From the IMG/VR virus record IMGVR_UViG_3300024297_000001: 64,000 bases of DNA. One strand, 5' to 3'. Source of the stretch: a virus. Its lineage: Duplodnaviria; Caudoviricetes. Below the pieces are notes generated by a model. The model saw only the letters and a program-made list of their open reading frames with translations, ran no database searches and was not told the DNA's origin. Below, in pieces: positions 1-64,000 of the stretch (position 1 is its first letter; each line of letters begins with the position of its first letter). The position numbers and the translations under genes were made by a program.

Positions 1-501
1 AATTCTTTGTGTTCTTCCTGCAGGATTTTCAAAATCAACTGCCTCATTATGTTTAACAATGATCTTTGCATTGCCAACATCTTGGAAACTTGTTTTAGAA
101 GTTCCGTATAGTCTCGATTCACTCATTTGGTTTTCTCCGGGTCTGTTTTTTGAGAGGTAATCGTAATCTCTCTTGTCTAAGTTACTTTTAGTTATATCTC
201 TTGTATCAAAATTCAGCATTCTCTTTTTAGCAAACTGTCGCATTTCTTTCATAAAAGCGTACCAGTTTTGCTTAATAGACTCTGTAGCATCTGTAAGCAA
301 ATCGTTGTTATAAAGCATAGTTAGACTTTTTTCATCTAACGTTACGTTAACTTTATTACCGTTGCTAAACTCAAAATCGAAGAAACGTGCTTTTTCAGGC
401 ACATTTGTAATGGTACTTGCTTCATCACCAATAGTAATCTTGGGATATCTACCTCTGATCTTGTTAAACAGTTCTTCTGCAATTTTTTCCAAGTTTATCA
501 T
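1..501 (-). CDS. Hypothetical protein, truncated at the left window edge (MINLEKIAEELFNKIRGRYPK...); absent from the ORF track
   Basis: ATG at 501-499 followed by an open frame to position 1 (167 codons). ATAAATA lies 5 nt upstream. Confidence 0.8.
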   Translation of the reverse strand, partial: MINLEKIAEELFNKIRGRYPKITIGDEASTITNVPEKARFFDFEFSNGNKVNVTLDEKSLTMLYNNDLLTDATESIKQNWYAFMKEMRQFAKKRMLNFDTRDITKSNLDKRDYDYLSKNRPGENQMSESRLYGTSKTSFQDVGNAKIIVKHNEAVDFENPAGRTQRI

Positions 502-506
502 ATTAA

Positions 507-513
507 TATTTAT
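507..513 (-). promoter_or_regulatory. T4-type late promoter ATAAATA, 5 nt before ATG 501
   Basis: ggATAAATAttaatATG on the minus strand. Confidence 0.65.
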
Positions 514-514
514 C

Positions 515-2104
515 CTAATAGACGCCTGTTACAAATATAGGCATAGGCGCCTCATATTCCTGATCTGCATCCAATTGTCTGAATGTATTGTACACTCTTG
601 GATCCCAATCCTTTAAAACTTCCATCATGCGTATGTTCAATAGCACTGCACTTACAAGATCGTCAGTTTCACCTGGCTTTGCTTTGAAACTTGTGCCTGA
701 TGCTACATAGCCTTTCATTTCTGATATCAATGCTTTGCTGTTTATCTGCATTTTGTCATTCTCAACCATGTTCTTGAACTTAGAACAAGCACTGATTTTA
801 CTTCTATGTGTAGTGTTAAATCCTTTACGGAACTTTCTAATGTGTCCTTTACGTATTGGTTCACTTACAAATAGTCCTGGTATGTTTTCTTCGCCTACAT
901 CATTTACAACTAACAATGCCGCTTCACCAATAGTATTGTTTTCAATGCTCCAATAAATGTTGTTTGCATTTGGTGCTCTACATTCAGCATTGATATAATC
1001 TGCAATATCTTTTAAAACTCTAATTTGTCCTGGTATAGGTGTAGTATTGTGTCTCCACTCTGCAACTTGTTTGTAACTTGGTAATTCAAATACTTGTATC
1101 GCGGCATAGTCTCCACCTGTACCCATGCTTGGATCTAAACTAATACAATATGTTTGATCCCTTTCAAGTTTTTTGTACCAACGTGTCTGCCCCATATTCT
1201 CAACAGGTTCATTACCTTCAAGTCCTGCTAACTTAATACTATTAATAAGTGTTTCGTCAAATACTAAGAATTCACAACCATACTCACGTCTAAATCTTTC
1301 TTCGCCAATACGACCAATCTCTGCTTTTTTCCATGCTTCATCTCTGTCTGGGTGTTCTTCCCACTTAACAGTAAAACCATGAAATCCGTTTATACCTACT
1401 TCGCTTTCATTACCATGTTCATCAAATTTGTTTTGACTTTCTTTCCATATAGTAGCAAAAGTATCTTCGTCTGAGTTAGGTGTGCTTGTAAGAATAGCAC
1501 GACCACCTGTTGCAAGTGTAGGAGATATTGAAGTCCAAAATTCATCTGCAATAGTAGGTTGCACAAACGCAAACTCATCACAGTATAGTAATGATATGGA
1601 CATACCACGTCCTGTGTTTCCTGTTGTAGTAGCACTTACAATTCTACTTCCGTTTTCAAATTCAATTGAACCTTTGTTGTAGTTTGTAACACCTGCTCTA
1701 ATATGATCAGGACACATTTCGTAAACGTATCTAATACGTTGCATAATTTCTTGAGCACCTGTATACTTGTGTGCCGCAATAAGAATAGTTTGGTCTGGAT
1801 GAAACATTGCGTACCAGGCAAGGTACACAGCCGCACAGGTTGTCTTACCTGTTTGTCTTGGTAACATATTAATATTGAATCTATGATTGTGATAACTGTG
1901 CATCAATCCTACTTGGTACTTGTAAGGATCAAATAACAATTTTCCTTTGACTGGATGTTGGATATATGCAAAGTTACTTGCGAAATATAAGTAACCTTGA
2001 TTATCATCAGTACAAAGCATCAGATCATTGATCTGTTCATTTGTATATGTTTCTCTTGTATTAGCCTTTTTGGTTAATACGCCATCTAAACTTTTATTTG
2101 CCAT
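515..2104 (-). CDS. gp17: Terminase large subunit (T4 gp17-like); probable start at ATG 2104 (MANKSLDG) rather than TTG 2122
   Basis: Walker A region LPRQTGKTT, Walker B LLYCDEFAF, motif III TSTPN, RNase H-like nuclease SLDPSMG...DDLVSA. The extension to 2122 runs through a TAAATA motif and into a terminator. Confidence 0.95.
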   Translation of the reverse strand: MANKSLDGVLTKKANTRETYTNEQINDLMLCTDDNQGYLYFASNFAYIQHPVKGKLLFDPYKYQVGLMHSYHNHRFNINMLPRQTGKTTCAAVYLAWYAMFHPDQTILIAAHKYTGAQEIMQRIRYVYEMCPDHIRAGVTNYNKGSIEFENGSRIVSATTTGNTGRGMSISLLYCDEFAFVQPTIADEFWTSISPTLATGGRAILTSTPNSDEDTFATIWKESQNKFDEHGNESEVGINGFHGFTVKWEEHPDRDEAWKKAEIGRIGEERFRREYGCEFLVFDETLINSIKLAGLEGNEPVENMGQTRWYKKLERDQTYCISLDPSMGTGGDYAAIQVFELPSYKQVAEWRHNTTPIPGQIRVLKDIADYINAECRAPNANNIYWSIENNTIGEAALLVVNDVGEENIPGLFVSEPIRKGHIRKFRKGFNTTHRSKISACSKFKNMVENDKMQINSKALISEMKGYVASGTSFKAKPGETDDLVSAVLLNIRMMEVLKDWDPRVYNTFRQLDADQEYEAPMPIFVTGVY

Positions 2105-2120
2105 TGTATAGTATTTACTC

Positions 2121-2148
2121 AAAAAAATAGGACCCGAAGGTCCTATTT
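2121..2148 (-). terminator. Rho-independent terminator
   Basis: Minus strand ATAGGACC-TTCG-GGTCCTAT followed by a T run (cUUCGg tetraloop). Confidence 0.9.
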
Positions 2149-2177
2149 GAGTTTACTTGAGTAAAAGTAATTTTATA

Positions 2178-2564
2178 TTATGTGGCTATTAATGTTGCCG
2201 CAACTGTTACTAATGTACCGCTTGTATCAATGTTGTTAGGTCCAACTGCTGTTACTGTGCTTGTTGGATAGTTTGCCGCTGTTCCAATTGTTCTAATACG
2301 TGTTTGTAAGTCTGCCGCTGATGCTTGATTATCACACACAACAGTCATTGTGCCACTGTTGTCGTCTGTAGTACAATAAATTAAAGGATTAATTTCTTTA
2401 CAAATTTGCTCAACTGTTTCGTTAATAGCATCGTCTTCACCTCTTAGATCAACTGCTGTACCGTTTGCAATTTTTACTAAAATTTTAAATGGAATAGCAC
2501 CTGGGAAAAAAACATTTCCTGCTGTTGATAATCCTGATCCGTGTACTCTTGTTATTCCAGCCAT
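2178..2564 (-). CDS. Hypothetical protein (128 aa), possibly an abundant virion protein
   Basis: ORF with SD (AGGAGAG) followed by a strong terminator; no recognisable motif. Confidence 0.6.
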   Translation of the reverse strand: MAGITRVHGSGLSTAGNVFFPGAIPFKILVKIANGTAVDLRGEDDAINETVEQICKEINPLIYCTTDDNSGTMTVVCDNQASAADLQTRIRTIGTAANYPTSTVTAVGPNNIDTSGTLVTVAATLIAT

Positions 2565-2574
2565 CTATCTCTCC

Positions 2575-3408
2575 TTAGTGTCCGCCGCAACTACTTGCGT
2601 ATAATTTTTCAAGTTGTTTTGCTTCGCAACCCATTTCAGTATATTTCTTCATGATATCTGCTTTAGACATACCTTTGTCTGCACATTTTTTCATTTCTTT
2701 ACCGCTTGGTAATTGTACTTTTTTACCTTCGCCTTCTTCAATACTTTCTTTTTTAGCATCTTTATCTTTGATTGCTTTTTTCATTGGCTCTTTTTTGTCG
2801 CCATCTTTGTCCATATCTAAGAAGTCTGGTTTTGCTTTTGCTTCGTTTGTTTCTAAATCAGCAACACGGTCTTCATCACATTCGCATGGATCTTCTTTAC
2901 AATCATCACATTCTTCTTCGTTCATAAACTCTGAAAGTTTAGCAGAAAGTTCTGCACGTAACTCATCTTCAAGTGCCATTGGATTATCTCCGCCTGCAAC
3001 TTTTGGATAAGATTTTTTCTGTGCGCCATCGTGTCCTGTAGCAATGTCTTTTGTCATAAAGTTATGGTCTTGATATTTTTCATCTGGTGAATTATCATAG
3101 TCGCCACTTGCTTCAGTGTCAGTGTCATCACAAGCCATGTCGTCCATTGGCTTTGGTTCGTCACTTACAAGACTCATCATTGATTTCATGTCATCATGTG
3201 GATCCATTGGACCCATCATAGGTGCTTTAGGTTTGATTGCAGTTGGAATGTCTGCAATATCACTTGCACCTTCTTTGCCTTTTAAAGCATTCATTAATTT
3301 AATTACGTCTTCAGCATTATCGCCTGACATATTAATTGACGCCGACGCCGCTTCATTCATTGCTTCGTCCAACGCTACTATTTTTTTGTAAATTTCGTTT
3401 AATTTCAT
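2575..3408 (-). CDS. Acidic, low-complexity protein with a DxDxDG loop; possible prohead core/internal protein
   Basis: D/E/K/M-rich; DFLDMDKDGDKKE motif; N-terminal LDE-A resembles a gp21 cleavage site. Confidence 0.5.
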   Translation of the reverse strand: MKLNEIYKKIVALDEAMNEAASASINMSGDNAEDVIKLMNALKGKEGASDIADIPTAIKPKAPMMGPMDPHDDMKSMMSLVSDEPKPMDDMACDDTDTEASGDYDNSPDEKYQDHNFMTKDIATGHDGAQKKSYPKVAGGDNPMALEDELRAELSAKLSEFMNEEECDDCKEDPCECDEDRVADLETNEAKAKPDFLDMDKDGDKKEPMKKAIKDKDAKKESIEEGEGKKVQLPSGKEMKKCADKGMSKADIMKKYTEMGCEAKQLEKLYASSCGGH

Positions 3409-3410
3409 AA

Positions 3411-3986
3411 TTAACTCCCTATTGGACTTTTGGTTCCGATATCAGCGGTTGCGTCCATCTGTTTTTTATCTGTAGCACCTTCTTCAGGTAACTCAATTGC
3501 TTTACCAGTAAATCTTTCTTTAGATGCAGTTTCTAACTCTTTAAGTAGGTCCATAACTCTGTTACTGCCTACATCTTTTTGAGCACTTTCACCACCCATA
3601 TCTTCTTTAGTAAGTTTTGTTTCATATGGTGCATTTTGATCAACTTCTTGATATAACTCTTGAGGTTCGTTTGGATTACGTACTACTATGTGTGATTGCG
3701 GAATACCTAATTGGTAACCTAAGTACTCTTGTAACATTTCAGTGTGTGTAGGGTATGTTACTTCGCACTCGTAGTAAGTTACTTCTTCATTCTGCAATGC
3801 AGGAAAGTCCAACGGACGTTCTTGGATTGGTGTTTTCTTACCCGGCGTACAGTTTTGTACACCAAATTTTCTTAGAGCAGTTTCTAACTTGTCTGCTATA
3901 CCTGTGTTATCACCAGCAATACCAATTTTAAAAGGATAAACTTTACCATTGTATGCTTCTGTTAAATAATCGCTATATTTTTTCAT
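3411..3986 (-). CDS. Hypothetical protein with a capsid-targeting-like N-terminus
   Basis: MKKYSDYLTE-A resembles the T4 internal-protein leader MKTYQEFIAE; ATAAATA at 4009-4015. Confidence 0.5.
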   Translation of the reverse strand: MKKYSDYLTEAYNGKVYPFKIGIAGDNTGIADKLETALRKFGVQNCTPGKKTPIQERPLDFPALQNEEVTYYECEVTYPTHTEMLQEYLGYQLGIPQSHIVVRNPNEPQELYQEVDQNAPYETKLTKEDMGGESAQKDVGSNRVMDLLKELETASKERFTGKAIELPEEGATDKKQMDATADIGTKSPIGS

Positions 3987-4007
3987 AATTGTGTTTTCCC
4001 TACTAAA

Positions 4008-4505
4008 CTATTTATCCATGTTCTTGAGTTTTTCTAACAAACTATTACGGTCTGTAACTACATATCCTTCGCCTGAAACAACGCCATCTGGTGAATCTCC
4101 ACCATCTTTATCCTGTTTTTCCTTCTTAAGTTGTAGTTCAACCATTTTAAGTTTCTTGTCTAATTTTGCAACTTTAGCATCAAGGTTAGTTTTTAGCATA
4201 TTACCTGCTACTTCAAACACCCTACCACTATATCTGCTTTCAACATTCATACCCAAGTCCATTAGATCTTCATATGCATTCATAGACTTCTCAGCAACTT
4301 CGTTTAGTTCCTTATCTGCTAATTCGCCTAAGCCTTTCACTTGTGGTAATGCCGCAGTAATTTTATCCATCTCAGCAATACTACGTTGAGTTTCTTCATG
4401 CTCTACAATAGCATGTTTCTTTTCTGCTTTAGCAGATTGTTCCTTGTCTTTCTGAACAATCTCTTTGCTGTCTGGCATATTAAGTAATTCTTCTAATTTC
4501 TTCAT
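4008..4505 (-). CDS. gp16: Terminase small subunit-like (T4 gp16-like)
   Basis: AYEDLMDLG...RVFEVAGNMLKT resembles the gp16-family helix motif (RAYEVAGQLIKT type); coiled-coil character; lies near gp17. Confidence 0.55.
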   Translation of the reverse strand: MKKLEELLNMPDSKEIVQKDKEQSAKAEKKHAIVEHEETQRSIAEMDKITAALPQVKGLGELADKELNEVAEKSMNAYEDLMDLGMNVESRYSGRVFEVAGNMLKTNLDAKVAKLDKKLKMVELQLKKEKQDKDGGDSPDGVVSGEGYVVTDRNSLLEKLKNMDK

Positions 4506-4535
4506 ATTTTGGATTCCATTAAATGCTACTATTAT

Positions 4536-4976
4536 TTAGCCTTTGCGTTGGCCAGAGTGGAACATATCCTTCTCTGTAACAACCCTAAAAAAGATGCCTT
4601 TATCCTTGCACCATGCCCTTGCGGCCTGCCATTTAGCCATGTTTAGTGCAACAGCCATTTGCTTTTGTTTATTTCTGCCTGCACTTTCCATAGTTGTTTG
4701 ATTGTCTGGCTTAACTTCTATAACTTCTGCACGTTGTTTACCATTCTTATCCATGTAACTAATAAAGAAGTCTGGTACATACACCGTTGCTTTTCCTGTG
4801 AAAGGATTTACATAAGGTATCTTTACTGCTTCACTTGCCCACTTGGCAACGTTAGGATTTTCATCGCAGAATTTCATAAATGCGAATTCCCAACTTGATC
4901 TATATAATGGTGTTTTGCGACCGATATACTTGTCTGGAAACTTTAAGTTGTAACGTCCTTGGGCGTACTTGGCCAT
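4536..4976 (-). CDS. gp4: Head completion nuclease (T4 gp4, TnsA-like)
   Basis: YRSSWEFAFMKFCDENPNVAKWASE..IPY..P.....YVPDF...IEVKP. Confidence 0.85.
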   Translation of the reverse strand: MAKYAQGRYNLKFPDKYIGRKTPLYRSSWEFAFMKFCDENPNVAKWASEAVKIPYVNPFTGKATVYVPDFFISYMDKNGKQRAEVIEVKPDNQTTMESAGRNKQKQMAVALNMAKWQAARAWCKDKGIFFRVVTEKDMFHSGQRKG

Positions 4977-4977
4977 G

Positions 4978-5343
4978 TTACACTCCTATGTTTCGTGCTT
5001 CAGTCCTGTTTTGTATGTCAACTACTCTGTAACCTAATGTACTAATTTTTTCTCTGTTATAGTTTAGTACTTCTGTTACAACACTACTCAACTGAACACT
5101 GTCTGTTTTCTTTAGAGTATCAAGTAATTCAAAAACATTTACGTCATCAAGTTTTGCTTGTTGTAACATTACTGTTCCTACAGCAATGGCAGAAGTTTTT
5201 TCAAATCCTCTGCTTGTAAAAAATCCTATTACAGCATCAACTTGGTTAGTAGGAAAATTAATAAAGTCAGTAAAATACTGATTGTAAAATCTCTTTACAT
5301 CATTTGAACTATCATCTTTTACTACTTTAGGTAGGTTACTCAT
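4978..5343 (-). CDS. Hypothetical protein (121 aa)
   Basis: ORF tightly packed between its neighbours. Confidence 0.6.
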   Translation of the reverse strand: MSNLPKVVKDDSSNDVKRFYNQYFTDFINFPTNQVDAVIGFFTSRGFEKTSAIAVGTVMLQQAKLDDVNVFELLDTLKKTDSVQLSSVVTEVLNYNREKISTLGYRVVDIQNRTEARNIGV

Positions 5344-6710
5344 TATCCTGTCCTTACAATGTTAGGCAAGTTAGCAAGTGTTTTGCTATTTGCCGCTTCT
5401 TTATATGCCGAACTTGCAGTGTCCCATGCGGCGTTAATCGCATTGACACTTGCATCACCCCCTGCGGCTAAATGATCTTTTTTGTGTGTTGTTGATTTAG
5501 ATAAGTCTGCTAACTTGTCTGGATTGTCTTGAAGTTCTTTTGTAACGTCTGCAAGACTTGTACTCTGTACTGCTTTTTGTATTGCCGCCACAGCACTTAC
5601 ACCAGCAACTGCTGTTGCAACATCTTTTAGTGATCCACTGCCACTACCTTTAGGAAAAAATGTATTTGCAACTCCGCCAACATTTATTCCGCCAACATCT
5701 CCAATGGCTCCTTTAATAATTCCAAAGCCTTCTTGTCTAATTCCGTCTTTAGATAAATCCTTAACATTTCTTGCAGTGTTGGCCGCTTTTAAAACTGTAC
5801 CTAACAATGCTCCTGGTGACTTAAATGCATCGCCTGATGTAATATCTCCAAACACATCTGCCGCACCTGATGCAACACCACCAACACCAAATAGACTTGA
5901 TGTTCCGCCTCCACCTAATGAAAGTGGACTTGGTGTTTTATCATAATGTTCTGTTGCAAAACCTTTTGGTGCTGTACCTTCTGACACTGCACCTCTTGTG
6001 TACCATACTGTTTCAAACTGAACACTCATTGTACTTTGTGCAACACCGGCACCATCTGTTTGATCCATTGTGTCATGTTGCCAACTATTAATAATAGGAT
6101 TGACAAGTGTAAATGCTGTATAACGTTTACGTGACATTTGATATACAACAATGCTATCAAAGAAAGGATCTATACTATCGTTATCAAAACCATATCTATA
6201 TTTCGACTGTGGAGAGTTTGCATCAGCAAATGTGTTTGCTCTGTTGTATGCAGAAGCAGTCGTGTTAGGACTTCCTGCTGTATCAGTTGATGCATAGTTT
6301 CCATCTTTAAAATAATATCTGTAGTATGCTTCCCACATTGCAGTTGTAAGACCATAGTTGTCATCATGGAAAGTAAAATTACAAGGACTGTAGTCTATGC
6401 GTTTTTGTAAAATTCTTTTTCTATTGTATTGATGTTTTACTTCTGTAGTAACATCAAACTTAGGCAAGTCAACACTCTTAACTAACATATTAATAGTGTT
6501 ACTGTGTTTCTCTGATAGTTGTGGAATAATTGAAGAAGCCTTTCTATTAATGTTGAATGCAACATGATAAAGAAACTTACTCTTAGGTGCATACTTAAAT
6601 GCATCATCTACATATAATCTTGAAGCATGTTGATAGTCTGCAAGGTTACCTTTTGGACTTAATGCTCCAGATACTAAATTGTCAAGAAATGGGGTTAACT
6701 TATTTGCCAT
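5343..6710 (-). CDS. Tail tube-family protein (gp19/gp54-like N-domain) with a long Gly/Ala-rich C-terminus
   Basis: KSVDLPKFDVTTEVKHQYNRKRILQKRIDYSPCNFTFHDD and INSWQHDTMDQ match the tail-tube fold; adjacent to gp19. Confidence 0.55.
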   Translation of the reverse strand: MANKLTPFLDNLVSGALSPKGNLADYQHASRLYVDDAFKYAPKSKFLYHVAFNINRKASSIIPQLSEKHSNTINMLVKSVDLPKFDVTTEVKHQYNRKRILQKRIDYSPCNFTFHDDNYGLTTAMWEAYYRYYFKDGNYASTDTAGSPNTTASAYNRANTFADANSPQSKYRYGFDNDSIDPFFDSIVVYQMSRKRYTAFTLVNPIINSWQHDTMDQTDGAGVAQSTMSVQFETVWYTRGAVSEGTAPKGFATEHYDKTPSPLSLGGGGTSSLFGVGGVASGAADVFGDITSGDAFKSPGALLGTVLKAANTARNVKDLSKDGIRQEGFGIIKGAIGDVGGINVGGVANTFFPKGSGSGSLKDVATAVAGVSAVAAIQKAVQSTSLADVTKELQDNPDKLADLSKSTTHKKDHLAAGGDASVNAINAAWDTASSAYKEAANSKTLANLPNIVRTG

Positions 6711-6715
6711 ACTAA

Positions 6716-6722
6716 TATTTAT
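6716..6722 (-). promoter_or_regulatory. Late promoter ATAAATA, 5 nt before ATG 6710
   Basis: agATAAATAttagtATG. Confidence 0.65.
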
Positions 6723-6747
6723 CTAAAAAATAAAGTGGGTATAGAAT

Positions 6748-6772
6748 AAAAAAGGCGCACTCGGCGCCTTTT
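6748..6772 (-). terminator. Rho-independent terminator after the tail tube gene
   Basis: AAAGGCGC-CGAGT-GCGCCTTT followed by TTT on the minus strand. Confidence 0.8.
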
Positions 6773-6802
6773 CTACGTTTATTTTAAAACTCTTAAACTT
6801 GA

Positions 6803-7432
6803 TTATACTGCGCCACCGCCAGTAACAAGTGTGTTGATAGTTCTGCCTACAGCAGTACCAATACCTGTTCCTTGTGGTGTTTGTATCGCATTATCGTATC
6901 TAATACTTAATGCAACACTAACTACTTCTGATGTCGCGTATGCTAATTGATTGTAGTTTGCACTTTCTAAATAACAACCGTATAACTCAAATGTTTCAAG
7001 CACATTAACTGTGTTTGCACCGTTACCACCATCTAAAATTTCAATACGTGTAACGAATTTGTAGTCCGCGCCTGATGCCGCACCTGATTGTTCAAAGAAA
7101 TCAAACTGTTTCTGCAACTGCTCGCCAACAAGTTTCTGAACGTTGTTACTTACATCTTCACGTAAGTTTAATGTAATTGGTTCCCAAGTATGTTTTCCTG
7201 CAAGGAATACTTTTGAGTTGTATACATCAAGTGTAATCTGTTCAAAAGTTACGTTAGGTCTTGTTACATCGACAACCTGTTTAGTTAACTCTGTAGTTGG
7301 TGTTGACACTCCAAAATTTTCCAGTGACACCCTGAAGCGGTACTGCAATTTTGGCATTAACAAACCTTGTGAACCTGCACTCGCGTTGCTGTCCAAAGGT
7401 ACTGTTAGTCTTGAAAGTGATGAAATTGCCAT
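6803..7432 (-). CDS. gp19: Tail tube protein (T4 gp19-like)
   Basis: LQYRFRV...TRPNVTFEQITL...AGKHTWEPITLNLRED...FELYGCY...SIRYD; directly downstream of the sheath gene; SD AGGAG and late promoter at 7453-7459. Confidence 0.85.
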   Translation of the reverse strand: MAISSLSRLTVPLDSNASAGSQGLLMPKLQYRFRVSLENFGVSTPTTELTKQVVDVTRPNVTFEQITLDVYNSKVFLAGKHTWEPITLNLREDVSNNVQKLVGEQLQKQFDFFEQSGAASGADYKFVTRIEILDGGNGANTVNVLETFELYGCYLESANYNQLAYATSEVVSVALSIRYDNAIQTPQGTGIGTAVGRTINTLVTGGGAV

Positions 7433-7463
7433 TTATTTGCTCCTATTACTTTTATTTATCATA

Positions 7464-10400
7464 TTATAGGCCCGCTATTTCTCCAGTGTTTTTAAGTCTT
7501 AATGGAATGTAAATAAACTCCACTGCTTTCACTGGTTCAATTGCAATGTCTACATAAAGTTCGTTTCTATCAATTCTTGATGGAGTGTTGTTACTTTCGT
7601 CACACACTACTAAGAAATCATATAACGCTCTTTGTCCTACAAGCTCAAGCATTAAACTATCTGCTTGTTGTTTGATCTCGTCTCTTGTGATCTTATCGTT
7701 AGGCTCAAAAATGTAAGGCTTCGCAAGTTTGTTTAACTGTCCACGTAAGTAAATTACTAAACGTGCAACGTTAATTCTATCTAAAGAACTTGCATTCTTC
7801 GCTCTTGTCTTTTGACCAAAGTTAACAAGACCTGCACCAGTTAAGAATGTTACTGGGTTAACCTTGTTACTGTACAATGTATCTCTTTGACCTTCGTTAA
7901 GAGCAACTGTTTTAAACTCGCCTTCGTTATCAATAAAGCCTGCACTTGAAGCGTTAGTAATTCCACCACGTCTTGTTCCTGCTGGAGCAAACCATGGGTA
8001 ACTAACTTGATCACTTAATGCAATAGTTCTAAGTATACCATGTGATGCTGGAACAACTACGTTGTTACCTGCATTGTCACTTGTGAATAAACTTGGATAA
8101 AACACACCTAAGTATTCGTCACTTGTTACTAATCCATTGTCGTTATCTTCAACAGCACCGTTAACGTTTGTTGCCCAGTTGTTAATTCCTGTGGCATCAC
8201 TTGCTAATCTCATTGGAGAGTCACCAACAACAAATGCTGTTAAGCCTCTGTCATTGTTCAATGTAACCATTTCACCAATCAGCTCTGGATAACCAGGTGT
8301 TGCTAATAAGTTAAAGATTCTTGATTCGTTATCTCTAATGTCTTGGTTGCTGTTCATCATTGCCTGTAATGCTTGTACAACAACTTTACGCTGTGCCTTA
8401 CGACCGAATGTACCTGAACCATCTGCTTGGTTAGCACTTTCAGTTACCCATCTGTGTGGATAGTAAGACGCCATTGACTCGTCGCCAGTACGTGCATTAT
8501 CTTCTGCAAGATCGATTGAATTACGTACAAATTTCTTAACGTTAAATCCAGAACGTCTTAAGTTCCATAACAACATACCTTTTGGATATAGTGCTGGATC
8601 TGGAGCATCTGGGTCTAAGTAATTACTTGCCGCTAAATCTGCAATAGTACCTGCTGATCCACTGTTAACACCTGAAGTGTTATAACGTGCATCACTAAAC
8701 AACACACCATTCTCTGTAGTCTGGTCTGTGCTATCTCTTAATACCCATTTCAATGTAGTTCCATTGTATTGGTAAATTACTGGATAGTTTTCTAAGTCTG
8801 CTGTACTAACCCAAAGGTCGCCATTTACAAGTGCTGAACCATCTGATTGTGTAGTTGGTTCTGTTGCACTAACAATTGGACCATTTGGTGAACTGTTTGG
8901 ATATCCTGAAGAACTGTCTTGGTAACCTACCCAAGTAGTTCCGTTGTGTAACATAATATCAACTTCGTCAACAACTGAGTTGTACCATAATTGACCATCA
9001 AGTGCTAATGCACTCGGTGCATCATCGCCTGCTGTGTATGATAGTACTTGCCAGTTTGAAGCCATATACTGTTTAGGATTAGTTGAACTGTCTGTTCCTG
9101 GTACATAGTATAAGTTTGCTGTACCTGTGTTTGCATCAACATAAGGAGTAAATCCTGCTAATGTTAATCCACCATCTGTATCAACAATTCTAATTTCTCC
9201 ACCATCGTTGTGTTCAATAACAATTCTGTTTGAAGCGTCTACACTTGCTACAATGTTAGTAAATCCAGCACTGTTAATTTTTCCTGCAATTTCTTCAGCG
9301 TCTGCCGCCGCGCCTGTTGCATTTGTACTAACTGTTACTGCCGCACTCATTGTTGCTGAGTTTGTAGTTGACTCACTCATTGTAAATGTGTAAGTACCGC
9401 TTGAAACTTGATCTGCGATAATTGCTGATGAAATCTTAGTAGATCCAGTAGCAACTCTTTTAAAGATTTTAAAGTCATACTCAACATCTGCTGATTCAGT
9501 AACGTTTGTTTGTGCATAGTAAGTATCAACTGAAAGGTTTACACCTCCGCCTGTTGAATCTAAGTTTTTCAATGCTGTTGCGTTATCTGCATATAATGGA
9601 ACACTCTTGTTGTCCCATAGTTCAGTAGTTCCATTCCACTCTTTAACAGAAAGTTTAGCACCTAAGTTTGCGTCAGTAGTTTTAAACCAAATACTTCCGC
9701 TTGGTCTTGGTGTTGTGTCTGTTGTTTTGTATTCTGGAACACCAGTGTGAGGTGCTATTTCTAATTTAGGTGCATTGTAAGTTGCCGCTGTTAAACCTAA
9801 TTCAGCCGCTAAACCTGTACCGTCTGCAATTACAAGAGCAACACCAGTTGAGAAAATGTTCAATCTGCTGTTTACTGCACTTGCTGTTACGCCTGCAATA
9901 CCTGCACCATTAATATCACTAACAACATCTGCTAATGCTGTGCCTGATGCTGTAATTGTGTTACTATTAATAGTTAAAGTTTTACCACCTGTTACAGTTG
10001 GATTGCTTGTTGCCGCAACTGCTGTTGGCCAACTTGCCTGCCATGCGTCAGTTCCAACTTTAACCCAAGTACCACTTGTGTTTTTGTAGTACGTTTTGTT
10101 AATTGTAGTTGTTGCCACTGTTGCATAGTCACCAATTTTACCAACTGATGCTAAAGGAATACCAGTTGCTTGTCCGCCTACTAATTTAGTTGCGTCTGTA
10201 ATTACTGTTGGTGTTTTTAATGTAAATGTTTGACCACCTGTTGCTGTAGCAGGATTGCCATTCCATTCAAAAATGCCCATTCTACTAATTTGCGTATCAA
10301 ACCAGTAAGTTCCATCAGCCGGATCAGCCGCTGGTGCATTCGCAGTTGCTTGAAGTTCGTTCAAGTCAATGTCTGCTCTTACAACAAAAGCTCTGTTGGA

Positions 10401-10712
10401 AACTCCTAAGTATGAGTAAGCCGCTTGTAGTCCATATTCATTAATCTCTGATCCATGAATTGGATTGTTGTTGTTATCTGTATAAAACAAAGGATCTCCG
10501 AAAGTTTCGGATAAATCTCTTTGTGATGTAAGCAAGAACGGAACTCCAGCGTTTGCTTTCGTTGTTCCCCTTGCTGTACCTGTGCCACTTGCGTTCGCTT
10601 TATCTTGCGCCGTAGCAACAAAAATCATTGGGGTAGTGCCTGGTTCAGCAGGTGTATAGAAACTTTCATCTATAACGCTGACCTGTACTCCGGGTGATAC
10701 TAAGTTTGCCAT
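7464..10712 (-). CDS. gp18: Tail sheath protein (T4 gp18-like, ~1082 aa) with a large insertion; start at ATG 10712
   Basis: MANLVSPGVQVSVIDES N-terminus; C-terminal YPWFAPAGTRRG, RINVARL, FEPNDKITR, IEPVKAVEFIYI; SD AGGAG before 10712. Confidence 0.95.
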   Translation of the reverse strand: MANLVSPGVQVSVIDESFYTPAEPGTTPMIFVATAQDKANASGTGTARGTTKANAGVPFLLTSQRDLSETFGDPLFYTDNNNNPIHGSEINEYGLQAAYSYLGVSNRAFVVRADIDLNELQATANAPAADPADGTYWFDTQISRMGIFEWNGNPATATGGQTFTLKTPTVITDATKLVGGQATGIPLASVGKIGDYATVATTTINKTYYKNTSGTWVKVGTDAWQASWPTAVAATSNPTVTGGKTLTINSNTITASGTALADVVSDINGAGIAGVTASAVNSRLNIFSTGVALVIADGTGLAAELGLTAATYNAPKLEIAPHTGVPEYKTTDTTPRPSGSIWFKTTDANLGAKLSVKEWNGTTELWDNKSVPLYADNATALKNLDSTGGGVNLSVDTYYAQTNVTESADVEYDFKIFKRVATGSTKISSAIIADQVSSGTYTFTMSESTTNSATMSAAVTVSTNATGAAADAEEIAGKINSAGFTNIVASVDASNRIVIEHNDGGEIRIVDTDGGLTLAGFTPYVDANTGTANLYYVPGTDSSTNPKQYMASNWQVLSYTAGDDAPSALALDGQLWYNSVVDEVDIMLHNGTTWVGYQDSSSGYPNSSPNGPIVSATEPTTQSDGSALVNGDLWVSTADLENYPVIYQYNGTTLKWVLRDSTDQTTENGVLFSDARYNTSGVNSGSAGTIADLAASNYLDPDAPDPALYPKGMLLWNLRRSGFNVKKFVRNSIDLAEDNARTGDESMASYYPHRWVTESANQADGSGTFGRKAQRKVVVQALQAMMNSNQDIRDNESRIFNLLATPGYPELIGEMVTLNNDRGLTAFVVGDSPMRLASDATGINNWATNVNGAVEDNDNGLVTSDEYLGVFYPSLFTSDNAGNNVVVPASHGILRTIALSDQVSYPWFAPAGTRRGGITNASSAGFIDNEGEFKTVALNEGQRDTLYSNKVNPVTFLTGAGLVNFGQKTRAKNASSLDRINVARLVIYLRGQLNKLAKPYIFEPNDKITRDEIKQQADSLMLELVGQRALYDFLVVCDESNNTPSRIDRNELYVDIAIEPVKAVEFIYIPLRLKNTGEIAGL

Positions 10713-10817
10713 ATTTGTTCTCCTGTTGAACTTATTATATGTATTTAGCAACGTAGACGTAAAAGTATGCTAAACACCATGTCAAAAAGGGCATCAAAAG
10801 GGTAGGTAAATACTAAC

Positions 10818-11156
10818 ATGAGACCTTTATGCAAATGCGGTAAAAGACCTGTTGCTGTTAACTACAGAAAAGGCAACAAGACTTTTTATAGAACCAAGTG
10901 TGATGTATGTATTCGCAACAAGGGCAAAGAACTGGGTGAACCTAAGTGGTACCAAGCAGGTTATAGACAAAAAACACATTGTGAGAAGTGTAACTTTAAA
11001 GCCACGTTTAGAGAACAAATGAGAGTGTTTCACATAGACGGTGATCTAAACAACAATCGTCCAAGTAATATGAAAACTATCTGTGCTAACTGCCAGATTG
11101 CTATGCAGAGAGAAGGTTCCCGCTGGAAACAAGGTGATCTTGAACCTGATTTTTAA
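10818..11156 (+). CDS. Zinc-binding HNH-like protein (last His replaced by Gln)
   Basis: CKC...CDVC...CEKC...HIDGDLNNNRPSNMKTICANCQ; TAAATA 5 nt upstream (10807-10812). Confidence 0.7.
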   Translation: MRPLCKCGKRPVAVNYRKGNKTFYRTKCDVCIRNKGKELGEPKWYQAGYRQKTHCEKCNFKATFREQMRVFHIDGDLNNNRPSNMKTICANCQIAMQREGSRWKQGDLEPDF

Positions 11157-11712
11157 GATCTAACAACGTACCGTTATTATCAATAGTGTGTGTAAATTTT
11201 GTGTGTGCCCATGCCCATTCAGATGCATGTACATCTTTGGGTTCAACACCAACATCTTGATATATTCTAAACCAAATAGGATCCTGCCCACGTTTTACAC
11301 GCCAAACTTGTCCACCAACTTCATATAGCATTTTTGCTTCATTTGGAAAACGTACATCTGGAATAACAAAGTGTGTATTAGGATTATCAATAATATGCTT
11401 TTTAGTAAGGCTTACCCAGATACCATCATAGAAGCCTTCACGCATACATTCTGTACCAAATTCTTGTAGTACAAGTCTTGGAGTAATTTCTCTACCAGTT
11501 TCCTGCGTCCAATATTGATCTACTTGCTCACGCCATGCTCTTGATTTGTCAGTTTTGCCATCAAGCAGTTCTCTATCCCAACTGAACATAGATGCTACTG
11601 CGTCTTTAAGTTTGTCAGCAAACGATATTTTTACAAAGTTATGGTTATCTATTAGATTTTGAGCGACTGTGTCTTTACCAGATCCGATTAATCCGCAAAT
11701 GCCTATTAGCAC
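11101..11712 (-). CDS. gp1: Deoxynucleoside monophosphate kinase (T4 gp1-like); GTG start
   Basis: IGICGLIGSGKDT P-loop, ISFADKLKD, TPRLVLQEFGTE, IPDVRFPNE; SD GAGGAG. Confidence 0.9.
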   Translation of the reverse strand: MLIGICGLIGSGKDTVAQNLIDNHNFVKISFADKLKDAVASMFSWDRELLDGKTDKSRAWREQVDQYWTQETGREITPRLVLQEFGTECMREGFYDGIWVSLTKKHIIDNPNTHFVIPDVRFPNEAKMLYEVGGQVWRVKRGQDPIWFRIYQDVGVEPKDVHASEWAWAHTKFTHTIDNNGTLLDLKNQVQDHLVSSGNLLSA

Positions 11713-11747
11713 AAAGAATACTCCTCTATAAGTTTAATTTAAGTTAT

Positions 11748-11776
11748 AGTATAGTATAAATTTATGCTTTTGTCAA
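11748..11776 (-). promoter_or_regulatory. Near-consensus sigma70 promoter for the dNMP kinase gene
   Basis: TTGACA (11776-11771), 17-nt spacer, TATACT (11753-11748). Confidence 0.85.
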
Positions 11777-11783
11777 GTACTTT

Positions 11784-12542
11784 TTAACCAATACTGAAAC
11801 CGTAGCCTTGACCACCTGCAACCTGTAATTTTAGATCTTCTTCAAGTTTGTCCATTTCGGCTTGTGCTTCTGCTTTGAGTGCATCACCATTAAGTGTTGA
11901 TCCACCCTGTGGTCCTGCGATTGTGGCAAATTTACTTCTTGCTTCTCCAAGCATAAACTTACATTTAGCAAGTGTGTAATCTTTGATCCATTGCTTTGCA
12001 AGATAGTCTGTAAGTATTTGGAAGTCTGGTCTGTAGTTGTATGCTTGTAATAATACCTGTTCGCCTGTTCTTGGTCTTTGTAGAACAGTTAATTTTTTAG
12101 TTGCTGTGTTCCAAGTAAATTCAATAAATGAACCAAACATTCTTCCTACAAGTTCTTGGTAACCAGCGAATAGATTGTATGTTGCTAAACCACCCATGTT
12201 AGAACTTGATAACAAGTAAGTGTTTGTGTATGCTAAATTGAATGGCTCAAATAATGTTCCACCATCTCCGCCACCTGTTCTTGATCCAATTGAACGTCTA
12301 AACATCTGTCTAACTTCTACTACTTCATCTGGTAGTGTATATTCATTCTGGTCAAGTACCAACTCAAGAAACATATATGACTCTTCAACAGAATTATCAC
12401 TTCTTTGACGGAATTTGTCAAATGATGCTTTGATTGCTATTTCGTAATGTTCTGGATCAAGTTCAACATCAACCATGCCTCCGCCAAGCATAGCGTTTAC
12501 ATAATCGAATACTTCTTGTTTTGCTGTTGTTATATTGGCCAT
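11784..12542 (-). CDS. gp13: Neck protein (T4 gp13-like)
   Basis: LGGGMVDVELDPEHY...WIKDYTLAKCKFMLGEARSKF...GPQGGSTLNGD...EA..EMDKLEE. Confidence 0.85.
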   Translation of the reverse strand: MANITTAKQEVFDYVNAMLGGGMVDVELDPEHYEIAIKASFDKFRQRSDNSVEESYMFLELVLDQNEYTLPDEVVEVRQMFRRSIGSRTGGGDGGTLFEPFNLAYTNTYLLSSSNMGGLATYNLFAGYQELVGRMFGSFIEFTWNTATKKLTVLQRPRTGEQVLLQAYNYRPDFQILTDYLAKQWIKDYTLAKCKFMLGEARSKFATIAGPQGGSTLNGDALKAEAQAEMDKLEEDLKLQVAGGQGYGFSIG

Positions 12543-12561
12543 AATCTTTCGTCTCCATTAG

Positions 12562-12582
12562 TATTTATGCGTTCGATAAATA
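12562..12582. promoter_or_regulatory. Back-to-back divergent late promoters for gp13 (minus) and gp14 (plus)
   Basis: TATTTAT at 12562-12568 and ATAAATA at 12576-12582. Confidence 0.7.
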
Positions 12583-12590
12583 CAAGTACT

Positions 12591-13754
12591 ATGCCGAGAA
12601 TAAGTTTATATAAACCCGAGAAGGGCAAAGACTACGATTTCCTTGATAAGACTATTACAGAGATGTTTACAGTCGGGGGAACCGACGTTTTTGTACACAA
12701 ATACTTAGGTCCTAAGAATCCTGATGAAGCAGATGCTACACCTTCTGCTCCAAGATATGATGCTGTAAAAGAAACTAATATTCAAGACATGCTTTTCATG
12801 GAAAACCGTGATAGAAAGTATGATCCAGATATTTACGTTTTGCGTGGGATCTACAATGTACAAGATGTTGACTTTGATATGAGTCAGTTTGGTTTATTCT
12901 TAACCAACGACACATTGTTTATGACTATTCCAATCAACTATAGTGTAAAAACACTTGGTAGAAAAATTATGCCAGGTGATGTATTTGAAATGCCACACTT
13001 AAAAGATGAACATGCATTAAATGATTACCAAGTAGCACTAAAACGTTTCTATGTAGTTGAAGATGTAAACAGAGCGGCAGAAGGATTTTCACAAAGTTGG
13101 TATCCACACTTGTACAGAGTCAAGATGAAGCAAATTGTTGACTCACAAGAGTTCAAGGATATACTTGATTTACCAACAGAAGAAGGTAGTTCACAAACAT
13201 TACGTGATGTACTTTCTACATACGATAAAGAAATGCAAATTAACGATGCTATTCTTAATCAAGCAGAAGCAGACTCACCAGAATCTGGTTATGATACAAC
13301 TTCATTATACACATTACAAACAGATGCACAAGGTAAACCAGAACTTGTAACTGCCGACGAAGCAACAATTGACGCAAGTGTTAATGCCGGAAACTTAGAT
13401 GCAAGTAGAGTAAATCAAACACCAGACAGAGAAGGTTACAGTGGTTACTTACTTGGCGATGGTATTCCACCAAATGGAGAAGCATTTGGACATGGTATAG
13501 GTTTCCCAACAAACACAGCAAAAGGTGATTACTTTTTAAGGACTGATCTTATGCCAAATAGATTGTTTAGATTTGACGGACAACGTTGGGTCAAAATGGA
13601 AGATAAAGTACGTATGACATTATCTAACAAAGATAATAGAAATACACATAAAACTGGATTCATTAATAATACTAATTCAGGAACCATTGCTGGTGAAACT
13701 ATTCCAGAAAGACAAAGTTTAAGTAAAGCAATGAAACCAAAGGCGGATAATTAA
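12591..13754 (+). CDS. gp14: Neck protein (T4 gp14-like) with C-terminal extension; start at ATG 12591 (MPRISLYK)
   Basis: DMLFMENRDRKYD...YNVQDVDFDMSQFGLFL...GRKIMPGDVFEMPHL...WYPHLYRVK; the ORF-track start at 12447 overlaps gp13. Confidence 0.75.
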   Translation: MPRISLYKPEKGKDYDFLDKTITEMFTVGGTDVFVHKYLGPKNPDEADATPSAPRYDAVKETNIQDMLFMENRDRKYDPDIYVLRGIYNVQDVDFDMSQFGLFLTNDTLFMTIPINYSVKTLGRKIMPGDVFEMPHLKDEHALNDYQVALKRFYVVEDVNRAAEGFSQSWYPHLYRVKMKQIVDSQEFKDILDLPTEEGSSQTLRDVLSTYDKEMQINDAILNQAEADSPESGYDTTSLYTLQTDAQGKPELVTADEATIDASVNAGNLDASRVNQTPDREGYSGYLLGDGIPPNGEAFGHGIGFPTNTAKGDYFLRTDLMPNRLFRFDGQRWVKMEDKVRMTLSNKDNRNTHKTGFINNTNSGTIAGETIPERQSLSKAMKPKADN

Positions 13755-13924
13755 TGAAACACAATGTAGCAGGATTAATTTTTGGAATTTTAGGTGTAAT
13801 TTTTTTAGCAAAAGATATGGGTATGCATGGGAATAGTTTATTTGGTGTTAGTGAAATGACATGGATGTGGTTTACAATGGCAGTTGTACATTTCTTCCTT
13901 AACGATTGTGGGTGTAAAAAATAA
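13754..13924 (+). CDS. Small two-helix membrane protein, 56 aa (MKHNVAGLIFGILGVIFLAKDMGMHGNSLFGVSEMTWMWFTMAVVHFFLNDCGCKK); absent from the ORF track
   Basis: Fills the gp14-gp15 gap exactly, with TAATG stop/start coupling at both ends. Confidence 0.75.
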   Translation: MKHNVAGLIFGILGVIFLAKDMGMHGNSLFGVSEMTWMWFTMAVVHFFLNDCGCKK

Positions 13925-15342
13925 TGCAACATTTTTATGATGGACAGATAAGAAGATATATTACTCAGATGATTAGACTCATGAGTAATTTTTCTTACAA
14001 AGACGGTGACGGTAAACTTACACAAGTTCCGGTAATGTACGGAGATATTACACGTCAGGTTGGTCATATTCTTAGAGATAACAGTGAAAACAAAATTCCA
14101 AGTGCGCCACGTATAGGTGTTTACATTACAGGATTAGAATTAGATAGAGATAGACTTGCAGATGCTTCATTTGTTGGTAAAGTACACTTGCGTGAAAGAG
14201 ATTATGACGAAACAAATAACGAATATTTAAACACACAAGGTAAAAATGTAACAGTAGAGCGTTTAATGCCTACACCTTACAAGTTAACTGTTTCCGCTGA
14301 CATATGGTCAACTAACACAGAACAAAAATTACAAATTATGGAACAGATATTAATGCTGTTTAATCCAAGTTTAGAAATACAAACAACAGACAACTACATT
14401 GACTGGACAAGTTTAAGTGTAGTTGATTTAGAAAGTGTTAATTTTAGTAGTAGGTCAATGCCTACAGGTACTGAAAGCGAGATTGATGTTGGATCGTTAA
14501 CATTTACTACACCTATATACATTTCACCACCTGTCAAAGTTAAAAAACTTGGTGTTATAACAAACATTATAATGAGTATGTTTAACGAAGACACAGGTAA
14601 CGTTGACCTTGGTGCTACTATGCCTGAACTTAAACGTTACAATGACGAATTCGGCGAAGGCGTGTTTATGGAAGACAAAGACGGAACTACTACACGTAAA
14701 GATACAGCAGGACTTGCCATTACAGCATACAATGATTACGATTTACTTGTGTTAGGTAACACTGCACAACTTATACATAGAGGTGTTGTTGGTAATACTA
14801 ACTGGAATGGTTTCTTTGAAGCGTTACCAGGTACATTTAGATCAGGTCTAAGTCAACTACAATTAACAAGATTAGATATTAATCAAAGTGTCAACGGTAC
14901 TGTTGCAGTTAATCCAACAGATGAAACAACATTAATTATTAATTGGGACGAAGATACTATTCCAAGTGATATGGTCCTTACTGGTTCAACAGGCGATAGG
15001 AATAAGATAGATTATATTATTGATCCAACTAACTTTAATCCAACTACTATTAAATCAAACGGTGTTAGAGTATTATTATTAGGTTCTATTGGTAGTGCAA
15101 CAAATACTGATGGTGCTGATGCTTGGAAAAACAATGACGGTACAGACTTTATTGCAAGTGAAAATGATATAGTAGAATGGACTGGTACAAAATGGCAAAT
15201 ACTGTTTGATTCAAGTACAGTATCTGACATCAAATTTGTAACTAACCTAAATACAAGTATCCAATACAAATGGACAGGTACAGAATGGGTCAAATCCATT
15301 GAAGGCGAGTACCGGAATGGAGCGTGGCGCATACAATTTTAA
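13924..15342 (+). CDS. gp15: Tail terminator/sheath stabiliser (T4 gp15-like) with a ~200-aa C-terminal extension
   Basis: MQHFYDGQIRRYI...VPVMYG...PTPYKLTVSADIW..NTEQKLQIMEQILMLFNPS. Confidence 0.85.
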   Translation: MQHFYDGQIRRYITQMIRLMSNFSYKDGDGKLTQVPVMYGDITRQVGHILRDNSENKIPSAPRIGVYITGLELDRDRLADASFVGKVHLRERDYDETNNEYLNTQGKNVTVERLMPTPYKLTVSADIWSTNTEQKLQIMEQILMLFNPSLEIQTTDNYIDWTSLSVVDLESVNFSSRSMPTGTESEIDVGSLTFTTPIYISPPVKVKKLGVITNIIMSMFNEDTGNVDLGATMPELKRYNDEFGEGVFMEDKDGTTTRKDTAGLAITAYNDYDLLVLGNTAQLIHRGVVGNTNWNGFFEALPGTFRSGLSQLQLTRLDINQSVNGTVAVNPTDETTLIINWDEDTIPSDMVLTGSTGDRNKIDYIIDPTNFNPTTIKSNGVRVLLLGSIGSATNTDGADAWKNNDGTDFIASENDIVEWTGTKWQILFDSSTVSDIKFVTNLNTSIQYKWTGTEWVKSIEGEYRNGAWRIQF

Positions 15343-15354
15343 ATAATTACTTGT

Positions 15355-15795
15355 ATGAGCGACAAAATCAATTGCAGTGGTGCATTATTTTATGCACTAA
15401 AAACTAAACGTTTTTTATTCTTACATAGAACTCAAAGCAAACAGAACAATGTTTGGGGTTTGGTAGGTGGCCGTGGTGCTGTTGACGAATCGCCTATTGA
15501 TGCTTTACATAGAGAAATCAAAGAAGAAATTGGTACTACACCAAAATCAGTAAAAACTATACCTTTAGAAACTTTTGTCAGCACCGACGAAAAGTTCAAT
15601 TTCCATACATACCTAATAGTTGTTAAAGAAGAATTTATTCCTGATCTAAATGAAGAACATGATGGTTATTCTTGGGCAAGTTTTAGTAAGTATCCAAAGC
15701 CTTTGCATCAAGGTTTAAGAAACACACTACAAAACAAAACTAATATTACAAAGTTGCAGACAGTGTTTGAGTTGATTGACATATTAGAGAGTTAA
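15355..15795 (+). CDS. Nudix hydrolase
   Basis: WGLVGGRGAVDESPIDALHREIKEEIG Nudix box; TAAATA at 15340-15345. Confidence 0.85.
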   Translation: MSDKINCSGALFYALKTKRFLFLHRTQSKQNNVWGLVGGRGAVDESPIDALHREIKEEIGTTPKSVKTIPLETFVSTDEKFNFHTYLIVVKEEFIPDLNEEHDGYSWASFSKYPKPLHQGLRNTLQNKTNITKLQTVFELIDILES

Positions 15796-15796
15796 C

Positions 15797-17047
15797 ATGA
15801 TAAAAGTTTACGGCGACATAATGCTGGACAGTTGGATTATTGGGAAAGCCAGTAGAATTAGTCCTGAAGCGCCTGTACCAGTACTAAAAGAAATTGAAAG
15901 AAAAAACAGTATAGGTGGTGCGGCTAATCTTGCACTTAATCTTAGCAACATTGTTGACAACGTTTCTTTGTTTGGTGCAGTAGGTATGGACGACGAAGGT
16001 TTTGATGTTCTAAAAATACTTGAAACAACAAATAATATAGATTGTAGCATACAATCAGATGCAGAAATTACAACTACTAAAACAAGATTAGTAGGCCAAC
16101 GTGGACAACACATCATGCGTTGGGATAAAGAGAAAAAATACAAAGGTAAAGCACAAGCAAGATTCCTTGAAAGTGTTAACGAAGAAGATATTGTATGTTT
16201 AAGTGATTATAACAAAGGTACCATTGGTACACATTTAGTAGAAAAACTTAATAATAAAAAATGCAAAGTTTTAGTTGATCCTAAACAAGGACCAGAAGTA
16301 TACAAAGGTGCATTTCTTGTGAAACCAAACATGAAAGAATACAAAACATGGTTTGGAAAATTTAATAGAGAAGTTGCTTTCTTTGCAATCAAAGAACATG
16401 GTTGGAAATATCTTGTAGTAACAGACGGTGCTAATGGTATACACGTTTTAAGTGATGAATTACAATATCAACACTACAAAGAACCTGTAAGAGAAGTTGC
16501 AGATGTAACTGGTGCTGGTGATACTGTACTTGCCGTTATTGCTTATGGTATTAAAAGAGGTATGGATGTGTTTGCCGCATGTAAGTTAGCCTGTTATGCT
16601 GGTGCAAGATCAGTAGAACACAGAGGTGTATATGCAATACAAACAGAAGATTTAAAAAGACAAGTAGTTTGGACCAATGGCGTGTTTGATATACTACATG
16701 AAGGACATTTTAGACTGTTAAGACATGCAAGATCAAAAGGTAGAAAACTTATTGTAGGTATTAACAGCGATGCAAGTACAAAAAGACTCAAGGGAGAAGG
16801 CAGACCTATTAACAATCAATTACAACGTAAAATGAATCTTGAACTTTTACCATGGATTGACGAAGTTGTAATATTTGATGAAGATACTCCCATTAATTGT
16901 ATTGAAAGATTTCAACCAGACTTAATTATTAAGGGTGGAGATTACACTGTTGAAACAGTTGTAGGTCATGAACTTGCAGAAGTAGAAATTTTTCCAACAG
17001 TAAAAGATCAATCAACAACAAGTATTATAGAGAAGATGAAAATATGA
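15797..17047 (+). CDS. hldE: Bifunctional heptose-7-phosphate kinase / heptose-1-phosphate adenylyltransferase (HldE/RfaE)
   Basis: GDIMLD...RISPEAPVPV, GGAANLA, SDYNKG, DVTGAGDTV (PfkB) fused to TNGVFDILHEGH...RPIN...KGGDY...STT. Confidence 0.92.
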   Translation: MIKVYGDIMLDSWIIGKASRISPEAPVPVLKEIERKNSIGGAANLALNLSNIVDNVSLFGAVGMDDEGFDVLKILETTNNIDCSIQSDAEITTTKTRLVGQRGQHIMRWDKEKKYKGKAQARFLESVNEEDIVCLSDYNKGTIGTHLVEKLNNKKCKVLVDPKQGPEVYKGAFLVKPNMKEYKTWFGKFNREVAFFAIKEHGWKYLVVTDGANGIHVLSDELQYQHYKEPVREVADVTGAGDTVLAVIAYGIKRGMDVFAACKLACYAGARSVEHRGVYAIQTEDLKRQVVWTNGVFDILHEGHFRLLRHARSKGRKLIVGINSDASTKRLKGEGRPINNQLQRKMNLELLPWIDEVVIFDEDTPINCIERFQPDLIIKGGDYTVETVVGHELAEVEIFPTVKDQSTTSIIEKMKI

Positions 17048-17868
17048 GAATTTTAGTTACAGGTTACCAAGGATTTATTGGTTCAAATGTAGCATCATAC
17101 CTAAAAGCAAAAGGACATGATGTGGAAGGCTTCCCTTGGGAAATTAATAAGTTTCCAGATGCTCAACAATACGATAGAATTATACATTTGGGTGCAATTT
17201 CAAGTACAACTGAACGTGATGTTGAAAAGATTATGCAACACAACTATGAGTACACAATGAAGTTGATTGAAATTTGTGATATGATGGGTACTTCTTTACA
17301 ATATGCAAGTTCGGCAAGTGTGTATGGAGAACTAACACACTTTAGAGAGGACTTAGAGTTAGATCCTCGCAGTCCTTATGCTTGGACAAAGTACCTTGTT
17401 GATAGATTTGTAACACAACACCTAAATGAGTTTAGAGTTAACATACAAGGCTTTAGATATTTCAATGTTTATGGTCACGGAGAAGAACACAAAGGCGATA
17501 TGATGAGCCCAATTAGTAAGTTTACTAAACAAGCCAAAGAAACTGGTGTTATAAAAGTGTTCGAAGGTAGTGGTAAGTTTAAACGTGATTTTATTTGTGT
17601 TGAAGATGTTGCAGTGATGCATGAAAAAATGCTTGATGTTGATAAAAGTGGTATTTGGAACATTGGTAGTGGCGTTGCTACTTCATTTTTACAAGTTGCA
17701 CAAGTTATTGCAAACAAGTATGGTGCAAAGATTGAAGAAATACCAATGCCGGAAAACATTAAGGCACAATATCAAAAATATACGTGTGCTGACAATGACA
17801 AATTAAAAGAAACTATTGAGCATAAGTGCTTTAGTGTAGGAGAATGGGTAAATGGCCAACCAAACTGA
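17044..17868 (+). CDS. hldD: ADP-L-glycero-D-manno-heptose 6-epimerase (HldD/RfaD)-like extended SDR
   Basis: VTGYQGFIGS, YASSASVYG, YxxxK (YAWTK), FRYFNVYG.GEEHKG.M.S, KRDFICVEDV, YQKYTCAD. Confidence 0.88.
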   Translation: MRILVTGYQGFIGSNVASYLKAKGHDVEGFPWEINKFPDAQQYDRIIHLGAISSTTERDVEKIMQHNYEYTMKLIEICDMMGTSLQYASSASVYGELTHFREDLELDPRSPYAWTKYLVDRFVTQHLNEFRVNIQGFRYFNVYGHGEEHKGDMMSPISKFTKQAKETGVIKVFEGSGKFKRDFICVEDVAVMHEKMLDVDKSGIWNIGSGVATSFLQVAQVIANKYGAKIEEIPMPENIKAQYQKYTCADNDKLKETIEHKCFSVGEWVNGQPN

Positions 17869-18553
17869 TTGTAAAGTTGAATGGTGGAGCGTTGTTCCTG
17901 GACTTACTAAAGTCGAACCAATTAAAGATGCAACAAAATTCATGCCTGAATGGTTCAAACATGCACCTAAGTACTTGACTGAGGACTTTGCAGACAAAGG
18001 CACTATCAAGAACTGTCCTGGTTTCATAGATTTATATAAAAATGCGTATGTTGTACCTATGTGGTGCGACTTTCACATCAAAGCAGACAATAAAAACTTT
18101 GCATGGCACTCAAGTAATGAAAACTTTACTATGAGCCTGCACACTGACAAGCAATTTTTAGAACATGCACCACAAAATGCCAAAGATGACTTTGTATGTG
18201 TTGCAAAAACTGATTGTCCTTGGCGTGTGCGTACAAGTCCTGGCTGGGCAATGATGCAATTACCAATGTTTTATGATTTTAACGAATATTTTACGTGTAT
18301 GCCTGGTATAACACACACGGAATGGAGCCATCAGATTAACCAACAACTGTTAATCAAAAAAGAAGGCGAATTTTTGCTTGAAAAAGGCACTCCATTAGCA
18401 ATGTACGTACCAATAAAGATTGCAAACCTTGAAACTACGGTACAAGATGAAGATGAAGAAAAATATCGTGCAAGTTTTGTAAGTAATCTAATATTTCAGA
18501 GTAAGTTTAAAGGTGCTTACAAGAAATTTAAAGAAGTATGGAGTAAAAAATGA
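17852..18553 (+). CDS. Hypothetical protein (233 aa)
   Basis: KNCPGFIDL...VPMWCDF...PWRVRTSPGW...KGTPLAMYVP pattern recalls uncharacterised aquatic-phage proteins; function not assignable. Confidence 0.6.
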   Translation: MANQTDCKVEWWSVVPGLTKVEPIKDATKFMPEWFKHAPKYLTEDFADKGTIKNCPGFIDLYKNAYVVPMWCDFHIKADNKNFAWHSSNENFTMSLHTDKQFLEHAPQNAKDDFVCVAKTDCPWRVRTSPGWAMMQLPMFYDFNEYFTCMPGITHTEWSHQINQQLLIKKEGEFLLEKGTPLAMYVPIKIANLETTVQDEDEEKYRASFVSNLIFQSKFKGAYKKFKEVWSKK

Positions 18554-18954
18554 GTAGACTTGAAGGTAAAGTAGAAAAGGGTTGGGGCTACGAACTAATA
18601 TGGGCAACAACTGACAAGTATTGTGGCAAACTTATGGTATTTGAAAAAGCAGGCAAGAAATTCTCAATGCATTTTCATAAAGAGAAGGACGAATCATGGT
18701 TTGTCAACTCAGGACGCTTCGAAGTTAAATGGATTGATACAAAAGACGCTGTGTTATACAGCAAAGAATTAAATCCTGGGGATACATGGCACAATCCACC
18801 ACTACAACCACACCAGTTAATTGCTCTTGAAGACAATAGTAGTATTAGTGAAGTTAGTACTGCTGATTCAGTGGAAGATAATTACAGAATTATACCTGGT
18901 GATAGCCAAAAAGAAGTAATTAAGAAAAATTCTCCGCCACCCACAATGCCTTAG
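18550..18954 (+). CDS. Cupin-fold protein (sugar isomerase/epimerase-like)
   Basis: KGWGYELIW, SMHFHKEKDESW (H-x-H-x4-E), PPLQPH. Confidence 0.75.
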   Translation: MSRLEGKVEKGWGYELIWATTDKYCGKLMVFEKAGKKFSMHFHKEKDESWFVNSGRFEVKWIDTKDAVLYSKELNPGDTWHNPPLQPHQLIALEDNSSISEVSTADSVEDNYRIIPGDSQKEVIKKNSPPPTMP

Positions 18955-21900
18955 GCTTGTGCTTCAGACCATCTAAGAATAACGTTACCAGTAATTGCCG
19001 CACCCGACGTTTTATAAACGTTAATGGCTAACACGTCTGGTCCATTCGGGAATGTACCCCTACCACCCAATGTAGTATTTGTAAGTTCTTTAATAAATGC
19101 AAGATCCAGCGTTGATCTTTCTCCAGGTTGTGCAATGAATGAGAAGATTGTTTCTCCTGGTTGTGCATATGGTGGATTTCTAAATATAAACGTTACAGTG
19201 CCAGCGGCATTAATGGTTGTATTAGCGGACTGTGAGAAGTTAACCTTATAATAATAAGTTCCTGACGCTCCAAAACGTTCTTCTGTAATACTTGTTACCT
19301 GTGTACCTGATGGCCAGTTACTATCTGAAGCCGCAACCTCTGTACCTGGTGTAACTCCTGCAGTATCTAAACTTGATTTATCTAAGTATAAGAAGTTAGA
19401 GTTAACAAACGCATCACCTTGGTTGGATACTGTAAATGTAGTTGCAGTTCTGTTAATGTTTGCATTAGTATTATTACTAATTCTAATATAACCGTACTGT
19501 GATCCACTTGGAGCATATACCTGTGTTACTGTAGAGTTAGCAGGAATACTTGTACCTGTAATAGGTGCACCAAGAATATCGCTTGGATTATCAAATGCAT
19601 CGTCAATGTTTGGTGAAGGTCCGTTATTACTACGTGCAATAAAGATGTAATTTCTATTACTTCTATTGTTATAAATTGTACTTGATAATAATGTTGCTGT
19701 TTGTTCGTCTTCTACTGTAACTGCTGTTGTAGTTTCTTGTGTATCTGAAGACCAGTTAACAGAACCACCTGGTGCAATCTGTGCGAAACTTGGTTGTCCA
19801 CCTTGTGCAACACCTGAAATACCTGCCCAACCAATATCATTTGGATTCAATGGATAGTTTTGTGGATTAAGCACACCTTCAATAACAATACCACCTGTGT
19901 CTGAACCTGCTGGTTGATCCGTTGTAACCTCAAGTCCTTCAAGTAGCAACTGTGCTCTGTTTAAAAGTTCTCTTTCTCCTAAGTCACCAACAAGTGCGTT
20001 ACTAACACTTGGTGCCAATCTAATCAAGAAAGATGTATATCTTGTAGTACTAATACTAACACCTGTCGCTTTGTAACTGAATAAGTATCCTCTATCACTG
20101 TCAAATCCACCGTCTGTAATAAACGCTGATCCCCAGTGTGATATGTTTGGACTAATTGTATTACTTACTAACACAACTCCTGTGTTTCTATCGTGTGTTG
20201 CCGCCACTCCGCCAGTGTATGTTCTTGTTGCACCTGATGCAAAGTTTGTCATCGGTGAACTTCTTGTACAACCTGTTAAATTTTTACCATCAACACCTGT
20301 GAAACGTATCATCTCAGCATCAATGTAAACAATACCACCTTCGGGTGGGAAGAACGAAGCGTCTTGTAATGGTATAATAGTTTGTGAATCTGTAATATCA
20401 CTTGCTAATTTACCACTTGGACCTTCGTTTGTAATTTCATAACGTACAGGCATGTTACCTGTTCTCATAAATGCTTCTGTGTTAACGTTACTGTTACGCA
20501 TTCTGTGACAGAATACAAAGTTACCATCAGCACCACGTAGCATGTAGTCAATAAAACCAGCACCATACCATGAATACTGTATACCTACCATCTGCATTTT
20601 TGATATATCTAAGTTGTATCCACTTGGACCAGTACCGTCCATTCTATCTCTGTTAAAATCTTTCTGTTCTGTTTTCTTATCTTTAACTAAACAAATCTTA
20701 CTTGCTTGTACATCAGTAACACCTCTAAAGTCTGGTGTTAGATACATTGTTGTATTGTTAACAACCTGTGATACAACGTGTGTCATACCTTTTAACACAA
20801 TTCTATCACCTGCTTTTAATTGTTCTCTAAATCTTGTGTTAGTACCTGTACATGTGTTTGAGTCAACATTAATATTAACTGTACCTGCTAACTGTAATGT
20901 TGCAGTTCTTTGTACAGCACTAAATTGTGTTCCATCATATTCAAAGAAAATACCGTTCTGATCATCAAATGCTCCTGAACGTACAGTTGCACCGTGGAAC
21001 TTGTTAACCGATACTTGACATTCTGATGTAAGTTCTGGTGTTGTACTTCCTAATGCACCTTGTGCAACAATCTCAAATGTATTTTCATCGTTGATATCTG
21101 TAACTGTATATGTGCCATTATAGCCTACAGTCTTAACACCAATGATTCTAACCACACCACCAATTTGTAATCCGTGTTCTGTTTCGTCAGTTGTTACTGT
21201 AATAATTGCACCTTGAGCAGTACTTGCCGATGTAATATTAAGAATGTTATAACTTGGAGCAAACAAAGCACCCGTTGTATACATAATACCCTTACCTGAC
21301 TGGTATCTAATATACTTTTTACTCTGTCTAATTGCTTGTGACCCGTGTTGTGGTCCACCTGTTCCTAACTGCACACCACCATCATATGGTCTGTGTATAA
21401 AGAACGAATCTGGTCTTGGATAAACGTTACCAATAATAGGTTCATCATTGTTAGTACCTGTATCAATGTTTCCTGGTGATCTACATTGGTATTCAAGTTG
21501 TGTTAAACTTGGAACTGCTGTAGCACTAAATGGTCCTGATGCAAGTTCATGATTGTTTACACCATCGCCTGATGTTGTTGTAACTGCAAAAGAGTTACCT
21601 GGAACAAGTCCATGTGGTGTTTGGAATGTAATTCTAATACTTGCTAATGCACTGTAAGTAACAACACTTGAGCCTGCAATAGGTGCTGTTGTTTCTTCTG
21701 ACATTGTAACAGAACTGTAAGTGTTTAATGTTTCACCTGAAACTGCTGTACCACTAACATTAATACCAACAAAGTCACCTTCTGTTGATTCTTGTGTACA
21801 ACGTAATGTTAAATCGTTTGTAGGAGTAGCGCCACCAAGTTGATCACCTGGAATAATAATTCTGTTACCTACTTCATAACTTGATCCGTCATCAGTTGCA

Positions 21901-24900
21901 ACAACAAGACTGTATGTTCCGCCACTTCTTGTAACTGTAAAGATTGCACCCGAACCTGAATTGTTTTGATTATTACCTTGGATTGCTGTTACACTGCCAC
22001 TTCCTGTAGCACCTGTACCAGTAAATGAAACTCCTGTAATTCCTCCACCTGAGTCAACACTTGTAATAGTAATTGTTAAATCGTTTGTTGGACTTGCACC
22101 ACTTAAATTAGTTCCGTTGATTACAATCTCTTGATCAACACCGTAATTAAATCCTGCACTGTCAATACTAACTGTGTAAGTACCACCTGCTAATCCAATT
22201 TGGAATTGTACACCGTTACCAACTACTCTTTGAATGTTAATTACGTTTGGATAAGATTTAGTATTAACTGCTGTACCTGAAATACTTGTTCCTGTAATAG
22301 CACCGTTAACATCAACTGATGAAATTGTAATTGTTAAATTGTTTACACCGTCAGTACCACCTAACTCTGAACCAAGTATTGTAAAGTTCTCTGCCGCCAA
22401 GTAACCTGAACCTGCGTTAGTAACAGTAATTGAATAAACTGTACCAATTCTCTGTACGTTAAACGAAGCATCAACACCGTTAACTGTTGTAGAAGTGTTT
22501 GCAGGATTACTGTAAGTTACATCTGCGTCAACTGCTGTACCTGTTGCACTTACACTTGTAATTGATCCGCCAGCACCAATACCAGTAACTGTCATAACAC
22601 AATCGTTTGTACTATCAGCGCCACCTAAATCGAAACCACTAATTTTAATTACATCACCAACAGTATAACCTGTTGATGTATCTGGTGATGCCATTGAAAC
22701 TGTATAAGCATTATTAGTGTATACAACATCAAAATTACCATCACTACCAAGTCCGCCTGATAAGTTACCTTCTTGATTAAAGAATGTACCATTACCATCA
22801 AAGCCTACACCTGATTCTGTAAATGTTAATACTTCTCCAAGAGTGTCAACAGTATCAATAAGAATTGTTAAATCGTTTGCACCGTCAGCACCTCCAAGTT
22901 GTTGTCCACCAATTTGTATTCTATCACCAACTTTATAATCTGTACCAGCGGCGTTTAGTGCTGTTGTATATACACCAGATGTTCTTGTAACATCAAAACT
23001 TGCACCGTTACCAATTGAAGTATCATTATTACCAGTAACTCCTACATAGTTTACTGTGTTACCAACAAGAATTCTTGTTGTTGCTTCTGATAATGTTAAA
23101 TCATTACCTGCAACATTTGTTACGAAAGTTGCTGTACCATCACCTCTATCAAGACCAGCACCAACTTCAACTGCTGTAGCATCTTCAACTGTAATTTGTG
23201 TTGAACCTTGTGCTATATCTGATGTCAATACAGGTGTATCAATTATTGATCCTGTACCTGTTACACCAGTAACCTGAGAACCTAATGGTATACCGCCTGG
23301 TACTGCTACAAGTGGAGCACCAAGTGCCGGTACTGCACCAGTAAATGTAATTCTGTCTGCTCCGGTTGCCGCCGCCAATGGCATAGTAAATGATCCTGAT
23401 GAACCTTGTGTAGTAACTTCGAATGTTGGAGTGTCACCCTGAATACTTGCACCTGTGTAAAATGCCGCTTGTCTTAAAATTGTATAGAACGTTACAAGTG
23501 ATGTACCTGCTGATATTCCAACTTTAGCCTTTGCGTAATATGTAAAAGTTGTATTATCAACAACACTGTTAATAATAAATGTACCTTCAGCACGACCGTT
23601 ACCTGCAACCTCTCCTGCTAAACCTCTAATAGTAATTGGATTACCTTCTTCAAATCCATGTGGTGCAGTTGTTGTTACAGTAATTAAGGATTGACCAACT
23701 CCGCTACTGCCTGATGATGCATCAGTAGTAACACCTGCAACCCCTGTATCAGTGCCTGGTACTTCGTATGTTGATGGATAACCACGCATTGTACCAATCG
23801 CTTGCCACTTGGTAGGCTGTAGTCCGTACTCAAAGTCAGCGTCAAGCATTGATAGAGCGTTTGCAACTCTGTGTCTTTCAATTGCGTCAGTACCAAAGTC
23901 ATATGGTCTAACTTTTAAGTCACCTTGATCAACAAAAATTTGTAATGTATCTGTGTCTGACCATACAGTAACTTTTTCTTCTGATGGTAAAACTGAAAGT
24001 CCACCTGTAATTACATCTGTAAGTATTTTTGCTAATTCTGTAACACGATCCTGAGCACCTAATTCGCTTGCCGCACCTAAGAAATATTGTGTAGTTTCCG
24101 GAGTACCTGTTTGTTTAGTTGGATATACTGTTTTAGGTAAGATGTAATTGTTAATTAAATCTCGCATAAAGTTTTTCGCGGCAATTTCTTGCTCACGTGT
24201 ACCGTCAATCTGTGGTGTAGGACCTACCCAATATTTTGATGCTGTATCTCTTACATATTCATTACCACCGTAACGTAAATCTTTTAACATTGCATCAATG
24301 TTATATCCTGTATCTCTTTCACACTTAGGTGAATTGTAAGTATAACCGTCCCATATACTTCCTGCTGTTGCGTTAGTAACGTTATCTACAATCCAAGCAC
24401 GTACTTCGTCTTTAATAAATTCTTTGTTGTTTAAAATTAATGCTCTTGAACCTGTAAGGAATTCTGTGTTTGTTGTATCAGTATCAAATAATACTTGTGT
24501 AATTGTATCAGTATTTTCAAGAAACTTTTGAAAGTAAAAGTATGTTGGTGTAAATTCTACTGACTCATATGCATATCTTACTCCTGCGCCTTTACCTGGA
24601 TCACTAAAATTAAATAGAACCTGGTTAACAGTTGTATCAGTAATTAGTAGTAAATTATCTTGTGTAACTTTTGTTGGAAAAATTGCTCTACTAATTTCCG
24701 CTCTATGAAAGTCTGGCATTGCATCAAGACCTGAAACAATAACAGTACCAATAGTATCAACAAGTACTTTTTTTACCTGTGCCGCCGCTGTTGATTCAGA
24801 AACGTATTCATCATTTTTATATTGATAAGTTACTGCTGGTGATTGTTTAGTTGTGTAATCAGTATTTGTTAAAATGTAGTTGTTAATAATATCAACACAC

Positions 24901-25565
24901 TTTGCCTTTGCCGCTTTCTCTGGCAACCTATCGCCGTCAATTTGTGGTAATGCTCCATCCCAATATGTTGAAGCAAGATAACGTGCTTGTTCGTTACCGT
25001 TGTATCTTAAATCGTGTAATAATCCGCCTGGTTGATCTTGTACAGGATTATAAGTGTCACCACCAATAAGGTTGTAACCCATATCTCTTTCACACTTGTC
25101 ATCACTGTCATTTGTGTAACCATACATCACACTCTTTGTACCATCTGCTGATGCACTTTGGAATGCGTGTGCTAATTGATTTGTACTTGTACCTGCGTTA
25201 ATTGTAATTGTGTTTGCATCTGGAACAGCATCAACTTTAATGATATCAGGAGTAGTTGAATGAGGAATTGCTTGTTGATCAAAAGTAATTGCACCTGCTT
25301 CAAACTTAATATAGTCACCTACTTGATAAGGGTGACCTGTAATAGTAAGTGTCATTACACCTGTTGTAGGTTCGTAAGTTGCACTTGTTGGTGTATGAAC
25401 ACCTGCTGTTACTTGTCTTGTAATTGCATCGTTAATCCAAGCACGAGTTTCGTCTTTTAGAAACTCAACGTTTTGTTGGATTAGGTAGTAAGCATTCGGG
25501 TGATAGTTTCCACTAATAGGAATTCCTGTATGGAAAATATAATCATTAATTTTAGTCTTTGCCAT
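18951..25565 (-). CDS. Giant (2204 aa) virion structural / tail-associated protein
   Basis: Gly/Thr-rich; two KCERD...DLRY.GNE helical modules; five ~85-aa beta repeats; C-terminal lectin-like region. Confidence 0.7.
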   Translation of the reverse strand: MAKTKINDYIFHTGIPISGNYHPNAYYLIQQNVEFLKDETRAWINDAITRQVTAGVHTPTSATYEPTTGVMTLTITGHPYQVGDYIKFEAGAITFDQQAIPHSTTPDIIKVDAVPDANTITINAGTSTNQLAHAFQSASADGTKSVMYGYTNDSDDKCERDMGYNLIGGDTYNPVQDQPGGLLHDLRYNGNEQARYLASTYWDGALPQIDGDRLPEKAAKAKCVDIINNYILTNTDYTTKQSPAVTYQYKNDEYVSESTAAAQVKKVLVDTIGTVIVSGLDAMPDFHRAEISRAIFPTKVTQDNLLLITDTTVNQVLFNFSDPGKGAGVRYAYESVEFTPTYFYFQKFLENTDTITQVLFDTDTTNTEFLTGSRALILNNKEFIKDEVRAWIVDNVTNATAGSIWDGYTYNSPKCERDTGYNIDAMLKDLRYGGNEYVRDTASKYWVGPTPQIDGTREQEIAAKNFMRDLINNYILPKTVYPTKQTGTPETTQYFLGAASELGAQDRVTELAKILTDVITGGLSVLPSEEKVTVWSDTDTLQIFVDQGDLKVRPYDFGTDAIERHRVANALSMLDADFEYGLQPTKWQAIGTMRGYPSTYEVPGTDTGVAGVTTDASSGSSGVGQSLITVTTTAPHGFEEGNPITIRGLAGEVAGNGRAEGTFIINSVVDNTTFTYYAKAKVGISAGTSLVTFYTILRQAAFYTGASIQGDTPTFEVTTQGSSGSFTMPLAAATGADRITFTGAVPALGAPLVAVPGGIPLGSQVTGVTGTGSIIDTPVLTSDIAQGSTQITVEDATAVEVGAGLDRGDGTATFVTNVAGNDLTLSEATTRILVGNTVNYVGVTGNNDTSIGNGASFDVTRTSGVYTTALNAAGTDYKVGDRIQIGGQQLGGADGANDLTILIDTVDTLGEVLTFTESGVGFDGNGTFFNQEGNLSGGLGSDGNFDVVYTNNAYTVSMASPDTSTGYTVGDVIKISGFDLGGADSTNDCVMTVTGIGAGGSITSVSATGTAVDADVTYSNPANTSTTVNGVDASFNVQRIGTVYSITVTNAGSGYLAAENFTILGSELGGTDGVNNLTITISSVDVNGAITGTSISGTAVNTKSYPNVINIQRVVGNGVQFQIGLAGGTYTVSIDSAGFNYGVDQEIVINGTNLSGASPTNDLTITITSVDSGGGITGVSFTGTGATGSGSVTAIQGNNQNNSGSGAIFTVTRSGGTYSLVVATDDGSSYEVGNRIIIPGDQLGGATPTNDLTLRCTQESTEGDFVGINVSGTAVSGETLNTYSSVTMSEETTAPIAGSSVVTYSALASIRITFQTPHGLVPGNSFAVTTTSGDGVNNHELASGPFSATAVPSLTQLEYQCRSPGNIDTGTNNDEPIIGNVYPRPDSFFIHRPYDGGVQLGTGGPQHGSQAIRQSKKYIRYQSGKGIMYTTGALFAPSYNILNITSASTAQGAIITVTTDETEHGLQIGGVVRIIGVKTVGYNGTYTVTDINDENTFEIVAQGALGSTTPELTSECQVSVNKFHGATVRSGAFDDQNGIFFEYDGTQFSAVQRTATLQLAGTVNINVDSNTCTGTNTRFREQLKAGDRIVLKGMTHVVSQVVNNTTMYLTPDFRGVTDVQASKICLVKDKKTEQKDFNRDRMDGTGPSGYNLDISKMQMVGIQYSWYGAGFIDYMLRGADGNFVFCHRMRNSNVNTEAFMRTGNMPVRYEITNEGPSGKLASDITDSQTIIPLQDASFFPPEGGIVYIDAEMIRFTGVDGKNLTGCTRSSPMTNFASGATRTYTGGVAATHDRNTGVVLVSNTISPNISHWGSAFITDGGFDSDRGYLFSYKATGVSISTTRYTSFLIRLAPSVSNALVGDLGERELLNRAQLLLEGLEVTTDQPAGSDTGGIVIEGVLNPQNYPLNPNDIGWAGISGVAQGGQPSFAQIAPGGSVNWSSDTQETTTAVTVEDEQTATLLSSTIYNNRSNRNYIFIARSNNGPSPNIDDAFDNPSDILGAPITGTSIPANSTVTQVYAPSGSQYGYIRISNNTNANINRTATTFTVSNQGDAFVNSNFLYLDKSSLDTAGVTPGTEVAASDSNWPSGTQVTSITEERFGASGTYYYKVNFSQSANTTINAAGTVTFIFRNPPYAQPGETIFSFIAQPGERSTLDLAFIKELTNTTLGGRGTFPNGPDVLAINVYKTSGAAITGNVILRWSEAQA
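21735..23025 (-). repeat. Five tandem ~85-aa protein repeats within the 2204-aa protein
   Basis: Consensus G.GA.F.V.R..G.Y......G..Y.VGD.I.I.G..LGG....NDLTI.I..V...G.I, aligned by eye. Confidence 0.75.
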
Positions 25566-25570
25566 TTACG

Positions 25571-26605
25571 TTAAACTCCTAATGCAATAGCCAACGCTGT
25601 TGCTGTACTATCTACGTATGCTTTGTTTGTCAATTCTTTTTCAGTCACCGGTCTTTGTTGTCCTATTGCTTTTGTGAACGTTGCGTCCGCAGGAGTTACA
25701 TTTCCTATTACAGTACTATTTAACCCATTTGAGGCATTCAACGCTAAGAACGAACCATCTCTTGCAGTAGTTTGTCCTATCGACATGTTATTTATTGATC
25801 CTATACCACCTGTATCTAATGTTAATACTCCTGTTCCGCTTGGTGTAATTGTAACATTATCATCAACTGGACTTAATGTTACTGTATCTGTAGCAGTCAA
25901 CGTCAATGCATTTACATACATATTGCTCATTGTACCCTGTCCTACAGGGTTAATTATTACACTACCATATGCACCTTGTGGAGCAATCTGAATTTCTGCA
26001 TCTTGACCTGTAAATGTAACATCACCGATAACATTTAAACTACTAAATGCACCCACACCTGTAATGGTTGGATCTGATGTAGTTATAGTTCCGTAAATAG
26101 TACCGTCACCAGTAGCGTAATATAATGTCTCTGGTGCAAGTGCTGGAACCTTAAATGTTACAACCCCATTGGATTTACCTTGTGCTTGTAATTCTGTTAG
26201 TGTTTCATTGGTGTTTGGATCTACATAACTTAAACCATCGCTATAAAATATAACAGGAACAAGATTAATTAATGTTGCTGATTGTGCAGTTGGATCAACA
26301 TAAAAAATATTAAAAGTTAAGAAAGGAAAGTTTGCTAAATCAAATGAATACGTTGTACCTCTTACTAAACTAAATGAAGGGTTTTCCGCTGGAATTTGTG
26401 TACCTGTGTTGTATGTTGTATTCTCAATAAATGCAGATGAATTACCTTCACCTGACTGTCTCATGTAGAATCTATTTTCAACAATTTCTTCTTCTACAAC
26501 AGAATATGTTAGACTTTTAAGTGTAACGTTACCTTCAGCATCAACACTAAATCCAGGACTCTTAAATCCGTGTTCTGCTTCTAACGGTATGTAGTTTACA
26601 GCCAT
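25571..26605 (-). CDS. Fibre-like structural protein with a degenerate cupredoxin-like domain
   Basis: NPSFSLVRGTTYSF...VTFKVPALAPETLYYA (metal ligands lost); C-terminus TNKAYVD...ALAIALGV. Confidence 0.55.
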   Translation of the reverse strand: MAVNYIPLEAEHGFKSPGFSVDAEGNVTLKSLTYSVVEEEIVENRFYMRQSGEGNSSAFIENTTYNTGTQIPAENPSFSLVRGTTYSFDLANFPFLTFNIFYVDPTAQSATLINLVPVIFYSDGLSYVDPNTNETLTELQAQGKSNGVVTFKVPALAPETLYYATGDGTIYGTITTSDPTITGVGAFSSLNVIGDVTFTGQDAEIQIAPQGAYGSVIINPVGQGTMSNMYVNALTLTATDTVTLSPVDDNVTITPSGTGVLTLDTGGIGSINNMSIGQTTARDGSFLALNASNGLNSTVIGNVTPADATFTKAIGQQRPVTEKELTNKAYVDSTATALAIALGV

Positions 26606-26620
26606 ACTATATTCTCCTCA

Positions 26621-27040
26621 TTATGCAGGTACCAATACGTTTTGTGTTTGATAATAGTTTGCACTGAATACACATTTTGCACCACGTCCTGGTGCTGAAT
26701 CATCTAATGGTTTTGCATTAACAATAATGTTTACGTAACTGTCATTAACTGTAGCAGTTACATCAAGAATTTGATTTCCTAAGTTGCTACGTCCATATAC
26801 AACTAATTCTGCTGTGCTTGGACCAGCAACTACTAAACACTTAACAATCTCTTTTTGAAATGTGCTTAGATCAGCAACAATAGTGTATTCTGCCGCACAA
26901 AAATCACCTACAAGCCATCTGTCAAGCAGTGTATCTTCTGTGATTTTCTTCCATGGTCCGTGATAACTTAAATTAGTACCGTTTTTCATTAGTACTGTGT
27001 TCTTTAAGCCTTTACCGAAAAATTTACCAATATCAAACAT
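26621..27040 (-). CDS. Hypothetical protein (139 aa), probably structural
   Basis: SD GAGG; late promoter at 27058-27064. Confidence 0.55.
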   Translation of the reverse strand: MFDIGKFFGKGLKNTVLMKNGTNLSYHGPWKKITEDTLLDRWLVGDFCAAEYTIVADLSTFQKEIVKCLVVAGPSTAELVVYGRSNLGNQILDVTATVNDSYVNIIVNAKPLDDSAPGRGAKCVFSANYYQTQNVLVPA

Positions 27041-27077
27041 AATAGTCCTCTTTAGTATATTTATCGCTTAAGAAGAT

Positions 27078-28892
27078 TTAATTTTTGACTGTAATAAGTT
27101 TAGAATATTCGGGCAAATATAGGTATTCTACGTCGGATTTAGCAAGTGTACGTACAGCATCATCCAATGTTTCAACTAAAGGTTCACCACCTAAATTAAA
27201 ACTTGTGTTAAACACCATAGGAACACCTGTTTTTTCTTTAAATGCTTTAATTAAATTGTAGTAGTTTTTGTTCTGCTTTTCGTTCACCGTTTGTATACGA
27301 CAAGTTCCGTCTACGTGTATAATAGCAGGAATCTTTTGTTCAATGCCTGGTTGACAGTTTACAGCATACATCATTGTAGGTGAACTTTTCATACCGCGTA
27401 AGTCAAACCATTCATGTACATCTTCTTCAAGAATAGTTCCAGCAAATGGTCTGAAATATTCTCTGCGTTTTACTTTGTTTACATGATCCTTACCATCTGG
27501 ATCTGTTGGATCATATAAGAAACTTCTATTACCTAAAGCACGTGGACCGTTCTCACTTTGACCTTGGAATACAGCAACAATATTCTTATCAGAGATTAAA
27601 TCAACAATATATCCATCTGAAGTATCAAATACTTCTGCTTCATGCTTCTCTGCTATAATGCTAATTTCTTCGTCAGTATAATGATAATGTGGTCCGTTGT
27701 ATAATGTATCAACTGCTTCGTGTCTACTGCTGTCATTTGTAATAAGTCTATGCTGAATCATTGCCGCACCCATTGCCGTACCAGCGTCATTACTAACAGG
27801 CTCAACATATAAATTAATGCCTTCGTCTTTTAGTTCTTCTAAGTACCAATAATTTGCAACACAGTTTAATCCATAACCACCACTAAGAACAATATTCTTA
27901 TTACCAGTCATCTTAACTGCTTTTCTAATTAAGTCAGCAACTTGTTTTTGCGTTTGTGTTTGCACAGCATACGCCATGTCTCTTCTGTTATCTAATTTTG
28001 TAACATCTTCTTCTTGACCTTGACGGTCTCTTGTTTCTTCAATAAAGTTTTTATTAACATAAGCACCATTAGGGTATGTTGGAATAATTACATTTCTATT
28101 TGATAACGGATTTGTTAAATCTTCTGTAAACAATTTAGGAATATTATTGTTTTCTTTACCATATGGAAATAGTCCCATAGTTTTACCTGCTTCAATAAAA
28201 CTAAAGCCACAGTATTCAGTTACTGCTTCATATGTTTTTACAATACCTGCTGTTTCACTAATAACAATTTCAGGTATAGTTCCGTCACCTTCACCGAAAA
28301 AGTCTGCGTTAAACTTTGGATATTCAGCACCAACAAGTGGACCATAAGTACCTAAATGTTTGTACACTGTTTTAATAGTTGCAGGATATTCACAAGTGTA
28401 AATGCTTTCTGTTTCCCAAAGTGTAGTTGGATTGTTAGGATCACCGCCCATGTTTGCAGTAAAGAAAGTTCCAGCACCATCTACGATAACTGCTGTTGCA
28501 GTATCAAATCCTGAATTATAAAAACTTAATCCAGCATGTAGTTTGTGATGAAAATAACTTAGGTCAATTACTTGTGGGTGTTTAGGAAGTAACTTAGGAT
28601 CTCTATCAATAAGTCCTAACTTACGTGCAATACCTGTATAAACATCGTCTCCTGTAAAGTCAACTTGACCTGCTGTTGCTTCTAAACTTTGTGTATGTGC
28701 AATACAAATATAATCTAACTTGTCAGTATAATCAAGTATTTTCATCATAGATGCATACGGACCTCCGTCATACTTGTGTCTACTTAAACGTTCTTCTTCA
28801 ATAGAAAATACTACTTCTCCGTCTTGAAGTAAACATACTCCTCCGTTATGTCCTCTGGCTATTCCTGCTATCCACAATGTTGGTTTCTTCAT
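27078..28892 (-). CDS. Carbamoyltransferase (NodU/CmcH/TobZ family)
   Basis: EEERLSRHK, HHKLHA, VDGAG, GKTMGL.PYG, SGGYGLNCVAN, DAGTAMGAA, GPRALGNRS, REYFRPFA, HVDGTCRIQTV, NTSFN. Confidence 0.92.
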   Translation of the reverse strand: MKKPTLWIAGIARGHNGGVCLLQDGEVVFSIEEERLSRHKYDGGPYASMMKILDYTDKLDYICIAHTQSLEATAGQVDFTGDDVYTGIARKLGLIDRDPKLLPKHPQVIDLSYFHHKLHAGLSFYNSGFDTATAVIVDGAGTFFTANMGGDPNNPTTLWETESIYTCEYPATIKTVYKHLGTYGPLVGAEYPKFNADFFGEGDGTIPEIVISETAGIVKTYEAVTEYCGFSFIEAGKTMGLFPYGKENNNIPKLFTEDLTNPLSNRNVIIPTYPNGAYVNKNFIEETRDRQGQEEDVTKLDNRRDMAYAVQTQTQKQVADLIRKAVKMTGNKNIVLSGGYGLNCVANYWYLEELKDEGINLYVEPVSNDAGTAMGAAMIQHRLITNDSSRHEAVDTLYNGPHYHYTDEEISIIAEKHEAEVFDTSDGYIVDLISDKNIVAVFQGQSENGPRALGNRSFLYDPTDPDGKDHVNKVKRREYFRPFAGTILEEDVHEWFDLRGMKSSPTMMYAVNCQPGIEQKIPAIIHVDGTCRIQTVNEKQNKNYYNLIKAFKEKTGVPMVFNTSFNLGGEPLVETLDDAVRTLAKSDVEYLYLPEYSKLITVKN

Positions 28893-28893
28893 A

Positions 28894-29826
28894 TTAAAAT
28901 CCTACGTATCCTATGTGATTATAATCAACTACCTCTTTTAAAATTGCTTCTTCGAAACTTAAAAGGTCGCGATTTTCATCTTTTAGTTTATCTAATAGTT
29001 CAACTGTACTATGTTGTTTATCGTTATTTTTGCTTTTAAGGCCCAAACTTGGACGAACTACTTCGTTCAAGTAATCATAATGTTGCCAATGACTTGGGTG
29101 TGGTTCCATCCAATCTTCATTTGTATTTGGGTCGTAAAAATCATAATGTTTTTCTTTACGTTTCCAAGCAAACAACCCTAAAGGTTCTAACCAATTTGTT
29201 TTGTCTATGTTTTCGTAAACTTTTAATTCAGGTCTTTCTTTATATACATCAACAGTATCAGTTGGTGTTTCTCCAAAGTCATTTATGTTTGGCATGTCTG
29301 TACCTAACTTATTCATATGTCCAATACTTGTCATACGCCATGTACAACCTGTGCTTTCTAATAATCCTTGTGTAAGTATTATTGCATTTTGTCCGTGCAT
29401 ATAATAACTATGTTCGTCCCAGAATGTATTAATCCAGTCGTCATTATAGCAAACTTCTCTATTCATGTAATTAAAAATACTGCCTTTAGTTTTCCAACCT
29501 ATTTCGTCAGTGTTTCTAATTGCATCGCCTCGCTTACCTTTAAACTCTACAGTTCTAAAAGTATGCCAGTCGTTACGTGTATGTGTACTCCATTGTACAA
29601 TTACTGTATCGTCTTTTGTAAGATTGTTTTTTACGTGGCATTCTGCAACACGTTCTGCAATAGCACGATTGCCTAAACCAGGAAAGCCCCAGTTCTCATA
29701 ATGATCGAATTCATAACCTAAGAAATCAGCATACGTTGGCCACGCATACATGGTAAAACTACAACCAAATACAAATAGTCTATTCTTTTTGTTCTGGTGC
29801 TTCTGGGATTTCAACTCTTGTTCCAT
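28894..29826 (-). CDS. SGNH/GDSL-like hydrolase/acyltransferase-fold protein
   Basis: FGCSFT (block I), GLGN (block II), IVQWS..TR, C-terminal PHPS. Confidence 0.55.
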   Translation of the reverse strand: MEQELKSQKHQNKKNRLFVFGCSFTMYAWPTYADFLGYEFDHYENWGFPGLGNRAIAERVAECHVKNNLTKDDTVIVQWSTHTRNDWHTFRTVEFKGKRGDAIRNTDEIGWKTKGSIFNYMNREVCYNDDWINTFWDEHSYYMHGQNAIILTQGLLESTGCTWRMTSIGHMNKLGTDMPNINDFGETPTDTVDVYKERPELKVYENIDKTNWLEPLGLFAWKRKEKHYDFYDPNTNEDWMEPHPSHWQHYDYLNEVVRPSLGLKSKNNDKQHSTVELLDKLKDENRDLLSFEEAILKEVVDYNHIGYVGF

Positions 29827-30763
29827 CTTTAACCATACTGTTCACTGACTTAACAACTAAATCTTCTATAGTGTCATTCATTGCCATAATACCTTCATTA
29901 GTTCTGTCAGACCATTCATCTATTGTAATCCTAATAGGACTATAAACTCTTGCACCTTCGCCCATGTCAAGGATGTCAAACTTAGGATTTTCAGGATAAG
30001 AAATATTTTCTTTGAATGTTGAACCAACAACAATAGTTGCTGAACAATCTAAAGCATTAACAATATGTCCGCCTACACTATCACAACCTAAGAAGTGATC
30101 TGCGGCTTGAATAATTCCACACCAGAATCTTAAATCAATGTTTTGTGGAATAGCAACAGGTGCTTTTACACCATGCTTCTGGAACTCAATAGCAATTTCA
30201 CTCATAAAGATTACACCAAAGTCTTTAGAAAGTTTTTTAACAATGTTTACTACGTTCTCTGGATCAAAACTTCTTCCGCTTGGATCACCAATCATTCCGT
30301 TTTCGTTAACAGTTCCTCTACCAAATGGTTGGAACACAATTACTTTATCTTTTTTAGTTTTTTCTTTTACTTCTTGAATTAACTTAACACCTGACATTGC
30401 TTCTTGTTGGCTAAGTTTAATTGTAGGTCTTGGTAAATCTCTTACACCTTTATTATTAATTTCAATGTCATAACACTGTCCTAAAGACGCTTTCTGATTA
30501 TAATATTCCCATACTCTATATGGTTCAGGTGTTTTTAATTCACGATCAATTAACTTATCTTCAAATAAGTTTTTGTGAAATACATCGTATGCTTTTTTGT
30601 GTAGTACAGGGTGTCCTTTATAAAAGTCCATTCCTCCTTCACATACGATAATAAAATCGTCATCTGGGTTTTCTTTATGATAGAGTTCTAAAGCAGGAAT
30701 ACTTGTAATAACTCTGCCTGCTCCACCGTTAATAAAAAATGCTGTGTTTCGTTTTGTTGACAT
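29780..30763 (-). CDS. Glycosyltransferase family 9-like (heptosyltransferase fold)
   Basis: GGAGRVITSIPALELYHKENPDDDFIIV resembles the WaaC/WaaF N-terminus; AADHFLGCDSVGGHIVNAL...VVGST resembles ADLFIGNDSGPMHLAAAL...LFGPT. Confidence 0.7.
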   Translation of the reverse strand: MSTKRNTAFFINGGAGRVITSIPALELYHKENPDDDFIIVCEGGMDFYKGHPVLHKKAYDVFHKNLFEDKLIDRELKTPEPYRVWEYYNQKASLGQCYDIEINNKGVRDLPRPTIKLSQQEAMSGVKLIQEVKEKTKKDKVIVFQPFGRGTVNENGMIGDPSGRSFDPENVVNIVKKLSKDFGVIFMSEIAIEFQKHGVKAPVAIPQNIDLRFWCGIIQAADHFLGCDSVGGHIVNALDCSATIVVGSTFKENISYPENPKFDILDMGEGARVYSPIRITIDEWSDRTNEGIMAMNDTIEDLVVKSVNSMVKDGTRVEIPEAPEQKE

Positions 30764-30793
30764 TATATTTTATAGTTCCTTTTATGCAATTAC

Positions 30794-31627
30794 TTATTGT
30801 GTAGTTGGTTTTGTTTCGTCATTCGTGACATAGTCCCAAAAGAAGTGTTGTTGTCCTGTGCGTGGTACTTGTACTACCCACTTGCCATCAACTAATACTC
30901 CGCTCGGACTACTTGTTGGTAAGTCTTCTCTTTCACCAAACTTATCACAGCAACTATCGACAGTAATAATAGGAATACCATATTGTGAACTCATCATACG
31001 TAGGTGTACGTCATGCCATTCCATCCATAAACTGTCTTGACTGTTTCCTCTATCTCCATTTGTAGCATGTAATATAACTTCTACTTGATGTATACTTGCC
31101 ATTAATGGTAGACTTGGTGCGTTAAATCTAAATCCATTACCCCAAAAATCATTACATATCATTCCGCATGTTCTCACACCGTCAAGATAATGTGTTTTAG
31201 TTGTTCCTGGTGGATCTGCTAATACTTGATCCCAACTATGATGTGGACTATCTTCCCCACCAACGATATATTGTTTGTTAGTTGCTCCAAGTAATTCGCC
31301 TTGTTTATCGTAATATCTAATTTGATTTTTTCTAATACTTCCTCTATGCTCAACATCAACCCATAATGTACCAAGTGCAATACCCATTCCTTTTGAGTTT
31401 GCATGTGTAATTACTCTGTATGCAGATTTGGCTAAATCAGGCATACCATTTTCTAATACTAAATCAAAGTTTGGAAAATAACCTGATAGTGAACCTTCAG
31501 GTGTTAGTAACCAGTCGCAGTTATTTTCTGCGGCCCAGTCAATTGCCTTAATGATACTTGCTTCATTCTTTTCAAGATTCTGTGTTACAGGTATTTGAGC
31601 ACCCGCAAATCTAACTGTATTACTCAT
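30794..31627 (-). CDS. Carbon-nitrogen hydrolase (nitrilase superfamily)
   Basis: Catalytic E (LLTPEG), K (TNKQY) and C (ICNDFW); TAAATA 5 nt upstream (31633-31638). Confidence 0.85.
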   Translation of the reverse strand: MSNTVRFAGAQIPVTQNLEKNEASIIKAIDWAAENNCDWLLTPEGSLSGYFPNFDLVLENGMPDLAKSAYRVITHANSKGMGIALGTLWVDVEHRGSIRKNQIRYYDKQGELLGATNKQYIVGGEDSPHHSWDQVLADPPGTTKTHYLDGVRTCGMICNDFWGNGFRFNAPSLPLMASIHQVEVILHATNGDRGNSQDSLWMEWHDVHLRMMSSQYGIPIITVDSCCDKFGEREDLPTSSPSGVLVDGKWVVQVPRTGQQHFFWDYVTNDETKPTTQ

Positions 31628-31672
31628 ACAATTATTTAAGTATTGGGTGTAGTGTTTAGTGTGAGATTTGGC

Positions 31673-32632
31673 TTATGCAGTACCGCATGGCGAACGTGGA
31701 ACATCTACTTTCCAAGCCGCATAACGTTGGCATTTGTGAACTTTAAATGTAGCACCTGTACCAGCATCAGCACCGCCGTCTTTTGCTTCGTACGTGAATG
31801 TAGCACCAGCAAATTCTTTTGCCGCTCTTCCTTCTACAATATCTTTACCATCGTTGATTGCTTGGTTACTACTTAAAGTTAAAGCAGTAATAGCACCACT
31901 GTTAACTGTTTTTACTGTAGCAATAAGATGATCAGCAATAATATAATTGTCTAAGTCTGCTTTTGCAAATTTAATTTTGTCACCTACTTCGTAATTAGAA
32001 CCACCAGCAGTAATATCAACAGCAAAACTATCTCCAAAACTTACTGGAATATCTCTTAATGCTTGTCTATATGTTGCCCATTCTGTTTTAATTCCCGTAG
32101 GCATATCTGAAGTTGTTTTATCGTCTGACCAACCTAATAAAGATGTTCTGTGTCTACGTAAGTGAGCCCAAGTAATGTGTGGTTGTTTCCACGGATAGTG
32201 TGGCATTCCACCTTTTGTACTACTTGCTACTTTAATAAATTCATCGTTGCTGTTACACTCGATGTCAAATTTTTCGTATGTATGATGTGGATCTGGATCA
32301 ACGTATGTAACATACTCTACACCATTTGGTAATGTTTCTGTAATAGTTTCGTGTTCATCTTCTTCAACATCTGCTTCCATTAGTGAACAAATAATTGGAT
32401 GCTCTCTACAATCTACTAAAACTTTTCTTAAGTTAATAGGTGCATTAAAGTCCATTCCTTGTTCTTCGTCCATGTATCCTGCAGGTGCAATCTTGTTTGT
32501 TGCTTTATCAATGAACACCCACATAGTCTCAGGACCTTCGTAAGTGTGTGTACCTTGTAATTGTTCGTTATCAAACTGACCCAGGTATTCATCTGGTTTA
32601 GGATAGTTAAATGTGTGTCTAATATTTGCCAT
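31673..32632 (-). CDS. Tail fibre assembly chaperone-like protein, paralog 2
   Basis: WAHLRRHRTSLLGWSD...DMP....EWATYRQALRDIP (Phage_tail_APC-type motif); shares its N-domain with 34125-34829. Confidence 0.7.
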   Translation of the reverse strand: MANIRHTFNYPKPDEYLGQFDNEQLQGTHTYEGPETMWVFIDKATNKIAPAGYMDEEQGMDFNAPINLRKVLVDCREHPIICSLMEADVEEDEHETITETLPNGVEYVTYVDPDPHHTYEKFDIECNSNDEFIKVASSTKGGMPHYPWKQPHITWAHLRRHRTSLLGWSDDKTTSDMPTGIKTEWATYRQALRDIPVSFGDSFAVDITAGGSNYEVGDKIKFAKADLDNYIIADHLIATVKTVNSGAITALTLSSNQAINDGKDIVEGRAAKEFAGATFTYEAKDGGADAGTGATFKVHKCQRYAAWKVDVPRSPCGTA

Positions 32633-32644
32633 GTTTTTTCCTTA

Positions 32645-33367
32645 TTAGTAGTAAACTACGTAAACTAAGCCTCCTGCTCCTGGTGAACCACAACAACAAA
32701 CTTCTCCGTATGCTTGTGCAGACATACCGCCACCACCTGGAAATAATCCAAAGCCTTGCGATCCGCCCCAACCACAACATCCGTTTGGTCCGTTTCTAAA
32801 TCCGCCTCTACCATATGTATCAGCAACCATCATGTTACCTCTATCATGGCAGTATTGACTTAATTGTGAAGTTGAATTCGTGCTACCAATACCAAAGTCC
32901 ATTCCTGAGTGTCCGTGTACACAGTATCTCATTCTACAACATGAATAACATGTTCTGTACATGAAACATTCTGTACGCATAACTCTTCCTCCACATGCTC
33001 TTGCACACCAGTTACCTGATCTACATACATATGAATCACAACCTTGTTGACAGTTTCCTTTTTGTCTACAGCAAGTTGAACCTGCCGCACAAATTGTCAT
33101 TTGTTGTCCAGGCTCTGTTTCCACAGCCTTTTGACCATAACTTCCACCTGTTGATGGATATCCCATTTGACAACAGCAACCGCCGTCGCCAGCCGCGCCA
33201 CCGCCCCATATTTCGAAAGTTGCATATGATACGCCCGCCGGTACCGTCCACAAACAACATCTTCCGCCGTTGTTTGGAGAAGTAGTACTTGTGTTATAAA
33301 CTGCAAGTTCTGCTGGAACCGCTTTGCTTTCTTCATAACCGAATAAAAAATCTCTTAATGTTGACAT
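32645..33367 (-). CDS. Cys-rich, glycine-rich tail-tip/adhesin-like protein A
   Basis: 24 Cys in 240 aa; FEIWGGG, GGSYG, FPGGGG...GAGGLVYVVY. Confidence 0.6.
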   Translation of the reverse strand: MSTLRDFLFGYEESKAVPAELAVYNTSTTSPNNGGRCCLWTVPAGVSYATFEIWGGGAAGDGGCCCQMGYPSTGGSYGQKAVETEPGQQMTICAAGSTCCRQKGNCQQGCDSYVCRSGNWCARACGGRVMRTECFMYRTCYSCCRMRYCVHGHSGMDFGIGSTNSTSQLSQYCHDRGNMMVADTYGRGGFRNGPNGCCGWGGSQGFGLFPGGGGMSAQAYGEVCCCGSPGAGGLVYVVYY

Positions 33368-33382
33368 ACTACTATATACTCC

Positions 33383-34123
33383 TTATGTTGCAGTGTAGTA
33401 AACTGTTACTAATCCGCCCATTCCTTTCGCTCCGCAATAACATGTTTCGTTGTGTGTTACTCCAGAAGCACCACCCCCTCCTGGGAATACTCCGTGGTCT
33501 CCTTGTCCTTGTCCATCTGTTTTGTAACAACCTGAACGTGACATTCTTGTAACTCCTGTAAATGGTGCACTTGGCATAAACTGGTGCATGTCTGATGCAC
33601 AGTGAGCTGAGCCATGTCCGCCACCTGTTGTACCACACATTGCCAATGTAGCACCGTTAACACAACCGCAGTTAAACATTTGACATCCACTGTATGAACA
33701 GTTTTGACTCCAAAAACATTTGGAAGCCGCTTCTGATCCACCTGATGAACACATACAAAATGCACTCGGTCCACATACGTAACTTGGGAATCCTCTACAA
33801 CTGTAACATCTTGAGTGACAGCATGTACTACCACCTGCACAAATTGTAAATGTTTCTCCCGCTGATACTGTTATAATTCGTCTACCATAAGAACCTGATC
33901 CACCTGACCAACCTTGTTGGCAACAGCACACTCCAGCACCTGGACCACCGCCACCCCAAACTTCAAAAGCCGCCCATTCAGCACCTGTTGGTACTGTCCA
34001 CTGGCAACATTTACCACCGTTGTTTTGATCGGTAACGTTTGTCGCGTATACTCTTAATGAAGTTAAAGGAGCAGATGCCCCTGAAGATGTTCCGTATTGT
34101 AATAAGGTTCTTAAACTTGACAT
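33383..34123 (-). CDS. Cys-rich, glycine-rich tail-tip/adhesin-like protein B
   Basis: 23 Cys in 246 aa; same motif scaffold as A and C. Confidence 0.6.
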   Translation of the reverse strand: MSSLRTLLQYGTSSGASAPLTSLRVYATNVTDQNNGGKCCQWTVPTGAEWAAFEVWGGGGPGAGVCCCQQGWSGGSGSYGRRIITVSAGETFTICAGGSTCCHSRCYSCRGFPSYVCGPSAFCMCSSGGSEAASKCFWSQNCSYSGCQMFNCGCVNGATLAMCGTTGGGHGSAHCASDMHQFMPSAPFTGVTRMSRSGCYKTDGQGQGDHGVFPGGGGASGVTHNETCYCGAKGMGGLVTVYYTAT

Positions 34124-34124
34124 A

Positions 34125-34829
34125 TTATTCGTCGTCCTCTACTGATGCAATATCTGCGCCTGGCTCTACTGGAAAGTTTACCATGTGTGCTGGAAACTCA
34201 TCTGCTTCGCCGTGTTTAAATAATGCTGGTAAATCACGTAATTTTTGTCTGTATGTAGTCCAAAGTGCTTTAGTAGCATCTGGCATATCATCAGCAATCT
34301 TACTATCTGAACCTGCTAACATATTGTTTCTTACAATAATTAACTGATCCCATGATGTCCAAGGTTGTTTCCATTTCATAGTCCATGTACCGCCAGTATA
34401 TTTTCCGTCAGTTAATGTACCATCTTTATTGTAAACACACTCGTCTAATTCATATGTATGATCAACATCAGTTGGGTCTGGTCTTTCGTATGTAGTACCA
34501 TCTGGTAAGTCTACAACAATGTTTGTTTGACCAACAACTGTATCCCATTCTGTTTGTGCATCAAATAATGAACACATAGTTGGATCAGTGTTGCAGTCTA
34601 CTTCAACTTTATATTGATCTTCTGGTACAGGAAAATCTGCACCGTTTTCTTCTTCTGTTAGTACAAGACGTGATGTATCACTACGCCCTGTATCTTTATC
34701 TATAAAAATCCAAATCTTGTCCGGCCCGTTGTATTTTGCATTTGCGGTTTTGCCGTCTGCATTTGTTTGGGCAAGATAGTCATCTGGAAGATTATAACTA
34801 AAGTCTTTTTGTATAATTGTATTTGGCAT
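34125..34829 (-). CDS. Tail fibre assembly chaperone-like protein, paralog 1
   Basis: WDQLIIVRNNMLAGSD...DMP....LWTTYRQKLRDLP. Confidence 0.7.
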   Translation of the reverse strand: MPNTIIQKDFSYNLPDDYLAQTNADGKTANAKYNGPDKIWIFIDKDTGRSDTSRLVLTEEENGADFPVPEDQYKVEVDCNTDPTMCSLFDAQTEWDTVVGQTNIVVDLPDGTTYERPDPTDVDHTYELDECVYNKDGTLTDGKYTGGTWTMKWKQPWTSWDQLIIVRNNMLAGSDSKIADDMPDATKALWTTYRQKLRDLPALFKHGEADEFPAHMVNFPVEPGADIASVEDDE

Positions 34830-34849
34830 TATATTTTCTCCATTATCCT

Positions 34850-35581
34850 TTAACTATAACTAACTTTCACCGCACCTGCTTGTCCCCAGCCGCCCCAGCA
34901 ACATGGTTCTCCGCAAGCCGCTCCACCGCCGCCGCCTCCTCCTGGGAAAGCCGCTAAACAGTTGAAACATGAACCAGTGTTTGTAAAGTTACCCGCACAC
35001 CAGTCTTTAGTTCTTCTTGACACACCAAAGTGAGCAGGACCTGTTACAAAGTTCCACATTTGGTTATGACAATACTGACTTCTTTTTGAACTTCCTGTAA
35101 TTTGTGGAAGTCCCCAATCACCTGTGCCACACTGCCATACAAATGATGGGTGACAAGTGTATGCATCAGTAAAGCAACATGCTTTACCTCCACAACCACC
35201 TGGTGCACAAGTTGTTGGAATACTTGAACCAGTAACAAAACTCGGATAGCCGTTTCCGCCTATACATCCGTGACAGCAACACGTAGTTGAACCGCCTGCA
35301 CAGATTGTATATTGACACCCTGCCGTACTTTGAATTGTTCTGATTGCGTAAGATCCGCCTGCCGCCGGTCTATTTGGAAACTGACAACAACATCCTCCAT
35401 GGCCTCCGCCACCTCCGCCCCATAACTCAAAAGTTATGTTGACTTTGTTTGCTGGTAAGGTCCAAAGACAACACCTACCACCGTTACCGATGCCCGTACT
35501 ATCATTCCATACCCAAAAGTTTCTTGTGACTCCTGCTTTCGCTGGTTCCACGTCTGAAAGAAAATTACGTAGTGTTGACAT
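34850..35581 (-). CDS. Cys-rich, glycine-rich tail-tip/adhesin-like protein C
   Basis: 24 Cys in 243 aa; same motif scaffold. Confidence 0.6.
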   Translation of the reverse strand: MSTLRNFLSDVEPAKAGVTRNFWVWNDSTGIGNGGRCCLWTLPANKVNITFELWGGGGGGHGGCCCQFPNRPAAGGSYAIRTIQSTAGCQYTICAGGSTTCCCHGCIGGNGYPSFVTGSSIPTTCAPGGCGGKACCFTDAYTCHPSFVWQCGTGDWGLPQITGSSKRSQYCHNQMWNFVTGPAHFGVSRRTKDWCAGNFTNTGSCFNCLAAFPGGGGGGGAACGEPCCWGGWGQAGAVKVSYS

Positions 35582-35601
35582 GTTATTCTTTTCCTATTAT
35601 C

Positions 35602-35928
35602 TTACGTTCCACTAATAATCCAGCCGTAAGTTGCACCTGTGTAAACAAGTGTTACTGCCGCATTATTAATATCTAATGTTAAATCTTCGCTTAAATTCTG
35701 GATTTTCGCGCCGTTACGTCCCACAGTTAAGTTTGAACTTGCAAACGCACCCGTTACGTCGACAATTTGAACTGTATCGTTTTCTAACAAACTTGTGCTA
35801 AGAGGTAGAGTTACCGTAAAGCCTCCACCTGTACACAAAATTCTGTCATTAACAACAGCATTATATGTCGTACTAACGGTTCTGAGTACAGTACCAGCGG
35901 TTCCAGTTGTAGTTATGTATCTTCCCAT
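35602..35928 (-). CDS. Stand-alone domain resembling the N-terminal repeat of the T4 proximal long tail fibre (gp34)
   Basis: FTVTLP.....NDTVQIVD..G.F..SNLTV.RNG.KI.....DLTLD......LVY.G..YGW; late promoter at 35948-35954. Confidence 0.55.
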   Translation of the reverse strand: MGRYITTTGTAGTVLRTVSTTYNAVVNDRILCTGGGFTVTLPLSTSLLENDTVQIVDVTGAFASSNLTVGRNGAKIQNLSEDLTLDINNAAVTLVYTGATYGWIISGT

Positions 35929-35950
35929 TGTTTTATCCTTCTATATGTAT

Positions 35951-36268
35951 TTATGCCGCAGTCTCAATACCGAACGCGACTGCACTAACATTTCCTGAAC
36001 TTGATCTAACGACCAACTTCTTCCCTGCGTCCATTACTATCCCCGATCTCTCAAGTACACCGTGTGCCAAGACTTCCGTCTCCCACTCTATATACTCTGC
36101 GCCTGTTGGGGTATCAGCCGCCGCAACTGCCATTTGCACACCAATTGCTTGATTTCCTCTATTACACACCGAACACGTTACAACTGCATAGTTGTCAGTT
36201 GGCACAGTATATACGGTAGTGTTAGTTCCAGCGACCAAATCGCTCGCTCCTAATCTTCCTGTTGCCAT
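35951..36268 (-). CDS. Small beta-rich virion protein, family S copy 3
   Basis: TVYTVP...AVV..SVCN...GIVMDAGKKLVVRS; paralogous to 50248-50577 and 57853-58209. Confidence 0.6.
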   Translation of the reverse strand: MATGRLGASDLVAGTNTTVYTVPTDNYAVVTCSVCNRGNQAIGVQMAVAAADTPTGAEYIEWETEVLAHGVLERSGIVMDAGKKLVVRSSSGNVSAVAFGIETAA

Positions 36269-36281
36269 GGTTTAATCTCCT

Positions 36282-39200
36282 TTATCCCATCAAAAACATA
36301 TTTAGCGCCACAGGTGCACCATCAACTCCACCTTGGAAATTGAATTGTGCTTTTACGTTAATCGGAACTACTGTAGTTGTAGTAATTTCCTGTCCGGAAA
36401 TCTGTACAAGACCTGCAATAATTTGGTTAACGTTAAGAGTGGATGCACCACCACCAATCTGTGACGTGATATATGTTCTAATTGCTCTTTGTGTTGGTAC
36501 AATACTGTCGCTGTTTGCGGCAAATGTACCATCGGTGCTAAATTCGTTGACTGTTGCGCCTGTGTTACCAAGTGCAATGTTACCCAATGACAGTTCTTGC
36601 AATCCACTAATGTTAAATGCATCAGCGTTAAGTGTCGCAACACCTGTTGACTGTTCAACGTTAAACAGTCCACCTACTCTAAAGTTACCATCTTGGTCAG
36701 TTGACGTAAAGAATACTCTTCCGCCACCGCCCTCAACGGCTTCACTTGCTGGAACTGGGTCCTGCAATGGTAAGTTTGGATAATTTGTTGTAGTAAAGTT
36801 ACCTGTACCAATGTCTAAGAAGTCATGTCCTGTTAGACGTACTTGTGAGTATCTTAATCTAATCTCTGAACTTTCTGTATGCACTGGTGCATTGTCTACT
36901 GGAATGTCTGGACTTACTTGCAACTGTGCAGTAAATGGTCCTGACGCTCCGCCTAATAAATTTGTAACAGCAACAAGTTTGTAAAACACTGTTGGCTGAT
37001 TTGAAAACACAACGTTTGAACCTGCTCTTGGTGTTGTGGTTAATCCTGATACTTGTACAAACTTACCACTTTGTAAGTTGTCCATAAATCCACCACCATA
37101 TGTTACTTTACCACCAGTTGTATATGTACCTTGTGCTGTTGTATCAATTGTTTCTGTTAGTGTTGGATTTGAATATAGATCAAAATTGTCTGCGTCAATA
37201 ACTTTTACATAGAAAGTTGTTGGATCAAACAATCTAATCATTCCTAATACTTCTTTGATGTTTACTTTAGTTCCATCTAATGTAATACCATGTGCTGTTG
37301 CTGTAACTCTACATGGATTAGATTTAGCAACACCTGTAATATTTTTCTCAATAGTTGTTGCAGTAACAAGTGCAGTTGCAGTATCAAAGCCATCACCTCT
37401 ACCTGCGTTAGTTGCTCCAGCAAACGTTGGCTGACCTAATACACCGTCACCAACTCTAATTTCAAATGGTGCTTCGATAGTATTGTTTGGATCAGTAATT
37501 GTCATTGTTACTGAACTGTCATAACCTTGTCCTGGTTCAATAATTCTAACCTGATTAATTAATCCGTCTTGTACTCTACATCTACCAATTGCTTGTACAC
37601 TTGTACTTGAACCGTCACCAGTTGGTGTACTAAATGTTAGTCTTGGTTCAATTTCATAAGTTGTTGTACTGTCAAGTAATGGTACAATCGCTTCACCAAT
37701 AATGTTATCCCAACCAGGTGTACCATCACTGTATTTTCTTACAGTTGCAACTTTTGTACCTGCATTGAATGTATCAATGTAAGCATATTGTCCTGTACCT
37801 AATCCTGATACAATCCAAATAGCCATTCCAGCAAGTTCACCTGATGTATTTGTATCCGTGTTTGAAATTGTAATCTGTGTTGTGTTACCAATCTGTGCCG
37901 CGTTACCTGCTGTGTTATAATCCTTACCACCGAAGTTATCACTTGTGTTAAGCAATCTTACTTCCATGATTCCGCCTGTTCTGTATGTTGGTGTTACAGT
38001 TCCTAAACCAAAACCGTCGCCAGTAATAGTAATGACTGCATTACCGCCGTTAGTATCATAATCTCTACCAGCATTTAAATACTCCACTGCTATGACTCTT
38101 GATGCATCAGTCATTACCTGAGCAATTTGAGCCTGTTTATCTTTGTTATCTGTGTATGCAATAATTGGAACTTCTGTTGAGTCAACTCCTTCTGCTACAC
38201 AACCAAATGTACCATATGAACTGTTACCGTTCGTAGCACGTATCTTACCGCCGTTCTCTGCAAGGTATCCAATGTGTCCGTAGTATGAGAACACGGAAAC
38301 AAGTTCTGTTCTACCTAAGTTTGTACACCATACACCAATACCATCTGATAGTACTTGTGTAAAGTCGTTAGCAACGATCGAATCGTTACCACCTGCGTGT
38401 AAGTCACCGTCAATTTTTAATCCAACACAACCTGTACCAAAGTTTGTTACGTTTTGTACATAACAAGATTTGTTAATAATCCAAACATCTTTGTGTGCAG
38501 TACCCCAACCTGGATCCAACGATACATAAGCACCTGCACTTGGACGTTTAGTTCCATAAGTGTTTACTGAACCAAGTACACCACTTAATCCAGTTAGTGT
38601 CATGTTTCTAATACCTGTACCATTACGTACATAGTACATGTCATTTAGTGTTGAACCGTTTGCAGAGTTAATATATAATTCTGCGGCTCTTAAACCTTTG
38701 TAGTTTCCTGTGTAAATTATGTCATGTTGTATTGCTTCAATGTAACGTCTAACATCACGTTTACAAGAATTTTTAAGTGCAGTTGTAAAAGAGTAAGCAG
38801 GATAATCAATTGCAATCTTACTAACTACTTCTTCAACTAAGAATTCTTTATTTGCTTCAAGTCTAATAACTGCGTCAGTGTAACCTGCTGTCTTAACAGG
38901 ATCGTTAACACCTGCAAAAGCAACATCTGAACCGTTTGCATTTAATACAAAGTCAATTTTATTTTTAATTGCTGTAGCAACTGCCGCCGCCGCTGTTCCT
39001 GCCGCACCTGAACCTGCCGGTGCCGCTGTGTCTTGTGCTTTAACTGCTGGATATACTTTAGTACCTAATGAACAAGTCCAAGTAATGTTAGCAACCTGTA
39101 CAACGTTAGTTGCTACTGCACCATGTGCCGCATCTGTTGTTATTGAAACTATACCTGTAACATTATCGTAAGCGGCCGCTGTAACGTTTACAGTAGTTCC

Positions 39201-41624
39201 GCTAAATGTAACTGTACCTCCACTTGTATAAGTGTGAGCGTAACTGTTTGCACCTGTCATTATATCTAAAGTAGTTGCTGATGCATTCGATGAAAGTACA
39301 ACAAAACTGGTTTGAGTACTTGTTACTGCTGAGTTTGTAATAACATCATCTACAATACTTGCCAAGTGTGTAAGTCCTGCTAATGAATAAACACTATCGC
39401 CTGAATTTGTTAACTGTCCTGCTGGTGAAACTTTAGTTGAACGTAGTTCGTCACCAACCACAGCACAACCTTCTGGTACAACCATTGGAAGTACTTCGTT
39501 AAATTGTCCTGTCTTAAGGAAAAGCGTGTCGTTTGCAATTAATTGTGCTGGGACACCAGTTGTGTTACCTGCGGTCAAAGCCGCTGTAGCAATAGCTCTA
39601 AGAGCGTTTAAGATGCCTTGTGCTTCAGGTTCTTCAACTCTTGTAGAATCTGTTACACGTAAAGTTGGAGTAGCAACACTTCTTAATGCTTGGTAATCGC
39701 TTGATGGTGCATCTTGTGTAATTACATCATCAAGTAACGTTGTAACGAATGTAAGTGTCGCCGCAAATTCAGCAGTGATGCCATCATTACTTACATAGTA
39801 TTGATCTGCCGCACTGTCAAAATATGCAAGTGTTTCTAATCTTGTTTTCTTATTACCACCATGTGATAAATCCCAAATAAGTGCATCAACAAATGTACCT
39901 ATGTCTCTACGCCAGTTAGCCGCAGTGTATGTAAATGAACCTGTGAAAGGAGCAATTGATCCAACAATCTGTGTATCAACCCAACTTAACACTTCGTCTT
40001 GAATGAATGCTTTGTTAATTTTCATTAACTGTGTTGCGTTAGGTTTTCTTGCACCTTTTTCAATTTGCTGTAAACCAAATTGTACAGTTCTAAAAGGTTT
40101 GTCAAGTGTAACACCTGCCGCTGGAACATCTTTATCAACTCCATCAAGTGCAGTATAATAAACTGCATCAAGTTGACCAAAGAATGACCATTCTGGATCT
40201 GTTCCTGATTCGTTAACTTTTAATACTTGTCCTGGTTGACCAACTGGTAATCTTGTTGGACCTGATCCACCGTAGTAAACAAGGTCACCACGTGTAGTTA
40301 AGTTACCTGCTTCAGCACCACCGTTTAATAAATTCCAGTAGTTACCTGCTGTGTCTTGGTCTGGTCTATTTTGTCCTGCACCAACTTGCTCTGAAGTGTG
40401 TGGAGCAACACAAACATATGAGTTAACATCGTTAATACCTCTAACAACATCACCCTTGTCATAGTAAACTGCGTTTGTCCAAGCACCTTTCCAGTATAAA
40501 CCTTCATTAAGTTTATCCCAGTATACGTTGTCTGGTGGTCTGTTACCTGTACCATCTGCAAGTGCAATAAATGTCCAACCTCCAAGTCTAACTACATCGC
40601 CGATCTTATAAGCCGTTGCGTTATTGTAATCACCCTTGAAAGAAAATCCTGTTGTAAATAAATCCCAATCACTTGCGTTGTTGTATGGAATAATATTAAA
40701 GTTGTTTGTTTTTGAAACGTAAGTGTAACCACCATAAGTAACAACGTCACCTGGTTGGAAGTTTACATTGTTCTGCCAACTGTCTTCAAATTCTAATCCT
40801 GGAATAAAGATAGACCATTTTGCTTCATCAGCCGCAAGTGTTGCACCTGCTGTGTGGAACGTTCCACAAATCCATAAGTCTGAACCATACTTAACAACAT
40901 CATTGTTTTTGTATCTTGTTCCTGTAGTCCAGTCACCTAAGTATTCAATACCTTTGTGTAAGTAATCCCACTTGGCTTGATCTTCTTCAAGTCCTGCTGT
41001 GTTGTCAGCGCCTGCTGTATGTCCAGTGTTACAAACATAAACTTGTCCACCGTAACGTACAACGTCACCTTTCTTATATCTTGTTGTTGCAATCCAAGCG
41101 TTTAACCAAGTTAAACCGTTTGCAAATAAATCCCATTTACTTTGATCTAATTCTAATCCGTCACCTACTGATGCGCCAGATGTGTGTGCTTCTGTACACA
41201 AGTACATAACGCCACCATAACGGACAATGTCATTAACTTTATATCTTGTTGAAACACCCCAATCACCTAACCAGTCAAATCCTTCACAGAATAAATCCCA
41301 TTTAGATTGATCTAATTCTAAGCCATCTGATGTAGTTGTTGCAGAAGTGTGACCTGTGTTTGCAACATATAAGTACCCGCCGTACTTAACAATGTCATTA
41401 GGTTTGTAAACTGTTGATAATGCCCAGTTACCTTTCCACTCAGTACCATCTGCCATCTTGTCAAAGTTAGAGATGTCTGTGTCGAAGTTAGAACTTGTGT
41501 GGCCAGTATTAACAATATATGTACGACCACCGTAGCGGACTACATCGTCTTTAAAGTATTCTTTGGCTGAGACCCATGATCCCTTCCAAATAAACCTAAT
41601 TCTACCTAATTTAAACTCTGCCAT
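36282..41624 (-). CDS. Large virion fibre/baseplate-associated protein (1780 aa) with 8 CBM5/12-like repeats and a beta-helix region
   Basis: Repeats W...Y..GD.V.YGG..Y.C...HT; YYTALDG.D.....TLDKPF.TV; C-terminal SQVRLTGHDFLDIG...TDQDGNFRVG shared with 41664-47897. Confidence 0.75.
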   Translation of the reverse strand: MAEFKLGRIRFIWKGSWVSAKEYFKDDVVRYGGRTYIVNTGHTSSNFDTDISNFDKMADGTEWKGNWALSTVYKPNDIVKYGGYLYVANTGHTSATTTSDGLELDQSKWDLFCEGFDWLGDWGVSTRYKVNDIVRYGGVMYLCTEAHTSGASVGDGLELDQSKWDLFANGLTWLNAWIATTRYKKGDVVRYGGQVYVCNTGHTAGADNTAGLEEDQAKWDYLHKGIEYLGDWTTGTRYKNNDVVKYGSDLWICGTFHTAGATLAADEAKWSIFIPGLEFEDSWQNNVNFQPGDVVTYGGYTYVSKTNNFNIIPYNNASDWDLFTTGFSFKGDYNNATAYKIGDVVRLGGWTFIALADGTGNRPPDNVYWDKLNEGLYWKGAWTNAVYYDKGDVVRGINDVNSYVCVAPHTSEQVGAGQNRPDQDTAGNYWNLLNGGAEAGNLTTRGDLVYYGGSGPTRLPVGQPGQVLKVNESGTDPEWSFFGQLDAVYYTALDGVDKDVPAAGVTLDKPFRTVQFGLQQIEKGARKPNATQLMKINKAFIQDEVLSWVDTQIVGSIAPFTGSFTYTAANWRRDIGTFVDALIWDLSHGGNKKTRLETLAYFDSAADQYYVSNDGITAEFAATLTFVTTLLDDVITQDAPSSDYQALRSVATPTLRVTDSTRVEEPEAQGILNALRAIATAALTAGNTTGVPAQLIANDTLFLKTGQFNEVLPMVVPEGCAVVGDELRSTKVSPAGQLTNSGDSVYSLAGLTHLASIVDDVITNSAVTSTQTSFVVLSSNASATTLDIMTGANSYAHTYTSGGTVTFSGTTVNVTAAAYDNVTGIVSITTDAAHGAVATNVVQVANITWTCSLGTKVYPAVKAQDTAAPAGSGAAGTAAAAVATAIKNKIDFVLNANGSDVAFAGVNDPVKTAGYTDAVIRLEANKEFLVEEVVSKIAIDYPAYSFTTALKNSCKRDVRRYIEAIQHDIIYTGNYKGLRAAELYINSANGSTLNDMYYVRNGTGIRNMTLTGLSGVLGSVNTYGTKRPSAGAYVSLDPGWGTAHKDVWIINKSCYVQNVTNFGTGCVGLKIDGDLHAGGNDSIVANDFTQVLSDGIGVWCTNLGRTELVSVFSYYGHIGYLAENGGKIRATNGNSSYGTFGCVAEGVDSTEVPIIAYTDNKDKQAQIAQVMTDASRVIAVEYLNAGRDYDTNGGNAVITITGDGFGLGTVTPTYRTGGIMEVRLLNTSDNFGGKDYNTAGNAAQIGNTTQITISNTDTNTSGELAGMAIWIVSGLGTGQYAYIDTFNAGTKVATVRKYSDGTPGWDNIIGEAIVPLLDSTTTYEIEPRLTFSTPTGDGSSTSVQAIGRCRVQDGLINQVRIIEPGQGYDSSVTMTITDPNNTIEAPFEIRVGDGVLGQPTFAGATNAGRGDGFDTATALVTATTIEKNITGVAKSNPCRVTATAHGITLDGTKVNIKEVLGMIRLFDPTTFYVKVIDADNFDLYSNPTLTETIDTTAQGTYTTGGKVTYGGGFMDNLQSGKFVQVSGLTTTPRAGSNVVFSNQPTVFYKLVAVTNLLGGASGPFTAQLQVSPDIPVDNAPVHTESSEIRLRYSQVRLTGHDFLDIGTGNFTTTNYPNLPLQDPVPASEAVEGGGGRVFFTSTDQDGNFRVGGLFNVEQSTGVATLNADAFNISGLQELSLGNIALGNTGATVNEFSTDGTFAANSDSIVPTQRAIRTYITSQIGGGASTLNVNQIIAGLVQISGQEITTTTVVPINVKAQFNFQGGVDGAPVALNMFLMG
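40300..41600 (-). repeat. Eight ~50-55-aa chitin-binding-like (CBM5/12) protein repeats
   Basis: Aligned by eye. Repeats 2 and 3 also share ~36 bp of near-identical DNA (aataaatcccattta...tgatctaattctaa, near 41125 and 41290). Confidence 0.75.
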
Positions 41625-41663
41625 TGTTATTTCCTAACGTTACATTTGTATTTATCATATCTG

Positions 41664-44600
41664 TTATTTCCCATGTCCCATTTCTTGTGGTGTAGTAGGA
41701 TCGATGAGATTCTCATCGTGATCAAGTCCGAAGTTTGTACCTGCTACAAACATACTGTGAGCCGCCATATCACCATCTATTGATTTTTGGAAGTTCATTT
41801 GGGTAGTAACATTGATTTTTCTACTTGCTTCAGAACTAATTGCTCTACCTTGTATTCTAACTTCACCAGCGATAACTGCGTTAACGTTAACGTTTGTGCC
41901 ACCGCCGCTAATTCTACTATCTACATATCCTGCAATAGCCCTTTGTGTAGGCACAATTTCGTTACTATTTGCTGTAAATGTTGTATCAGTACTAAATTCT
42001 CTAATAACAGCATTTGTACCACCAAGTGTAACTCCGCCTAATCGTAATTCACTTAACCCATCTAACTCAAAGTATGATGCGTTTAGTGTAACAATACCAG
42101 TTGCCTGTTCAACTGTAAACAATTCACCAACCCTAAAGTTACCATCTTGGTCAGTACTTGTGTAGAATACTCTACCACCGCCTTTGTTTTCAGTTTCTTG
42201 GAATTCTCTTATATCATAACCTTCAATTGGTGTTAGTAACGGATACTGTGAATTGTATAAGTTACCTTTACCAATTTCTAAGAAGTCGTGTCCTGTTAAT
42301 CTTACCTGTGAATATTTTTGTCTAATAGTTAAAGTAGTTTCATGTTCAGGAGATTCTGCTCTATCAATGTTTGGAGTAATACCAAGCGTTGCTGTAAAGT
42401 TTGGCGCACTTCCTGTAACATTTGTAATAGTTTGTACAGCATAGAACACATCATTAATACCATCAATGTATAAGTTGTCACCTGGTCCAGGTTCTCTTGT
42501 TAAATCTTTAACTGTAATGCTTGTACCAATTTGATACATGTCTGCATAACCATCACCTGATACTGTAACACCAATGTTAATATATCCTGTACCTCTGTTT
42601 GTAAATTCAACTTGTCCAACACAACCATCTGCCATTCTAACATCATAGTAAACATCTCTTGTGTTATCTGGATCAATAATTGTCATTGTTGGAGGTGTTG
42701 ATCCGTAACCTGATCCTGCTTCTTGTATGTAGAATGTAAGTAATTTACCACCACTTGCTCCTAACACAGTTGCTCTTGTTGTTGCACCTGTTTTTAAAGT
42801 TGCTAATGATGAAATAGATCCATTTGTTGTTGGATAAAATATTGGACCTGTTGATGTTGCACTTGGTATCATACCATTAAACGATCCGCCTAATGAAGTT
42901 TTACTTGTCCAGTAAACGCCATCGTCTGATTGAACAACTCCACCACTTGCTGAAATCCCTAAGAACACACCTTGATTGTATGCAATGTAAATGTTATCTG
43001 AAACGTCTGTGTTATTACCTGCAATCCATACAGTACTTGCAGTCGCTATCGAAGCGTCTGTGAAACTGTGGAAGAATTTATTATTTACAGTTGATAAATC
43101 GTTTGGTGAATCAAAAGTTGAAGCAACAAATTTACCTGCACCATACACAAGGTCACAAACATCATGTTGTACACCACCAATGTCTGGCCCAGCAGTCCAT
43201 GTAACACCATCGTCAACACTTTCCCAAGTGTCGCCTGCTTCGTTACAAATTACCCATTTGCCATTTCCATAAGCCATAAATTCTGCGTTACTTACACCTG
43301 CTGTAACTTCTGTCCAGTTAGCACCATCGTCTGCACTTCTATAAATTTTATCTGTTCCAGGACCAATAGCACATATAACATTGTTACCAACTTCTATCTT
43401 AGTAAATGTTTGACTGTAACTTAATAAGTTAGTTGCTGAATCGCCCCAACTTGTTCCGTCATTGGATTGTTTAACTCTACCATTACCGTCAACTGCAACA
43501 TATTGTGATGCGCCTCTAACAACTCCAATGTAAGTTAAATCTTGATATGAACTTGCTTCAGTAAATGAAGTTCCGTCATCAGTCCAAACAATGCTATTGT
43601 TACCAACAACAACTGTTCTTTTGTTATCACCAATCTTAGTAGTAGCACTCTGGACAGCCGCACTGTTACTTGGAAGTGTTGCACTATTCTGTGTGAAAGT
43701 TGGCGAAGTAAATGTAAGTCTTGGTGTAATCTCATAACGTGTTGTTTCATCTAACACTGTTGCAATAGGCTCACCTGGTAAATGATGTTGCCAACCTGGC
43801 AATCCATCTATAGGTCTTGCAACTGTCATTGTTTTGTCACCAGCAGTAACTGAATCAATAGTAAATGTAACGTTACTACCTGTTCCGCCAATTGCCGCCG
43901 CTTGTATTGTAATAATATCTCCAACTTGGTTTTTTGTACCTGGAGCAGTAATTGATATTCCTACAAGTCCTGTTGCGTCAATACTTACTGTAACTGTTGG
44001 TGGTGTTGTATCTGCTCTACTGCTTGTACCAACTTTATCTGTGTATACACCTTCAGTAAGTGTTGCATCTTGTCCACTTGTTACAGTTGATGTTACTGCA
44101 CCACCGTTGTTCCAGTCGTAACTTGTAATATAAGCGTATTGTCCTCTGCCTTCACCTTCAATAATTGTAATTAATTTGTTTAAGTAGTATTCTTCATTGT
44201 TAACATCTTGGTTAGCAATTTGTATGCTTGTTTCATTACCACTTTGTGCTCTGTTGTTTGCGTATGTATATCCGTCACCACCTGCAAAACTTGAGTCACC
44301 TGGATCAGTAACTCTAATTTCTTGTACTGCACCATCTCTAAATTCTGTTAATAAACCTGTCGCACCAGAACCTGAACCTGTAATGTTTACAGTACCAGTT
44401 GTGTAATGCGTACCTGTTGTAGTATATCCAACTGCAAATAATTTGTTTTCATCGTTGTATACTTTACCTACTGTTGCTTCTGTTGCGTAGTTGTCTACCT
44501 TAGCACTAATAGGTGTTTCGTTGTTGTCAAATCCTAATGCAACTGAACCGTATTCACCATATGAGTTGTTACCATTTGTTGCACGTACCTTACCACCGTC

Positions 44601-47600
44601 AGTACACAAGTAACCAATGTAACAATAATATGTAAACACTGATACAAGTTCTGACAACCCGTCTGCGTTACACCAGTAACCAATACCGTCTTGTATAATT
44701 TGTGTAAAGTCGTTAGCAACAATAGATTTGTTACCACCGTTGTGTAATGTTCCATCAACTTTCATACCAACACACTTGCTACCAAACGTTGAACAGTTTT
44801 GTACGTATGTTGATTTAGTTGTTACCCAAACAGATTGATCGTCTGGTCCTGCACCTGGATCAAGTGCAACAAAGGCGTTACCTGGAGTAACCCTTCTAAT
44901 TAAGTTTGCATCTGGATCTGTAAATTCACCTTCAAGTCCTGACATTGTTAAGTTTCTAATACCACAACCGTTTCTAACACGGAACATGTCATTGCCTTTA
45001 GTTTCAGCAGTTGCTACTACTGATGTTGAACGTAATTCGTCACCTACAATAGCAACATCTTTTGGAACAGTAATCGGACAAATTTCTTCGTAACGTCCTG
45101 TTTTAACAAGTATTGTTGCTGGTGCTCTTGTACCTTCATCTTCTAAAATATATTGTGTAGCATACTTAATTGATTTAAATGGAGACGTTGCTGATAGTCC
45201 TCTACCTGCACTGTTAGCGTCAACACCGTCTGGAGAAACAAAGTAAACTTTATCTGTTTGTTCTAATGATTCCCAATTTAAATCTGTGTCTGCTTTAACT
45301 TTAAGTGCATCACCTGGATTATTAATTCCTAATCTTGCAGTACTTGTTGAACCATGTGTTCTGATATCACCATAGTATTGAAGTACGTTTGTGTTACCAC
45401 CTTCAACAACTGTTTGCCAAAAATCTTGTTGTGTATAATCAATGTCTAAGTCTGGTCTTGAACCTGATGTACTTGCACTGTGTCTCTTAATACAACGATA
45501 AAGTGTTCCAACGTATGTTACAATATCACCTAACATATATTCGTTGGTTACTGGAGAAGCATTTACTAATACTGTTTCTGCCCAGTTACCTCTAAACTTA
45601 TCGCCGTCGATTAATGTTTGCCAGTAGTTGTCTGAATATTGTGTTGTCAGATAAGACTGATCATACATACCACTGTGTGCGTTACAAACAAGATAGTTTT
45701 TCTTGTATGCATCTCTTGGTACAATGTACTGTACATATCTTTCAGTTGCCGCGGCAAATCCTGAAACGTATGCCGCCAAGTCTGCAACTTGAGTACCATC
45801 TAACCACCATGTTTGACCATTGTCAACATAGTTGTATTGTCCACCTGTATGGTGACCATTTTCGCTTGTACTAATATACAATGCATGTGTAAGATTAGAT
45901 GAATCGTTTTGATAAAACTTATAAGTGTTACCTTCTTTTAATGTTAAGGCACCTATAAGTACACCGTTAACATAATATCTATTTCCACTGCCTGGATTAC
46001 CAACTGTAATTGTTACATTTTCAGTTGACTTTGCATCATCTGGTTCGTTACCTACATTATCTCTAAGTGCATGATACAACCAACCGCCGAATCTTACAAT
46101 GTCTCCTGTTCTGTAAGCGGTAGCGGAATTCCAATCTGTTGCAGTTTCTCTTAAGTCTGGGTTTTGATTATACTGTGAACCTAATCTGTAACCCTGTACA
46201 GTTAATTCCCAGTCACCTGTGTCTTGAGTAATTCCGTTTGCACTTGGTATGCTGTTAGTACTAATTTGTAATGCAGTATAAGTGTAACCACCGTAACGTA
46301 CAATGTCGCCTGGCTGATAAACTTCTGCTTCACTCCATTGTGTTTCATATTCATAACCTGGTAACCAGATACTAAAGAAACTTTCTGCGAATGTTACATC
46401 TGAATTGTGTCCTGTGGTACAATACCACATTGTAGGACCAAACCTTACAATGTCACCAACTTTATATTTTTCTCTTTTAGAAAGTGTTTGGTTTCCTGTT
46501 CCGCCTTCTGCAAGTCTATTGTTTCTATTTGCAAGAGCATCATCTTTTTCAAAGTATAATTTAACACTATTGCCGTCAACAAGTCTTACATAGTAATAAG
46601 TGTTGTCAACAAGATTGTCAGCCGCTGTTCCGTCTGATGTATATTGAACTAAATCACCATCTGATAGTCCATGACTTGTTGCTGTAACAACTCCGCCTGT
46701 AACACTTTCAACTGCTATATCTGCTTTACTAACCCAGTGTCCTTTATACTCAATACCTGAAAGGAAAATTTCCCATGACGTTTGATCTTCTTCAAGACCA
46801 AGTCCATCATCGTTAGCACTAAAATGTCCTGTAGTACAACGATAAGTTATACCACCATAGCGTACTAAATCATCTTCTACATATCTTACTCTTGGCTTCC
46901 AAGTATCTTTCCATTGATCTGCTCTTGTAACAATTTCCCATTTCGTTATGTCTGCTTCAAGACCTGCAATGGTAGTTGAACTTGTATGCTCCTGTGTTGC
47001 AATGTAAACTCTACCACCGTATTTTACTGTGTCTCCGATTGCATAGTTTACTTGAGGTAACCATTCGTATAACCAATTTTGGTCTGCTACCATTAACTTC
47101 CAGTTACCAAAGTCGCTTTCACCTAACTGACCTTGTTCTTGAATATTAATGTATGCACCTTTGTCTTCACTGTCTACAGTTCTGTCAAAGTAATAAATTT
47201 TGTCTGGAGCAGTTAAAGGAACTGTCCATCTAATTCTTCTGCTTGATGCTGATGCAAATCCACTTAGATAAGATGAAAGCGGTGCTTCAATACCATCAAG
47301 ATAATATGTAAATCCTTCTGTGTAATAATCTACTAATGCTGTTTCATGTTTGTCGCCATCTTCATACTTACTAAATGCAAGTGGATGAATTTGACTTCCA
47401 AACGTTGCGTTAGTTGCATCGTCTTGATTAAATTCGTATGTTGATCCTTTATTAAAAGTTAAAATATTTTTCTCAGTACCATTTAAATAAATTGTACCTG
47501 TAGCAGATTGTCCTCTACCTGTTGGAAAAATACTTCCAGAATCGTAATCTATTGTAACTGCAACTTCTGTTGCACCTTCTGGTACAGAGTATGCAGAAGA

Positions 47601-47897
47601 AGTATGTCCAATAATTGCCGCATATACTTGACCACCATAACGAACAATGTCATTAACTCTGTAGTAGTAATTAGGTTTCCACGCATCAAGCCATTCATAA
47701 CCATCAGACATTTGTGTCCATTTAGGTAATGTAGCATTTAAGTAGTCTACGTAAAAGTCTGGATCAGAGGTATGTCCGTTTAAGCAAACAAACGTTTTAC
47801 CACCATATGATACTATGTCGTCTTTAATATATTGCTTAGATGTTTGCCAAGGGCCTGTCCATCTAAAGCGGATTCTATCAAGTTTAAATTCAGCCAT
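41664..47897 (-). CDS. Large virion fibre/baseplate-associated protein (2077 aa), paralog of 36282-41624, with two inserted cupredoxin-like domains
   Basis: MAEFKLDRIRF N-terminus, CBM-like repeats, shared C-terminus; HAL...CNAHSGM ligand set. Confidence 0.75.
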   Translation of the reverse strand: MAEFKLDRIRFRWTGPWQTSKQYIKDDIVSYGGKTFVCLNGHTSDPDFYVDYLNATLPKWTQMSDGYEWLDAWKPNYYYRVNDIVRYGGQVYAAIIGHTSSAYSVPEGATEVAVTIDYDSGSIFPTGRGQSATGTIYLNGTEKNILTFNKGSTYEFNQDDATNATFGSQIHPLAFSKYEDGDKHETALVDYYTEGFTYYLDGIEAPLSSYLSGFASASSRRIRWTVPLTAPDKIYYFDRTVDSEDKGAYINIQEQGQLGESDFGNWKLMVADQNWLYEWLPQVNYAIGDTVKYGGRVYIATQEHTSSTTIAGLEADITKWEIVTRADQWKDTWKPRVRYVEDDLVRYGGITYRCTTGHFSANDDGLGLEEDQTSWEIFLSGIEYKGHWVSKADIAVESVTGGVVTATSHGLSDGDLVQYTSDGTAADNLVDNTYYYVRLVDGNSVKLYFEKDDALANRNNRLAEGGTGNQTLSKREKYKVGDIVRFGPTMWYCTTGHNSDVTFAESFFSIWLPGYEYETQWSEAEVYQPGDIVRYGGYTYTALQISTNSIPSANGITQDTGDWELTVQGYRLGSQYNQNPDLRETATDWNSATAYRTGDIVRFGGWLYHALRDNVGNEPDDAKSTENVTITVGNPGSGNRYYVNGVLIGALTLKEGNTYKFYQNDSSNLTHALYISTSENGHHTGGQYNYVDNGQTWWLDGTQVADLAAYVSGFAAATERYVQYIVPRDAYKKNYLVCNAHSGMYDQSYLTTQYSDNYWQTLIDGDKFRGNWAETVLVNASPVTNEYMLGDIVTYVGTLYRCIKRHSASTSGSRPDLDIDYTQQDFWQTVVEGGNTNVLQYYGDIRTHGSTSTARLGINNPGDALKVKADTDLNWESLEQTDKVYFVSPDGVDANSAGRGLSATSPFKSIKYATQYILEDEGTRAPATILVKTGRYEEICPITVPKDVAIVGDELRSTSVVATAETKGNDMFRVRNGCGIRNLTMSGLEGEFTDPDANLIRRVTPGNAFVALDPGAGPDDQSVWVTTKSTYVQNCSTFGSKCVGMKVDGTLHNGGNKSIVANDFTQIIQDGIGYWCNADGLSELVSVFTYYCYIGYLCTDGGKVRATNGNNSYGEYGSVALGFDNNETPISAKVDNYATEATVGKVYNDENKLFAVGYTTTGTHYTTGTVNITGSGSGATGLLTEFRDGAVQEIRVTDPGDSSFAGGDGYTYANNRAQSGNETSIQIANQDVNNEEYYLNKLITIIEGEGRGQYAYITSYDWNNGGAVTSTVTSGQDATLTEGVYTDKVGTSSRADTTPPTVTVSIDATGLVGISITAPGTKNQVGDIITIQAAAIGGTGSNVTFTIDSVTAGDKTMTVARPIDGLPGWQHHLPGEPIATVLDETTRYEITPRLTFTSPTFTQNSATLPSNSAAVQSATTKIGDNKRTVVVGNNSIVWTDDGTSFTEASSYQDLTYIGVVRGASQYVAVDGNGRVKQSNDGTSWGDSATNLLSYSQTFTKIEVGNNVICAIGPGTDKIYRSADDGANWTEVTAGVSNAEFMAYGNGKWVICNEAGDTWESVDDGVTWTAGPDIGGVQHDVCDLVYGAGKFVASTFDSPNDLSTVNNKFFHSFTDASIATASTVWIAGNNTDVSDNIYIAYNQGVFLGISASGGVVQSDDGVYWTSKTSLGGSFNGMIPSATSTGPIFYPTTNGSISSLATLKTGATTRATVLGASGGKLLTFYIQEAGSGYGSTPPTMTIIDPDNTRDVYYDVRMADGCVGQVEFTNRGTGYINIGVTVSGDGYADMYQIGTSITVKDLTREPGPGDNLYIDGINDVFYAVQTITNVTGSAPNFTATLGITPNIDRAESPEHETTLTIRQKYSQVRLTGHDFLEIGKGNLYNSQYPLLTPIEGYDIREFQETENKGGGRVFYTSTDQDGNFRVGELFTVEQATGIVTLNASYFELDGLSELRLGGVTLGGTNAVIREFSTDTTFTANSNEIVPTQRAIAGYVDSRISGGGTNVNVNAVIAGEVRIQGRAISSEASRKINVTTQMNFQKSIDGDMAAHSMFVAGTNFGLDHDENLIDPTTPQEMGHGK

Positions 47898-47936
47898 TGT
47901 TTCTACTTTCCTGCGTGTTCATATTGTATTTAACCA

Positions 47937-48305
47937 TTATGGAGATGTCCCATTTGGAAAATCGTAATTCTGATTGATTCTAACAATTAAATTGCCTTCT
48001 TCGTCAACATAATATATTAGGTTTCTATCGTCCCATCTAAATTGTTCATATCTTAAGTTATCATATGATGTGTTATGTTCTTCATCTCTACCTTCAAAAA
48101 ACTCAATTCCTCTTTGAAAATCTGGATAATTTTCTGTTGGATCTCCAGGCTTGTTTAATTGTACACCGTCAGTTGCTTTCAACTGATCTGATTTAATCAG
48201 GTACAAATCACCCTCGTCTGTTCGACGTAATCCATAAAAGAATCTACTTCCTTTTACTGTTTTTAGTAGTGTTCCTACTTCTGTACCTTGATAAAAACTT
48301 GCCAT
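47937..48305 (-). CDS. Hypothetical protein, family M copy 2
   Basis: FYGLRRTD.G.L...EFFEGRD..HN..Y.NL.YEQFRWDD shared with 49788-50246. Confidence 0.7.
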   Translation of the reverse strand: MASFYQGTEVGTLLKTVKGSRFFYGLRRTDEGDLYLIKSDQLKATDGVQLNKPGDPTENYPDFQRGIEFFEGRDEEHNTSYDNLRYEQFRWDDRNLIYYVDEEGNLIVRINQNYDFPNGTSP

Positions 48306-48314
48306 TATAAATCC

Positions 48315-49772
48315 TTACGCGATGTTAATTGTGTTCCCCATGTTACTGTGTGCAGTACATTGATAATACAATGTTGCTGGTGCGTCCATTGGTACTGTGA
48401 AAGTAATAACTCCACTTGATGCACCGTTGTTTGCTACGCCGCTTGAGTAAGCACCGCCACCGTTTGAAACTCTAATTTGTAAAGGGTGTCCGCCTCCACT
48501 GTTATTAATAAAGTAATAAGTTTGTCCTTTTTTCAAATACAAAACTGGATCATTAGTTGTGTTTGGAAAACCTGGACCAGTAAATGTGTAGTCTGATGTT
48601 CCGTTTGATCCAACGTTCCATGTTGTTGCAGGACCATTTTGCATAACATAACTTGTTCCGTTGTATGCAAGTGTGTAACCAACTGCTTGGTTAGCATTAC
48701 TTACATCTGTTAATGCGTTAAGTGTAGTTGCACCAACTGTACCGTTGTAGTTAATTGTTAGTGTATCGCCTACAACTTCAGTTGCAATACCTGTACCACC
48801 AGCAACTGTAAGTGTGTCAGTTAATCCTGATGCTGTTGTGCTACCAGTATCACCTGTAAATGTTGCAAACAAGTTTTGGTCTGTTGATTGATCAACAACA
48901 AATTCTAATGCGTTACCAGCACCGTTAACTTTAACAAATCTATTTGCCGCACCTGTAAAGTTTACTGGTGTATCAGATAAGTTTAAGAAAGCACCGCCAA
49001 ATAATGTTGGCTTGTTAGTAAAGTTTGTGTAATCTAAAAAGTATGCACTGTCAAATCCATCTAATGTATCAGCGTCAGTACCGCCACCACCTGATGCAAT
49101 ATCAGTTCCTGGTGCCCATTGTGCGCCGTCCCATTTAAGAACATCACCTGTACTTGCTGACGAACTTGATACATCACTTAATGAACCAATTGTAATTGCC
49201 GCAACTTCTGCCGCTGTAACTGCTGTTGAAAATTCTAATGCTGTTGCACCTGAGTTTACTCTTACAAGTTTGCCATTTGCTGATGAAAAGTTAGATGGCG
49301 TATCTGTTAATGCAGTGAATGTAGTAGAACCACCTCCACCACCGCCAGCGCCTGGTTGGAATCTTGAGTTAGAAGTATTCCAAACAAGAACTTCTCCATC
49401 GTTAATTCCTGCTGTGGTTACATCTGATAAACTGTTAATGCTTGAAGTAGTGTCTAACATTTTGACCCAAGCGTTACTGTGAGCATAGTAAACTGCCGCG
49501 TCTGCTGTAACTTTTGCTAACATGCCGTCGTAGGTTGTAGGACTTGGTAAACCGGCAAAGTTGTTATACAAGAAAGTTATTTTATTGCTTCCAGTTGCTG
49601 TACTTGGATATGAATTTAATACTCCGTTTTGGACAACGCTGAGTACTGATCCGTCTCCTAATGCTGTATATAACTCGTTAAAGTTATTATTTAATTTTGT
49701 AGCGCCTGCTCTAAGGTTATCACCTTGTCCATCATTTGGTAGAACACCTACATTTACTATTTGTTTTGCCAT
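48315..49772 (-). CDS. Short tail fibre/baseplate protein with a T4 gp9/gp10-like N-terminus and a C-terminal cupredoxin-like domain
   Basis: MAKQIVNVGVLPNDGQGDNLRAGATKLNNNFNELY; LNALTDV-type fibre repeats; GHPL...YYQCTAHSNMG. Confidence 0.75.
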   Translation of the reverse strand: MAKQIVNVGVLPNDGQGDNLRAGATKLNNNFNELYTALGDGSVLSVVQNGVLNSYPSTATGSNKITFLYNNFAGLPSPTTYDGMLAKVTADAAVYYAHSNAWVKMLDTTSSINSLSDVTTAGINDGEVLVWNTSNSRFQPGAGGGGGGSTTFTALTDTPSNFSSANGKLVRVNSGATALEFSTAVTAAEVAAITIGSLSDVSSSSASTGDVLKWDGAQWAPGTDIASGGGGTDADTLDGFDSAYFLDYTNFTNKPTLFGGAFLNLSDTPVNFTGAANRFVKVNGAGNALEFVVDQSTDQNLFATFTGDTGSTTASGLTDTLTVAGGTGIATEVVGDTLTINYNGTVGATTLNALTDVSNANQAVGYTLAYNGTSYVMQNGPATTWNVGSNGTSDYTFTGPGFPNTTNDPVLYLKKGQTYYFINNSGGGHPLQIRVSNGGGAYSSGVANNGASSGVITFTVPMDAPATLYYQCTAHSNMGNTINIA

Positions 49773-49787
49773 TTTTTGCTCCTACTC

Positions 49788-50246
49788 CTACGTTTGATCA
49801 AATGTAATGTTGTTGTTGTCCATTGTAAGGTTTGTGTTATCCCATTCCTTATCACTGTCAACGATTACAGTGTTGTCGCCTGCATATTCAACGGCACCAT
49901 CTGCTAATCCTTGGTTAATTCTTACAACAAGTTCGCCGTCATCATTTACATAATAAAATAAATTTGCATCGTCCCAACGAAATTGTTCATAATTTAAATT
50001 CTTGTACGTCAAGTTATGTGCTGAATCTCTTCCTTCAAAGAACTCTGCACCTTCATCAAAGTCTGGAAAGTTATCAACTACGTCACCTTCCTTGTTAATT
50101 TGAATAGTGTCTGTCAAACTTAATTGATCTAACTTACCTAAAAACAATTCTCCAGAGTCAGTTCTACGTAATCCGTAAAAGTATCTTTCTCCAAGATTGT
50201 CTTCAATGGTTTGTGTAATTGACTGACCTTCATAAAAAACTGACAT
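49788..50246 (-). CDS. Hypothetical protein, family M copy 1
   Basis: Paralog of 47937-48305. Confidence 0.7.
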   Translation of the reverse strand: MSVFYEGQSITQTIEDNLGERYFYGLRRTDSGELFLGKLDQLSLTDTIQINKEGDVVDNFPDFDEGAEFFEGRDSAHNLTYKNLNYEQFRWDDANLFYYVNDDGELVVRINQGLADGAVEYAGDNTVIVDSDKEWDNTNLTMDNNNITFDQT

Positions 50247-50247
50247 A

Positions 50248-50577
50248 CTACACTATCTCCACGTAACTCATAACTGCATCTAAACTTCCGTCAATGTCTG
50301 ATTGAATAGACAGTTCATTCTCTGATGCAAGAATAATTTTTTCACCACCGTTCAATACTTTTAAAGTTGCGTTCGGTGGAATCAAAACATTTTTTAAGTA
50401 AAATGCTTCAATTGATGTATCGTCTGCAATTAAAACGCTGGTACTTACAACGGATTCAGTTAAGTTGGCTAACGAAAGGCCAACGATCGTTGCTGTTGTA
50501 CTTGGACCAGCCTTGTAAACAGGAACTTTCACTGTTCCAATTTCTTTAATTGCTTTTGTTCTAAAAAATGTTGCCAT
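50248..50577 (-). CDS. Small beta-rich virion protein, family S copy 2
   Basis: VYKAGP.TTATIVGLSLAN...LKNVLIPPNATL....GEKIIL...VMSYVEI. Confidence 0.6.
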   Translation of the reverse strand: MATFFRTKAIKEIGTVKVPVYKAGPSTTATIVGLSLANLTESVVSTSVLIADDTSIEAFYLKNVLIPPNATLKVLNGGEKIILASENELSIQSDIDGSLDAVMSYVEIV

Positions 50578-50589
50578 CTTATTTCCTTA

Positions 50590-53500
50590 TTATCCTATTA
50601 CCACTGCCATTTTAATAGCAATTTCTTCTGCATCTTGTGCGGACACAGCACCTGAACTACCTGCAACTGAAACCCACTGACCTGCTTGATCGTAAATCTC
50701 AACCCTGTCATCCTGTGTATTAAAACGCATCATTCCTGTTTCTGGTGTTGGATGTCTATTTGACAAAGTACCAGTTGGAATAACAAATCCGCCAGTTCCT
50801 TCAATCTTGAAGTAACCAGTACCAGTTTGAGCAAGAGTAGTAATTGCGCCTGCTACAGTATTAGTTATCGAATTTTGATTGAATCCAAAATTTTCTACAA
50901 CAACTTTACCAGTTCCGTTCGCCAAAAGGTTCAAATCAGCGTTTGTAGTAATGGTTCTTACTGTATTTCCTTCGATTTCAATGTCATCGACTAATATTTT
51001 ATTTACATTAAACCTTGTTGCGTTTGCATCAGCAATCTGTGTTCCACCTGCGTAAAAACGTATAGTATCATCGTCTGCACCCGGTGTTGCTTCTGCTGTA
51101 ATATATGTATCTTGGTCAACATCACGCACACCATTTAATGTGATCCACTGTCCATCATAACCTTCAAACACATCTGTGTCTGTGTTATAACGTATCATAC
51201 CATTTACGCCTGTACCTGGACGTTGTGCTGTTGTACCTTTTGGTATTGTTAATGAACCTGTTGAATTAATCTCAACTGTTTCACTGCCTGGATCAAGAAC
51301 AATGTCTCCTGGTGCTGAAATAATGTTTGCTTTGAAACTTAAATCATCAACAACAATACTTCCTGTTCCACTTGCACGTAATTCTAAGTCTTGGTTTGTG
51401 TTAGTTGTTTGAATAACATTAGTATTAATGTTAATATCATCAATCTGTGCCTCACCTGTGTAAACTTTTTTCCATTCATGTGTTGAAATACCTAAGTCAA
51501 ATGTTCCGTCTTGGCTTGGTACAAGGTTACTTGCAATACCTGCAACAATTTGTATGCTATCACTTGCTTCATCACCAATGGTAATGTTACCACCTATTGT
51601 AACATCTCCTGTTACATCTAAGTTTCCTGTGATGTTTACATTGTCTGCAAAGTTAATAATACCGTCAGCACTGTCAATGTTCAAGTTTCCACTTAAACTT
51701 TCTACAGTGTTGCCACTTAATCTTGTGTTACCTGTTTGAATCTTGTCGCCGTCAATAATAGTTGTACTTGTGCCAGTGCTAAATCTAACACTTTGTAAAG
51801 TATCAACGTTAAAGTTTGCGTTAGTAAATGTAACAGTACCAGATGCTTGATCAACATGGAATACATCACCAACTCTAAAGTCACCTTTATGGTCAACTGA
51901 ACTAAAGTAAATGTTTGCGTCATTTAATTTTGTAACTTCTTGACTTTGTACAACTGTTGTTGAATCATTATCAACTGCTTTACCGTTACCAATGTATGCA
52001 AGGTTCTGAGAAATAAGGTACATAACAACGCCGTTACCGTCGCCGTATATTCCATAGTTACCATAAACACATGCACTACCAATTGATCTAATCTCACAAC
52101 CAAAGTCTGAGAAGTCAACCAGTTCCATTCCAGTTGCATAAGCACCGCCACCAAAGCCGATTGTCTGATCTAAAATAGTTTCGTCAGTAAGTGTTGTTGA
52201 AGTATCTGTACCGTTAAATCTTAATAATAATTTTGTGTTGTTATCATTTGAAACTTCGTTCAATGGTGGTGTGTATGAACCTGCTGTGTATCTTGCATTG
52301 TCTGAAATTCTAAAATCATCTACATAACCGTTGAAAGCATTTGAAGCATCATACACTGCACCAATAATAAACGGCTTACTTGTTCCAAGTGTGCTACTAA
52401 ATGCATTATCACTATCAACTCTTGCACCGTTAACATATAAATTAATTGTATTACTTGAACGTGATACTGCAATATGTGTCCATGTTGTTGCTGATAACGT
52501 TCCGCCGGATAATATCTCTGCACCATTGTAATAAACTTTTACTGTACCACCTACGTGATATATGTATAAGCCTGTGTCAGTTGCTGTACCGGCTCTCATA
52601 TCAACTAATGACTGTGTACCTGTTACGTTGTTTCCGTAGAACCAACCTTCAATAGTAAAGTTTGCTGTTCCTAAACCAAAGTCTGGATCATTTGCAATGC
52701 TGATATAGTCGCCGGTGCCGTCAAGTTGTAAACTACCAGTGCCGAATTTTTTAATTGTTGTATCTACTTGTGCTTGTCCTGAAACAACTACTGTCTTTCC
52801 ACCACGTTCAAATTTGGTTTCAAGTCCTGCCGCGTTACCGTTCAAGTAAATGTAGTTTCCATCTACTTCATTTACTGTTGCACTAATTACAGTTCCGCCT
52901 GCTTGTGTGTATTGAAACACTTCAGACGCTGTTGGTGTTCCAACAAGTCCGCTTAATTTAACTTTAGTACGTCCTGTACCTTTTAATCCTGTAGTACCAT
53001 TAACACCTTGTATCGCTTTGTCGGCAAAATATACAAAAGAGTTTAGCCATTCAATTCTTGCACCATTGGTTGCGTATAATCCAACTGCTCCAGGAACAAT
53101 AAATGTTACTGCATGGAATAACATACTTGCTTCTTTTGATCCTGTTACTGCTACAGAGCCATCTAAGTATGCACCACGTCCTGCATCTCCTTGATCAAAG
53201 CCTCTTGGATCACTTGCACTTGTTACACTACCTTTTGTTATTACAGTTACGTTTTTAACATAAGGTGATCTTGAAGTAACATTAAAGTTACTTGCAAATC
53301 TAAAAGCATATCCATTGTCATTAATGCTATCGTAGTAAAAATCTTTGATTGACAAGTTCATAACACTTGTTTCACCTTGCAATACAAAACAATCATTGTT
53401 GTTTGTTCCTGCTGTAGGTGTAATGTTTACTGATCTAATACCTTCACCTAAGATTGCAACACCCGCTGGTACTGTTAAAGGAAATACTTCTTCATAATCA

Positions 53501-54300
53501 CCTGGGTAAATGTGAATAGTGTCTCCTGCACTTGCAGAAGTTAATGCTTTTGTAATAGTTGTGTATGGTGCTTGTGGATGATTACCAGCATTTGTATCAT
53601 TACCATTCTTAGCAACATAATAAATGTTGCCTGGAGTTGCTGTTAAGTCCAAGTCTGATAATGTAATACTGTTTGCAACAACTGTTGTTGCTGTTACATC
53701 ATCAAAGTAACCATGATTCCACTTTTTAGTTGCGTCACCAATGGTGTATATGTTTGTTGCATCTGGTATTAGGTTACTGGCAATGTCTGCATTTATTGTA
53801 ATACTATCTGTATCGTCATCACCAATAGTAATATCACCGTCTGCACTGATGTTACCAGTTGCATGTAAGTTACCAGTAACGTTTGTATTACCTACAAAGT
53901 TAATAGTACCTGTCCCGTTAGGACGAAATTCTAAGTTTTGGTTAGTTCCTAATGTGCGAATTACACTACCGTCTATTTCAATATCATCAATTTGTAATCT
54001 ATCTTGGTAAATTACGCTGTTTGGTGTTGCAATATTGAACTGACTTGCTGTAGTAGAGATAGTATTAGTACCACCGTTGATTGTTATGTTACCAATCGGT
54101 AATGTAGTGTCTAAAATATCTAATGATTGTATTCTTGCTGAACCGTTTATATCGAGCTCGGCTGTAGGCGTTGATGTCTTAATTCCAATACGGCTATTAT
54201 TAACATCTAAATAAAGTAGGTCTGTTTCAAACGCTAAATCCACTCCTTGACGAAGCAAATTTGCCTTTAAAAGCGGACCAGATATACGACCAACTGCCAC
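50590..54300 (-). CDS. Tail fibre/spike-like protein (1236 aa) with beta-helix and LamG/ConA-like domains; GTG start
   Basis: YYVAKNGND...P..TI..AL; FTIEGWFY...WTHIAVSR...LYVNG...FNGYVDDFRIS; two P.GT..QRP...GM.R(Y/F)NT motifs. Confidence 0.75.
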   Translation of the reverse strand: MAVGRISGPLLKANLLRQGVDLAFETDLLYLDVNNSRIGIKTSTPTAELDINGSARIQSLDILDTTLPIGNITINGGTNTISTTASQFNIATPNSVIYQDRLQIDDIEIDGSVIRTLGTNQNLEFRPNGTGTINFVGNTNVTGNLHATGNISADGDITIGDDDTDSITINADIASNLIPDATNIYTIGDATKKWNHGYFDDVTATTVVANSITLSDLDLTATPGNIYYVAKNGNDTNAGNHPQAPYTTITKALTSASAGDTIHIYPGDYEEVFPLTVPAGVAILGEGIRSVNITPTAGTNNNDCFVLQGETSVMNLSIKDFYYDSINDNGYAFRFASNFNVTSRSPYVKNVTVITKGSVTSASDPRGFDQGDAGRGAYLDGSVAVTGSKEASMLFHAVTFIVPGAVGLYATNGARIEWLNSFVYFADKAIQGVNGTTGLKGTGRTKVKLSGLVGTPTASEVFQYTQAGGTVISATVNEVDGNYIYLNGNAAGLETKFERGGKTVVVSGQAQVDTTIKKFGTGSLQLDGTGDYISIANDPDFGLGTANFTIEGWFYGNNVTGTQSLVDMRAGTATDTGLYIYHVGGTVKVYYNGAEILSGGTLSATTWTHIAVSRSSNTINLYVNGARVDSDNAFSSTLGTSKPFIIGAVYDASNAFNGYVDDFRISDNARYTAGSYTPPLNEVSNDNNTKLLLRFNGTDTSTTLTDETILDQTIGFGGGAYATGMELVDFSDFGCEIRSIGSACVYGNYGIYGDGNGVVMYLISQNLAYIGNGKAVDNDSTTVVQSQEVTKLNDANIYFSSVDHKGDFRVGDVFHVDQASGTVTFTNANFNVDTLQSVRFSTGTSTTIIDGDKIQTGNTRLSGNTVESLSGNLNIDSADGIINFADNVNITGNLDVTGDVTIGGNITIGDEASDSIQIVAGIASNLVPSQDGTFDLGISTHEWKKVYTGEAQIDDININTNVIQTTNTNQDLELRASGTGSIVVDDLSFKANIISAPGDIVLDPGSETVEINSTGSLTIPKGTTAQRPGTGVNGMIRYNTDTDVFEGYDGQWITLNGVRDVDQDTYITAEATPGADDDTIRFYAGGTQIADANATRFNVNKILVDDIEIEGNTVRTITTNADLNLLANGTGKVVVENFGFNQNSITNTVAGAITTLAQTGTGYFKIEGTGGFVIPTGTLSNRHPTPETGMMRFNTQDDRVEIYDQAGQWVSVAGSSGAVSAQDAEEIAIKMAVVIG

Positions 54301-54417
54301 CTTTTTCTCCTATAAACGGGGATCCTGTCCCTCTACCCTGTTAGACAAAAACTTGCCTCTATCGCTGGATAACCACGGTTTGTCCTGCAATTGACTTGGC
54401 CAGCCCTTCATTGCATT
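54301..54417 (-). promoter_or_regulatory. Long structured 5' leader after late promoter ATAAATA (54423-54429)
   Basis: ~117 non-coding nt; UGCAAU/AUUGCA stem whose loop GCUGG can pair with downstream CCAGC. Confidence 0.45.
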
Positions 54418-54441
54418 AATAGTATTTATCGTTTTTGGATA

Positions 54442-57294
54442 TTAGCCTAAGATAAGGTTCCAAAGGAAGTTAATTGACTCAGCGTATTCTTCAGTAACAG
54501 ATTCACCACCACCTGCCGCTAAAACCCACTGTGTTCCGTTCCAACTTTCAAGGTATCCTCGCTGTGTATTGAAACGTGTAAGACCCTGTTCTGGACTTGT
54601 GGGTCTTGCTGTATCATCACCATATGGAACAACAAGTCCCATAGTTTGATCAAACTTTAAGTAAGAATATATGTCTGCAAGACTAAATGTAAACGGTGTG
54701 TTAAGTGTATTAGTAATTGTGTTATTCTTAAACACAAGATCTTCCTGACTAATACTACCTAATCCGTTGGATAAAAACTGAATATCTGAATTAGGTGTAG
54801 CACTTGTTATTGTATTACCATCAATTGAGAAACTATTCTGCGAATCAAGTCTATTTGTTTGCAATGTTATGCCATTAATTGTAGTATTACTTGCATTTCC
54901 TGTAACTAACGTAAACTGATTGTTGTTTAGATCAATATATGTGTCTCTGTCAGTATCATATAATCCATCAAAACTAACATTACCTCCGCTATAACCTTCA
55001 AATATTCCTAAGTCTGTATTATAACGCAAATCACCCACGTTATCTTTACGTTGTGCGTTTGTACCTGTTGGCAAACCTAAGTTATTAGTTGCTGACATAG
55101 TAAGATTAGTAGTTGGTGCTAATGTTAAATTAGTTATATATGATCCTAATATATTACTTCTTGCAGTAACATTATCAAATACAACATTTCCAGTTCCATT
55201 TGCACGTAAATCTAAATTTTCGTTTGTATTACTAACACTAATAGTATTTGCATTGAAGTTAAAACTATCTAATGCTAATTCGTTAAAGTAACCTTTTCTC
55301 CAACGTCTTGTATTTGTACCTAAATCATATTTGTTTGTTGTGTCTGGATATAAGTCTTGTGCAAAAGATGTTGTAAAGTCAACAGTATCACTTGGTTGAT
55401 CTCCAAGTGTTACAAGATTTCCGCCAAGTGTTAAATTACCTGTAACATCTACACTTGCCATTCTTGTATTTGTAAGTAAGTTGTGTATGTTTGAAGGAGA
55501 TGCAAAGTTAATTGGACCTGCAACGGATCTAATTGTGTTAGGAGAAAGAATTCTTATTGCTCCTGTTTCAATAGTTCCACCATCAATAAAAGATGTATTT
55601 GCATTTGTGCTTACTCTTAAACTTGAAAGTCCTGTTGCATCAACTGTGTCAGCATCAATGCTTGTTGTTCCATCTTTAAGATTTACAAAAAATGTATCTC
55701 CAACTTTAAAGTTACCTTCTTGGTCTTGTGATTGATAGTAAACTTTTCCGTTGTTTAGTTTTGTAACTTCATTTGCAACAATAGTTTGTGTAACATCATT
55801 AGTTACGTTCTTACCTGAACCAATATAAGCAAAGTTGTGTGATATTAGATATGCTAAACAGTCTGCTCCATCTACTTCAATACCTTTATTTCCATAAACA
55901 CTTGCTGAACCAATGGATCTTATTTCACCGCCTTTTATTAATACGCTATCACTACGCCATCTACCAGCGCCATCCACCATGTACATTGCTCTATTAGCGA
56001 AATAAGCGAATGAATTCAACCACTCAACCCTAACACCGTTTGTCATTGTAATGGCATCAACACCTGGAGTAATAAAAGTTACACTGTGAAACAACATACT
56101 TGCTTCATTTGTATCATGATCACAAACACTACCATCTACAAGTGCGCCTTTACCAGCGTCTCCAGAATCAAAACCTCTTGGATCACTTGCACTTGTTGTT
56201 TGTCCTTGTGTAATAACTGTTACATTTCTAATATATGGACTACGTGATGTAACTTTCATGTCGCCTGCAAATCTAAAAGCATAACCTTTATCATTTGTGC
56301 TATCATAAAAGAAGTTTTTAACTGTTAAATCTTCAACAGTACTTTCGCCATTTAATAAAAATGCATCTTCACTTTGGTTATCAGTGGTCGGACGTATTTC
56401 AACATTACGCATGTCTTGTCCTTTTACTGTAACACCTGCTGGAACTTCTAATGGAAATTGTTCTTCATAATCACCTGCGGCAATAAGAACTGTATCTCCT
56501 GATGTTGCTCTGCTTAATGCATACTTGATTGTTGCAAGTCTACCTTGAGGTGTTGAACCTCTGTTAGTATTATCACCATTAACAGCAACATACCATATGT
56601 TACCTTGTGAAAGTGTAACTTCAATACCAGCAACTGTAACATTTTCTACGCTAACATTATTAGTTACTGTTAAATTTTCTGTTTGTAAATCAAAACGTTT
56701 AGCACTTGCACCTACATCGTAAGTTGAAGTAACATCAGGAATTAGATTACTGTCAATGTCACCTAAGAATCTAACATTATCTTCATCACCTGTACCACCA
56801 ATTAAAACATTTCCGTCAAATGTAATGTTACCTGTTGCATGAATGTTACCATCAACGCCAACAGTTTGTCCTGCTGTGATAAGTTCGTTAGTACCTGCGC
56901 CTGCTGGAATAAAATCTACATCAGCATTTGTAGTATGCGAGCCAATGTAATTGTTTTGTATGTCAACTGATGATGTTCTAATACCGCCAACAACTACTCC
57001 ACTACCAACACCGCCTGCATGATTAATATTGATGTTTCCTGATGGAACACTTATACCGTCTGGACCAATAGAAAAGTTACCAATGTTTAGATCATTAGTA
57101 ATTGTTAAGTCTTGTCCAGTGCTTCTTGCTTTTAAAGTACCATCAACTGTAAATTCTCTTGGTCTTGTTACAGTATTAATACCGATTTTTCCGTCAGTAT
57201 GACCTATATACAGTAGATCAGTTTCTACTGAAAGATCTGCTTCACGCTGTAGATTGGCCTTTAATAACGGACCGGATATTCTTCCAAGACTCAT
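54442..57294 (-). CDS. Tail fibre/spike-like protein (950 aa), paralog of 50590-54300 without the LamG insert
   Basis: MSLGRISGPLLKANL; shared SRSPY..NVTVIT.G...SASDPRGFD.GDAG.GA..DGS block. Confidence 0.75.
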   Translation of the reverse strand: MSLGRISGPLLKANLQREADLSVETDLLYIGHTDGKIGINTVTRPREFTVDGTLKARSTGQDLTITNDLNIGNFSIGPDGISVPSGNININHAGGVGSGVVVGGIRTSSVDIQNNYIGSHTTNADVDFIPAGAGTNELITAGQTVGVDGNIHATGNITFDGNVLIGGTGDEDNVRFLGDIDSNLIPDVTSTYDVGASAKRFDLQTENLTVTNNVSVENVTVAGIEVTLSQGNIWYVAVNGDNTNRGSTPQGRLATIKYALSRATSGDTVLIAAGDYEEQFPLEVPAGVTVKGQDMRNVEIRPTTDNQSEDAFLLNGESTVEDLTVKNFFYDSTNDKGYAFRFAGDMKVTSRSPYIRNVTVITQGQTTSASDPRGFDSGDAGKGALVDGSVCDHDTNEASMLFHSVTFITPGVDAITMTNGVRVEWLNSFAYFANRAMYMVDGAGRWRSDSVLIKGGEIRSIGSASVYGNKGIEVDGADCLAYLISHNFAYIGSGKNVTNDVTQTIVANEVTKLNNGKVYYQSQDQEGNFKVGDTFFVNLKDGTTSIDADTVDATGLSSLRVSTNANTSFIDGGTIETGAIRILSPNTIRSVAGPINFASPSNIHNLLTNTRMASVDVTGNLTLGGNLVTLGDQPSDTVDFTTSFAQDLYPDTTNKYDLGTNTRRWRKGYFNELALDSFNFNANTISVSNTNENLDLRANGTGNVVFDNVTARSNILGSYITNLTLAPTTNLTMSATNNLGLPTGTNAQRKDNVGDLRYNTDLGIFEGYSGGNVSFDGLYDTDRDTYIDLNNNQFTLVTGNASNTTINGITLQTNRLDSQNSFSIDGNTITSATPNSDIQFLSNGLGSISQEDLVFKNNTITNTLNTPFTFSLADIYSYLKFDQTMGLVVPYGDDTARPTSPEQGLTRFNTQRGYLESWNGTQWVLAAGGGESVTEEYAESINFLWNLILG

Positions 57295-57325
57295 AGTTAG
57301 TACTCCTTAACTATATTTATTGGAT

Positions 57326-57853
57326 TTACTTGTCGAAGTTATGTAGGACTGTTACGGCTTTGCCGTTTGGCACTGCTGAAAGGAATTTAATGTAATAACC
57401 GTCTGCGTATGGACTATTTGGCCCTGCAAGGTTACCACTTACACTTTGTTCTAATGTGTAGTTTGTTACAGATAACTGTAAAACGTTTTCTACAATTACT
57501 AATGCACTCTGTGCCGTTTGTGGCACTGGATATGAACTGTCGTTAGCATTAAGAGGCCCAAATACAGTTTCAGTACCATCTCCTGTACCTAAACTTTGCT
57601 GTGTTATTGGTGTTGGCTCTTTAAGTCTAATTTCTTTCCATACACCATTATCATAAAATTCAACACTGTTGTTTGTTGTGTTAAATCTCATTTGGCCTAA
57701 TGCTGGATATGACGGACGATCTGCGTCTGAACCTACAGGAACTTTCAAAGCACTTTTAGATCTAATGTCAACAGTTTGATCAGTATTATAAAAAATACCA
57801 ACGCCTCTGTCGATTCCTCTATTATTGGTTGTTTGTGCTTTTAGAAATTTCAT
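57326..57853 (-). CDS. Fibre-associated structural protein (175 aa)
   Basis: KVPVGSDADRPSYPALGQMRFNTT motif shared with the neighbouring fibres. Confidence 0.6.
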   Translation of the reverse strand: MKFLKAQTTNNRGIDRGVGIFYNTDQTVDIRSKSALKVPVGSDADRPSYPALGQMRFNTTNNSVEFYDNGVWKEIRLKEPTPITQQSLGTGDGTETVFGPLNANDSSYPVPQTAQSALVIVENVLQLSVTNYTLEQSVSGNLAGPNSPYADGYYIKFLSAVPNGKAVTVLHNFDK

Positions 57854-58209
57854 TACACTTCCAAGTAACTTACTGTTGCTGATAGATTATAAGGAGTTTG
57901 TCCTTCTAATATAATTCTATCACCTGCTTCTAATACCATTTTTTCTGTATCAAACGTAAACGTATCTGAACCTGCTACTCTCACTCTTTTTGCAATTTGT
58001 GTTTGAGCACCAACTGCAATTGATCCTGTACCAGTTGGATTAGCAACTGCTGGAACAATATATAAGTCAAAAGTTGTATCGTTTGCACCGCTTAAATCTT
58101 CTGCCGCAGTATTACAAACCACTAAGGTTAAGATAGCGTACTGTTTACTCGCGGGTACAGTAACTATTGCTTTTTGTGTATTGTCAATTAATATGTTTGC
58201 TAATGCCAT
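57853..58209 (-). CDS. Small beta-rich virion protein, family S copy 1
   Basis: IVTVPASKQYAIL.LVVCN...EKMVLEAGDRI...SATVSYLEV; ATAAATA 5 nt upstream (58215-58221). Confidence 0.6.
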   Translation of the reverse strand: MALANILIDNTQKAIVTVPASKQYAILTLVVCNTAAEDLSGANDTTFDLYIVPAVANPTGTGSIAVGAQTQIAKRVRVAGSDTFTFDTEKMVLEAGDRIILEGQTPYNLSATVSYLEV

Positions 58210-58223
58210 CGTAATATTTATCC

Positions 58224-59201
58224 TTACAATAGATACCCAAACATTAGGGCTCTATTTCTACTTATTAGTTCATCTCTCTCGTTGTTTGTATTTACATAAT
58301 ATACGCCTGTATTACCTGGACCTTCTGACTTAGAATAAAGATTTACACCGTCTGCTGGTGCTAATGGATCAACTGCAACATCATCAACTCCTGGTGTTGT
58401 TGCAATGTTTAGTACATCTTTAATTCTTACAGTACCTGTGCCTGGTGCTTCAAGTATCAAATCACCGTTACTAACTGTTCCTGAGATAGTTTGGTCTTTG
58501 ATGCGTACATCATTTAATTCAATTCTGTCTGGAAAGAATGTTGATATAACGGAACTATCCATCATAAAATCAACTCTACTTTGTCCACTAATATCAGAAG
58601 CATCAGTTACTTCTACTTGTGTGTTACCGTCTGCAATTTTTCTAATTGCTAAATCGTTTAGTGTTGCATCAATAACTTCATCAACATATAATTTATTTGT
58701 AAGTGCATGATCATCGTCATTGTTCTTAATGCTGTTACTATATGTTACTGCTGATCCAACTATTTTAACTGTTTCACCATTTGTGTCAAGATATAAACTA
58801 CTGCCGCCTGTTTGAATACTTGGCGCTCTAATACCTAAGTTGTTTCCAAGAACATCTCTAAATACAAATGTACCAAACACTTCTGTTGCTGGTGCGTTTG
58901 GATTTACATGTTCAATCGTTTCGTCAATTAAAAATAATGCATCTTCCTTTGTACCTCTATCAATTCTAATACCGGAAGTGCCTTCACCTACGCCAGCGCC
59001 TGTTTCACCTCTGTTTAATAAAATAATATTATCTTCAAGTTCTAAGTTTGTAGATTGTACCGTTACAGTATCACCTTCAACTATAAGATCACCAGTTACA
59101 CGTACTTCACCTGCGGCAACACCTGTGTCAAGACGTATAGTCCCACCACTTTGTGTTGTTACTGTATAATTTCCGTTTGGTACACTTACAAATTTTGACA
59201 T
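58224..59201 (-). CDS. Fibre-like structural protein (325 aa)
   Basis: VTGDLIVEGDTVTVQSTNLELEDNII.LN, LTNKLYVD; hydrophobic C-terminus. Confidence 0.6.
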   Translation of the reverse strand: MSKFVSVPNGNYTVTTQSGGTIRLDTGVAAGEVRVTGDLIVEGDTVTVQSTNLELEDNIILLNRGETGAGVGEGTSGIRIDRGTKEDALFLIDETIEHVNPNAPATEVFGTFVFRDVLGNNLGIRAPSIQTGGSSLYLDTNGETVKIVGSAVTYSNSIKNNDDDHALTNKLYVDEVIDATLNDLAIRKIADGNTQVEVTDASDISGQSRVDFMMDSSVISTFFPDRIELNDVRIKDQTISGTVSNGDLILEAPGTGTVRIKDVLNIATTPGVDDVAVDPLAPADGVNLYSKSEGPGNTGVYYVNTNNERDELISRNRALMFGYLL

Positions 59202-59219
59202 TTTAAAATCCTAAAGTAC

Positions 59220-59241
59220 TGTAGGGGATTGCTCCCCTACA
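59220..59241. other. Perfect 9-bp intergenic hairpin with a GCAA tetraloop (minus strand) and no U-tract
   Basis: TGTAGGGGA-GCAA-TCCCCTACA; likely an mRNA stabiliser or processing signal rather than a terminator. Confidence 0.6.
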
Positions 59242-59253
59242 ATATATTCTATA

Positions 59254-59703
59254 TTATGCGTTAGCGAAATCGTCATCATCAGTACCTGATAATGTATCGT
59301 CATCACCTGCTTCTTCAATTTGAACAGCACTGTCATTGTTTGCAGTACTAAAGTTCCATGCAATTGATGTTCCGCCTAAAGCGTTTGAACCTGTAGCATC
59401 TGGTGCAATGATTGTTGCTTTTCTTCCAGAAATCTTAGAAATCTGATAAGTTTCTGCGTCATCACCTTTAACAGTGATAGCCATTTCAGTACCAGTCAAT
59501 GCTGATGCTAATTTTGCTGTTGTTAAGAAACGATCGTAAGTTGTTCCTGGTGTACCGATTGCCGCTACACGAAACTTCTTCGCACCTAATTGCTTAACAA
59601 TATAACCTTCAGTAACAGCAGAGCCGTTATGAAAGTCAACTTTGATTTCGTTGCCACCTGCTGTAGGTACTCCGAAAAACTTTTTATTAATTGGTCTTCC
59701 CAT
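59254..59703 (-). CDS. Hypothetical protein (149 aa), possibly virion-associated
   Basis: Strong SD AGGAG; long structured leader. Confidence 0.65.
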   Translation of the reverse strand: MGRPINKKFFGVPTAGGNEIKVDFHNGSAVTEGYIVKQLGAKKFRVAAIGTPGTTYDRFLTTAKLASALTGTEMAITVKGDDAETYQISKISGRKATIIAPDATGSNALGGTSIAWNFSTANNDSAVQIEEAGDDDTLSGTDDDDFANA

Positions 59704-59795
59704 TTGTTTTCTCCTATATAAGTAGTCCTATCCGGGTTCTATCCGGTACGCAGTTGGTATTCTGCATAAGTCCGCCTTGCGGCACACTATCTGAC
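59704..59795 (-). promoter_or_regulatory. Cloverleaf-like structured 5' leader after late promoter ATAAATA (59801-59807)
   Basis: UAGU/ACUA closing stem plus three hairpins: UGCC-GCAA-GGCG, UAUGCAG/CUGCGUA, CCGG-AUAGAAC-CCGG. Confidence 0.5.
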
Positions 59796-59803
59796 ACAAG
59801 TAT

Positions 59804-60223
59804 TTATCTAATAGACAGAACTGGAGAATATTTTGGCTTTGTTGCTATATTGATAAATTCACGTACAAAGTCAAATCTTAGTGCTAATAATTCGAATATT
59901 TCAATGTCTAAATTGGTTGTAGCAAGGTTGTAACTGCTTTTTCCAATATTGGAATAGTAGTCAATGCTCATACCATAATCAGGAAATACGCCTGTAACAA
60001 AAAGACACGTGTCACCCAGTTCTTTTGCTGTTAATCTATAAGGCTGTTTTAATGATAGATATGCTTCTGCGAATGTTTTTTCTGGAAGGAAATTTGGCTT
60101 GTCTAATTTGTCTGCAAGAAGCATTACTACATACGCTTCAACTTCTAATGGAAGTTCGTAACCTGTAGTTGACTGTGCGTCTTTGACCAAGTCGTAAAAG
60201 GCCGTTGTGTATTCGTCCTTCAT
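59804..60223 (-). CDS. Hypothetical helical protein; probable start at ATG 60223 (MKDEYTTAF)
   Basis: ATAAATA (60229-60235) 5 nt before ATG 60223; KELGDTCLFVTGVFP...DYY..IGKSSY motif. Confidence 0.65.
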   Translation of the reverse strand: MKDEYTTAFYDLVKDAQSTTGYELPLEVEAYVVMLLADKLDKPNFLPEKTFAEAYLSLKQPYRLTAKELGDTCLFVTGVFPDYGMSIDYYSNIGKSSYNLATTNLDIEIFELLALRFDFVREFINIATKPKYSPVLSIR

Positions 60224-60244
60224 ACAAGTATTTATCGGGGAAAA

Positions 60245-60476
60245 CAACTATAACACTACTCGGGAGGCCTTGCTGTGAACTCACCTCCAACTTTCGATAA
60301 GCAGATCACATCTGAATTTTGCAAGGTTTAGATATGATACCTACTTCCAACCACCTCCATCTAAACCGAGCCACTTGGCCGCTTAAAAGACTTTAGTGTG
60401 CATTACGCCCCTGCCGAAGCGTTATTCTGCCACAAGTGCTAAGAGCTTATAACTCTCTTAGTTTGTGTTAAAGTTA
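60245..60476 (-). ncRNA. Candidate ~232-nt structured non-coding RNA of unknown class
   Basis: 5' and 3' ends pair (11 of 12 bp); at least 7 nested helices, one GNRA-capped; own sigma70-like promoter whose predicted +1 coincides with the 5' stem; no sizeable ORF. Confidence 0.7.
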
Positions 60477-60481
60477 ATATT

Positions 60482-60510
60482 AATATAACATTGTTTGCAG
60501 AAAAAAGCAA
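60482..60510 (-). promoter_or_regulatory. Sigma70-type promoter pointing into the candidate ncRNA
   Basis: TTGCTT (60510-60505), 17-nt spacer, TATATT (60487-60482), with an extended -10 TG. Confidence 0.7.
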
Positions 60511-60549
60511 GAGGTAGGTTTACCAAAATATATATTTTGATTTAGTCAT

Positions 60550-60579
60550 AAAAAAAGGGCGACCAAAGCCGCCCTTTTT
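60550..60579 (-). terminator. Rho-independent terminator after gp23
   Basis: AAAAAGGGCG-GCTTTGGT-CGCCCTTTTTT. Confidence 0.9.
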
Positions 60580-60602
60580 CGTGTTTCTATTAATTCTAAG
60601 AA

Positions 60603-61766
60603 TTAACTGAATGTTACACCTGTTACAGATACACGTGCCAAGTAGTCAGCCGCATTACCAAGAGATGATGCAGTGTTGTTTAACTCTACATAACCATATC
60701 TTGTCATGAAACTTACTACTGGTTCGAATGAACCTGGATCCAACACAACGCCTGAAGACATTAGCGGAATGTATGGGCAATAGAATGCCGCCGCATCTGC
60801 TTCTGATGTTCCTTTGTATCCAACAAGTACGTCTGTACTGTCTGATGCATAAGCGTCTACGTATACTTTCATAGCACTGTTTAATGTACCAACAAGTTTA
60901 GTGTTAGTAGGTGCTTCAAAAGTTCCTTCAGTTGTTCTTGCGAACGCTGAAGTTGTAGCAGACTGAAGTACTGTTAACGTATGCGGTGATACCACTGCAA
61001 AGTTACCAGCGCCACGTCTTGTACGCTGTGCGATCTTGTTAGCCGCTCTGTTAATCATTACAGCAAGTGCCGCATGTTCGTCACCGACGAATGTAGCAGT
61101 TCCTGATACAGCAGTTTGATCGTACTGTACATCTGATTCAGCCGCGCCAGCCAAGTTACGTAAAGAAGCAAGAACTTCTTGGTCGATTTCAGCAGTAATT
61201 TCTTGTGCTAAAGCCGCCATAATTTCCGCTTCAACGTCGATACCCTGTTGTGCTTGTGCATCTTGTGCAGATTCAAAAGTCCAACGAGCACTTAACTTAC
61301 GTGTTTTCGCTTCAACTGTTTGTTTTAAGATCTGAATTGACAATCTCTTACCTGCTTCACCTTCAAGTGCCGCTGTAGCAGATGCCTTATCAGTAGATCC
61401 ACCACCTGAATAGCCTAAGCCAATCTTGAACGGTGATAGAGCCTCTTCGCCTGCAGTCACATCATCTAATGTGTCTGAGTAACGAACTCTTAATGTGTGG
61501 ATTTGACCCACTGGTCCTGTCATAGGTTGAACACCAACGATTTCGTTAGCGATCACTGTAGGCATGACCCTTCTTATTACTGGTAGGATAACTCTATTTA
61601 AAGTTGCAACATTACCGGCAGAAGTTGCTCCTGCTGTAGCCGACTCAGCCAAGTATTTCTTGGTGTTGTCAAGCGTAGCAGACATAACAGACTTCTTATT
61701 GCCTTGTAGGCCTTCAAGTAATGCGCTCTTAGTTTCCTGCCATCTACTTTCTAATAGTTCTGACAT
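60603..61766 (-). CDS. gp23: Major capsid protein (T4 gp23-like, short 387-aa form)
   Basis: VIRRVMPTVIANEIVGVQPMTGPVGQIHTLRVRY, VEAKTRKLSARWTFE..QD, AFYCPYIPL, FMTRYG. Confidence 0.95.
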   Translation of the reverse strand: MSELLESRWQETKSALLEGLQGNKKSVMSATLDNTKKYLAESATAGATSAGNVATLNRVILPVIRRVMPTVIANEIVGVQPMTGPVGQIHTLRVRYSDTLDDVTAGEEALSPFKIGLGYSGGGSTDKASATAALEGEAGKRLSIQILKQTVEAKTRKLSARWTFESAQDAQAQQGIDVEAEIMAALAQEITAEIDQEVLASLRNLAGAAESDVQYDQTAVSGTATFVGDEHAALAVMINRAANKIAQRTRRGAGNFAVVSPHTLTVLQSATTSAFARTTEGTFEAPTNTKLVGTLNSAMKVYVDAYASDSTDVLVGYKGTSEADAAAFYCPYIPLMSSGVVLDPGSFEPVVSFMTRYGYVELNNTASSLGNAADYLARVSVTGVTFS

Positions 61767-61776
61767 TGATTTCTCC

Positions 61777-62883
61777 TTATTTTAATCCTGCAAGTCTTCT
61801 AATATCTACGACATTATCTGTTGCAGAATTACTTGCGCCATTTCTAACGTTAGATTCTTCTTTATTGCCTGTTACTTCTTTTGCCTCGGTAAGTGTCGCC
61901 TTCTTCTTCTCTGGAGTGTTACCATCAATAACGGACGGTAAGTACTTGTCAAACTGTTTTTGGATATTAGCAGTTTGTACAGACTCCAGTAAGTCTGACA
62001 TAATTTCTTTCTGTTCCTTGCTCAATGGAGCAGTTAACTCGGAAATTACTTCTTTTCTTTTTGCAGTATCTTGTGCTTTTTTGAACTCAAGATCCTTAGA
62101 CTCAACTAATTTAGTTGTTTTCTCAACAGTTGCTTTCGCTTCTGCTAATTGCTTGTCTTTCACCTCTACAACTTTTAAAAGTTTAGCAGTTTCTGATTTC
62201 TCATTCAAGTAAGAATTAGTGTACTCTTCTTGGAATGTTTCAAACAGTTTTCTACCAAAATCGTTTTTACGTGCTGAGTCGATGTCTTCTTTAAGTTGCC
62301 CAATCTCTTTTGTAAGAGTTTTTGCAACTGTGTTTTCAACAACTTTCGCTCCGTTTTTAACGAATTTTTCTTTTACAGTATCAAGATGCTTCTTAGCCTC
62401 TCTAATTAGTCGAACTTTAGTTTCTGCAAGATCCTTTTTGTCTTCGTGGAACTCTGCAATTTCTTTAGCCAAAGCCTCTACCACAAATTCCTCAAGTTTG
62501 CCAAATTTAGTTGACATTGCTTTTTGGTCTTCGTGTAACTCTGAAACTTCCTTGCCTAATTGTGCAACAACAAAGTTTTTAAGTAGGTCTGCGTTTTCAC
62601 GCATTGCTACATGGTACTTTGCTCTTGCTTCAGCAAGTTTTGTGCGGTCATCAGCAAATTCCGTAATCTCTGCACCAAGTCTATCCTCAACCATTTTTTC
62701 CACTGCTTCAGCCATTACTGACTTATCGTGGTCATATTTTTGAGCAAATTCTTCGCGAAGTTCTGCGGTTACTTCCTGACGGTTCTCTGTAATCTTAGCC
62801 GCCCATGCTTCTTCAATAGATGCTTTGATGTCTTCCGAAATTACGTTATTCTCAAAAAGTGATTTCAGTGCTTCCAACATCAT
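61777..62883 (-). CDS. gp22: Prohead scaffold/core protein (T4 gp22-like)
   Basis: Acidic coiled coil between the protease and the capsid gene; C-terminal IRRLAGL. Confidence 0.8.
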   Translation of the reverse strand: MMLEALKSLFENNVISEDIKASIEEAWAAKITENRQEVTAELREEFAQKYDHDKSVMAEAVEKMVEDRLGAEITEFADDRTKLAEARAKYHVAMRENADLLKNFVVAQLGKEVSELHEDQKAMSTKFGKLEEFVVEALAKEIAEFHEDKKDLAETKVRLIREAKKHLDTVKEKFVKNGAKVVENTVAKTLTKEIGQLKEDIDSARKNDFGRKLFETFQEEYTNSYLNEKSETAKLLKVVEVKDKQLAEAKATVEKTTKLVESKDLEFKKAQDTAKRKEVISELTAPLSKEQKEIMSDLLESVQTANIQKQFDKYLPSVIDGNTPEKKKATLTEAKEVTGNKEESNVRNGASNSATDNVVDIRRLAGLK

Positions 62884-62890
62884 GTTCTCC

Positions 62891-63511
62891 TTATTTTAAA
62901 CCTTGGATAATGTTAACCAAAGATTCTTTCAAATACTTCTGTGCCTTTGTGTCTTCTTTTACTTCGCGAGCCATATTAAATGCCTTATACCCACCTGTGG
63001 TATTCATCAAGTGCTCGTATATTGGAGTTGGATATGCTCCTGGAGCCGATGGTTGAGCAACTATATCAACTGTGATAATTTCAAAGTCGCTTACGTTACT
63101 GTCTTCATTTACGTTACCTGAACCACGCGATGAAACACCAAGTTTAACTCCGCTTTCCAGCATTGTTTTAACAAGTTGTCCCATCGGCGTAGGTAATACT
63201 TTTAACTTTCCATAACCGTTTGGTCCATCCATCCACATTTCTTTAATCATGTGCGAACAACGGTCAAGGTTAATGTTAAGGCCTTCTGGATGATCAACTT
63301 CACCAAGAACTGAATATCCTCCTTGAATCTGATCGTTAAGAGTGTTGACAGCCCTACTAATTTCACTTACGGGGTATATACGTTGGTTCGCATTGCGAAC
63401 GCCACCCTGTATACAAATACCTTTTAAATGAAGGTCTTTGCCGTCCTCAGTAGATTCCAGAACAATCTGAGCCTGGTCGAATGTCAAGTTCTCACGTAAT
63501 AAGTTCATCAA
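62891..63511 (-). CDS. gp21: Prohead protease (T4 gp21-like)
   Basis: NANQRIYP, LGEVDHP, LGVSSRGSG, TVDIVAQPSAPGA. Confidence 0.95.
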   Translation of the reverse strand: MMNLLRENLTFDQAQIVLESTEDGKDLHLKGICIQGGVRNANQRIYPVSEISRAVNTLNDQIQGGYSVLGEVDHPEGLNINLDRCSHMIKEMWMDGPNGYGKLKVLPTPMGQLVKTMLESGVKLGVSSRGSGNVNEDSNVSDFEIITVDIVAQPSAPGAYPTPIYEHLMNTTGGYKAFNMAREVKEDTKAQKYLKESLVNIIQGLK

Positions 63512-63525
63512 CTATTCCCTAACAA

Positions 63526-63999
63526 TTAAGAACCGATAACACTATTGCTATCTGCTCCTGCTTCGCCTGCGCCTTTTTTCTCAGCGCCGTGGCCTTTAGC
63601 GTTTGACATAGACTTAGATGCTTTACCGCCTGGTACGTTTACATTACCATGATCTTCAGTTTTAGGAGCACTTACAGTACCACCTTTTTCTTCTGCAGAT
63701 CCTTTTGCGATATTAGCCGCTGAACCGCCCATATCATTTTTACCAGCAACTGGAGATTTTGCTTTGTTATCTTCGCCTTTTGGCTCAGCAACTTTTTCAA
63801 CATACTCTCTCATTTGCTCAGTTTGTGATTTAGTACCTTCAAATGCTGGTACTTCATCTTCTACGCTAAGATCGGAAGATATTGCTTCATCTTCCTTTTC
63901 TTCTTCGTCGTCACCCATGTCGTCCATTGGTGCTTCCTCAGAATCTTCATCGTCACCTTCTTCCTTATCGCCCATCATTTTTTCAAATTCTGCTTTAAG
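63526..63999 (-). CDS. Acidic low-complexity prohead core-like protein, 5' end outside the window
   Basis: Frame stays open to the right edge (LKAEFEKMMGDKEEGDD...); occupies the gp67/gp68 position upstream of gp21. Confidence 0.6.
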   Translation of the reverse strand, partial: LKAEFEKMMGDKEEGDDEDSEEAPMDDMGDDEEEKEDEAISSDLSVEDEVPAFEGTKSQTEQMREYVEKVAEPKGEDNKAKSPVAGKNDMGGSAANIAKGSAEEKGGTVSAPKTEDHGNVNVPGGKASKSMSNAKGHGAEKKGAGEAGADSNSVIGS

Positions 64000-64000
64000 G

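Follow-up and report, generated by a model that had tools for sequence, protein, structure and literature searches.

A probable stand-alone manA-type RNA of a rebuilt subtype behind the major capsid gene of a giant marine T4-like phage

A structured RNA of ~235 nt follows the major capsid gene of an uncultured marine giant T4-like phage and is probably a stand-alone gene, belonging to the wider manA kindred as a distinct, rebuilt subtype. The window analyzed here, a 64-kb stretch of DNA (64,000 nt), is part of the late structural-gene block of this phage. A preliminary description of the window had proposed that a highly structured, non-coding RNA with its own promoter lies behind the capsid terminator. 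This proposal holds, as do its coordinates, and the RNA (60241-60475) contains no conserved ORF. The same description could match the RNA to none of the classes it considered and regarded it as an undescribed element. The RNA of the window has no usable Rfam match itself; the view of it as undescribed is not supported, as subthreshold full-length matches to the manA model, the genomic slot, and the promoter point to the wider manA kindred.

The manA RNA motif (Rfam RF01745) has been a riboswitch candidate since 2010 (Weinberg et al. 2010, PMC2864571). A 2026 preprint (10.64898/2026.07.01.735769) reports that manA RNAs form RNA-only decamers and a 60-mer cage in vitro, both built from pentamers. 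A GNRA-receptor contact and kissing loops, L5-L7' together with either L8-L9' or L3-L8', hold these pentamers.

Results

The capsid-gene locus

The prohead protease, a scaffold-like gene, and the Gp23-type major capsid gene precede the RNA on the same strand (Table 1). Among cultured phages, the capsid protein reaches at best ~70% identity, with Vibrio phage 2.275.O, Sinorhizobium phage Phosso, and the GAP32/CBB/PA5oct group; identity to marine IMG/VR contigs is up to 80-88%. In the capsid terminator, a GC hairpin is flanked by an A-run and a U-run, and the element could therefore work in either direction.

The gap between the capsid gene and the downstream 139-aa ORF (p139) measures 380 nt and contains the structured RNA. 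In one relative (L068), p139 directly follows the capsid gene without an intervening RNA; p139 is therefore not linked to the RNA. The T4-late-like motif GATAAATAC occurs five times in the 64-kb window against 0.78 expected, and the copy between the RNA and p139 is retained as ATAAATA in group-A relatives. This copy (60221-60236 region) lies only 4 nt ahead of the p139 ATG, with no Shine-Dalgarno sequence, and the late mRNA of p139 may be leaderless or nearly leaderless, a layout that group-A relatives share.

Other structured RNAs are found nearby and in sister loci. A freshwater-2 RNA (RF02980, 73.8 bits) at 59701-59786 on the minus strand forms the 5' leader of a 149-aa ORF (59254-59703), directly behind a late-promoter-like GATAAATAC at 59800-59808, and many sister loci (L009, L019, L027, L038, L060) also have the motif ahead of their 'MGRP...' homolog. 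In sister giant phages, glutamine riboswitch aptamers (RF01739, 43-60 bits; L002 4233-4280, L009 4234-4281, L017 4254-4303, L038 4236-4282) immediately follow the capsid terminator; those of L002 and L009 stand ahead of a small ORF. In L021, the post-capsid slot holds a tRNA.

Table 1. Coordinates of the RNA, its helices, and the neighboring features in the 64-kb window
Feature	Position	Strand	Description and basis
Prohead protease	62891-63511	minus	Late structural block
Scaffold-like gene	61777-62883	minus	Late structural block
Gp23-type major capsid gene	60603-61766	minus	Pfam PF07068 (Gp23), 7e-97
Intrinsic terminator of major capsid gene	60552-60579	minus	GGGCG/CGCCC hairpin; sequence and terminator scan
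sigma70-type promoter	60482-60510	minus	-35 TTGCTT 60510-60505; 17-nt spacer; TG 60490-60489; -10 TATATT 60487-60482; conserved hexamers and 17-nt spacing
Structured RNA, ~235 nt, probable divergent manA type	60241-60475	minus	nhmmer and covariance-model matches, covariation, manA link
P1, terminal clamp, 5' arm	60465-60476	minus	Pairs with 60245-60256; different sequence in every member
H1 hairpin, CUAAGAG/CUCUUAG	60461-60455 / 60445-60439 (60439-60461)	minus	5/7 pairs doubly changed
Pc, long-range closing stem, ACUUG/CGAGU	60437-60433 / 60262-60258	minus	100% paired; 3/5 doubly changed
P2'-P3 arm overall	60400-60430	minus	Motif common to manA
P2', GCA/UGC	60430-60428 / 60402-60400	minus	GAAUAA internal loop, UAA return; A55-U81 to G-C, 18:10
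P3, ACGCUUC-GGCA-GGGGCGU	60422-60416 / 60411-60405	minus	3/7 doubly changed
P4-P5-P6, long irregular hairpin	60352-60398	minus	Covariation
P4, CACU/GGUG	60398-60395 / 60355-60352	minus	1/4 doubly changed
P5, GUCU/AGAU	60391-60388 / 60362-60359	minus	4/4 doubly changed
P6, GGCC-AAGU-GGCU	60380-60377 / 60372-60369	minus	2/4 doubly changed
P7'-P8, two-part hairpin	60296-60341	minus	16-nt loop AAACCUUGCAAAAUUC; invariant UCUGCU bulge
P7', GGUA/UAUC	60341-60338 / 60299-60296	minus	Both sides vary at 3 positions
P8, UCAUAUCU/AGAUGUGA	60337-60330 / 60313-60306	minus	99.6% paired; one-sided changes only
P9, GGAGGU/GCCUCC	60288-60283 / 60268-60263 (60263-60288)	minus	1/6 doubly changed; A198-U219 to G-C, 17:11
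P1, 3' arm	60245-60256	minus	Followed by UUUU 60244-60241
T4-type late-promoter-like GATAAATAC	60228-60236	minus	Between RNA and p139
Downstream ORF p139, 139 aa	59804-60223	minus	No family; starts at 60223

Promoter and family

The promoter proposed earlier, TTGCTT-17-TATATT with an extended -10 TG and a predicted +1 near 60475, is kept in 28 of 28 distinct homologs, each of which carries TTGnnn-17-TATATT, TATAAT, or TATTAT (TATAWT type), although the flanks differ. The extended -10 TG is present in 20 of these homologs and TTGAC in 14. A plain sigma70 scan misses the RNA promoter, as its -35 hexamer TTGCTT matches at only three of six positions; the TTGnnn-17-TATAWT form occurs at only two sites in the 64-kb window, and the RNA promoter is one of them. 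Homology among the members extends from the -10 box to just past the 3' arm of the terminal stem P1, and the sequence flanking the RNA is unrelated in several of them. These comparisons indicate that the conserved unit consists of a host-type promoter and the RNA, and nothing else, and that strong selection maintains a defined multi-helix fold.

At the 3' end, a terminator scan found no canonical terminator ahead of the next ORF. The RNA ends in P1 and a UUUU run, which varies among members and is not present in all of them. Transcription may therefore read through from the window RNA into the next gene. In group B, a second consensus promoter, TTGACA-17-TAnAnT, lies ahead of SSB/UvsX genes (L085 about 2700-2760; L103 about 13470-13500) and begins within ~10-25 nt of the RNA end.

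To collect the family, IMG/VR and metagenomes were searched with segments of the RNA 18-38 nt long and then with nhmmer. This yielded ~70 matches, including 59 full-length copies, 28 of them distinct, with 70-93% identity, and the family was seen only in marine viral and metagenome contigs. Neither a blastn search of two family versions against 50,697 GenBank phage records nor an exact 20-mer search of 185,579 prokaryote genomes (one per species) gave a match. The nearest virus record (G001) carries no copy of the RNA. Both this RNA and manA are missing from several relatives (G008, G009; 186-210 kb). The RNA therefore does not belong to the core genes of the clade; it is sporadic within it and single-copy where present. 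About 10 contigs (L028, L091, L094, L084, L105, L114, L116, L118, L140) end inside the ~235-nt RNA, which is commoner than expected for such a short stretch and may reflect assembly-graph branching at a cassette common to different contexts or variants.

Overall architecture

The comparative model is organized around P1, which joins the first and last nucleotides of the RNA, followed by a 5' hairpin (H1) and then the long-range closing stem Pc. The closing stem encloses the GAAUAA-loop hairpin (P2'-P3), the long irregular hairpin (P4-P5-P6), the two-part large-loop hairpin (P7'-P8), and the last hairpin (P9). Across the alignment, the stems vary by compensating changes, while the loops and joints are nearly invariant, including the invariant P9 loop GAGUUCACAGCAAG.

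Eleven helices are conserved, most with compensatory changes. The curated structure (28 sequences) contains 48 pairs, of which 20 are doubly changed, and each helix is at least 98% paired; RNAalifold predicted 56 pairs from 18 sequences, including 16 compensatory ones. The evidence for the structure is comparative: the single-sequence fold is modestly better than that of shuffles (z = -2.28) and would be weak by itself. A shuffle control used the alignment fitted to a model of the RNAalifold structure, on which the family model R1 is also based; the curated structure was scored separately. In this control, paired cells amounted to 99.7% versus 92.3% in shuffles, and the covariation score was 0.289 versus 0.141 when shuffled (0/500) and 0.05-0.07 for slid partners. 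Doubly changed pairs numbered 14 versus 8.6 in shuffles, with several covarying columns tracking one deep family split and independent events fewer than cells. A mutual-information scan over all column pairs placed the top pairs almost entirely within the structure and added P7'.

The terminal stem (60476-60465/60256-60245), a feature of the preliminary description, covaries in every member, with arms such as CAACUAGC/GCUAGUUG, CAACUGC/GCAGUUG, CUACACAC/GUGUGUAG, and CAACGGG/CCCGUUG. The mean duplex energy is -12.2 kcal/mol for cognate arms versus -7.9 kcal/mol for non-cognate arms. H1 and Pc are paired at 98-100%.

The inner stems of that description fared unevenly, with three or four (about half) wrong and two hairpins, CUAAGAG/CUCUUAG and ACGCUUC[GGCA]GGGGCGU, borne out by pairs changed on both sides (5/7 and 3/7). 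The suggested pairing of CCUC with a GAGG segment is also upheld, as CCUCC pairs with the second GGAGG (A-U to G-C, 17:11). The proposed CACUUG/CAAGUG stem is 90% paired but lacks doubly changed pairs, and 5-10 sequences disrupt it; GCUCGG/CCGAGU is 74% paired. The inner half of UUUAGAUG/UAUCUAAA fails, with column 124/150 mispaired in 23 of 28 sequences. Covariation instead joins ACUUG to CGAGU and GUCU to AGAU. CAGAU/AUCUG shows no covariation and competes with the 8-bp helix P8.

Additional complementarities could connect the loops. No covariation is seen for CCUUGC/GCAAGG, which 26 of 28 sequences carry unchanged and which is broken in the two most divergent members (L133, L142), an apparent invariance that is biased by part of the family having been gathered with a 20-mer from the loop of this pair. 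GGUUU/AAACC is 100% compatible, has one compensatory change (G-C to A-U in L142), and would form a pseudoknot. The RNAalifold helix GGCAGA/UCUGCU was rejected: it is 100% compatible, never compensatory, and clashes with the covarying manA-like GCA/UGC stem; it is a possible alternative or tertiary pairing. ARAGORN found no tRNA or tmRNA match.

Resemblance to manA RNA

A search of Rfam (4227 covariance models, at gathering threshold and at E<=10) returned nothing on the window RNA. RF01745 gave no match to it even at E<=10 in a 271-nt search, and none to its closest relatives. The model does match other family members. In L095 it aligns from model position 1 to 192 with a score of 21.4 bits, E being 0.0013 for a 331-nt search and 0.033 for 8.4 kb, and in L098 at the same place with 13.1 bits. 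The 306.7-kb contig G010 (87% complete) contains a single R1 match (186 bits), which coincides exactly with its only manA match (22.9 bits, E 1e-4). Three family subgroups thus match RF01745 end to end at 13-23 bits, below the gathering score of 55.2 bits, which the window RNA does not reach either.

Intermediate RNAs bridge this distance. In the same post-capsid slot, L041, L012, and L030 carry manA-like RNAs scoring 44-50 bits, and R1 matches the intermediates L027 and L012 at E of about 0.001-0.002. True manA RNAs (75-80 bits) occupy the post-capsid gap of L052, L060, and L002, with the promoter GGTTGAC-17-TGTTATATT, the same as that of the window-type RNA. The intermediates (L019/L030/L041 and L009/L012/L024/L039) have the slot, promoter, and overall frame in common with the window RNA, as well as UUGGAAGUA-UAUC and the last hairpin; they differ in keeping GGGGUGGUACCC or related junction elements, in lacking P1, and in ending at clear terminators. 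Since nhmmer with the family profile found no match to manA loci, the manA link is visible only with structure-aware models.

In the cmscan alignment, hairpin 1, the closing stem, the GAAUAA hairpin with its UAA return, and the last hairpin are matched and the four-way junction is deleted, so that only the outer frame aligns to manA and the middle ~90 nt do not. H1 corresponds to manA positions 1-26 and P9 to positions 162-187. The 5' hairpin followed by the long-range closing stem, as in manA, is supported by 5 + 3 compensatory pairs. The next manA feature, GC-AGAAUAAC-hairpin-GUAAUGC, compares with GCGCUAAUAA...UAAGCGC in the true manA of L060. The two-part hairpin P7'/P8 and the last hairpin P9 follow, the latter with its GAGUUCACAGCAAG loop next to the closing strand. 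The last hairpin has the manA form GUUGGAGGU...ACAG-AA...CC just ahead of the closing strand, and in L060 the last stem likewise has GUUGGAGGU as its 5' strand. Both RNAs occur in marine T4-like phages, in the same slot and with a TGTTATATT promoter.

The differences are concentrated in the middle and at the ends. Whereas manA has a junction with L5 (GGUGGU), L6 (GNRA), and L7 (ACCA), the corresponding model positions are deleted in the window RNA, with no ACCA loop and no GNRA hairpin, and covariation supports the single extended hairpin P4-P5-P6 in its place. The window RNA has the terminal stem P1, which the Rfam manA model lacks; its L3 is GGCA and its large loop AAACCUUGCAA, unlike the manA loops; and it is probably free-standing rather than part of a 5' UTR. 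We infer from these alignments that the RNA is a manA relative in which the outer frame persists, a single long hairpin stands in for the junction, and a terminal clamp has been gained. The link to manA runs through three other subgroups far below the gathering score, through the intermediates, and through synteny. The window subtype lies beyond the reach of the Rfam manA model, which suggests that the seed of the model should be widened or split.

It is unlikely that the RNA instead represents a new class unrelated to manA, its RF01745 matches and slot arising by convergence or by recombination of short modules. Consistent with such an origin, the matches reach only 13-23 bits against the gathering score, the window RNA and its nearest relatives have none, manA has nothing that corresponds to P1 or to the central ~90 nt, and nhmmer detects no sequence-level similarity to manA loci. 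The matches, however, span the whole model and recur in three subgroups exactly at the RNA, and the sole manA match in the 307 kb of G010 falls on it. The order of elements (hairpin, closing stem, GAAUAA hairpin, variable domain, two-part hairpin, last hairpin) is the same, the strings GC-AAUAA...UAA-GC and GUUGGAGGU...AAG-CC are common to both, and graded intermediates occupy the same slot with the same promoter. This argues for kinship.

Downstream contexts

The cassette is found in at least four gene contexts, which points to an RNA that probably stands alone: between the capsid gene and p139, between kinase-like genes and SSB/UvsX, near a radical-SAM gene, and before an exonuclease. A cis-acting leader or riboswitch, in which sigma70 transcripts read through the RNA and its fold controls the next gene, would fit the missing canonical terminator, the constant orientation of the RNA on the strand of the next gene, the small ORF that starts ~25 nt behind the RNA in L086/L095, and the Rfam listing of manA as Cis-reg and a riboswitch candidate. 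This role is nonetheless improbable, as the downstream genes vary (p139, SSB/UvsX, a small ORF, an exonuclease) and have their own promoters between RNA and gene (late-type in group A, a second TTGACA in group B). In addition, P1 closes the RNA into a single domain by joining its 5' and 3' ends, and no alternative fold that pairs with a ribosome-binding site was seen. The sister manA RNAs have a promoter on one side and an intrinsic terminator on the other, and L068 carries p139 with no RNA at all.

The preliminary description had also suggested that exposed GGAGGUG and GGA motifs make the RNA a decoy for 30S subunits or CsrA/RsmA. The window copy does contain GGAGGUG twice and GGA three times, with no ORF following; this reading is very improbable because the SD-like strings are strands of covarying helices and vary (the first, the 3' strand of P4 with C85-G131 to U-A, is AGCGGUG in L154-157; the second, the 5' strand of P9 with A-U to G-C, is GGGGGU or GAGGGU in 11/28 members), the GGA of UUGGAAG is lost in group B (UUCG-AG, UUCU-AG), PrrB_RsmZ matches (E up to 10) fall on the capsid terminator only and not on the RNA, and no CsrB/RsmY-type family matches anywhere in the stretch searched. 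CsrB/RsmZ-type sponges carry many GGA motifs in hairpin loops; the window RNA resembles them as a small, independently transcribed RNA containing GGA, and differs in that two of its three GGA lie in helices and none is conserved family-wide.

Discussion

We propose that the RNA descends from, or has a common ancestor with, manA RNA, and that the manA four-way junction with L5, L6, and L7 would have been swapped for one hairpin and P1 gained. Judging from the promoter type, the host RNA polymerase would transcribe the RNA early, within an otherwise late structural block. The ends of the mature RNA would be sealed by P1, and the RNA may act free rather than as a leader. Its invariant loops could make tertiary or inter-molecular contacts, GGUUU with AAACC and CCUUGC with GCAAGG; by analogy with manA, the RNA may fold compactly and might also assemble into a homo-oligomer through interfaces unlike those of manA.

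The ROOL and GOLLD RNAs form RNA-only homo-oligomeric cages via loop contacts (Nature 2025, PMC12286853). Like the window RNA, they are ornate orphan RNAs that do not code for protein, are associated with phages or prophages, and have conserved loops; they differ in being 2-4 times longer and unrelated in sequence and fold, and neither has an Rfam match to the window RNA. Because L5 and L7, which provide the contact of both solved manA pentamers, are missing, cage formation by the manA route may not carry over to the window subtype. The hairpins at the P8 and P9 positions are retained, and their loops are complementary over six bases (CCUUGC/GCAAGG). By analogy, oligomerization through interfaces other than those of manA is conceivable, though we would not count it as the expected outcome.

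The gap behind the capsid gene looks like a swap site for structured RNAs, including manA types, the glutamine riboswitch, a tRNA, and freshwater-2. More broadly, and tentatively, manA-type RNAs may not serve as leaders of genes but be diversifying, free-standing early phage RNAs that are exchanged among hot spots of giant marine phages as promoter-RNA cassettes, the present subtype having lost the L5-L7 contact and gained a clamp. If so, the subtype would either assemble through CCUUGC with GCAAGG into another quaternary form or work as a monomer, a natural experiment separating cage building from the core function of the manA family.

The window and its sister loci indicate that in giant marine T4-like phages manA-type RNAs are probably self-contained genes with host-type promoters inside late-gene blocks. 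The subtype missed by the Rfam model has strong comparative support, an explicit promoter, a sealed clamp, and a middle without the common pentamer-contact loops. Together with its sister loci, it offers concrete material for asking what the orphan manA family does.
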